A stretch of DNA of 64,000 nucleotides from Eledone cirrhosa (Eukaryota): assembly GCA_964016885.1 (NCBI GenBank), contig OZ024751.1, positions 9,920,001 to 9,984,000 of the forward strand, written 5' to 3'. Positions 1 to 64,000 of the stretch are shown here, piece after piece. Every line of letters begins with the position of its first letter. The stretch's first letter is position 1. The translations under genes and the position numbers were made by a program. The notes under the pieces were generated by a model. That model was not told the DNA's origin. It saw only the letters and a program-made list of their open reading frames with translations, and did not search any database.

Positions 1-484
1 ACTGTTGTTGGTGTTGGTGTTGCTGTTGTTGGTGTTGGTGTTACTGTTGTTGTTTTTGGTGGTGTTGCTGTTGTTGGTGTTGTTGATGTTACTGTTGTTG
101 GTATTGGTGTTACTGTTGTTGGTGTTGTTGGTGTTACTGTTGTTGGTGTTGTTGTTGGTGTTACTGTTGTTGGTGTTGTTGGTGTTACTGTTGTTGGTGT
201 TGTTGGTGTTACTGTTGTTGGTGTTGTTGGTGTTACTGTTGTTGGTGTTGTTGGTGTTACTGTTGTTGGTGTTACTGTTGTTGGTGTTGTTGGTTTACTG
301 TTGTTGGTGTTGTTGGTGTTACTGTTGTTGTTGTTGTTGGTGTAACTGTTGTTGGTGTTGTTGGTGTTATTGTTGTTGGTGTTGTTGGTGTTACTGTTGT
401 TGGTTTTATTGGTGTTACTGTTGTTGGTGTTGTTGGTGTTACTGTTGTTGGTGTTGTTAGTGTTACTGTTGTTGGTGTTATTAG

Positions 485-516
<32 letters not shown>

Positions 517-2184
517 TTGTTGGTGTTACTGTTGCTGGTGTTGTTGGTGTTACTGTTGTTGGTGTTGTTGGTGTTACTGTTGTTGGTGTTACTGTTGTTG
601 TTGTTGTTGGTGTTACTGTTGTTGGTGTTGGTGTTGCTGTTGTTGGTATTGGTGTTACTGTTGTTGGTGTTGTTGTTGTTACTGTTGTTGGTGTTGTTGG
701 TGTTACTGTTGTTGGTGTTGGTGTTGCTGTTGTTGGTATTGGTGTTACTGTTGTTGGTGTTGTTGGTGTTACTGTTGTTGTTGTTGGTGGTGTTACTGTT
801 GTTGGTGTTGGTGTTGCTGTTGTTGGTATTGTTGGTGTTACTGTTGTTGGTGTTGGTGTTGCTGTTGTTGGTGTTGTTGGTGTTACTGTTGTAGGTGTTG
901 TTGGTGTTACTGTTGTTCGTGTTGTTGGGGTTACTGTTGTTGGTGTTTCTGTTGTTGGTGTTGTTGGTGTTACTGTTGTTGGTGTTGTTGGTGTTACTGT
1001 TGTTGGTGTTGTTGGTGTTAATGTTGTTGGTGTTACTGTTGTTGTTGTTGTTGGTGTTACTTTTGTTGGTGTTGTTGGTGTTGGTGTTGGTGTTGCTGTT
1101 ATTGCTGTTGGTGTTGTTGGTGTTACTGTTGTTGTTGTTTTTGTTGTTATTGCTGTTGGTGTTGTTGGTGTTACTGTTGTTGGTGTTGTTGGTGTTACTG
1201 TTGTTGTTGGTGTTACTGTTGTTGTTGGTTTTGTTGTTATTGCTGTTGGTGTTGTTGGTGTTACTGTTGTTGGTGTTACTGTTGTTGTTGTTTTTTGTTG
1301 TTATTGCTGTTGGTGTTGTTGGTGTTACTGTTGTTGGTGTTGGTGTTACTGTTGTTGTTGTTGGTGTTACTTTTGTTGGTTTTGTTGGTGTTACTGTTGT
1401 TGGTGTTGGTGTTACTTTTGTTGGTTTTGTTGGTGTTACTGTTGTTGGTGTTGTTGGTGTTAATGTTGTTGTTGTTTTTGATGTTATTGCTGTTGATGTT
1501 GTTGGTGTTACTGTTATGGTTGTTTTTGTTGTTATTGCTGTTGGTGTTGTTGGTGTTACTGTTGTTGTTGTTTTTGTTGTTATTGCTCTTGGTGTTGTTT
1601 GTGTTACTGTTGTTGTTGTTTTTATTGTTATTGCTCTTGGTGTTGTTGGTGTTACTGTTGTTGTTGTTTTTGATGTTATTGCTGTTGGTTTTGTTGGTGT
1701 TACTGTTGTTGTTTTTGTTGTTATTGCTCTTGGTGTTGTTGGTGTTACTGTTGTTGTTGTTTTTGATGTTATTGCTGTTGGTGTTGTTGGTGTTACTGTT
1801 GTTGTTGTTTTTGTTGTTATTGCTGTTGGTGTTGTTGGTGTTACTATTTTTGTTGTTTTTGATGTTATTGCTGTTGGTGTTGTTGGTGTTACTGTTGTTG
1901 TTGTTTTTGTTGTTATTGCTGTTGGTGTTATTGGTGTTACTGTTGTTGTTTTTCTTGTTATTGCTGTTGGTGTTGTTGGTGTTACTGTTGTTGTTGTTTT
2001 TGTGTTATTGCTGTTGGTGTTGTTGGTGTTGGTTTTACTGTTGTTGTTGTTTTTAGTGTTACTGTTGTTGGTGTGTTGTTGTTGATGTCGTTGTTGTTTT
2101 TGATGTTATTACTATTGTTGGTGTTGTTGGTGTTACTGTTGTTGTTGTTTCTGATCTTACTGTTGTTCCTGGTGATGGTGATGC

Positions 2185-2227
<43 letters not shown>

Positions 2228-2451
2228 GCTGTTGTTGCTGTTGTTGTTGTCGTTGTTGTTCTTTTTGTTGTTGACGACGATGATATTGTTGTTGTTGTTG
2301 TTGTTGTTGACGATGACATTGTTGTTGGTGATGTTGTTATTGTCGTTGTTGTTGTCGTTGTTGTTGTTGTTGACGATGACATTGTTGTTGTTGATGTTGT
2401 TATTGTCGTTGTTGTTGTCGTTGTTGTTGACGATGACATTGTTGTTGTTGT

Positions 2452-2484
<33 letters not shown>

Positions 2485-2600
2485 CGTTGTTGTTGACGAT
2501 GACATAGTTGTTGCTGATGTTCATGATGAATTTGTTGTTATTGTTGTTTTTGTTTGTTATTCGTGTTGTTGTGGATGTTGTTGATATTGTTGCTTATGTT
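1..2600. repeat. (GTT)n-derived low-complexity/minisatellite tract (GGTGTTACTGTTGTT-like units)
   Basis: Continuous degenerate GTT/GGT/ACT triplets; the poly-L/V and poly-N/T ORFs here are artefacts. Confidence 0.95.
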
Positions 2601-2697
2601 GTTGATGCTGCTTACCCACCTAGGTAAACCCTGATCAACTTTAAATTATGTTCAAACATATCCCAGCCGTGACCATCATGTCTATTTTTTTCATATA

Positions 2698-2824
2698 CAG
2701 TAAAATTCCGTTATAACGAAATTCACAGAGTATAAAACGAGATCGACCAAACACATCGAACGTGTGGCCGGGGATTGAAAAATTTCGTTATATTGAAAAT
2801 TTCGTTATAACGGAATGTTATCTG
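2698..2824. mobile_element. Tc1/pogo (Tigger-like) MITE, ~127 bp
   Basis: TIRs CAGTAAAATTCCGTTATAACGAAATT / AATTTCGTTATAACGGAATGTTATCTG, flanked by TA on both sides. Confidence 0.75.
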
Positions 2825-2995
2825 TATTTTATATAGGATAACATTGTCTGTTTTTAGAAAGTATTGTTTTATTTGAGGGAGATTAGGCTACTATTTCTAG
2901 CAGAGCGAGAATAGATTCGTCGTTAGCTCCCATTAGTGTTTCTGTTAGTCACGAAGATGTTTTTATTTTTGCTGTTTCTATTTGTTTGTTGCTAC

Positions 2996-3300
2996 ATGAT
3001 GATGATGATGATGATGATGGTAATGATGATGGATATGATGATGATGATGATGATGATGGTGGTGGTGAAGATGATAATGATGGTGAAGGTAGCGGCTATG
3101 ATCATGATCATCAACATCATCTTCTTTGTCATCATCTTCATCATCGTCATCGTCCCCATCATCATCAACATAATTATCATCATCATCATCATCGTCATTG
3201 TCATCATCATCGTCATCATCATCTTCATCGTCATCATCATAATCATCATAATCCTCTTCATCACCATCATCATCGTCATTATCATCATTATCTTCATTGT
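2996..3300. repeat. (GAT)n/(CAT)n microsatellite
   Basis: Direct reading; orientation switches near 3100. Confidence 0.95.
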
Positions 3301-3310
3301 CACCGGTGGA

Positions 3311-3505
3311 TTCAGGCGGTGGATTGGCAGTATCGGTAGAGGGTCGGACGCCATGCTTTGACGCATAGAGTTACGGCCCTTGCCATTCTGAGTTCAAATC
3401 CCGCCGAGGTTAACTTTGCCTTTCATCCTTACGGCGTCTATAAAATAAAGTACCAGTAATGCACTGGGTAATTGCTGGCCTTGTGCCAAACGTAGAAACA
3501 ATTAT
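3311..3505 (+). mobile_element. tRNA-derived SINE, family 1
   Basis: A-box-like TGGCAGTATCGG, B-box GAGTTCAAATCC, central GCCTTTCATCCTTACGG..ATAAAATAAAGTACCAG, 3' end GTAGAAACAATT; >10 copies in window. Confidence 0.85.
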
Positions 3506-3544
3506 CTTCATTATCATCCTCATCATCATTGTCATCATCATCAT

Positions 3545-4840
3545 AAAAAAAAAAATCAAAAATTGGAAAAAATCGAAAAAATCGAAAAAAATCGAAAAAA
3601 TCGAAAATGATCGAAAACATTGAAAAAATTGAAAAAATTGAAAAACCCCCCAACAAGGAAAAATTCGAAAAAGATGAAAAAAATTGATAAAGTGAAAATA
3701 TAATAAGATGGTAAAAATGAAAAAAATAATAAGAATGAAAAGATCGAAAAAAATCGAAAAGATGAAAAAATCGAAAAATCGAAACAACGAAAAATTCGAA
3801 AAAATGAAAAAAATGAAAAAATCGTAAGAAATCCTAAAACTGAAAAGATTTGAAAACGTGAAAAAAATTTAAAAAATTGAAAAGATGAAAAAATTGAAAA
3901 ATACGAAAAAATTCAAAAAAATCGAAAGATCCAAAAGTCAAAATATCGAAAAAAATTCGCAATTCGTAAAAATAAAAATATCTCAAAAATTGAAAAGGTC
4001 AATAAACTCAAAAAATCGAAAATTCGATTCTTTCGATTTTTCGAATTTATTTTATTTTTTGATTTTGATTTTGTCGATTTTTCGATCTTTTCTAATTTTC
4101 TACTTTTCATTTTTTATTTTTTTCCATTTTTTTTTTTTATTTTCAATTTGTTCGAATCTGCGATTTTCCGATTTTTCCATTTTTCCATTTTGGGGTATTT
4201 TTTCGTTTTTTTCAATATTTCGATTTTATCGATTTTTCGATTTTTTCGATTTTCGATGTTTTCGTTTTTTCAATCTTTCATTTTTTTTTTCGTTTTTTTC
4301 CTTATTTCGATTTTTTTCATTTTTTTCCCGATTTTTTTAATTTTTTCGATTTTTTCGATTTTTCGATTTTTTAGAATATGCGCTTTTCAGATTTTTCATT
4401 TTTTCAACTTTTTGATTTTTTATTTTTTAAATTTTTCGATTATTTCATGTTTTCGATTTATCGAATTTTGATCTTTCGGTTTTTAGATTTTTCCGATTTT
4501 TCAATTTCGATTTTTCCGATTTTTCTTCATCACCATCGTCTTCTTCAATTTTTCGATTTTATCGATTTTTCTATTTTTTCGATTTTCAATTTTTTCATTT
4601 TTTCAATTTTTCATTTTTTTTTTCGATTTTTTCCTTATTTCGATTTTTTTCATTTTTTCACGATTTTTTGTAATTATTTCGATTTTTTCGATTTTTCGAT
4701 TTTTTTGAATATGCGATTTTCAGATTTTTCATTTTTTCAACTTTTTGATTTTTGATTTTTTCAATTTTTCGATTATCGAATTTTGATCTTTCGATTTTTC
4801 GATTTTTCCGATTTTTCAATTTCGATTTTTCCGATTTTTC
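3545..4840. repeat. (AAAAATCG)n/(CGATTTTT)n low-complexity satellite with a strand flip near 4025
   Basis: A-rich TCGAAAA units then T-rich TTTTCGA units; internal duplication ~4300-4545 / ~4633-4860. Confidence 0.85.
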
Positions 4841-5337
4841 TTCATCACCATCGTCTTCTTCATCATCAACATCGTCGTCATCATCATCATTATAATCATC
4901 ATCGTCTTCATCATCATCGTCTTCTCCATCATGATCATAATCATCATATCATCATCATCATCATCATCATCTTCACTTTCGTCTTCTCCATCGTCATCAT
5001 CGATGATGATGATGACGATGCTGATGATGATGGCAATTATCATGATCATCATCGTTGTCATTATCGCCATCATCATCATAATCATCATCATTAACATCAT
5101 CGTCATCACCATCATCGTCTTCTTCATCATCATCTAATCATCATCATCATCATCTCCATCGTCTTCTTCATCTTCATCATCAATGATGAAGATGAAGAAG
5201 ACGATGACGATAATGACAAAGATGATGGAGATGAGGACGATTATGATGGTGATGATGATGATGATGATGATGACGATGGTGACGATGATCAACATGACGA
5301 TGATCAACATGACGATGATGATGATGATGATGATGAC

Positions 5338-5383
<46 letters not shown>

Positions 5384-5610
5384 TTGATGATGACGATGAT
5401 GATGACGATGATGACGATGGTGACGATGATCAACATGACGATGATGACAATGATGATGACGATGACGATGATGACGACGATGATGATGACGATGACGACG
5501 ATGATGATGATGATGATGACGATGATGATGATGACGATGATGATGACGATGGTGACGATGGTGACGATGATCAACATGACGATGATGACGATGATGATGT
5601 CGATGATGAT

Positions 5611-5651
<41 letters not shown>

Positions 5652-5827
5652 TGATGACGATGATGACGATGGTGACGATGGTGACGATGATCAACATGAC
5701 GATGATGACGATGATGATGATGATGACGATGATGATGATGACGATGATCAACATGACGATGATGATGACGATGATCAACATGACGATGATGATGACGACG
5801 ATGATGATGACGATGACGATGACGATG
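4840..5827. repeat. (CAT)n then (GAT/GAC)n microsatellite
   Basis: Direct reading. Confidence 0.95.
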
Positions 5828-6290
5828 CAGCTCTCCACACTCACTGTTCCATCAACTGCCAACTTTTCTTTTTCCTTCAATTTGCTTTCGTTAGTTTCAA
5901 TTAGAATAATTGCTAATGCGAGATTCTTTTTTAATGAAGTACCAGATTCACAGAGAGGACGTTAAATGCTTCTCTTGTTGTCTTCACGGTTTTTTGTTTT
6001 GTTTTGTTTTTTTTTGGCTTTTTTTATTTGTTTATTTGTTTAGTAATCATCTTGTTGTTGTTGTTTCTTCGTGTTGTTGTTGTTTTATATTTTATTTTGT
6101 TGTTGTTGGTGGTGGTGTTGTTGTTTGGTGTTTTTCTATGCAATATTCATGCATCTTTGTATGATCTTGTTTCAAAGATATTATTTTCGGACTAAAGCCT
6201 CGTTGATAGCAATTTCTTTCTTGTTTAGTTTTTTATTTTATTTTTTGGCTATATTTCTCATACTTTTTTGTTTTCTTTTATTATTATTAT

Positions 6291-6470
6291 TTGGCAGTAT
6301 CGGTAGAGGGTTGAACGACATGTCTTATAGCATAGTTACGTCCCTTTACGGTCTGAGTTCAAATCCCGTCGAGGTTAACTTTGCCTTTCATCCTTACGGG
6401 GCCGATAAAATAAAGTACCAGTAATGCACTGGGTAATTGCTGGCCTTGTGCCAAAAATGTAGAAACAATT
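6291..6470 (+). mobile_element. SINE family 1
   Basis: Same boxes and body as 3311-3505. Confidence 0.85.
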
Positions 6471-6575
6471 ATTATTATTATCATTATTATTTCGTTTATT
6501 TTTCGTCATAATTTCTTTTTCACTCAATTTACCATTTTATTTTAATCTATTTCTTTTATATTATATTAGGCTGTC

Positions 6576-6587
6576 TTCTCTCTCTCT

Positions 6588-6666
<79 letters not shown>

Positions 6667-6800
6667 AATCTATCTATTTATCTCTCTCTCTCTCTCACAC
6701 TCTCTCTCTCTTTCTCAATCTATTTATCTATATCTATCACTATCTATCTATTTATCTCTCACTCTCTCTATCTATCTATCTCCCTATCTATCTACTACAT
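6576..6800. repeat. (CT)n/(CTAT)n microsatellite
   Basis: Direct reading. Confidence 0.95.
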
Positions 6801-7316
6801 TTTATTTTGTGCATCCTTCCTTTATTTTTTTACTAAAGTCGTCTGCTTTCTTCAAAAGAATATTTTATCATATGAATTATTTTTTTCGTCTTGCTAAGAC
6901 ACACAAATATAATACTAAGAACAAGTTCAAATCGAATAAGCAACGGTACAGTTACTTGTTCTCTTTTTCATCATTCTCTTTCAATTGCTCTCTCATTCAT
7001 TCTCATTCTCTTTTTTTCTTTCGGTGAATAAGTGTTTATTTGCTTTTATTTGTTGTTATTTTTTTTTTCAATATTATTAAGGATCGGCATACTAGCGAGA
7101 TTTCGTCAATTTTTACTGTTTTCTTTTTCTTTTTCTGCTTCTTTGTTTTTGTTAATTTCTTTCTCGTTTTCTTTCTTTTTCAGTTTAATAGACTTGCTTT
7201 TATATAAATTGTGTAACTAAAAACAAAATGAACAACAGTCGTGTGAGAACAGATAAAAACAACGATGACATGAAAGATTTGAATTTTTTCGTTTTTTTTT
7301 TATCTCTTTAACATCC

Positions 7317-7430
7317 TCGTGTGGCTGAGTGGTTGGAGAATTGGATTCGCAATCGTGAGGTTGTGAGTTCGATTCCTGGACCAGCCGATGCGTTATGTCC
7401 TTGAGCAAGACACATTATTTTACGTTGCTC
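7317..7430 (+). mobile_element. tRNA-derived SINE, family 2
   Basis: A-box GTGGCTGAGTGG, B-box GAGTTCGATTCC, then GTCCTTGAGCAAGACAC (CORE-like); diverged inverted copy at ~24185-24305. Confidence 0.7.
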
Positions 7431-8030
7431 CTTCTACCTGGAGTTGCGACAGATAGATAGTATTAGCAATTGGAAAGACCAACGGAAACATTGTTTCCTC
7501 GGTCCGATTTGACGAAAGTCGATCGTTCCTTTATCATCCGAACGGTTTCGGTATATGGCGGAATTTATGGCAGAGGGGTTGAGAAGTTAACTCCACAAAT
7601 ACCACATGGTTCCGACTTTGGTGTCAATGCATTGCATGACGTCTAGTGCATAGCAAGAGTTCTCTACCATAAACTCAGTTTAATATTGCGTGAATAAAAT
7701 ATAAACTTTTTGGAAGATCGTTATATATATATGTGGGGGGGGGGCGTGTGTGCGAGTGCGTCTTCATATATATATATATGTGCGTGTATGTGTGTATTTG
7801 TGTATTGAAAAAGCAAATTAAAACAAAGGTCGATGTTAGTTTCTTTAGTTTCACAGATACACACATATATAATCATCATACATATTATATATGTTATGAT
7901 AACTTAAATGTTATATATATATATACACACAGATAAATCCACCAATTAATGGTAGGTTCTACGCTTGTAATATATTTTACATAGATCAATAATAGAATGG
8001 ACATACGGGGAACTACCGTATTTATTGCTA

Positions 8031-8962
8031 TCATGGTATGATAGCAATAAATACCAGAGTGTAATGTTCATCAATACAACCCCTAGAGGTGAATTAGCTT
8101 ACAAATTTAGAAGGGCCCTAGATAAACATAAACTCAATATTAAGATAGTAGAAAGACCAGGTACCTCCGTAAAAACACTTATTAGCAAGACATACCCTTT
8201 TCAAAGACCCTCATGTATAGATAAGAAATGTATAACCTGTAAAATAAGCCCCCATATTAACTGTAAAACTAGAAATGTAGTGTATAGCATAAGATGTACT
8301 GAAGGACAATGTAGAGACAAAAATATAGTGTACATAGGTGAGACAGCTCGTAGTGTAGGGGAACGGATAAATGAACACTGGCGAGACCTTCAAGATAGTA
8401 AAGAATCATCTGTACTCTACCAACATGCTAAAATAGAACACAAGGGTAAATTAGAGAACATAGAAATAAAAATAGAATCTACACACAGAAAAGACGCAAT
8501 GTTTAGACAAATCACAGAGGCAATAAACATAAAAGAATTACAACCAAAATTAAATAGAAAATATGAGTGGAACAGCAACATCACAACTTACAATTAAGGA
8601 CAAAATGAAAACACACACACACATAGAACAAACAACCAACCAGTAACATGTAAATAAACAAATAAATAAATGAACATAAACACACACAGACACCCGGATG
8701 TGGCGCATGCGCAGACTGAGCACACAACACACACACAGAAACAAAATGGCGTAGGACAGAACAAAGAAAGGAATCCCCAGTCACTGAAGAAGTCACAGAG
8801 TGTGAACGAAAAAACTATGACAATATATAAACAACTATCTGGTTGTGGAACCAACCAACCAACCAGAAATTTATAAATTTATTATAAATTTATTATAATA
8901 AATTGAAGTGAAAGCAACTGGTGCGTGTGTTTCTTATTGGCAACATGACCCTCCCAAAGTAT

Positions 8963-8968
<6 letters not shown>
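8031..8968 (+). mobile_element. Penelope-like element family A, 5'-truncated (GIY-YIG domain plus 3' pseudo-LTR)
   Basis: ORF 8025-8597: CIDKKCITC, NVVYSIRC..VYIGET, RQITEA..LNRKYEW; near-identical to 32601-33600 (-) and to the window end; ends in (TA)n. Confidence 0.92.
8780..8821 (+). ncRNA. Type-I minimal hammerhead ribozyme, family A (degenerate)
   Basis: GTCA-CTGAAGA-A-GTCACA..TGTGAAC-GAAA-AAAC-TA-TGAC. Confidence 0.6.
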
Positions 8969-9039
<71 letters not shown>

Positions 9040-9041
<2 letters not shown>

Positions 9042-9573
9042 GTATATGCTGGCATACAAGTCGATCAGGCACATAGGTCGACCCCTAAAATTCTGATTTG
9101 TAATTCAGGTTTAGCCCTATATTCGCCAGATAAGACGACCCAAAAGAATAAGGCAGTTGCAGGGGAAATAATTCAAAAATGTTAGTGGCGAGCTAAAAGC
9201 TAAGACACTTCTAAAATATTTGAGTTGCAAGTGAGTTCTACCTCACTGAGTAAACCAGTCTAGCCTAACCTTAACGAACCTATGGTAACCTAGACTGTGG
9301 TAACCCACCCTATAGTAACCTAGACTATGAGCTACGGCAAATCATTGATACTGTTATCATCTCTACTTTAAATAGACTTAAGAAATCTGAGATAATTGTG
9401 GTGGGTTATTAGAGTTATGGTAAGTGGTGTACAACGAGTGTTAGGTAGACAGTTTCACTGTTTACCCCTCAGTGGTAAAGGTTCACATTTTATTTTCGGC
9501 GGACAAGTCGACTCCTGGTTTTGAAGAGATAATGTTAGGCTCCAACTGTCGACTTGTACGCTGGCGTATACGG
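9040..9573. mobile_element. Non-autonomous Tc2/pogo-like DNA transposon (MITE)
   Basis: Imperfect TIRs CCGTATATGCTGGCATACAAGTCGA / TCGACTTGTACGCTGGCGTATACGG, between (TA)n tracts. Confidence 0.65.
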
Positions 9574-9689
9574 CGTATATATATATATATAATAAATTTA
9601 AGGTATCGTAACATATATAATATGTATGATGATTATGTTTCTCAGTAGAAGACCACAATGGATATTTGTCCAGAGCATCAATAATTCCT

Positions 9690-10525
9690 GTTCCAAATTC
9701 TTAATTTGTTGAGCTGCTTATACTGTGACTAGTACTTCGCTATTATTTCTAGTGGACACGACATCCAGTCCTATTTGTCTCTGCCACCACTGTTAACTAA
9801 CTCTCGGATCACGTCAGCTATATAGGTATTTTGTACTCTACTGGAAATTATCCAAAGTCGATTCCTCTGATGATTAGTTTCGCGTAATGAACCATATATC
9901 GTTTGAGAAACACATAGTATGTTGTACATATATATAAAGCACATAATATTTAGGAAAATTACATACTTTAAGATGGAAAAGTTCTTATTTTTCATAGTTC
10001 GTAAACCGAAGCAAGAATTGATCTAAGTAATCTATGTATCGATTTTGGTAAAGCTATAGAAGACGCGAAACTAATCATCTGAGGAATCGTTTTGGATAAT
10101 TTCTAGTAGAGTACAAAATACCTATATAGCTGTCGTGATCCGAGAGTTAGTTAACAGTGGCGGCAAAGACAAATAGGACTGGATGTCGTATCCACTAGAA
10201 ATAAGAGGGAAGTACTAGTCACAGTATAAGCAGCTCAACAAATTAAGAATTTGGAACCGTTATAGACTAATTAAAGTATCATAATATATGCAATATGTAT
10301 TATGATTATGTTTCTCAGTAGAAAAGCTACGTCTTGTGTAGCTTTAAATCTGTAGTTGGTAATCGATAATCGATTACGTAGATAGATGCATGCTTCGGTT
10401 TACAAACTATGAAGCGGTACTATAAGGAAAATATTAACTTTTCCATTTCAAGTATGCACTTTTTCCGAAATAGTATGCGCTATATCTATATATACAAGAT
10501 ACTATGTCTTTCTCAAACAATATAT
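9690..10525. repeat. Nested inverted duplications
   Basis: 9690-9885 inverted at 10063-10257; 9893-10062 inverted and more diverged at 10330-10525; short direct repeat 9622-9650 / 10294-10323. Confidence 0.8.
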
Positions 10526-10662
10526 AGCTTTCTTTCTCTCTCGATATATATACATATTTTTTTCATTTCTTCACACACAGGCATTGCACGATAGAATTAA
10601 TAAATAATTATTAATAATGTTCTATCGTGCAGTGGCCATAATCGATAACGAGGGGGCAGCCA

Positions 10663-10703
<41 letters not shown>

Positions 10704-10905
10704 AGTGGAAGCTTAATAAAATCGAAGCTTTGGCTGTGTCTAAGCAAAGTCGACCTACAATAAGGAATGAGTTGGCAAAGCACTCAATAAGGGTAGGTCC
10801 TTAGAGTAATAACATACGTTTAAATTGACAAATTGAACATTGCGGTAGATATATATATATTTGTTTTTTTTTATTTCTGTTTACTTTTTACACACACACA
10901 GACAG

Positions 10906-11036
<131 letters not shown>

Positions 11037-11166
11037 AATAGACGAATTTTGTTATATATATTTTGAAGATGTAAAGGTTTATGCATAACATAAAGCAAAA
11101 CATGTTCTCTTCAGACAAAGTACATAGGAGACGTATAATTTTTCATTGATTTATATATATATATAT

Positions 11167-11535
11167 ATTTCGTTTCTGAATTTGTTTAGCAAGATTCTTT
11201 ATCTGAAAACGTGTGTTGAAACCGATATTGTTATACAGACACCCGGATGTAACACATGCGCAAACTAAGCACACAACACACACAAAAACAAGCTGGCGTA
11301 AGACAGAACAAAGGAAAGGCACAAAACAAAGAAAAGAATCCCCAGTCACTGAAGAGGTCACAGAATGTGTGACGAAAGAACTTTGACAATATATGAACAA
11401 CCGTCCGGTTGTGGACCCAACCAACCAACCGGAAATTTATAAATTCTTAAATTTATAAATTTAATTTATAATAAATTGGAGTGAAAGCAACTGGTGCGTG
11501 TGTTTCTTATTGGCAATATGACCCTCCCAAAGTAT

Positions 11536-11541
<6 letters not shown>
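11167..11541 (+). mobile_element. Solo pseudo-LTR of PLE family A with an inverted 5' extension
   Basis: 11236-11541 matches 8687-8968; 11167-11235 is the reverse complement of the ORF start at ~60843-60914; (TA)n on both sides. Confidence 0.88.
11345..11387 (+). ncRNA. Type-I minimal hammerhead ribozyme, family A
   Basis: Stem I GTCA/TGAC; CTGAAGA; extra G; stem II GTCACA/TGTGAC; GAAA; stem III AG/CT; cleavage triplet CUU. Confidence 0.75.
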
Positions 11542-11591
<50 letters not shown>

Positions 11592-11900
11592 CTATATAAC
11601 AATGAGAGAGTGGTAAGATACCAGGTGGACCATAACGCACCCGAGTACTCAATACTTAGGGTAGTAGAGTGGGTAATAGGAAAAGAGTCAGGACCTCGAC
11701 AGCTGTCGAAATGGCCGGAGTTCAGCCGTCGGCGTCCTGACTATTTTCATATATATATATATATATATTTAAAAGTTAAATAAGGTTCAATGGATAAATC
11801 AAAAAATAAAGTTTTACAATAGATTAGAAGCACTCCATGAAGTCTACCATTACTGAATTGTAACCATCTACTTAGCCAGGGTATGTCATGCATCATCTTA

Positions 11901-11963
11901 TTTTATCTGATGAGGACGTACTGTTGAAGATAGCTCAGTTCCTCTGAAATAAGTATAATAAAA
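11901..11963 (+). ncRNA. Hammerhead ribozyme, family E
   Basis: TTTTAT-CTGATGA-GGAC..TCT-GAAA-TAAGTA-TA-ATAAAA; homologous copy at 32258-32314. Confidence 0.6.
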
Positions 11964-12004
11964 TATACTTGGTCACACGAATGTCTATTTTTGTTAATAT
12001 TGAA

Positions 12005-12041
<37 letters not shown>

Positions 12042-12629
12042 CTGATTTGCAATTATATTATTCTGTTGATTGGTTAATTATTTGTGTTTGTTTTATGACA
12101 TCTAGTTGAGAGCTTATCATGATAATTAGCGGAAATTAAAATATTTCCTTTCGCTAGCATTTTGAATGACCCGCCTAAAACCGGGGGTTATTTCCCTTGC
12201 CGGAATTAACACGTGATAACTATAGATACGATTAGCAGCCGCATGGAGCAGCAACATATAATTTATCACTCCAGTCCTAGGCAGAACGAAATACCTGTTG
12301 ATAAACTGAATTCACCGTTCGATCACCAATACCATGAGCTTGCCATTCACGTAAGTCTGATATTTGATTTCGGATTCAAAGAAACACTTTAAACGATTGT
12401 TCGTTTGATTTGTCCAGGTGTACTTTTCTCAACCTGATTAGTTCTATCGTTACTTTGGTATATATTGTGTGTTAGTTTCGTTTACCACAATGTTCGATTT
12501 GTCAAGCTATTTAAATGTATGTTATTACTCTAAGGTCCTATCTTATCGAGTGCTTTGCTAACTCATCATTTCATATAAGTAGGCCGAATTTACTTGCAAA
12601 CCGCCAGAGATTCGATTTTACTGATTTCC

Positions 12630-12683
<54 letters not shown>

Positions 12684-13104
12684 AAGCTCCATCGAATTTT
12701 TTAATCTATAAAAAAAAGATAGTGTAAATAATAAGGCATATAAGCCCCCTTTAATGGAAAAAAATGGATATTAGCACCTGCGGGACTGGAATCCACCCCT
12801 GACATCTTTATGCTGGCCGGGTAGAAACGCTACCATTACACCAAATTACCCGTCAGTTTTATATATGTATATATGTATGAATATATGTATGAATATATGT
12901 ATGAATATATGTATGAATCCAACATGATACTTAAAAGGGTCCACATGATTTTATAAAATTATCATCATCATCATCATCATGGGCCCTTAACGATTTTCGG
13001 AGTCGTTGGAACACTGCAGTGTTGAGCGCTGCACCAATTGCCTCTATTCAAAGCGGTGCTTTGGTTGTGACAAAATTATTTCCTATCCACTCAGTTATGT
13101 TTTC

Positions 13105-13930
13105 TGTCCCCCACTTCCTCTGTCTGCCCCACCTTCTCCCACCCCCGCCTCCTCTGTCTGTCCTGCCTTCTCCTTCCCCCACTTCCTCCGTCTGTCCTGC
13201 CTTCTCCTTCCCCCACTTCCTCTGTCTGCCCCACCTTCTCCCACCCCCGCCTCCTCTGTCTGTCCTGCCTTCCTTTTCCACAACTTCCTCTGTCTGCCCC
13301 GCCTTCTCCTTCCCCCACTTCCTCTTTCTGCCCCACCTTCTCCCACCCCCGCCTCCTCTGTCTGTCCTGCCTTCCTTTTCCACAACTTCCTCTGTCTTCC
13401 CCGCCTTCTCCTTCCCCCACTTCCTCTGTCTGCCCCGCATTCTCCTTCCCCCATTTCCTCTGTCTGTCCCGTCATCTCCTTCCCCCATTTCCTCTGTCTT
13501 CCCCGTCTTCTCCTTCCCCCACTTCCTCTGTCTGCCCCGTCTTCTCCTTTCCCCATTTCCTCTGTCTGCCCCACCTTCTCCTTCCCCCACTTCCTCTATC
13601 TGACCCTCCTTCTTCTTCACCCACTTCCTCTGTCTGACCCACATTCTCTCCCCCCACTTCCTCTGTCTTCCCCACCTTCTCCTTCACCCACTTCCTCTGC
13701 CTGTCATCACATTCTCCCTCCCCACTTCCTCTGTCTGCCTCGCTTTCTCCCGCCACCACTTCCTCTGCCTGCCCCGCCTTCTCTGTCCTCCACTCTCTCT
13801 GTCGGCCACGCCTTCTCCCCCCCCCACACTCACACAGACTGTGCAGCCTGTCCCCCGCCTCCTCTGTCGGTCGGCCCCACCTTCTTCTTCCCCGATTCCT
13901 CTGTCCGAGCCACGTTCTCCTTCCCCCGCA
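13105..13930. repeat. Pyrimidine-rich ~34-bp minisatellite (CCCCACTTCCTCTGTCTGCCCCGCCTTCTCCTTC)
   Basis: Tandem units with a partial 102-bp higher-order repeat; decays rightward. Confidence 0.9.
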
Positions 13931-14087
13931 CTGTACCTTGGGGAATTGTCTTAGAGAGATATAAAATACGAAGGCCCCAATACATTTGCTAATGCCATAT
14001 ACTTGAAATCCTGGATAAAGACTAATGTATAGCAGAACTTAACAATATGAGCAACGACAAAACCAACGTTATAGGTATTCATTAAGA

Positions 14088-14277
14088 TAATTGTTTCTAC
14101 TTTTGGCACAAGGCCACCAATTATTCCAGTACATTACTGATACTTTATTTTATCGACCCCGTAAGGATGAAAGGCAAAATCAACCTCGGTGGGATTTGAA
14201 CTCAGATCATAAAGGGACGTAACTATGCTGGAAAGCATGGCGTCCGACCCTCTACCGATACTGCCAATCCACCGCTC
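14088..14277 (-). mobile_element. SINE family 1
   Basis: Reverse complement of the family 1 body. Confidence 0.85.
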
Positions 14278-14379
14278 ACCCAATTAAATGTTAAACCGAA
14301 TAAACTAATTACATTGATAAACATACAAATAGATGTCTCTTCTTTTAACAGCATTTACAGGTTATTCACCACCAATATT

Positions 14380-14437
<58 letters not shown>

Positions 14438-14573
14438 TATCCATATATGTATATATATTTATATATACATATATATATATATATATGTCTATATATACAT
14501 ATATATATATACATATATATATATACACACATACATATATATATACACACATACATATAAAATAACAGATTAA

Positions 14574-14624
14574 AGTTTAAGCAAAGAATCGCTGCTTTCC
14601 CCCTTAACGGGATCTTCTGAAACT
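14574..14624 (-). ncRNA. Hammerhead-like motif, family B (CAGAAGA core variant)
   Basis: Minus strand: AGTTT-CAGAAGA-TCCC GTTAA GGGG-GAAA-GCA..TGC-TT-AAACT. Confidence 0.55.
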
Positions 14625-15533
14625 AAAAAAATCAATCTGTGAAAGCAGAAGTAAATATTTCGAAAATCGTTGCAACTGAAGGAAGACAGGAAGACGATAC
14701 TTTGGTTTGTGGAGACGTTCCCTGGCAAAGAACTAAAAAAACGAAGATAATACGTAATTATGTGCATCGGGGAGAACAATTACACGCAAATATATAACCA
14801 TGTTTATGGTATACCTGAAGTCGTAGACTAAAATTCTATTTAGGAAACCGAATATTCTCGGCTTCAGAGTTAAGAATAATGTACATAAATTACAGAGGTA
14901 ATTGAAATCAACAAAAATTAAATATATACATGCACGCATCCGTATACGTACATACACATGCATACGCGAAAACATCCGCCATGGGTATCCAAATACAGAC
15001 CCGTGCACAGAAACACGCGCCCACATACAAAAAGCCACGCAACGCCTGTACCCTCACACATACGAATGTATACACCAAATACACATAAAGCATATATAGA
15101 AAAAATATATATATATATGCGTGTGTGTGTGTGCGAGTATACATATAATAATATAAACGTATATAAATATACACACATAAATACACATATAACGCACGCG
15201 CACACATACCTACATGTAAATACACATATGTTCGCTAAACGTCAACCAAAACACAAATTACTCATATACACACACCCTACATACGTGCAAACCCGGATAC
15301 ACACACAAATGCAAAACTCACGTATACACATAACCATATACACATGTAGCAGTATATATAATATAATATATACGCCTATAACAAATACAATCAAATATAC
15401 GTACGAGAAAGTATACGTACCTTCACAAAACATACAGGTAATATGTACTTACCTATACAAATAAGTAATGGTATAAAGATAACATATACTTAGCTACCAC
15501 ATCAAGACGTAAATTATCTGCGTATAGTTCGTA

Positions 15534-16451
15534 CTATCCGTTAGGGTATAATGTGGGGCTGTAATGCAGGAAGGTTTTGTGCAATTTATGTTTACAAGCC
15601 GAAATTGCCTCAGATTTTTTGTTTAAGATGTGGTCATTGGCGTAGTGTATTTCCAGGGCCTCAGCGGCGCAGAGGTCACATGGTCTTTTATTTCCGTTAT
15701 ATGATCTAGCCTCAGCTAAGATCTCCCAGTGTAACCTATATTGGGTGTGGTTGTCTTTTAGACTCCAGATATAAGCTGAAAGTGACGTCATATTCCTTCT
15801 TAAAGGGTTAAGAAAAGAATGGGTATGCATGTAAAGACGTTGTTTGAATCTATTGGTGGTTAACCCAATGTAGGCCCTACGGGACGTGGGTGTTTCAACC
15901 TTACAATTACAGTTAGTACTAGCTACAGAGTTTCACGTGTTCCTACGGCTAGGTAATTTAGCTAAATTTGAAGTAGTGATGTTATGTGCACGGTTAGGAG
16001 TCGTAGAGTAAGAAATTTTAATGGTATTTCTATTAAAAATTTTATTATATTTATGTGTTGGGGGGAAATGCTTCATATTAAGGAAGAGAAAGATCTTAGC
16101 TAATGGTGTGATCACCTCCATATTATATGGTGGGTTATACCATATAATGCATCTGGCTCCATTTTTCCTAGGTCTATGCTCATACGCGGTATATGCTACC
16201 TTATCGACAAATCCACTCCGAGCAAGAGCTTTATTGTAATATGTGGAATGGTCGGTGAAAATATGCTCGTTTGTAGATAGACGGGAAAGCTTCAAAGAAA
16301 CGATTCTTACCAGGTTCTTGGTTATGCTGGCAGGATGGTTAGAATGTTTACTTATGTAATTAAGCGTATCATTCGGCTTTCTATATGGGTAGTGCAAGCC
16401 ATTCGACGAGGGTAACGTCGAGGTAATTAACGACCGAGAGGTTGGCCTCAA
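15534..16451 (-). pseudogene. Naiad-like PLE fragment 1 (RT thumb, linker, GIY-YIG)
   Basis: YPYRKPN..HSNHP, IWYNPPY..KHFP..KIFNRNTIKISYS, CNC, AYIGLT..FKQR, CDLC..E, LNKKSE..CKH; one in-frame TGA and an apparent internal deletion. Confidence 0.85.
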
Positions 16452-16664
16452 CCTGTATGGAGAGGTTGAAGCCTTTAAAGCCTTTAAAGAAGGCTGTGAG
16501 TTCTTAGTTCTTTTCTAAACCTGTCGCAAGCGCGTGGGCTGCACTTTGACATGGTCAAAAGACCGCCATCACGGTACAAACCACCTTCCTTGATAGAGAA
16601 AAGAAGAAAAAGGCCGATAAGATGAGTAACTTCCGCAGAATTGCTGGCGCCCATACATATATAT

Positions 16665-16785
<121 letters not shown>

Positions 16786-16813
16786 CTTATATATATATAT
16801 ATACATTCATACT

Positions 16814-16847
<34 letters not shown>

Positions 16848-16869
16848 CATATATACATATATATATATA

Positions 16870-17960
16870 GTGGTAGAACACTGGAAGGTAATATCCGTAG
16901 TGGTAGAGCACTCAGTCCATGGGACGAGTGAGGTAGAAGTGGTTACACAACAGTTAGTTCACCATACCGAGAACAATTGTTTCACCTTAGCGGATCCTCA
17001 GCTCGTAATGGGCGTGGTTATACGGAACAGGAAGGACAACCGTGCGAACGCGCATGAGCAGAAACCCGTCACTTCACACAAGCTATACTAAAATGCGTGC
17101 GAGAGGTGTAAGGGGGATAACTGCGAAAGTCCGAAAAGTTTTTAGTTGATAAGAAAAAATATTGATGTTGTTACAATAATTCATTCAATCCGGAATTTTG
17201 TAGTTATTCAATAGGTGTTTCAAGACGTGTGGACAACGTGTGAAAAATTCATTTCTCGTGTTTAGACAATCACTATTGCATAATCTCTTTAGAATATTTA
17301 TTCGTTTGTTAATACACAGTCCACACGACGGATTTCCCCTTGCGTATGGCTTGGTCTTAGTGATGGCTTTCCATTGAATGGAGTAGTCTATACTTGAGTC
17401 CTTGAGGGACCATACGTGGCTCACGAGTTTCGTGAATGAACGTCTGTCCGGGTACCTAAAGGTCGACTGATGGTTCAGGAAACGTTCCTTAAATCGGCCC
17501 TCCGCCATGCCCACATAGGATTTGACCTCCTGTGGTTGGTTTGATCGGTTGGAAGTGACGACAGCTTCATAAATTACAACTGGTGTGTTGCATTGCTGTT
17601 GAAGGGGACAAGCTTCAGGCTTACGGCAAGAGCACCCTGGTGGGGTGTTGCTCCTAGGGCTGCTGGTGATGTGGGTCTTCATGTTCTTAGCGCAGGAGTA
17701 TCCTAGTTTTATTTGTGTCGGTTAAAGATGGAGATGTATTTATGACCTATGGGAAAGTGTCTATCTAAGAGGGCTAGAAATGTTTTCCTACATTGGTTTT
17801 AACGTTGAGTGAGAAGGGAGGTGAGAACCAGATAGTTTGTCTATTGTTGCGCTTTCTTTTCATATTGCTGTTGTTGATATTGGGAGAGTAAGTGATAGGT
17901 TGTGAGAAGCCGCTGTTAGCTAACGCCGTGTTATAGTAGGGTGCCACCCAGTCAAAGATA
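16870..17960 (-). mobile_element. Naiad-like PLE fragment 2 with 3' UTR ending at (TA)n
   Basis: WFSPPFS..TNVGK, CSCRKPEACPL..C, VIYEA..YVGMA..FKER, CGLC, LNTRNE..CPH (ORF 17185-17682). Confidence 0.88.
16968..17005 (-). ncRNA. Type-I hammerhead ribozyme, family C
   Basis: Minus strand: CGAG-CTGAGGA-T CC GCTAA GG T-GAAA-CAATTG-TT-CTCG; palindromic stem III. Confidence 0.75.
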
Positions 17961-18120
17961 GCCTGTAAAAAAGAAATAGGATTTCGCTTCAAGCATAGCT
18001 TTATACAATATGTATAAATATTTCGTATCTCCAAAGAAATATAGTTTTAGGAAGCCATAGCTATGCAAATACCAGGGGGCTAACGCCCTCTGGTGATGTC
18101 CAACAGAAGCAAGGGAGACA

Positions 18121-18164
18121 ACCGTCTATGCATTTCAGGCTTAACTGGCCTTCGTCAGGACGGT
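18121..18164 (-). ncRNA. Type-I hammerhead ribozyme, family D
   Basis: Exact reverse complement of 18376-18419. Confidence 0.85.
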
Positions 18165-18375
18165 CCCTCCCACCGCTTGCGACTGTTGGACTAGAAGACA
18201 GCTGAGAATATATACTTTTCTCGTCTGTGTAAATAAAGTGATTAATCTCATTTGCATATGAAGCTGCATAAGTTGGCTCAACTTATAATAAAAATTAATC
18301 ACCTCATTTACACAGACGAGAAAAGTATATATTCTCAGCTGTCTTCTAGTCCAGCAGTCGCAAACGGTGGGAGGG

Positions 18376-18419
18376 ACCGTCCTGACGAAGGCCAGTTAAG
18401 CCTGAAATGCATAGACGGT
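18376..18419 (+). ncRNA. Type-I hammerhead ribozyme, family D
   Basis: ACCGTC-CTGACGA-AGGC CAGTTAA GCCT-GAAA-TGCA-TA-GACGGT: canonical core, 6-bp stem I, palindromic stem III. Confidence 0.85.
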
Positions 18420-18624
18420 TGTCCCCCTTGCTTCTGCTGGACATCACCTGAAGGCGACAGCCCCCCCCCCCCCCTCGAACCACAACCACAACCACAACCA
18501 CCACCACCACCCACCCACCCGGTGTTTGCATAGCTACGGGTTCCTAAAACTGTATTTCTTTGGAGATACGAAATATTTATACATATTGTATAAAGCTATG
18601 CTTGAAGCGAAATCCTATTTCTTT

Positions 18625-18753
<129 letters not shown>

Positions 18754-20779
18754 ACATCAAGAATAAAATAACCACTTGCTAGTTAAAATAGGTCAAATAA
18801 ATGTTAAGATAGACAAGATCAGTGCACAAGTAGACAACTTTAACAAACAATACATATTAATGTGATACAATATAAGATAATCCGAATAGTTTCTACCAAA
18901 CTTAGATGAAGCCACTGAAGTAGTTAACATATCTTCTTGAAACGTAGAAAGTCTGTTTACAAATGTTATATTGGCAGAAACAATAGAAACCTTATTAAAT
19001 TTTCTATCTTTACACACAAGAAAACAACTAATCGCAATACCAACTAAAATACTGAAAAATTATTAGTGTCTTGTATGTCAGAAGTAAGTTTTCGTTGTAC
19101 ACAATGTAAAATAATATAGACACGGGTTCATTCTTGGCGTGCATAGATTCTCTAACATGTATAACAATATTAATGTCAGAATCACTCGCTGCTATAAATC
19201 CTCTATCAAATTATAAAGCTTATTCAAGAAGGAATTTAGTTATAGACGGAAAGAAGTTTATTATATTAGGATTGTTTAACAAGCTGACGCGTATGTGTAT
19301 ATGAGTGTGCGTGTGTGTATGTGCATATGTATACATTTATATGTATGAGTATATAAATATAAACGTGCAAACACAGACACACTTACAAAAATACACACTC
19401 CCAGACATACATTCACACAAGCATACACATACATTCACACAAACACATACACACATACACAGCATAACAAATAAAAGACCAGCCGCTATTTTGCTGTAGT
19501 TTTTTTCACCATCCCTTGCCTTCGTTTTACAGACACATTCTCGCATGCAGCATACGTAAAGAGAGAGGAGTAGTATGAGGTAGTCAAACTACTCCTCTCT
19601 CTTTACGTGTTGTGACAGAATCATAGAAATGTATGTCTAGATTGAACAGCATACGTTTACAAAGGTGTTTATTACCTATTTTATCTGTGGATATCTGATA
19701 TATTTCCACAATATGAGATTAAGTAAAGTCCTGCTTCATATGCAAATGAGATTAATCACCTCATTTACACAAATTTTAATGTTATTATATTTATGTGTTG
19801 GGGGGAAATGCTTCATAATAAGGAAGAGAAAGATCTTAGCTAATGGTGTGACCACCTCCATATTATATGGTGGGTTGAAACATATACAATTAAGTATAAG
19901 AAAACACTGTATGTTCTTTGGTATAAAAGAAAAGATATCTCGTAGCTCGTTTACACAGGATGATATCATTATCACCATAGATCTCGTTTTGATTTAGATT
20001 TCTTTAAAATATTTCCTAACCGTTAATCTTATATCAAGTAAATATTCTCATTGCGGGTTTAAATCAGGCCTGTCAACATCCAGCTCGGGTACTATGATTT
20101 ATGACTGCTATTTATATTAATATTGCAGCTAAGTTAAAGTCTTATCCATGATAAAACTTTTCAAAGAAATTTGTTGCAGGCACTCTCGTGGTGTTCTATG
20201 TAGTTTAAATCAACTTTACTGAAATAAAACCTATTATCCAATATCCAGTGCCAAAATATTTTTATAAACACACACAAAGACATACGCATGCAAATATGTA
20301 AGTATATGTATTGTGTGTGCGTATGTGTATGCCTGTTTATATATATTATATATAATATATATAATGTATATATAAAATACATGTATACATACTGATGTAC
20401 ACACGCGTATATATACATGTATTTATATATACATGACTCACCCTGTTTCCGTATTTGTCTATGTATTTGTATACCTGAATATGAGTGTATGTATATATGT
20501 GTATATTTATATATATACATATATATACATATATATACATATTTTATATATATATATAAATATATAAATACAAATATATATATATACATATAAATACATA
20601 GATACAAAATACATACAAATATATATATATATAATATATTAACAAATGGAAACTATATTTATAAAACCATATTTATTTCATTATTCATATTTCAAGTTGA
20701 GTGCTTTATATCAGTTATAAAAATATTTGCTTGTTGTATCCCAACAAATTAAATATAACTTCTACATATATATATATTG

Positions 20780-20824
<45 letters not shown>

Positions 20825-20910
20825 CATACAAATATATACATATATATGAATGTATACGTACAAATATATATATATATATACAAATATATATATATGAATG
20901 TATACATACA

Positions 20911-20956
<46 letters not shown>

Positions 20957-21158
20957 TATATATGCAAATATATATATACATATATACATATATATATACA
21001 AATTTATATATTCGTATACACTTATACATATATAGACATATATATATACAAATATAGATATATATATATACACACATAAATATATATATAATACATATAT
21101 ACACACAAATATATATACATATATATATACACAAATATATATATACCTATATATGCAA

Positions 21159-21339
<181 letters not shown>

Positions 21340-22329
21340 CAAATAGTTGATTGCAATTTATCACGTTATGTCGTGTTTCCATAGTTAACTTGACATTGCA
21401 GTATTAACATTCCGGAGATTAGATTCCTTGCTTGGTATAACTATTATTCCTTACATTTTCCTCCTAAGTTGAGACTTTACTTGAGGGTATCGAATCTAAA
21501 TAGAAACATACACATTAAAGTAGAAACAGATATTACTGGTACTTGGTGTAGGGACCCTTACGAATGAAACTAAAATTCTAGTCCGTTGAGACTTCAAGTT
21601 AAAATATAAAGATAAAAGAACTAAATACATTATAGAGTTTTTTCTACCATTCTGTCTGGGGGCTTTCGTAGTGGCTAGGTTGGGCCCCTTTCGGCAAATA
21701 TTACCAAATGAGTGAACCAAAATCTCACACTAATGCTTGGCTCAATTTGTGTAGAGTTAATCAGAAAATACTAACACATATTTCACTACAATATGAAATA
21801 GAGACAAGAAACTGTCTGTCAGTTATTTTACTTTAATTTAATTTTCGGAGACAGATAAGACAGATATATTGATTCTAGTTCAGAGAACATATTATTACTT
21901 ACATGTACTATAAACTTAGTCTATGAGGCGGCTAGGGAATCTCTACATCGTCACTTCATCTGCTAGAAATAGCTGCGAATCATACCCACTGACATAAAGA
22001 ATGATATATTTAATGATAAAATAATATCTGTAAAAGAAAAAGGACTGCAATTCTGTTGGGTGAACTAAACAAAGTCCACAATAATTCAATCACTTATTCT
22101 CCCCGACCCCTACGTATATGAAATAGGCCATTGAAAAGACTGGTTAAAGCTACTACATATCCACCTCAATAATTCTTTCTAACATTGGCACCAAGCCAGA
22201 ATTTGAAAGAAAGGGAAAGTCGATTATATTGACACCAGTACTTGAAAGGTACTATATTTTATTGACTTTAGAAAGATGAAAGGGACATTTGACAACAACG
22301 GTATTTGAACCCAAATTTAAAAAGTTGAA

Positions 22330-22805
22330 ACAATAAGCTCTTAAGCAACTCATGTCAAACAATAATCTCTTGAGCCAGTTATGTCAAACAATGATCTTTA
22401 GAGCATGTCATGTGAAACAATGATCTCTTGAGTCACTCATGTGAGCCAATGATCTCTTGACGCACCTATGTCAAACAATGGTCTTTTGAGCCACTTATAT
22501 TAAACAAAAATCTCTTGAACCACTCATGTTAAACAATGATCTATTGAGCCACCCATGGGAAAGAATGATCTCTTGAGCCAATTATGTCAAACACTGATCT
22601 CTTCAGGCAGTTATGAGAGACAATGATCTCTTGGGTCACCTATGTGAGACAACAGTCATTTGAGTCACCTATGACAAACAATTATCTTTTGAGCCACGTA
22701 TGGGAGCCAAAGATCACTTGATCCACCTATGTCATCTAATAGTCATTTGAGCCACACATATCAAACAATGATCTCTTGCGCCACCTATATGAGACAACGA
22801 TCTCT
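22330..22805. repeat. 29-bp minisatellite (ATGTCAAACAATGATCTCTTGAGCCACCT), ~16 diverged units
   Basis: 29-bp period visible, e.g. 22381 and 22410. Confidence 0.9.
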
Positions 22806-23134
22806 TCGCATTAAAATCAATCATTAAAATTTCTCTCTACGTGAGACTTTACCTATAAGTTGAAATGTTTATCACAGTTGAATACCGAACTACATTTTGT
22901 GGCATTATACGCAATACAAAAACAGCTCCAAGCAACGACTACCATAACCTGTCCAATATTTCTATACTAATAAATCATGAAATAATTGCACGCAAGACCA
23001 GCGGGTTGTTTTTAAAATAAATAGCATTCTGGATGAGGTCTTTAAATCTGTAATGTAGGTTACTCTTGAAGCAGTGACCCTTTTAATTTTTCACCTTACA
23101 GTTAATTGCCTGCAGTAAATCGAAATCTCGCCGA

Positions 23135-23262
23135 CACCATTACCACCACCGCCACCACCACCACTACCACCACTACCACTACCACCACTACCACCACCAC
23201 CACCTCCACAACCGCCACTACCACTATCTCAACACCACTACCACCACCACCACCACTACCAC
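23135..23262. repeat. (ACC/ACT)n microsatellite
   Basis: Direct reading. Confidence 0.9.
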
Positions 23263-23394
23263 TATCACAGCACTACATAATAAAATAATTTTTAATGGAA
23301 TATACTTTTATATACAAATATGTGTGCGTGTATATATATATGTATATGTGTGTATATATAAATGTATATATATATGTGCATATATATATGCGCG

Positions 23395-23443
<49 letters not shown>

Positions 23444-23586
23444 TATATATATAAATACACGCATACAAACAGATATAGTATGTATGCGTGTGCAAACGCT
23501 TCCTGTCTGAGTATACATATGCGTGAAATATGTACAAACAATCTCACACACATATATGCATGCATATGTGTATATATGTATGTATG

Positions 23587-23638
<52 letters not shown>

Positions 23639-24184
23639 CATGTATGTATATGTGTGTGCCTGTGTATGCGTGTATGTGTGTGTGTGTATGCGTGTATGTG
23701 TATATGCCCAGAAAAGAGAAAAAGTTCTATCATCATATTGCTGTTTACACACGCGTCTACGTTTAGAGACATTTATTCTCTTCCCGGTTGGTATTTTAAA
23801 GTTTATTTTGACCGGCCACATTCCTGGTGGCAACGTTATAAAAATGTTAGGAGCTCTTGTTTTCATTTGTCTATCTACAACTATCCACTCTTAATATTTT
23901 AATTGCTTCTTTCAGATTTTTTATTTTGTCGAGTAACCTTATTATCCTTAAACTATGAATCATTGAGCTGTGTTCTTTTGCCAGCATCCGAAGTTCAACC
24001 ATATTTACATCCAGATGGTTTGTTAATATATCCTGTCTTTTTGCTGAAAATAAATCAATCGACAAAAATCCAGACTTCATTCGTTCATCGAGTAGGGTGG
24101 AACTCGTCAAATCGGATCAAGGAAACTATTTCAGTTATTCTTTCCATTGCTGATACTATCTACCGGTTGTAACTCCTGGCATAA

Positions 24185-24305
24185 GGAGCAACGTGAAATA
24201 AATTGCCTTCTTCCATGACATAACCTATTCACTCTGGCCAGGAATTGAACTCGCATCCTCACGATTGATAATCCAATTTGTTAATCACTAAGCCATGTGC
24301 CTTCA
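24185..24305 (-). mobile_element. SINE family 2, diverged
   Basis: Reverse complement of 7317-7430 (CCAGGAATTGAACTC..CTCACGATTG..CACTAAGCCA). Confidence 0.6.
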
Positions 24306-24639
24306 CCTCTTTGAAGTATTTGTTGTAATAATGCGTATAATGCTGAAATGTTGATTAAAAACATGTCTCTCTCCTATAATAAGCTATTCATATTTGTCAT
24401 TTGTGTTGCATGTAATTGGTAGATAATTCTTGCTCCTGGATTGCAGGGGTAACTTTTACGGTGGGCTGTTACAAGCGTGTCAGTTCTCTATATCCGGATT
24501 TTGAGGGATTTATTCTCGCTTTCATTGACAACGTTTTGGTGGGCCCGAGCCTGGAGAAGAAGACAGTTAATCAAGGTGGCTCAGAAGAAGAGCCTGGGCT
24601 AGAATAGAGAGAGTAGACCAGTGTGTCGCAGAATACCTT

Positions 24640-27090
24640 AGGCTACAGAAAAGAGAGTTGCAGGGTGCCGCAGAAGAAGACCTTGGACTACAGAAAAGAG
24701 AGTTGGCTAGGGTGCCGCAGAAGAAGACCTTGGACTACAGAAAAGAGAGTTGGCTAGGGTGCCGCAGAAGAAGACCTTGGACTACAGAAAAGAGAGTTGG
24801 CTAGGGTGCCACAGAAGAAGACCTTAGGCTACAGAAAAGAGAGTTGCAGGGTGCCGCAGAAGAAGACCTTGGACTACAGAAAAGATAGTTGGCTAGGGTG
24901 CCACAGAAGAAGACCTTGGGCTACAGAAAAGAGAGTTGGCTAGGGTGCCACAGAAGAAGACCTTAGGCTACAGAAAAGAGAGTTGGCTAGGGTTCCACAG
25001 AAGAAGACCTTGGGCTACAGAAAAGAGAGTTGCAGGGTGCCGCAGAAGAAGACCTTGGACTACAGAAAAGAGAGTTGGCTAGGGTGCCACAGAAGAAGAC
25101 CTTAGGCTACAGAAAAGAGAGTTGCAGGGTGCCGCAGAAGAAGACCTTGGACTACAGAAAAGATAGTTGGCTAGGGTGCCACGGAAGAAGACCTTGGGCT
25201 ACAGAAAAGAGAGTTGGCTAGGGTGCCACAGAAGAAGACCTTAGGCTACAGAAAAGAGAGTTGGCTAGGGTTCCACAGAAGAAGACCTTGGGCTACAGAA
25301 AAGAGAGTTGCAGGGTGCCGCAGAAGAAGACCTTGGACTACAGAAAAGAGAGTTGGCTAGGGTGCCACAGAAGAAGACCTTAGGCTACAGGAAAGAGAGT
25401 TGCAGGGTGCCGCAGAAGAAGACCTTGGACTACAGAAAAGAGAATTGGCTAGGGTGGCACAGAAGAAGACCTTAAGCTACAGAAAAGAGAGTTGCAGGGT
25501 GCCACAGAAGAAGACCTTGGACTACAGAAAAGAGAGTTGGCTAGGGTGGCACAGAAGAAGACCTTAAGCTACAGAAAAGAGAGTTGCAGGGTGCCACAGA
25601 AGAAGACCTTGGACTACAGAAAAGAGAGTTGGCTAGGGTGGCACAGAAGAAGACCTTAAGCTACAGAAAAGAGAGTTGCAGGGTGCCACAGAAGAAGACC
25701 TTGGACTACAGAAAAGAGAGTTGGCTAGGGTGCCACAGAAGAAGACCTTGGGCTACAGAAAAGAGAGTTGACTAGGGTGCCACAGAAGAAGACCTTGGGC
25801 TACAGAAAAGAGAGTTGGCTAGGGTTCCACAGAAGATCTTAAGCTACAGAAAAGAGAGTTGCAGGGTGCCGCAGAAGAAGACCTTGGACTACAGAAAAGA
25901 GAGTTGGCTAGGTTTCCACAGAAGAAGACCTTAAGCTACAGAAAAGAGAGTTGCAGGGTGCCACAGAAGAAGACTTTAGGCTACAGAAAAGAGAGTTGGC
26001 TAGGGTGCCACAGAAGAAGACCTTAAGCTACAGAAAAGATAGTTGGCTAGGGTGCCACAGAAGAAGACCTTAAGCTACAGAAAAGAGAGTTGCAGGGTGC
26101 CGCAGAAGAAGACCTTGGACTACAGAAAAGAGAGTTGGCTAGGGTGCCACAGAAGAAGACCTTGGACTACAGAAAAGAGAGTTGCAGGGTGTCACAGAAG
26201 AAGACCTTGGACTACAGAAAAGAGAGTTGGCTAGGGTGCCACAGAAGAAGACCTTGGGCTACAGAAAAGAGAGTTGGCTAGGGTGCCACAGAAGAAGACC
26301 TTAGGCTACAGAAAAGAGTGTTGGCTAGGGTGCCACAGAAGAAGACCTTAGGCTACAGAAAAGAGAGTTGCAAGGTGCCGCAGAAGAAGACCTTGGACTA
26401 CAGAAAAGAGAGTTGGCTAGGGTGCCACAGAAGAATACCTTGGGCTACAGAAAAGAGAGTTGGCTAGGGTTCCACAGAAGAAGACCTTGGGCTGCAGAAA
26501 AGAGAGTTGGCTAGTGTTCCACAGAAGAAGACCTTAGGCTACAGAAAAGAGAGTTGCAGGGTGCCACAGAAGAAGACCTTGGGCTACAGAAAAGAGAGTT
26601 GGCTAGGGTTCCACAGAAGAAGACCTTGGGCTACAGAAAAGAGAGTTGGCTAGTGTTCCACAGAAGAAGACCTTAGGCTACAGAAAAGAGAGTTGCAGGG
26701 TGCCACAGAAGAAGACCTTGGACTACAGAAAAGAGAGTTGGCTAGGGTGCCACAGAAGAAGACCTTGGGCTACAGAAAAGAGAGTTGCAAGGTGCCGCAG
26801 AAGAAGACCTTAGGCTACAGAAAAGAGAGTTGCAGGGTGCCACAGAAGAAGATCTTGGACTAGAGAAAAGAGAGTTGGCTAGGGTGCCACAGAAGAAGAC
26901 CTTGGGCTATAGAAAAGAGAGTTGCAGGGTGCCACAGAAGAAGACCTTAGGCTACAGAAAATAGAGTTGGCTAGGGTTCCACAGAAGAAGACCTTAAGCT
27001 ACAGAAAAGAGAGTTGGCTAGGGTTCCACAGAAGAAGACCTTGGGCCACAGAAAAGAGAGTTGCAGGGTGCCGCAGAAGAAGACCTTGGG
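24640..27090. repeat. 45/47-bp minisatellite array, ~50 units
   Basis: Unit GGGTGCCACAGAAGAAGACCTTGGGCTACAGAAAAGAGAGTT(GGCTA|GCA); degenerate units continue on both flanks. Confidence 0.97.
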
Positions 27091-27589
27091 GTTCAGAAGA
27101 AAGAGTTGACGAAGGTGTCACTGAAGAAGTCCCGAGGCTATAGCAGGAAGGGTACACCAATGAGTCACAGGAGAATACCATGGACTACAGAAGAGACAGT
27201 CGTTCAAGGTACCGCAGAAGTTCCATGGATACAGTAGATATTTTACCAAGGTTTGCAAATGAAGACACTGGGCTTACAGCAGAGACAGTTGTCCAAGGTG
27301 TCACAGAAGGCTACACTAAAAGTTAATTACCCAAGATGCCGCAGAAAAACACCCTCGGCTACAGCAGAGATATGTGGCCGCACAGAAGGATTAAATGATG
27401 ACCGATGTGATTCTGAAACAAACATCTTAACTACAGTGGTAAGAAACATTCAGGTGAGCTAGACAGCAGAGGGTCTTCAGAGAAGAAACCTCCTCTCAAG
27501 CTAATGTTTCGGTTCTTGCTTTAATCAGTCATTAGTATTAACAACCCATGACCTAGATACTGTAATATCAAAATATTTATTTTTATCGA

Positions 27590-27810
27590 GAGAATCGCTG
27601 GACAGATTTTACGGGCAAACCAACAGGTAGGAGACCCATGGGTTAACCTCGAGCAAGATGGTTGGATAACATCATTGAGCCTGGCTGGTCATGCTTGGGG
27701 ATCTAGCCCGATTAGTTGAAGACGGTTGCTTCTGACAGAACCCGCTAGAGGGAGTGTTTGAAGACTCAGCCCCTACGACACCCTCCGGAATAAGTGGGCA
27801 AAGAAGAAGT
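27590..27810 (+). mobile_element. RTE-clade LINE 3' remnant
   Basis: Translates to KPTGRRPMG*PRARWLDNI..LGI..VASDR; homologous to 50738-50870. Confidence 0.65.
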
Positions 27811-28960
27811 ATTTTATTGAGTTACCTCCAATTCGTTTTGGCCATGCAAAGAAAGATCCAGTTTAATGTGCTTTATCTGAATGGATTCCATCTTGTTCTG
27901 TGTCCTTACATTATTGACTGATTTACCCTAAGTTCAAATTAGTTGTCAAATGTTTGGTATACTGAATCTCACAGGTATAGCGACATTGATTAAAAATCAT
28001 ACTGTTTTCATTTCATTTTTATTCGTATTTTTAGACGAGTGTAATTCTTTGTGAACCAACACAATAGCATGTTTTGTTATGTCTTGTTTTTGGTTGTTTT
28101 GTTTTGTTTTCTATGATCTGGTTTGTTTCAAATGTAGAAGTGCCATTCCACATTCTCGATTTATCATTCGGCAGAAAGATTTCAATTACATGTTAGTATC
28201 TATAGATAGATTCAAGTGAAAGCATTGCTGAACATGTTCTTATGCTGACATTTATAATCGTTTATTGAGAAGAGTATTTTTAGTTGTGATCACGCTTGTC
28301 ACATTTTGTGTCATCTCACTCTATAAAGTCAATATTCATAAGATATTATTTCAAAGAGAGTTTCTATAGTTTATTTGATCTTGCACAGTTCCCATCAGGT
28401 TGTCTGTTTCTTTCCACATCAGTGGATTCCTAACATTTTTGAGTTCACAGAACACAAGCAAAATAATATTGTCTTTGCAGCTTTGCAATACGTTTGTCTA
28501 ACATAGCTGCCAAACCAATGGACATTTTTTTCCCTATTTGAAATATGAAATAAATTAATTTATGGATATATTACATAAACGAAAATATTGCACCTGAGAC
28601 ACACCGCTTGGGAACCACTGTTTCACAAGTTACCAATTACCTATGCCAAACTCCGTTCACTTTAAGCTGAACATATTATCAGAAAATCAATTTTTAATCA
28701 TACACTAGACATAGTTATATTCTCAACATTACTGCTATTTAAGCTGCCAGTTGATGGTATTTTGTAGAGTAATAATTCTTCACTAAGTTCTTGGTAGAAG
28801 TTGAAGTACTTCTTATTCAATTTCTGCTGCACATCCTTTAATATATAACAATATTAGTCGTGTTCATCATAGTTTCCTACGATATAATGAGATATCTCGA
28901 CATATGGGGGATGAGGGCAGCCAAGTTTTCATATCAACTTCATAACAGATCTTACACATA

Positions 28961-29119
<159 letters not shown>

Positions 29120-29755
29120 TAGTGAGAATCGTATTTCGGCTATTGGAAATTAACGAAAAACAACTTCCCAGATGTGTGGCAAGCGCTCAATAAATTCTAA
29201 CGAACCAGAGCTACAGCATACGTTAAAAGGCCAAACACACTGAGACGATGGTTAAACCATTATCCGCACAGCCATAGAAACGACCAAGTAATTCGGGTCA
29301 AACAAATAAAAAATGTGATTGAAAAATTTACCCGGAACCCTGGATGGTTGGTAAAATCCAGCATTTGGGTTTCTGCAACTCTCAAATCAAGTACTGTCCG
29401 CTTAGACAAATAATGTTAAGCTTTTGGTAAGATGATTTAACAAGGAAGTCACTTTCTCAACAGGTTTTAATTCAATGCCAGGCCAAGGATTGACCGTTAC
29501 CAATACCCATGTGTGGCTCGGCAAGGGAGGCAACCCTTATTTTGGCGGAAGAATTCAGTGTGTAATATTGCAAAATTGCAAAATATCACAAAACGAATTA
29601 AGTTCTCAACAGAATTGTTTTAAAGTTAACAAAAGCTATTCATCAGTCAATAGAATCAACTAAAAAAATCAAGAAAATTAACTGGTCAATAGCTAGACTC
29701 TGGAGATTAATACAAATATAAAATACCCACGTGGGGCTCGGCAAGGGAGGCAACT

Positions 29756-29836
<81 letters not shown>

Positions 29837-29896
29837 AAAAAAGATGAAATCGAAAATGCAACTGGAGTCTTTTTTTTTTAATATATATTTATTTGG

Positions 29897-29940
29897 TTCC
29901 TTTACTGGTTTCGCAGTTCTTCTGCTTTTCAAAAGTAGAA
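29897..29940 (-). ncRNA. Hammerhead-like motif, family H (U3-A8 variant)
   Basis: Minus strand: CTT-TTGAAAA-GCAG AAGAA CTGC-GAAA-CCAG-TA-AAG; degraded homolog at 35543-35586. Confidence 0.5.
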
Positions 29941-30046
29941 TTGAGATGGAGGGTCTGTGGTTTTTCTCACATCTGGTTGACACCAGATGTGAGAAAACCC
30001 CCCAGTTGATGGATGCGAATCCGAAATATAGGGACAATTAACTCTG

Positions 30047-30208
30047 TCTCGTGTTATTATTTTTATTTTTTACGCTCTTTCCTACGTTCCTCTACACACT
30101 ATACATCTCATTCTACATTCCCTTACATCTCGTGTTATTATTTTTATTTTTACGCTCTTTCCTACGTTCCTCTACACACTATACATCTCATTCTACATTG
30201 CCTTACAT
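30047..30208. repeat. 81-bp tandem duplication
   Basis: Two near-identical adjacent units. Confidence 0.9.
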
Positions 30209-30314
30209 CTCTCTCTTCACCACCGGATCCCGTTACCCGGAGAATTACCCATCTGCATTGTTGAGGGTTCCAAAATGACCAAAAGATATTAAATCTATAT
30301 ATATATATATACAT

Positions 30315-31088
<774 letters not shown>

Positions 31089-31130
31089 ATGTATATCTAT
31101 AATGTACATATATATATATTTTGAACTCTT

Positions 31131-31162
31131 ACCTGAAGAAGGGCTTATGCCCGAAACGTCGT
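31131..31162 (+). ncRNA. Minimal hammerhead ribozyme, family G
   Basis: AC-CTGAAGA-A-GGGC TTAT GCCC-GAAA-CG-TC-GT. Confidence 0.75.
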
Positions 31163-31432
31163 CCTCCACCTACCCCCCACTCTCCTGAGCGTGAATCTAA
31201 TAAACATTTGTCGTACTGCCTCTCTGTTCTGTCCCTGTTCAATTTTTATTATACAAACACACGCTCACACGGCCTCCATCCTTGGAACACTTAACAACCG
31301 GCTCAACCCCGATCTAATCCGCCGTGACCTTTCTCCGAACTTTACACACCTTCCCACACTTTGTCTTTCCTTCCACGCATTACCTCTGTTTGATGTCTCT
31401 CCACCACTCCCCTACACACCTTTTGAACTCTT

Positions 31433-31464
31433 ACCTGAAGAAGGGCTTATGCCCGAAACGTCGT
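31433..31464 (+). ncRNA. Minimal hammerhead ribozyme, family G (second copy)
   Basis: Identical to 31131-31162. Confidence 0.75.
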
Positions 31465-31548
31465 CCTCCACCTACCCCCACTCTCCTGAGCGTGAATCTA
31501 ATAAACATTTGTCGTACTGCCTCTCTGTTCTGTCCCTGTTCAATTTTT

Positions 31549-31604
<56 letters not shown>

Positions 31605-31804
31605 ATATATATATGTATATGGTATATATGTATATATGTATATATGTATATATATATATATATATATATGTATATGGTCTTTAAAGCGAGGAAATACCAA
31701 TGAAGGCTGGAAGATCACTGATGAAGGACTAAATTTATTCATATATATATAATGTATATATATAGATATGTATATATATATAGATATGTATATATGTTAT
31801 TTTA

Positions 31805-31907
<103 letters not shown>

Positions 31908-31938
31908 ATGTGTGTGTATATATATATATATATATATA

Positions 31939-32082
<144 letters not shown>

Positions 32083-32257
32083 TCTTCTTTACACACTCTC
32101 TTATATCTCTAATTCGCTCCACGTCCTTTTCTTCTTTAAGTTTATCATATTATTATTTGTGGTATATAAATGTTGAGATTTGTAGAAATAAATCACTACC
32201 AATACTACAATTAAAATATCAAGGCCGTAGAGGTATGGCATATATCAAATCATATAT

Positions 32258-32314
32258 TTTATCTGACGAGGACGTACTGGAAAAAAAAAACACGTTCGAA
32301 ATATATATAATAAA
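32258..32314 (+). ncRNA. Hammerhead ribozyme, family E
   Basis: TTTAT-CTGACGA-GGACGT..ACGTTC-GAAA-TATATA-TA-ATAAA; ~45 nt upstream of (TA)n. Confidence 0.7.
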
Positions 32315-32517
32315 GCATATATTTTGATTATGTGAATATCTTCATTTGTTAATATTTTGAATAATATATATATATATATATATAATTCAAAACCCGATGG
32401 CTGAGAGTCTGGAACTAACTGTTGAAACGGCAGGAGCTCAGATATACTCTACTAACCCAAGTATGGAAACTCTGTTAGGTAATAATCTAACCTGTTTCAA
32501 ACTGATTCCATCCTGAT

Positions 32518-32598
<81 letters not shown>

Positions 32599-32600
32599 TA

Positions 32601-35393
32601 TATTGTTATGCTTTGGGAGGGTCATGCTGCCAATAAGAAACACACGCACCAGTTGCCTTCACTTAAATATATTATAAATTAAATTATAAATTTAGGAATT
32701 TATAAATTTCCGGTTGGTTGGTTGGTTCCACAACCAGACGATTGTTCATATATTGTCAAAGTTCTTTCGGCACACATTCTCAGACCTCTTAAGTGACTGG
32801 GGATTCTTTTCCCTCTTTCTGTGCCTCTCCTTTGTTCTGTCCTACGCCATCTTGTTTTTGTGTGTGTTGTGAGCTTAGTTTGCGCTAGTGTTACATCCGG
32901 GTGTCTGTGTGTGTTTATATTTGTTTATTTATTTGTTTATTTACATGTTACTGGTTGGTTGTTTGTTCTATGTGTGTGTGTGTTTTCATTTTGTCCTTAA
33001 TTGTAAATTGTGATGTTGCTATTCCATTCATGTTTTCTATTTAATTTTGGTTGGAGTTCATTTATGTTTATTGCCTCTGTGGTTTGTCTAAACATTGCGT
33101 CTTTTCTGTGTGTAGATTCTATTTTAATTTCTATGTTCTCTAATTTACCCTTATGTTCTATTTTAGCATGTTGGTGGAGTACTGATGAGTCTTTTCTATC
33201 TTGGAGTTCTCGCCAGTGTTCATTTATCCATTCTCATATACTACGAGCTGTCTCACCTATGTACACTTTATTCTTATCTCTACATTGTCCTTCAGTACAT
33301 CTTATGCTATATACTACATTTCTAGTTTTACAGTTAATATTGGGCTTAGTTTACAGATTATACATTTGTTATCTATACAGGGAGGTCTTTGAAAAGGGTA
33401 TGTATTGCTAATAAGTGTTTTTATGGAGGTACCTGGTCTTTCTACTATCTTAATATTGAGTTTATGTTTATCTAGGGCCCTTCTAAATTTGTAAGCTAAT
33501 TTACCTCTTGGGGTTGTATTGATGAACATTACACTCTGGTATTTATTCTATTAACTTTATTCCTAGTTCTTTCTATTCTATTCCAAAATGTGCTCCTATA
33601 CAAGGGGCAGGTCCCATTTGTATAATTATTTACCATTTTTTCCCATTTGGTTCTGGCTCCTCTATATACTCTGATTTTATTTCTCTGATTGTAACCAGAG
33701 AACTGCATACGGTGGATGAAGTGTTGTATGTGTCTCACTAGTTGTTCGGGGTTGCACATGCGGGACACGTTTCTCATCACCCGTACCAAATCCGCAATCA
33801 GTTTGTTGATTTTGGTATGGTCCGAAACGGCTGAGTTTCGGTGGATCAGATATTTGGAAGTCATGGGTTTGGCATAATGGGAATGGAGGATTTGTTTTTG
33901 TTATTAATAGTATCTAACCGGAGCTCTGTGTCTAGTACAGGTAATCGATGGTTGGGGTGTTTGCTTGGGTAGTCTATAGTAACTCTAATACTCTGGTGGA
34001 TGGAGTTAGCTATTTGCTGGATGCTTTCCATGGTGTTTTTCTCTAATTCCTGACTGTTCTCTAGTGGGGGTGTTTTTACTACGATGTTTATATCATCAAC
34101 GTAGCGGGAGTACATTATCAGGGTTAAGGGGTTGCTGTCTTCTAATTGTTCTTTAAGTTTAAGTTTAAGTCTTTTGTCCCACCATACCATGAATAAGTTA
34201 GCTATGTCACCTGCAATGCTAACACCAATGGCTGCTCCCTCCTCTTGGGCATATGTTTTTCCATTAAATTTGAACATATGTTCCTTAAGGGTTAATTTTA
34301 TACTGGCCCCCACCGCATGTGCAATCATTTTCTTCAGTTCATCGTGGTTTTCGGGTGTCCGTATGGCTCTGGTCCACCCGTTCCATCTATCTGTGTGAGT
34401 TTTCTTGGCCATTGAGGTAATGGTAGGTGGTCTGCCTCTTGCTTGTCTTGTAGGGCACAGGTTGCTAAGGTCATATGTATCTAGATAATCATTACTATAG
34501 GTAAGTTTAAGTAGGAGTCCCAGCTCACTGGTATCAATCCCACGGAACTCAACATTGCTCTCACTGATCATTTCTACGCATTTCTCCACAGCAAAATCCA
34601 CGTCAATAGATGGATACAGGGACACAACATCCATACTACCTATTATGCAGTTTGTTAGGTCCCTAGATCGGTTACTCACGCCGATTCTGCTGAGGAAGTC
34701 CTCCGTGCTGTCACATACATCTGGGGACATTTCAATGATGGGGCGTATGATCAGGGAGAGAAAGTAGGAAAGTCTGTAGTTACTAGCAATGTTAGCTCCA
34801 AAGACTCGCCGTGTTGGTGGTCCTGTGACAGGGTCACTGCTCGTTTTATGGTCTTTTCGAAGCCCATACAATGCTGGCACGTCATTGTTTCAGGCCTGGA
34901 AGTTGTTGGCAGTCCTTTTGTTGGGCTGCATTATGTTTGTACACATCATCATATGGGCATTGAGGGTTTTTTCCCTATCCTCATTCTCTTGTGGTGTTAC
35001 TTCTCTTGTGTGAGTGATGTGGGGTTGCATTGCCTGGATGTAGTTTGACAGACTGTCAACCGACATTCTGCCAGACTTGTCTGTTGGAAAGCATGCAATC
35101 TCTCCATTACGCGAGCGCTGCATGAGCTTACGCAAGCCATTTGCAGATTTCTCTCACTGAGGAGGTCACAGAATGTGTGACGAAAGAACTTTGACATTAT
35201 ATGTCTGGTTGTGGAACCAACCAACCAACCGGAAATTTATAAAGACCTAAATTTATAAATTTAATTTATAATAAATTGAAGTGAAAGCAACTGGTGCGTG
35301 TGTTTCTTATTGGCAAGATTATCCTCCCAAAGCATAACAATATCGGTTTCAACACACGTTTTCAGATAAAGAATCTTGCTAAACAAATTCAGA

Positions 35394-35397
<4 letters not shown>
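32601..35397 (-). mobile_element. PLE family A, 5'-truncated, RT plus GIY-YIG, with an inverted pseudo-LTR (35154-35397, + strand)
   Basis: LYGLRKDHK, SMDVVSLYPSI, EGAAIG, YSRYVDD, LPVLD; several frameshifts; pseudo-LTRs in opposite orientation, both ending at (TA)n; mutated HHR at 32755-32797 (-). Confidence 0.93.
35154..35195 (+). ncRNA. Hammerhead ribozyme, family A, at the inversion junction
   Basis: TCA-CTGAGGA-G-GTCACA..TGTGAC-GAAA-GAAC-TT-TGA. Confidence 0.7.
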
Positions 35398-35442
<45 letters not shown>

Positions 35443-36885
35443 AAAATGAGGGGGTTTTCTTTTAAAAGAGATACCCCACACACGGGTGAAAATATAAGGA
35501 AAAGAAATTGAAAATGCAACTGGATTCTTTTAAGAATATTTATTTATTTACCAGTTTCGCAATTCTTATGATTTTCAAAAGTAAAATTGAGATGGAGGTT
35601 AGTGTTTCTGTTGTAGTTTCTCTCATTGTTTATATTAAAGTCGATACACGTAACATGCATGAGCCACCTTAGATTTCGAGGCCCAGTTATGGCTACCATT
35701 GTAAATTGGAGTAAGCGTATCGAAATTTGACCTCTCTTGTCAGGCGCAAGGGGATATTTAGATCTGCTAGTCCATTATACAGTAGTAGCCATAAGTAAAT
35801 ATATTTAATATAAGCTAAATAAGCTCTCTTGTATTAGATTGAGCATTTTTCCTTTGCCTTATATCTACAGATAACCTGCGTGAATATATACATATATATG
35901 TGTATATATGTAAACATATATATGTGTGTGAGTGGATCTGTGTGTGTGTGCGTATGTGTACATAGATAGATATATACATAGATATATAGATAGATAGATA
36001 GATAGATAGATGGGGGAACCGCATAACGCAGTTTTAATGAAAGCAGCCATCATTTAACCTTATAATCTTAAACTAATTGAATATGTCTTTGACATTGTAC
36101 TAACGAAACATTGTTGATAAGGTAATTAACTAATTAAATATAAATGAAAATCGTTATATATTGCTGCTATTGTTTTTATTTATGCTGGTTTGACACAATC
36201 GGTAGAGCGTAGGAAACATGTTTTGCTATATTTGTTCCGGCGTTCTGAATTCAACTCTGCCCTTTCACCTTTTTATCAAAACAAAAAGTGTCAATCAAGT
36301 ACTGTGTTCGATTTAATCATAAACCGATAATAGGAATCCTATCAGGTAGCTTAATATTATCCATAAACGACATTTTATACGACTGAGTGTAAAATACATT
36401 ATTTTTCTCCTCTGTATTCACTGTTTGTCTCGTTAATTTTTATCTATAGGTTTTAAGGCAATCTATAGGTTTTAAGGTGAGAAACGATAGCCCATTAGAA
36501 TACAATATTTTTGATAGTTACTATACCACCCGAGACCCGTTGGGTTACGTTCATTTCAAAATATTATTTTTTTTAAATCAAGTTCACTTAAAAATAATTT
36601 TTAAATAATTAAAATATACACAGACATGTATATAATGTGAAATGAAACTGGAAGGCCCATATATATATGTGTGTATATATATAAATGTGTGTGTATGAGT
36701 GTGTGTATATATATGTATGTATATATGGGTGTCTGTTATCTAAATACACTGGTCATAGATACGCACAAACATATACACACACACACATATATATATATAC
36801 ACACACGCTCATATATATATATATATATATATATACACACGAAAACACCATCAGCTCTCTCTCTCATCCATTCTCCTTCTCTGTC

Positions 36886-36930
<45 letters not shown>

Positions 36931-37059
36931 TTCTTTCAATCTACTCTCCCACAACCACTATCTCTTTCTCTCTATCTTTCTCTGTCTCTCTCTGTTTATG
37001 AAGGTACCCTGAAAAAACCCATATCTCGGGAACCCGTCTTCGGATTTACGCGAAACTTG

Positions 37060-37600
37060 TTTTATTCCATTTGTATTCACATTTCAGGGGCAACTTCTTT
37101 CAAAGTTTTTTCTCATTATGTGCCATTTTGGCTGTATTACATTACAGACAAGCAGGCAAGCATTCACAGAGTTTTAGTAGTATATTGATAGAAATACTGA
37201 GTGATAGCTGCTGACAAAAACAAAGCATTTGTAGCTTCACCTTTGTACAGTTATTGACATCATTTGAACTATATTGTTGGCAACATCAGATATTTTGAGT
37301 TTTAATGGAATTCCATATAAATACAATCAATGCTCCAAGTGCTTATCACTTACCGTGTAAAATTTCTTATGAAGAAGGTTTAATTTAGGAATGTTCGTTT
37401 TAACGCACTTTGCGTTTCTATGACCCTTTCAGTTCAACAAAAGTAGAAGGAGCTTATTCATTAAATACGTAAATGTTAATACAATCTGCCATTTATTTAC
37501 GTATGAAGGTCAAACTTTTAACCCTTCAATGCCATCAGTTACCTTTCAGTTGCAGGCTTTCATCTGCTCTATTCATGCACTTCTCATTTTGCTAAGATAC
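37060..37600 (-). pseudogene. Possible highly decayed hAT/Charlie-type transposase
   Basis: Only scattered peptide resemblance (LKEVAPE, SSNDVNNC); no continuous ORF. Confidence 0.22.
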
Positions 37601-38600
37601 GCGAGGCATTATAACTATGGTGCACTGTTTGTATATGTTGTTTAGATTAGAAATGTTTAACGATATAAAGATTTTAAGGGCATTATTATCTTCTTACACT
37701 TCAGATTCTTAAGTAAATGGTTACGGTTCTAAAGGGAACAATCTTCACCATTCTAAGAGTGTTACTCTTCGGAATGTCTCTATATTTTCGAATATACGCC
37801 TGGAAAACAGCGCTTGATGTTTTTAATGATCATAAGACATATGTTCTCTTTAATCTTATATCTTATGCTTCAGTGTGTTTTTCTGAAACTTTCTAGTGTC
37901 CTTCCATTGATCTTTAAACTATCATTTAATTATAATATAGTCTTTCATACACTTTCTCATTCCCGTTATCTCTCCCACTTCAGTCCACATTCTTTATCTT
38001 TCTTCCAATTCCGCTTGTTTATTCCGACATCCTTTCGTGCTTGTTAAGTAACAATCTTATACTATACACAACCTATATATGAACAAACATAACAAAAGCC
38101 TTCATTATCATTACAAATACAAATAATCTCTAACAATCGTTCGTGGCAGCGTCACGTATATTCTCTTCTCTACTATAGCCGATTAAAAATACCCAAATCA
38201 CAGCATTCAAATTCCCTACAAATGTTGGAAATCCCACTAAAAATAGACCCAATTAGTGAAGCTCTACACGGTCGCCCCATCTGCTCACAAACTGAGCCAT
38301 GTTACCTTTCAATCATACTACACTGACTGATAAAAGGGAATGACATATAAAATAATGTAGCTCTAGCTACTACAAAATACTTTTCGCTATTTGTACAATA
38401 TATATATATATATATATACATATATACCCAGCATTTGCATGTATGTATATGTGTGTATGTATGTGTGTATGTATGTATGTGTCTATAGGTACGTATGTAT
38501 GTATATATACATCCATGTACGAATATAATGTGCTATGAATATATGGATGTATATGTATATACGTATAGATGTATGTACGTATATATATATATATATATAT

Positions 38601-39165
38601 ACGATATTAAACAAATGGAAACTATATTTATAAAACCATATTTATTTCGTTATATATATTTCAGGGATATCATATTAAAAATATGGTATGCCTTCCTCAG
38701 ACAAAATTCAATACATAAGCTGTTTTATAAATAATTTTTGACATACCTTTTAAATAATGCAACTTCCATTTAAAAAGTTGATTTGGTAGTGAAACTGTTA
38801 TGACAGTTATATAGAAAGAAAGACGAAGATGAGAAGAAGAAAATGAAGAGATGTATGTAAATAAAAAGAAGAAGGGGAAGAGATGTATGTAAAGAAAAAC
38901 AACAGAGCGAGATAGAGAGACATTACTTAAAAGGTATGTCAAAAATTATTTATAAAACAGCTTATGTATTGTATTTTGTCTGAGGAAGGCATACCATATT
39001 TTTAATATGATATCCCTGAAATATATATAACGAAATAAATATGGTTTTATAAATATAGTTTCCATTTGTTTAATATCGTAAATCTACTCCAGAAACTGTT
39101 GAGTGCTTTTATATCAGTTATAAAATATTTACTCGTTGTAACCCAACAATCTTAAATAAAACTTT

Positions 39166-39168
<3 letters not shown>
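38601..39168. mobile_element. Fold-back non-coding element carrying family F HHRs
   Basis: 38601-38752 inverted at 38927-39079; (TA)n at both ends; deleted relative at ~20640-20765. Confidence 0.8.
38974..39035 (+). ncRNA. Hammerhead ribozyme, family F (mirror copy at 38645-38706, -)
   Basis: TTTTGT-CTGAGGA-AGG..CATATT TTT AATATG..CCT-GAAA-TATATA-TA-ACGAAA. Confidence 0.75.
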
Positions 39169-39205
<37 letters not shown>

Positions 39206-39237
39206 TATATAGAGATATACAGATGTATATGTGTATG

Positions 39238-39411
<174 letters not shown>

Positions 39412-39748
39412 TGTATGTATTTATATATAGAATGCTTCTACATATATATATATATAATCACAGCTGTCAAAAATGTCAAGACAAACAACAATTGAATCAA
39501 TCTCACATAATTCTCGAAATATCTAGAAAGATGTTAGACATTTCTTTCAACACTTCCTCATCATTAATAAGATAAATTACATCTACTAGTATGTTGACAT
39601 ACATTATAATCCCCTGTATCTGTTGGGGGGTCTTCATATACCTGGAGTTCCGGTGTTTGTCTCTATGTGTTATTGGAGATACATATATACCGTCGATATA
39701 TTTATACATACATATACACACATGAGAACAATGGAACAAAGATTGATA

Positions 39749-39827
<79 letters not shown>

Positions 39828-39829
<2 letters not shown>

Positions 39830-40210
39830 CTTGGTCAGAAACTCACTCAGATGGTGGATGGGTGCTACACGAGAATGCTGAGGATGGCTCTGAACATTAA
39901 TCAGTATACACTGAGGATGAAAAACTCAGAGCTGTATGGGAGCATCCCAAAAGTCAGCTCAAAAGTGACACAGAGGAGACTGAGGTTAGCTGGACATGCT
40001 CACCGACATCCAGAGTTGACATTGCACTCAGTGCTCCTATGGGAGCCCCTACATGGACACACTAGAAGAGGAAGACCAAGGTTAACGTATGTTGATGCCC
40101 TAAGGACAGACACTGGTCTATTGGAGACGCAGGACATGGTAGCGATAATGAGGGACAGAGACCGCTGGAGAGAACTCGTCCATGGATCTCGGGAATTTTA
40201 CCCGCCTTAG

Positions 40211-40212
<2 letters not shown>
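39828..40212 (+). mobile_element. RTE/RTEX-type LINE 3' end
   Basis: DGCYTRMLRMALN..RRLRLAGH..LLWEP..RGRPRLTYVD..DRDRWR; between (TG)n and (TA)n. Confidence 0.85.
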
Positions 40213-40295
<83 letters not shown>

Positions 40296-40384
40296 ATAAT
40301 AATAAATTTGAAGACAAAAATCCAAAGAGGGCTCGATAAGGATAAATATATATCAAATATATAAGAACCGTAGAGCAAATATTT

Positions 40385-40837
40385 ATAAAAATAATAGATT
40401 AAAGTTTAAGCAAAGAATCGCTGCTTTCACCCTTAACGGGATCTTCTGAAACTAAAAATATCAATCTGTTAACGCAGAAGTAAATATTTCGAAAAACGTT
40501 GCAACCGAAGGAAGACAGGAAGACGATACTTTGGTTCGTGGAAACGTTCTCTGGCAAAGAAAAGAAACGACTTCATTTATACCATAAACGTGGTTTTGTC
40601 TTTGCGTGTAATTGTTTTCACCGCTCCTAATTATGACGTATTATCTTCGTTTCTTTACCGTTCTTTGCCAGGGAACGTTTCCACGAACCAAAGTATCGTC
40701 TTCCTGTCTACCTTCGGTTGCAACGTTTTTCGAAATATTTACTTCTGCGTTCACAGATTGATATTTTTAGTTTCAGAAGATCCCGTTAAGGGTGAAAGCA
40801 GCGATTCTTTGCTTAAACTTTAATCTGTTATTTTAAT
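40385..40837. mobile_element. Fold-back element carrying family B HHR-like motifs (40403-40453 -, 40769-40819 +)
   Basis: 40385-40560 inverted at 40660-40837; homologous to 14558-14790. Confidence 0.85.
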
Positions 40838-40852
40838 AAATATATATATATA

Positions 40853-46819
<5,967 letters not shown>

Positions 46820-47426
46820 GAGTGAGAGACTCCTAGACTCTATTAAGATACCTCTCGAAGAGAAGGTCACCCTTATATAAAACCTGCGACTTTGTTTGCA
46901 TCCAATGATGTAGACCCGTTCTACTTTTTGGGTAAATGCATTCGATGTTCAGAGATTGGGCCCATGTAAAGCCTTTCCTCACATGAAAAACCTTCAACAC
47001 AGGCATCGCTTGACATGTGACATTTTTGCGATGCATGGTATTGCTGGCCATGGGCGAGACCTTAGCTAGCCTGAAAACCCATGTCTGTGATGCTCATGCT
47101 TAAGTATCATGCGATGGCATTACTCCAAATCGATATATCGTGTATAAATATATATTTATTAAAATAACAGATATATATATAAAAAGATGAATATAAAATG
47201 AAAGTGCTTTTATAAAGGAATTTATTAGGTATTGACATATGTTTCTGTAACAGACGGAATACCTATGTATCGCTGCTTGTGTAATCATATAATGTTAGCA
47301 AGTATTCGATAGCAAATGTATAATCAGTGGTCACTTCTTCAGAGATATTGGATAAATTTGAAAAAATCGTGACGATATATTATCACTACATTATTGATAA
47401 CCTGAAATTTTTATATATATATATAT

Positions 47427-47621
47427 ATAGGAAAAAATATGACTCCGACGGCAGACCTCAAGCCGTTTCGACGGCTATTTCTGTGTCTAGAAATAGCCGT
47501 CGACCGGCTTGAGGTCTGCCGTCGGAGTCATACTTTTTTTCCTATTTCCCACTCTACTACCCTAAGTATTGAGTACTCTGGTGCGTTATGGTCCATCTGG
47601 TTCCTTACCACAATTCCTTCG

Positions 47622-47625
<4 letters not shown>
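47427..47625. mobile_element. Short element with a ~119-bp hairpin (47427-47545); inverted relative at 11597-11748
   Basis: Near-perfect inverted repeat; shared CCCACTCTACTACCCTAAGTATTGAGTACTC body; (TA)n flanks. Confidence 0.7.
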
Positions 47626-47711
<86 letters not shown>

Positions 47712-47948
47712 GTTATCAATCAATTAGTAGAAGTAAAAACTGAAGTGTGAAAACAGGAAAAGATTTACAAGGAATTGAACCCATGAACCTACAACCCAAA
47801 GTTTGTTTACTGGTAACTTACCAACAGTGTTTACTATCTATACAATATATATACCAATTGCATATATGTATGTATGCATGTATGTATGAAAGTATCTTTG
47901 TATATATGTATGTACGTATATATGTAAGTATATATATATATATATATC

Positions 47949-48006
<58 letters not shown>

Positions 48007-48116
48007 TATATGTATATATATACATGTACACATATATATATATGTATGCAGATATATATGTGTGTGTGTGTGTGTATGTATGCATATATATGTATATATA
48101 TATGTGTGTGTATGTA

Positions 48117-48193
<77 letters not shown>

Positions 48194-48428
48194 GTATGTA
48201 TGTATGTATGCATATATATATAGACTCAGATATATTTGTTTTTCTCAGTGCTGTAATTTCTAAAGAAAAGTACCCTCCAATGATCAATGTTAACTTTGAC
48301 TAATTTTATTAAAAACTCTTTGTCCATACATTCTAACTGAACAACTATTTAAATTCTGTTATAGATGTTTTTTATGTATATATATACAAATACATATACA
48401 ATCACATTTACACATACATGAACACACA

Positions 48429-48498
<70 letters not shown>

Positions 48499-48651
48499 TA
48501 CACACGCACGCACACACGCACACAAGTATGTGTGTACAGGTGTATATGTATGTGTATGTGTGTTTGTGTGAGTGTATGTGTGTGTGTAAATGTATACGTG
48601 TATTATGTGTGTATGCTTGTGTGTGTATGCTTGTGTGTGTATGTATGTGCA

Positions 48652-48700
<49 letters not shown>

Positions 48701-49908
48701 TGTATATATGAGTGTATGTTTGCGTGTATGTGTGTGATTATGTGTATAAATATATATAAATACACGTATATTTGTGCTTGTAAGTGTGTGTATATATATA
48801 TATATATTGTGTGTGTGTTACTGTGTCTATGTGTGTGCGTATGTGTGTATGCTTGTGTGTTTATGTGTATGTGCATGTGTGTGTATATGTATGTATCTGT
48901 GTATATGTGTGTGTGCACAAGCTATCCCACCCATCTATCACAATATATAGTGAAAACAATAGAATGGACACTCTACTTAACAGTTGTTAGTAATTTCAAA
49001 GTCTACAGACGCCGTATGTCGAAAGCTGACATGTATAAAGTGAATAAATAACCCCCATGATATTTCAATAATGAATTAGTAGCAATTTATCTCCCTTTAT
49101 TTACATTTGAAATCCCAAGTGTTTTCTATAAATTCGTTATGCTTTATGCAAACTCTGACTACTGTAATATTGATATTTTTCCTGTTATGCCTATGCCTAA
49201 GTCGCGTAAAATAATGAATGCAGATTTCTACTAGACTCCATTGTTTTGCTGAGTCTCATATAACTGCCATGGCCACCTCACAGAATAAAACCAGTGCTAG
49301 ATTTAGTCTAGTTATGGCCTTAAGCCATATAAAATTTGGAGTTTTCACAAAAAATTGGAAACCTATATGTAGAATAATGACTGTGGTCTCTCTACGAGAC
49401 TCCATTATTCTGCTGAGTTTTATATAAATACCATGACCACCTCACATAAGAAGAAGACTAGCACTAGATTTAGACTCGCTATGGCCCTAGGTTGGCTCTG
49501 CGCACGATGATGTTTCTAGGATTGCCGGCTTAGGATGACCCCAGCCTCGTCGAGCAAGACCAAGAAGAACATGGCCCTAAGTCATACAAAACTAGGAGTT
49601 AGCACAAAAAATTGGAAACATATATGCCTTTTGTTTATTATATCGAGCCCTCTATTAACTGTGAGGCCCTAAACTTGTTCAGCTTTTGTCTAAATAGGGC
49701 ACTAGAGAAAATCATTGTTATTGTTGTTGTTTAGCTTCATCTCTTAAACCATTTAACAGATGTAGGGCCTAGGACACTCCATCCATGGCGATCCAGGTTA
49801 CTGCTGGTCTACCATAATATTAACCTTACTGAGACCAGCACCTTAAAAGAAAATATCCCTACCAAGACCCTAATAAAAGTGAGTGGGGGTGAGTGTTTTT
49901 CTGTGTGT

Positions 49909-49972
<64 letters not shown>

Positions 49973-50703
49973 ATGAATGAGTGTTTGTGCGGGTGTATGA
50001 GTGTGTATGTGAATGAGTGTATGAGTGTATGAGTGTGTGAGTTTGTGTGTATGTGTGTGTTGGTGTGTGTGTAAGCTAGTGTTTTTTTGTGTGGGAGTGT
50101 TAGTGTTTGTATGTATGTGTTCAATTATGTGTTTGTGTGACTGTGCGAGTATTTGTGAGTGTTTATATAGGTGTTTATATATGTGTATGTAAGTTAGTGT
50201 TTGTGACTTTGTGTGTGTTATTTAAGTTAGTGTCTGTGTGTGTGTATGTAAGTTAGAGATTGTGTGTTTATGTATGTTTGTGTGTTTATGTATACTTATA
50301 TTCAGATAGGTAAATAAAGGAGGTGAAGAGATAGAGAGAAAGAGTTAGATAGATAGAGAGAAAGAGTTAGATAAGCTGTATAAGCCATCAAGATGAAAGG
50401 CAATCTAACTGACAATCACAAATATCTGTCAGATTAAAACGATAAATCATTTAAAGAATTATCCCAAAAGCCAAACAATTAAAAGATTTAAATTTTGAAA
50501 TGTGGGTCTTAACTATGTGCTTTATTTTGACACGTGTTGTCTTTTCTTCCTCTTTAGATTCTTCAAATCAGTTCGTCTGCTATTCACAATTAGGTTATAT
50601 AACTACTATGGGCATGTGGCTAGAATGTCTCAGAAAATAATCACTGGAAAGTCACTCCAGGTAGAGCCACAACTTCTCTGAATTTAGAGATCACAGTTCT
50701 GAT

Positions 50704-50875
50704 ACTATGGGCATGTGGTTAGAATGTCTCAGGAAATAATCGCTGGACAGATTTTACAGGCGAAACCAACAGGTAGGATACCCAGGGGTAGACCCCCAGC
50801 AAGATGGTTGGATAGCATCCATGAGTTTGGCTGGTCACGCTTGGGGATCAGTTAGAGACGGTTGACAGGACCTGC
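50704..50875 (+). mobile_element. RTE-clade LINE 3' remnant
   Basis: YYGHVVRMSQEIIAGQILQAKPTGRIPRGRPPARWLDSI..LGI. Confidence 0.7.
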
Positions 50876-51181
50876 AGCAAGTGCCTTCCCTAAGGAGCTC
50901 TAGTAAGATGGGAAATGTCCTAGTAATATGTACTAGTAAGAAGGTTCTTCGCTGAGGAAATCTAGTAAGACGGGAAATGTGTGGCGTTATCACTACAATA
51001 CTCACCCCACATCATTCCTGACACATTTTCCGCAGTATGTCCCCACTTTCAATATTTATTTCGAAGTTGTCTCCCATGCGTTTCTTGATAATAATTTTCA
51101 TAAACATTAATGATGTTTCTTTTCCTTGCTGATGTAATTTAAAACATTTTCTGAGTTATTGAATTAAGGGTGTTAGCCCAG

Positions 51182-51740
51182 GGCGGCGAAATGACAGAGT
51201 CGTTAGAACGTCGGATAGAATGCTTTGCGGTATTTATTTAGCTCTACTCTGAGTTCAAATCCCACCCAGGTCAACTTTACCTTTCATCTATTCAAGATTG
51301 ATAAAAACGGTACCAGTCAAGTATTGGGGTCGATTCTTTCTCTATATCTCTTTCTCACTTTCGTTCTCTCGCTCCCTCTCTATCCTCCTCTGGAAGAAAT
51401 CTGCTGAATTCAGACCTGGAAAGGAGATGGGCTCCAACAGGTTTTTAAATGCCCCAAGAAACGGCGCCCCTACGACTCCCTCAAATGTTACGACAGAAAG
51501 AAGACCTAATGAATTATAACTAATGGTAGAATTAAAACTATCAGTAGAGCGTCGGACACCCTGCTTCGCAGCATAGAGTTACGGCCTTTTACGTTCTGAG
51601 TTCAAATCCCGCCGAGGTTAGCTTTGCCTTTCATCCTTACAAAGTCGATAAAATAAAGCACCAGTTATACACTGGGGTCGATTTGATTGACTTTCCCCTC
51701 CCCAAAAATTGCTGGCCTTGTGTCTATAGTAGAAACAATT
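51182..51740 (+). mobile_element. Two SINE family 1 copies (51182-51335 diverged; 51523-51740)
   Basis: GAGTTCAAATCCC B-box and CTTTCATC body in each. Confidence 0.75.
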
Positions 51741-52304
51741 CGTGTTAAACAACCTGACGTCCAGATTACAAATGAGAGAAATAGAAGAATCACTTTTAAT
51801 GTTTCTTTGATTAGTACTTTATTTAGGTAAACTCCTTGGGATTTGAACACAGAATGAATAGAGCCTGCTTAATTACTTCCACGCATTCTGTTTGACGCTA
51901 TAGTGATTCTCACCAATTCAGTGAAATATTTCAAGAGATATGTTTACGTGCGTTTTTGAAGTGTTATAAGCAATTCCATTTTATTCTCTAACCAATTATC
52001 TTACGTTATCAATCTTAAATATATCTACCCCATCCAGATATGTAGTCAAGTGAATATAGATACCGTTGAAAGTTAGAATACAACCGAACGAGGAATTCGT
52101 GTAAATGTATCTATCCCATACAGATATGTAGTTATGTGAATATGTATGTATGGTCCCGTAACTCCTGGTAGAGTCGTTGGGGTGCCGCATTGGCATACGG
52201 CGTTTTGGGGCATTTTAAGCCTGGCAGAACCCATCATTCTCCAGGCCTGAGCACAGTAGATTTCTTCCAGAGAAAGATAGAAAGGAAATGAGAAAGAGAT
52301 ATAG

Positions 52305-52466
52305 AGGAAGAATTGACTCCAGTACTAGACTGGTACTTTTTTATCGACCTCGTAAGGATGAAAGGCAAAGCTGACCTCCGTGGGATTTGAACTCAAAGCA
52401 GAGAGCCGGAACTAATATCATTAAGCATTCTACCCGACGTTCTAATAACTCTGCCAATTCGCCGCC
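52305..52466 (-). mobile_element. SINE family 1, diverged
   Basis: GGATGAAAGGCAAAG..GGGATTTGAACTC. Confidence 0.75.
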
Positions 52467-52575
52467 TATTATGTGAATATAGATACCGTCAAAAGTTGGA
52501 ATACAACCGAACGAGGAATTTATGTAAATACTAATTTCAAATAAATTTAACAACATTTTAGATATAATTGCTGCT

Positions 52576-52946
52576 GAAACCCTCTTTACTAATGCTTCAC
52601 TAGTCTACACGGCAAATGTCACATTTTTTTTTTTTAATATGCACAGTAATCCATCGGTTTAGTCCTTAGAAACCCTCATTACAAATGCCTCACTAGTCTA
52701 CACGGTAAATGTCACATTTAGTATTTAAAATATACACAGTAATTCACCGGTTTAATTCTTAGAAACTCTCATTAGAAATACCTCATTAGTCTACACGGTA
52801 AATATCACATTTAGTTTTAAAATGTGCACAGTAATCCATCGGTTTAATTCTTAGAAGCCCTCATTACAAATGCCTCACTTGTCTACACGGTAAATATCAC
52901 ATTTACTTTTGAATATATGCACAGTAATCCATCAGTTTAATTCCTA
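52576..52946. repeat. Four tandem ~93-bp units
   Basis: GAAACCCTCATTACAAATGCCTCACTAGTCTACACGG.. starting near 52576, 52669, 52762, 52854. Confidence 0.9.
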
Positions 52947-53492
52947 ATCGTTTTACACAAAATTCTGGAGGTTTATTTAAGGAATCTACTTTAAGATGGC
53001 ATCATATGGTTAGTAGAAGCAATGCTGTTCTATGGATTCTTCCCTGAGACACATATTCACTAATCCTTTTATATTTTAAACGGAAAATGAAGTGCTTCAT
53101 GCTGCATCAATAAGCCTGATTTTATAATGTAATACTAAGACGGAATGTAATCGATACAATACTTACTGTAGAAGCATTATAATCATTATTATTGTTTTAG
53201 TTTTTCATTTACCTTCAGTTTTGTTTCCATTTCTTTCCGTGTGTCTTCCCGACACCTTGGACAGAGAAACTTACCCCATACACTGATAGGCTGAAAAAAT
53301 AAATACACAGACTATTTACATCACGCACTTTACACAGTTACAAATATATCACTTGATTTATACATGTGCATATTATCTGTTAAAAATGATATTTACAACA
53401 GAATGAATAAGAATAAGAGTGTTCAATTATTTACAACTTACATAATTAAGGAATATTTATTATTATCATTTTTATCATTATCACATTATCAA

Positions 53493-53690
53493 ATGTCCCT
53501 CCGAAGTCTCCCCCCTATTGGGGAATTTTTCATTGTTATTTTCATTGTTATTTTTGTTACATCCTCTGTTTTTGTTTTTTACACGCAGAAATGCCCATTT
53601 GTACAGTCCTGCATTGTCCTGCACTGTCCTTAATGTCTACTTTATGTAAACCCTTGTGGTTAATAAAGAAATCATTATTATCATTATCAC
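53493..53690 (+). mobile_element. Isolated 3' UTR copy of the adjacent Tx1-like LINE
   Basis: Matches 55497-55665 including AATAAA and (ATT/ATC) tail. Confidence 0.85.
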
Positions 53691-55690
53691 CTCATGCGAT
53701 ACATGGTAGATAGGGTAGCTAGGGAACCTGGCACGGGTGGGTCCTTGATCAATTTAGATCAGTCGAAAGCTTTCGAGGGGGTCGACCATCGTTACCTAGC
53801 GGCAGTCCTGAGGGCGGCTGGCTTTGGGCCCGTCTTCAGAGGCTGGATCGCTGCCATGCACAGCAACATCTGCTCTGTGGTGAGAGTGAACGGTCACCTT
53901 TCGGAACCGTTCAACATCATGCGCTCGGTCCGCCAAGGATGTCCCCTCTCGTCCCTCTTGTACGTATTGACTCTCGAGCCATTACTGCACAAACTGGAGA
54001 CGTTGAGGGGAGTCCCGCGCGAACTAGGATGCGGAAGATTCGTGTCAGCATATGCGGACGATGTCACCGTAGTGGTGTCGAACGCCAAACACATCGAGGC
54101 GATCGGCACTACACTAAAGGATACGAAGCGATGACAGGAGCAATGATCAACCAGGAAAAGTCAGTGGGCCTGCAGTTCGGCACCTGGAGAGGCAGGTCCA
54201 TGCCGTCCAACAGCGTCGTCGGGCGCTGGACGGACGGACCATTTAAATTGCTCAGGGTCTGGTTCGGTCCGGATCTCCAGACGTACAAAAACTGGGACGA
54301 GGTGACGAGCAGGGTTGCTTCTCTCACCCAGAAATGGGCCGAGAGGAGGCTATCCCTGAAAGGTCGAGCGGAGGTGGCTAACGCATATATCGCGTCCGTC
54401 ATCTACTACCGCCTGACCATCGTACCTTGTCCTAAGCCCCGCCTGACGGCGCTGGAGCGTTTGCTCTTTCGTTTTTTGTGGAAGGGACGCGCTCCGATGG
54501 TCAGGCGGTCCATCTGCTGTCAACACCCGCTACGTGGAGGGCTGGGAATGCCGTGGCTGATGATGCACAGAAACACGCTCAGGCTACGACATCTCCACCT
54601 CTTCCTCGACGGTGATCAGGTGTGGTCTCCGTTTGCTAGACGCGTCTTTCCCCAGCTCGTCTCCTTGACGGAGCTGCAGTCCTGGGTCAAGCGAAGACCG
54701 AGAGGAGCGCTTGGAGACTGGAATGTCTTCAGGCGCTCACAGCCCTCGACCAATCGGGCAATGTGATCTGTGGAAACTCCACATTGGCGTTCTATAGAGG
54801 ATTAGTGGAGGGAAAGAGTGACGACGTACTTGGGGAAATTCTAGGCGTCGACGAAAATCAACTAGCCAATCTCTTCGGAAGAACTTTCGGGTCGGGGCCT
54901 ATGGACAACTTCCAGAAATCCCTGGCCTGGCAGTGCTACCGAGGAGTTTTGCCAGTTCGGGATAAACTCTACAGGCATGGAGGTGCCATCAGCCGGGCAT
55001 GTCCGAGATGCGCGCAGGGCGACGAAACCGTCCTGCACGCACTCGTCCAGTGTCCGAGCATTGCTGACTTGTGGGTTTATGTCGAACACCTGCTGTCACG
55101 TGTAGGACGGATCCAGCTATCAGCTGAGTCCATCGTGAGGATTGCCCCGCCCTCTTCCTTTAGCCGGGAAGGGCAGGCAGTTTTTATCTGTCTGGTGGCC
55201 ATGGCGAAAGAGATAGTATGGTGGACACGTTTGAAAGGGCTGAAGACGAGCACTTACCTCTTCGGTGATGCCCTAATTAACTTTTTCAAATTTCATTTGA
55301 AAAGGAAAATCAGGGTAGAAAGGGAAGTGCTCTCTTCCCAGCATTTTGTTGAAAGATGGGTGAGAGAGGCAAGAATGGCCCGAGTGAATGGGCCTACTCT
55401 GAGTATGTGTCTGTAAATTAAAGGTGGAAAACTGGGAGAGGGCACTTGCCCTGGTGTTCAGGGTCACTGTGGCTTTTTAATGTGCTTTCTCCACGAATGT
55501 CCCTCGGAAGTCTCCCCCCTATTGGGGAATTTTTTCATTGTTCTATTATTACATCCTGTGTTTCTTGTTTTTTACACGCAGAAATGCCCATTTGTACCGC
55601 CCTGTATTGTCCTGTACTGTCCTTAATGTCTACTTTATGTAGACACTTGTGGTTAATAAAGAAAGCATTATTATCATTATCATTATTACA
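53691..55690 (+). mobile_element. Tx1/L1-clade LINE, 5'-truncated (RT plus CCHC finger), frameshifted
   Basis: LDQSKAF..VDH, VRQGCPLS, AYADD, GGLGMP, CPRC..ETVLHALVQC; 3' UTR with AATAAA. Confidence 0.92.
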
Positions 55691-55709
55691 ATTATTATTA
55701 TTATTATTA

Positions 55710-57168
55710 TTGTTCTTTGAGTCTCAGTCATTGATGTTATTTAACTGGAAAGTTTGTTAAAATGAATATCAAGCCACTACCTGCAGCCTCAGATATTCAG
55801 GACGTATCGGAGGGTTCTTGCTGTTGCCAGCAAGCATGCCTTTTGAAGTGTTCCAAAAAGCAGGGCTGGACTAACTTTCTTTAACCATCCTTGGAAACTA
55901 TTTGAGATAGTACCTAGTGCGCCTATGACAATCGGGACCACTTTGACTTCATGGCAGTTCCAAATCCTTTTTACCTCCCACTTTAAGTCCTGGTATCGGT
56001 TAATTTTCTCCCTCTCCTTCTCTTGCACTCTCGTGTTGAATGGGCAGGCTCCATCTACAATCAGGCACGATCTTTTTTCCTTGTCCAAAACCACCAGGTC
56101 AGGCCTATTGTGTTCCAGTTTCTTGTCCGTCTGTATCCTAAAATCCCACAGCACCTTCACCTGATCGTTTTCTATCACCGACTCTGGCTTATGCTCATAC
56201 CACTTCTCAGAATGTGGTAAATTGTTTACTTTGCATAGGTGCCAGTGGATCACCCTGCCCATCACATCATGTCTCCAGCCTTTATAGTGAGTATGGGCTA
56301 GGTGTTTACACTCGGATACAATGTGAGCCAGTCTCCTCTCTCTCTCTCTCCACAGATCCTCCACAGTGGGCTAGCCTCCTCCTTGTAAATGTGGTGTTTC
56401 ACCCACTTCGTTTTGAGGGCCTGCTCTTGCGCAGCCATTGGCATTCCTTCTGTAACATTTTTTAAGGTCTCCTCTTTTCAACCAGTTCCATGTCTGTGGA
56501 TCTCTAATTTCAGTTTTCTCAAAGAAAGTACTATGAAGGGATTTTTCATGAAGGTTGCTCTTCCTCCTTGTTGTTATTTCCTCCCTGGACATCCCCTGGT
56601 CTATTGTCCTCTCCTTCAGTACAATTCTGAGCATTGGCTCCCTACTGTCAGTCACGTATTTGTGTAGGTTGTTTTTCTCCATCTGAACACAGTCCTCTAT
56701 GCTGATAAGACTTCTTCCACCTTCAGATCTCCTTAAGTAGAGTCTATCGACATCACTCCTCTTGTGGAACATGTTGTAGATAGTCAATAGCTTCCTAGTC
56801 TTCCTATCTATTTCATTTTGTTCAGCAACATTCCATCTCAGAATTCCCGCACTGTACCTAATAATAGACACAGCTCGGGAATTTACTGCACTTATGGCAT
56901 TCCTACTGTTTAGATGTGATTTTAATACTCTCCTTACTCACCTAATGTACTCAGATCTTATCAATTCCTTCATTTTTTTGTTCTTGATGTCATCTGCCTC
57001 CAGAACACCTAAATATTTGTATTCTTCTTCAGTGTCAAATTCCTTTATCATCTCACCTGTTGGTACCTGGATTCCGTTGTTTCTGCTCAATTTACCCCTC
57101 TTCATCACAAGGACTCTACACTTACTAATACCAAATTGCATACATATATCATTGCTGAAAATACGGAC
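55710..57168 (-). mobile_element. R4/Dong-clade LINE with restriction-like endonuclease, 5'-truncated
   Basis: YKYLG, IDRKTRK..DRLYL..GGR, HIVSEC..RHD, LWD..TD..NRPD..D..EK..Y, PIVIGALG; 3' end in (TAA)n. Confidence 0.9.
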
Positions 57169-57180
57169 ATTATCATTATC

Positions 57181-57213
<33 letters not shown>

Positions 57214-57215
<2 letters not shown>

Positions 57216-58665
57216 CGACCCCGTAAGGATGGAAGGCAAAGTTAACCTCAGCGGGATTTGAACTCAGTCCGTAAAGGGACGTAACTGTGCTGCAAAGCAT
57301 GGCGCCCGACCCGCTACCGATACTGCCAGTAATAATTTCTAAAGGTTGACAAATAATTGTTTCTACTTTTGGCACAAGGCCAGCAATTACCCCAGTGAAT
57401 TACTGGTACTTTATTCTATGGACCCCCGTAAGGATGACAGGCAAAGTTAACCTCGGTGGGATTTGAACTCAGACCATAAAGGGCCGTAACGTTTTGCAGT
57501 AAATCATGGCGTCTGACGCTGTCCCTATACTGCCAATCCACCACCCTGATAATGATAATAATGATAATGATAATAAAGAAAACATTATCATAATAATGAT
57601 AATAATGATAATGTTTTCTTTATTATCATTATCATTATTATCATTATCAGGGTGGTGGATTGGCAGTATAGGGACAGCGTCAGACGCCATGATTTACTGC
57701 AAAACGTTACGGCCCTTTATGGTCTGAGTTCAAATCCCACCGAGGTTAACTTTGACTTTCATCCTTACGGGGGTCCATAGAATAAAGTACCAGTAATTCA
57801 CTGGGGTAATTGCTGGTTTTGTGCCAAAAGTAGAAACAATTTGTAATTGGTGGATTGGCAGTATCGATAGAGGGTCGGACACCATGCTTTGACGCATAGG
57901 GTTACGACCCTTGCCATTGTGATTTCAAATCCCGCCGAGGTTAACTTTGCCTGTCATCCTTACGGGGTCGATAAAATAAAGTACCAGTAATGTACTGTGT
58001 AATTGCTGGCCTTGTGCCAAAAGTAGAAACAATTATTTGTCAACCTTTAGAAATTATTACTGGCAGTATCGGTAGAGGGTCGGGCGCCATGCTTTGCAGC
58101 ACAGTTGCGTCCCTTTACGGACTGAGTTCAAATCCCGCTGAGGTTAACTTTGCCTTCCATCCTTAAGGGGTCGATAAAATAAAGTACCAGTAATACACTG
58201 ATTTAATTGCTGTCCTTGTGCCAAAAGTAGAAACAATTATTATAATAATAAAATAGAGCGGTGGTTTGGCAGTATAGGGACAGCGTCAGACACTATGCTT
58301 TGCAGCATAGAGTTATGGCCCTTTGCGTTCTGAGTTCAAATCCTGCCGAGGTTAACTTTGCCTTTCATCCTTACGGGGTCGATAAAATAAAGTACCAGTA
58401 ATGTATTGAGTAATTGCTGGCCTTATGCCAAAAGTAGAAATAATTATTTGGTGGTGGCGTAGCAGTATTGGTAGAGCGTCGGGGAACATGCTACGTAGCA
58501 TAAAGTTACGTCCTTTCACGTTCTAAATTCAAATCCCGCCAAGGTTTGCTTTGCTTTTCATCCTTAGTGGGGTCGATAGAATAAAATACCAGCAATGCAC
58601 TGGGGTCGATTTAATCGACTTTACCGCCTAAAATTGTGGGTCTTGTGCCTAAATCAGAAACCATT
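57214..58665. mobile_element. Cluster of seven family 1 SINEs (two on -, five on +) forming a large inverted repeat centred at ~57598
   Basis: 57355-57590 mirrors 57605-57841; 57214-57355 mirrors ~58033-58174. Confidence 0.9.
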
Positions 58666-58955
58666 ATTTAGTTTACTATCTGAAGGATTAGTTCGAGTCC
58701 TATGTTGCCGGATATTTTGAGCATTGCTGTGACTACATCTGATGATGCTACAGTAAATAGTCAAAGTTTAAACATCAACAGCGGTTTTCGAACGGTGTTC
58801 GAAATAAAATACGAGAAATGAGAAGTTTTACTGAATAAAAATTTCAATTATCTATTGTAAAGTCTCGAAAGAGTAAGATGAAGGATACAGCTTCGAGGCA
58901 ATGAGAATTGCCTCGAAGTTGTATCCTTCATCTTATATATATATATATAAAAAAA

Positions 58956-58988
<33 letters not shown>

Positions 58989-59051
58989 TATCCACGATCG
59001 TAAAGCAGTGAAGTATATTTATAATGACTTGATTTTTTATTTCATTGTTTT

Positions 59052-59117
<66 letters not shown>

Positions 59118-59329
59118 TTCTTGTTGGTTTTGTTGTCATTGACGATGATTATGGGAAAGCGGATGTGGATATTGTTGATTTATGTGAGTTCTTCTGTTGA
59201 AATTGTCTCTTGTCTACATGAAACTTTAACAATAACAGTGTTACTATTAAATAGACACACGAAAGAATAATAACTAATTTTTTTTAGAAAAGTCATCCAA
59301 TAAATATGTATATATGTTCGTCAATCCGT

Positions 59330-59795
59330 ACACATACACAAAGATACATGCAGGTAACATGCATATACATACATTCAGGCATACATACATATATATATAT
59401 ACATACATTCATACATATATGCACATAGGTACATACATACACACATACATGCGGGCATACATACATATATACACATAGATACATACATATAAACATACAT
59501 GCGTGAATACATACATATATACACATAGATACATACATATACATGCGTGCATACATACATATATACACATAGATACATACATATAAACATACATGCGTGC
59601 ATACATACATATATACACATAGATACATACATATACACATACATGCGTGCATACATACATATATACACATATATACATACTTATACACATACATGCGTGC
59701 ATACATACATATATATATAGATGCATTTATACATAGTATACACATAGATACATACATACAAATATACATGCGCGCATACGTACATATAAATATAC
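59330..59795. repeat. ~46-bp minisatellite built from (CATA)n with GCGTG anchors
   Basis: Recurrent ACATGCGTGCATACATACATATATACACATAGATACATAC units. Confidence 0.8.
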
Positions 59796-60272
59796 ATGGT
59801 GGCTGCCAACTCGTTTTCGAGTACGGCCACTACTTTATATCCATGGAGGAGAACCCCTACCGATGCGCTGAACAAGTGTGACTTTTTAGTCCAGCCAGCG
59901 ACTTGAAAATTCTGGTACAAACACTACACTTGTGACAATTACTGACACATAGTGCTGGGCCCATGGTACCATGTGACGACAAGTGCAGAGAGATCTTCAG
60001 ATATAAAGCAATGCCTGTGCCGTGAAGCTTTTATAGTGAGCAAAGGCACTGCACAAAGCCAGTCCCACTCTCTTAACCAAGATGATATTTACCAAAAAGA
60101 AGAACAAGTCAACATCATTGGATACCATCAGGGTTGCAGGTGTTATATCAGAGTTTTCCTTCTCCTAGAATTCTGCCTTGACAAAGGCTAAGGGGTCATA
60201 TACATATATACATATACATATATACATATATATATATATATACATATATACATACAAATATATACATATACA

Positions 60273-60304
<32 letters not shown>

Positions 60305-60319
60305 CATATATATATATAC

Positions 60320-60386
<67 letters not shown>

Positions 60387-60496
60387 CATATACATATATA
60401 CATATATATACATAAATACATATACATATATATATACATAAATATATATACATATAAATATATATATATACATATATATATACATATATATATGCT

Positions 60497-60548
<52 letters not shown>

Positions 60549-60819
60549 TTTCTCAGTTTTTGTTTTTTGTTCTGCAGGGTGTCCAAAATCACCCTCCTCA
60601 CCAAGTAAACTTGGTGGGGTTGCCGGTTTAGACGCCGATGACCCGACCATGCGACAGGTTGTACTGGGTTACATGTAACCAGTAGCACTCGAGAGGGACT
60701 CGACATAATATATGTCGTGACATATATATATACATATATATATACATATATATATACATATATATATATACATACATATACATATATATATACATATATA
60801 TACATATATATGTATACAT

Positions 60820-63800
60820 ATTGGCAACATGACCCTCCCAAAGTATAACAATATCGGTTTCAACACACGATTTCAGATAAAGAATCTTGCTAAACAAATT
60901 CAGAAACGAAATATCGTAAGCCTTAGCCAGGCTAACAAGATACTCAAAACCACCATGTTCTGTTGTCTACGAAAAACCATAGCATCTCGACAACTACACT
61001 TCATAAAAGAATGTGCCTCGTCCCGAGTTTACACCAACCCCATCAACACCGACGTAAGAAGATTACAACTCACCAAAAAACAAGCAGATAGGCTAAAACG
61101 AACACTAATTCTAAACATAAAAAAGAAGATCTATAGAGAATTAAGTCATCAAGAAAAACATAAGCGTACCCTAATACAAGAAATAGCTAGGATCACCACA
61201 CCAAGAGAGAAACTAATATTTATAAGCCTTATACGTCCTGAAGAACAGTACATTACTCAAGAATGTGATAAGCACTTTAACAAGAAACTAAAGTGGCTTA
61301 AGCAGATAAAGCTAAATCAGGATACTATAGAGAATACCAATAGATATCCCGACAAAATTGAAGGTATAAATATGGCCGACACCTCATTAACGGATGAGTT
61401 CAACAACAACAACAACACAAATATATACGGCAACACAATAATAGATAATGATGAGTTATCTGTATTATGTCTGCCCCCGCTATTTGCGACATTCAAGAAG
61501 GTAAATATGATTAGTTGTCTGTCAGAAATAGAAAAATCATTTACAAAACTACGCTGGAGCCTCAAAAACAAAAACAAAAACAAAAGCAACAATATACGCA
61601 CACACATATACAACACACATCCCAACAGCAACAGACACGAACAACAATAACAACAACACACACACCAACAACAACAACAATAATAGCTACCCAGAAACAA
61701 CAACAACAGACACACAGACACAAACAACAATAACAACACACACAACAATAATAACACACACGGAGACAACAACACACATCAACAACAGCACACATCAACA
61801 ACAACAACACACACACATTCAATGCCTCCCACCATCACCACAATCTTAACAAACACACAGACACAGAGAACAAGTAATGACAGTAGCACAGAAATCACAG
61901 AAATAAGGGAAAGCAATAGGATTAAAAGGAGAAGGGAGACTAAGGACAAAGAAAATAACCAAGACGAACACACAGACACACAAAATAGGGTAGATAACAA
62001 CAATGAGCCAGTGGAAAGAGACAGGAGTAATTATGAGAGACATAGAAACAACCATGAGGCTGTTGGTGGAAATAGAAATAGAAACAACACAACTAACAAT
62101 AACAATAGCACTAGTACACATAAAGCAGCAGCCTGGAACTCTATGTTTTATAATCCCCCCGATAAATCGTTCGACTTGCGACGAGTCCACGCCACGACTC
62201 TACCATTTAACAAACGCACGCAATTGCCGTCGCAGGTCGATGAACAAACAGAAGCACAATTTAGTATAGCTAGATCCGAACTTAGAAATATTATAGAACA
62301 GTATAGCAAGAAGCATAATAGAATGGAGGCCCAGCAACTGGGAGAAAAATCTGCAAATGGCTTGCGTAAGCTCATGCAGCGCTCGCGTAATGGAGAGATA
62401 GTATGCTTTCCAACAGACAAGTCTGGCAGAATGTCGGTTGACAGCCTGCCAAACTACGTCCAGGCAATGCAACCCCACATCACTAACACAAGAGAGGTAA
62501 CACCACAGGAGCATGAGGATAGAGAAAAAGCCCTCAATGCCCATATGGTGATGTGGACGAATATAATGCAGCCCAACAAAAGGACTGCCAACAACCTCCA
62601 GGCCTGGAACAATGACGTGCCGGCGTTGTATGGGCTTCGAAAAGACCATAAAACGGGCAGTGACCCTGTCACGGGACCACCAACACGGCCAGTCTGTGGA
62701 GCTAACATTGCTAGTAACTACAGACTGTCCTAATTCCTCTCCCTGATCATACGCCCCATCATTGAAATGTCCCCAGATGTATGTGACAGCACGGAGGACT
62801 TCCTCAGCAGAATCGGCGTGAGTAACCGATCTAGGGACCTAACAAACTGCATAATAGGTAGTATGGATGTTGTGTCCCTGTATCCATCTATTGACGTGGA
62901 TTTTGCTGTGGAAAAATGCGTAGAAATGATCAGTGAGAGCAAGGTTGAGTTCCGTGGGATTGATACCAGTGAGCTGGGACTCCTACTTAAACTTACCTAT
63001 AGTAATAATTACCTAGACACATATGACCTTAGCAACCTGTGCCCTACAAGACCAGCAAGAGGCAGACCACCTACCATTACCTCAATGGCCAAGAAAACCC
63101 ACACAGATAGATGGAACGGGTGGACCAGAGCCATACGGACACCCGAAAACCACGATGAACTGAAGAAAATGATTGCACATGCGGTAGGGGCCAGCATAAA
63201 ACTAACCCTTAAGGAACATATGTTCAAATTTAATGGAAAAACATATACCCAAGAGGAAGGAGCAGTCATTGGTGTTAGCATTGCAGGCGACATAGCTAAC
63301 TTATTCATGGTATGGTGGGACAGTAGACTTAAACTTAAACTTAAACTTAAAGAACAATTAGAAGACCCCTTAACCCTGATAATGTACTCCCGCTACGAGA
63401 ACAGTCAGGAACTAGAGAAAAACACAATGGAAAGCATCCAGCAAATAGCTAACTCCATCCAACAGAGCATTAGAGTTACTATAGACTACCCAAGTAAACA
63501 CCCCAACCATCGATTACCTGTACTAGACACAGAACTCTGGTTAGATACCATTAATAACAAAAAACAAATCCTCCATTCCCATTATGCCAAACCCATGACT
63601 TCCAAACATCTGATCCACCGAAACTCGGCCGTTTCGGACCATACCAAAATCAACATACTGTTTGGGGATTTGGTACGGGTGATGAGAAACGTGTCCCGCA
63701 TGTGCAACCCCGAAGAACTAGAGAGACACATACAACACTCCATCCACCGTATGCAGTTCTCTGGCTACAATCAGAGAGATAAAATCAGAGTGTATAGAGG

Positions 63801-64000
63801 AGCCAGAACTAAATGGGAAAAAATGGTAAATAATGACATAAATGGGACCTGCCCCTTGTATAGGAGCAAATTTTGGAATAGAATAGAAAGAACTAGGAAT
63901 AAGGCTAATAGAATAAACTCATGGTATGATAGCAATAAATACCAGAGTGTAATGTTCATCGATACAACCCCTAGAGGTGAATTAGCTTACAAATTTAGAA
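60820..64000 (+). mobile_element. PLE family A, 5'-complete copy running off the window end; defective
   Basis: ORF start [12 protein letters not shown].., FPTDKSGR, LYGLRKDHK..RPV, TAA at 62731-62733, RT VDD motif deleted; high identity to 33460-35150 (-). Confidence 0.93.

Follow-up and report, generated by a model that had tools for sequence, protein, structure and literature searches.

A hammerhead motif with A at position 4 is fixed in an abundant family of Penelope-like elements in Eledone cirrhosa

An inverted pair of truncated element ends

We asked what kind of element carries the sequence CAGAAGA where the core of a type I hammerhead ribozyme would have U at position 4, in a 64,000-nucleotide stretch of Eledone cirrhosa DNA (OZ024751.1, positions 9,920,001 to 9,984,000; hereafter the window). 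Three such motifs had been claimed in a preliminary description, and a structure scan recovered all of them in the type I layout, at 14574-14624(-), 40403-40453(-) and 40769-40819(+). They share an exact 16-mer (14609-14624(-), 40438-40453(-) and 40769-40784(+)), and a fourth match to it in the window needs three mismatches, which is chance level (0.56 expected). The motif at 40769-40819(+), with C3 at 40774 and A4 at 40775, has U10.1.U11.1, a 3-bp helix II and a 5-bp helix III with G15.2-C16.2, and its predicted cut lies after 40814. The motif at 40403-40453(-), with C3 at 40448, is identical to it. The third belongs to the 3' pLTR of a 5'-truncated element and carries a private G at 11.1. 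Stem I as first drawn was incomplete: past a 7-nt bulge on the 5' strand, helix I continues for nine further pairs that close the bulge, spanning 40753-40828(+) with pair probabilities of 0.87-1.00. The hammerhead fold of the window motif lies 2.2 kcal/mol above the predicted minimum, and helix Ia has a pair probability of 0.08 in context and at most 0.02 when the RNA is taken from the putative start described below. Folding was no better than that of shuffled sequences (z -0.95 to -1.57). An Rfam search of the window returned no ribozyme and only microsatellite-type microRNA matches among the 150 of 207 matches listed.

The two facing motifs do lie in a palindrome, as had been proposed, with arms of 192 nt at 40379-40570 and 40652-40843 that are 95% complementary. 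However, the span originally flagged (40385-40837) was too small, since the insertion covers 40290-40843 and its left arm continues through an 89-nt tail to 40290. Signed positions in what follows are distances from the core C3, with a natural copy (L047) as the blastn reference. On this scale, the right arm is a 5'-truncated pLTR from -205 to +69 (40567-40843(+)), which stops at the first of two fixed 3' ends, and the left arm is a 5'-truncated pLTR from -113 through the tail to +158 (40290-40561(-)). Both sit in a (TA)n target, at 40217-40291 on the left flank and 40844-41000 on the right (read to 41000). Across the family to which these arms belong, +68/69 (17 cases) and +158/159 (18 cases) account for the ends of all but one of 36 inverted partners. 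Inverted, truncated partners have been described for Penelope-like elements in the available part of PMC8557442, and the window palindrome is therefore ordinary: not a special element, as the preliminary description had it, but the usual inverted pLTR pair, in which two ends of a Penelope-like element, both 5'-truncated, meet head to head.

The element behind the motif

The family, here called B, is a very abundant repeat in the 3.0-Gb genome. Fetched loci gave an intact unit of ~3.25 kb that runs from a pLTR through the motif, the 89-nt tail, an ATG at +200, a 709-aa ORF and ~1 kb of 3' UTR to the pLTR again. In intact copies the tail leads directly to 5' UTR and ATG, and intact tandem copies join ORF and hammerhead on one unit. 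In the window, a broken 3' half of the reverse transcriptase (RT) and GIY-YIG ORF lies at 15537-16654(-); comparison with the intact ORF showed that it corresponds to residues 314-709 at ~80% identity, with one stop and one frame change. It is linked to the motif at 14574-14624(-) by 3' UTR and upstream pLTR sequence at 14625-15533(-). The suggestion that this motif and the ORF at 15.5-16.7 kb belong to one element, with the motif as its terminal hammerhead, was thus borne out: CAGAAGA is the first downstream hammerhead at 53 of 54 family ORF ends, and the full-length copies, whose recovery had been advised, tie the CAGAAGA 3' end to the ORF. Two observations on copy structure may be added. 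Most family B pLTRs hold an internal duplication of ~140 bp (L012, L026, L028, L048), which the 14.6-kb copy in the window does not have, and in 18 of the 71 ORF-complete copies the 5' end falls between +154 and +182, close behind the second 3' end (L162-L216).

The label "Naiad-like" did not survive inspection of the intact ORF. The RT (YxDD at 346) precedes a C-terminal GIY-YIG endonuclease (YIG at 598), and the Hydra features RWR at 37 (RWK-type), DKT at 115, a CxCx5C linker at 564, CxxC at 662 and CxH at 690 are all present, whereas the Naiad hallmarks, an N-terminal endonuclease and a DKA motif, are absent from it. Pfam gave no score on the broken ORF pieces in the window. The (TA)n target, pLTR, tail and inverted partner are likewise those of the Hydra clade. 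By these ORF features and the layout of target and pLTR, we assign family B to the Hydra-clade Penelope-like retrotransposons. The clade as outlined in PMC8557442 agrees with family B in its single ORF with RT and C-terminal GIY-YIG, in the RWR, DKT, CxCx5C, CxxC and CxH motifs, in (TA)n targets, pLTR, tail and inverted truncated partner, and in a hammerhead near the 3' end that often has U10.1.U11.1. Naiads, in the same source, share the (TA)n targets, pLTRs and inverted partners; their N-terminal endonuclease, DKA motif and lack of canonical hammerheads do not apply to family B. In contrast to family B, with its A4, G15.2-C16.2 and longer helix III, the Hydra hammerheads of File S2 in PMC8557442 all read CUGA, the tail of the clade is given there as 30-40 bp against 89 nt in the 3.25-kb unit of family B, and the motif given there for Hydra-1_oBim is unlike that of family B. 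Type I hammerheads in pLTRs and opposite-strand pairs 100-700 bp apart, as in family B, are also reported in the accessible text of PMC4209133. Element type, palindrome and pLTR hammerhead are thus already known.

Position 4 in family B and its relatives

Three motifs of a kind had been counted as evidence for a shared variant. They do form one family, but they are not independent evidence, since that family comprises at least ~18,000 motifs. Exact 30-mers in the genome number 17,933 with A4 against 71 with U4. A flank-anchored search gave 17,046 matches, with A4 in 100 of 100 among the matches listed, and A occupies position 4 in 88 of 91 distinct copies, in place of the normally invariant U4 of the hammerhead core. 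The other core positions (C3, G5, A6, G8, A9, G12, A13, A14, A15.1-U16.1 and H17) are kept in 88-91 of the 91 copies per column, and the three helices surround the core in type I order. A canonical U4 sister subfamily, apparently indicated by 932 U4-reading matches, was rejected: all 12 of the matches fetched are head-to-head junctions with their axis on position 4, itself the midpoint of a 7-nt quasi-palindrome, and U4-reading family B matches appear mostly to be of this kind. The U4 30-mers were likewise discarded as true variants, seven of ten fetched being junctions and three isolated changes. No position-4 variant was seen at the 10% level in four sequencing runs of unstated kind, among the rows listed. 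A4 is fixed in family B. No second hammerhead was found inside intact elements. An upstream hairpin beginning CTGAAG was considered as a second ribozyme and rejected, being without GAAA and variable among copies, and Rfam gave no ribozyme match on one intact copy.

Variation within the motif is confined to one place. A second letter at 5% or more was found among the 91 copies in 0 of 69 paired, core and loop columns, in 3 of 7 columns of the helix I bulge and in 43 of 240 upstream columns (p 1e-5 and 5e-4 for these contrasts, the columns not being mutually independent). The bulge is the sole place of subfamily variation in the motif, and loops II and III vary no more than the stems do. Invariant stems leave no covariation within family B; between families the stems differ yet pair, although helices II and III were preset in the patterns used to find them. 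The swapped pair G15.2-C16.2 replaces a C at 15.2 with pairing retained.

Relatives were collected with a metagenome scan, which gave 79 loci at ~40% identity. Their ORF-linked hammerheads (53 of the 79 loci) read U4 in 54 of 54 cases and have C at 15.2 in all 54; U10.1.U11.1 occurs in 25 of the 54 and is thus a trait of the clade. A4, the exchanged bases of the 15.2-16.2 pair and the greater length of helix III set family B apart from these relatives. One of the relatives (L102) has, by eye, the hammerhead given for Penelope-1_NV in PMC8557442.

Five further Hydra families, C, D, E, F and H, were found in the same genome. Family C, 40-45% identical to family B in protein, has the same A4 core with different stems: its 77 matches comprise 69 A4, 5 C4, 2 G4 and 1 U4, and position 7 varies. 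Group E (2,029 matches) shows 89 C4, 9 U4, 1 A4 and 1 G4 among the 100 matches listed. Family D (5,922 matches) has U4 in 99 of 100 and family F (143 matches) in 93 of 100, with 7 A4, again among the matches listed; these two and a tandem array family, mostly U4, were therefore dropped as further A4 families. Family H has a U3-A8 core that keeps U4, and its helices II and III are both long; Rfam found no ribozyme in its pLTR. The hammerhead of a family I was searched for and not found.

Some details of these families were recorded in passing. Family C (L229, L239-L246, L327-L346) has G10.1-C11.1, and its helix I can form only if an A is bulged out. Group E (L277-L296, L307-L326) contains several subfamilies with different helix II and a small A4 subgroup (L254-L256). 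Family H (L347-L361, L377-L406) is young, with copies 98-99% alike and a helix II of ~55 nt. A U3-A8 hammerhead at L372:2706-2750 and L060:7528-7606 resembles family C in its 3' half, and the tandem array (L232-L238) repeats a unit of ~430 bp that contains a hammerhead, A4 and U4 versions of the unit being interspersed.

A FastTree tree was built on partial rows from the own-genome families, the two nearest database proteins (57% and 50%) and 31 metagenome relatives, 12 near-duplicates of 43 metagenome rows having been dropped. It placed B, C, E, F, H and the two database proteins in one clade (0.999), grouped C with E (1.0) and put B near H with a support of 0.35 (B-H identity 54-55%). The nearest sister of family B in this tree, at that support, would thus be H, which keeps U4. 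With C grouped with E and B near a U4-bearing family, the tree suggests that U4 was probably lost at least twice; one loss with later reversals is the alternative.

RNA 5' ends at the cut site and at an apparent cap

Insertion junctions were used as a record of RNA 5' ends. Of 85 family B loci, 71 were usable (12 were without the start region and 2 were duplicates), and none of these ORF-complete copies starts within 5 nt of the predicted cut site, while 42 read through it. Cut-site starts number 2 among the 30 ORF-complete copies of family H; the contrast of 0/71 and 2/30 is not significant (p 0.086), which we count against a weak or silent motif. Short palindromes around the family B site number 386, and the 50 listed include no case with both arms ending there without microhomology and one blunt join, explained equally well by a 4-nt palindrome. 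Nineteen of the 50 centre on +44, a quasi-palindrome 3 nt downstream of the cut, where ends cut at +41 could also anneal, again a point against a weak or silent motif. For family H, an eye count gave 7 of 37 listed loci with both arms within 2 nt of the site without microhomology and a further 5 blunt; the difference from family B (p ~0.002) is indicative only, and the extra base at family H junctions may be a decayed templated CpG base. The pile-up at the GUC site of family H suggests cutting in vivo. In family D, with a canonical U4 core and a minimal helix III, only 1 of 50 listed is blunt at the site. A cut footprint is therefore detectable, as H shows, but a canonical core is no guarantee of it, as D shows, and a missing footprint is no proof of a silent ribozyme. 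For group E the same test had 5 loci, which is too few.

A second footprint lies where helix I begins. There are 2,178 short palindromes whose centre falls in the 5' half of the motif; 10 of the 50 listed centre on position 4, and in ~18 of the 50 (by eye) an arm stops exactly at A-5 (the A located 5 nt 5' of C3), in most cases preceded by G instead of the genomic T. In 3,519 copies the base preceding A-5 is other than T, with G in 60 of 100 listed; one base further upstream the corresponding figures are 1,007 copies and G in 17 of 100 listed (p 5e-10). All 20 fetched A-5 cases are true junctions, 16 with G, and they have no common upstream exon. Against a special origin of the G, it could derive from the neighbouring arm in ~6 of the 16. 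RTs can copy a cap as an extra G, for which our literature search found no paper, and the A-5 site agrees with what we take to be the initiator consensus. The extra G is thus likely to be a copied cap and A-5 a capped transcription start, to judge from the junctions. In the window, this putative start, placed from other copies, falls at 40769(+). Between it and the family B ORF there is no upstream ATG. Drosophila Penelope has an internal promoter in about the same position (PMC2377424). The window's own arms reach upstream of A-5 and would therefore derive from a longer RNA, by read-through or from a tandem. Some copies have C for T just before A-5 (e.g. L046:6425(-)), shared by neighbours, possibly a subfamily with a better initiator match.

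The reading that we prefer, at a probability of about 55%, is that RNA starts with a cap at the first base of helix Ia, that cleavage by the A4 core is weak or absent, and that RT, primed at +69 and +158, copies RNA that is intact, the cDNAs joining head to head in (TA)n. RNA polymerase II would start at the A five bases before C3. U4A would lower cutting, so that the 5' leader keeps its cap and the RNA its priming sites behind the 3' pLTR. Of two RT molecules, primed at +69 and +158, each would either extend to the capped end, where it adds a G, or stop short of it, and joining of the two cDNAs would yield palindromes such as 40290-40843, whose arms would come from a longer RNA. What maintains the fold could be some remaining cleavage, binding of a protein or overlap with the promoter. 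On this view the family B hammerhead probably cuts poorly or is silent, and lies at a likely capped start. A mutational scan found low activity for single substitutions in the CUGA turn (PMC9901934, in part), U4C cut poorly in vitro and was still viable in viroid infection (PMC3088659), and ribozyme mutants of an Anolis element were not impaired for insertion in vitro (PMC11167929). The invariance of the remaining core and stems and the A4 core of family C with different stems, however, are what selection for activity would produce, and were counted against a weak or silent motif.

For this reason it is possible, though we doubt it, that U4A is a tolerated core variant that cuts usefully through contacts between loop II and the bulge or with help from the element protein, with cut ends perhaps kept out of the genome by circle religation. 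Assisted activity of this kind stays in consideration mainly on account of the lack of change elsewhere in the core across family B subfamilies and the recurrence of A4 in family C, where position 7 varies; C4 in group E, the G15.2-C16.2 pair that keeps pairing, the normality of U10.1.U11.1 in the clade, the viroid U4C, an Anolis ribozyme that cuts only with protein (PMC11167929) and the equally footprint-free, canonical family D are in keeping with it. What speaks against it is that H, with a similarly long helix III, has the footprint that B does not, that helix Ia is predicted to be weak and that the CUGA turn was intolerant of change in the published scans available (PMC9901934). A further, tentative reading holds that position 4 is free in a subclade of animal Hydra elements, A4 and C4 having been fixed at least twice, with U4A cutting at a tuned low rate and the capped helix I start replacing cleavage in family B, a change that thousands of insertion junctions would record.

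It is improbable that the ribozyme is dead and its fold irrelevant, the sequence being frozen as an internal promoter and RT-binding leader and A4 hitch-hiking from a small inversion. Loops II and III as invariant as stems, position 4 on the quasi-palindrome axis where the fetched U4-reading junctions fall, and folding no better than in shuffles would all fit, as would Drosophila Penelope, whose internal promoter with a downstream element lies near the corresponding place (PMC2377424); yet variation is confined to an unpaired bulge between two invariant helix strands. Least credible is retention of A4 as the splice acceptor (pyrimidine run and CAG) of a pLTR intron, since, for all that two AG dinucleotides follow the pyrimidine run and a D. 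virilis Penelope intron stops where helix I begins (PMC4209133), the 20 junctions have no common upstream exon, no intronless join occurs among 71 5' ends or among the joints listed from four runs, and the C4 of group E creates no acceptor.

A close parallel to family B is the Poseidon element PAc of Anolis (PMC11167929, in part), which has two internal RT start sites that define its tail, matching the family B 3' ends at +68/69 and +158/159, AT-rich targets and uncut RNA as the main template; it differs in belonging to another clade, in a canonical core that cuts with protein and in that no cap footprint is described in the portion available. The accessible portion of PMC4209133 reports low activity for hammerheads of Penelope-like elements and includes the U3-A8 variant, as in family H, and no position-4 variant; the helix III of family B is long enough for a monomer fold. 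Among the natural core variants of PMC3088659, U4C and U10.1.U11.1 are known and tolerated, and U4A is not named in the text available; those are rare single cases, whereas the family B variant is fixed in ~18,000 copies. Our literature search, of incomplete coverage so that earlier cases are possible, found no natural U4A hammerhead, nor recurrence of U4A beside C4 families or a cap-type footprint at helix I.

These findings bear on the role of hammerheads in Penelope-like elements. One genome here holds sister U4, A4, C4 and U3-A8 families whose junctions record how RNA 5' ends form, at the cut site in family H and at an apparent cap in family B, which offers a comparative test of whether cleavage matters. 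Searches limited to CUGANGA miss at least ~18,000 motifs in this genome and would class family B as ribozyme-less. Other elements share the window. A family D Hydra element lies at 17001(-) and 17185-17992(-), comprising the 3' part of the ORF and, downstream of it, the canonical U4 hammerhead. Canonical type I hammerheads form inverted pairs at 18122-18163(-)/18377-18418(+) and 38646-38705(-)/38975-39034(+) and occur singly at 11902-11962(+) and 32258-32314(+). Further RT and GIY-YIG fragments, from other Penelope-like families, are heaped at (TA)n tracts (33861-34889, 44051-45076, 41169-41498, 7971-8597 and 61687-62733).
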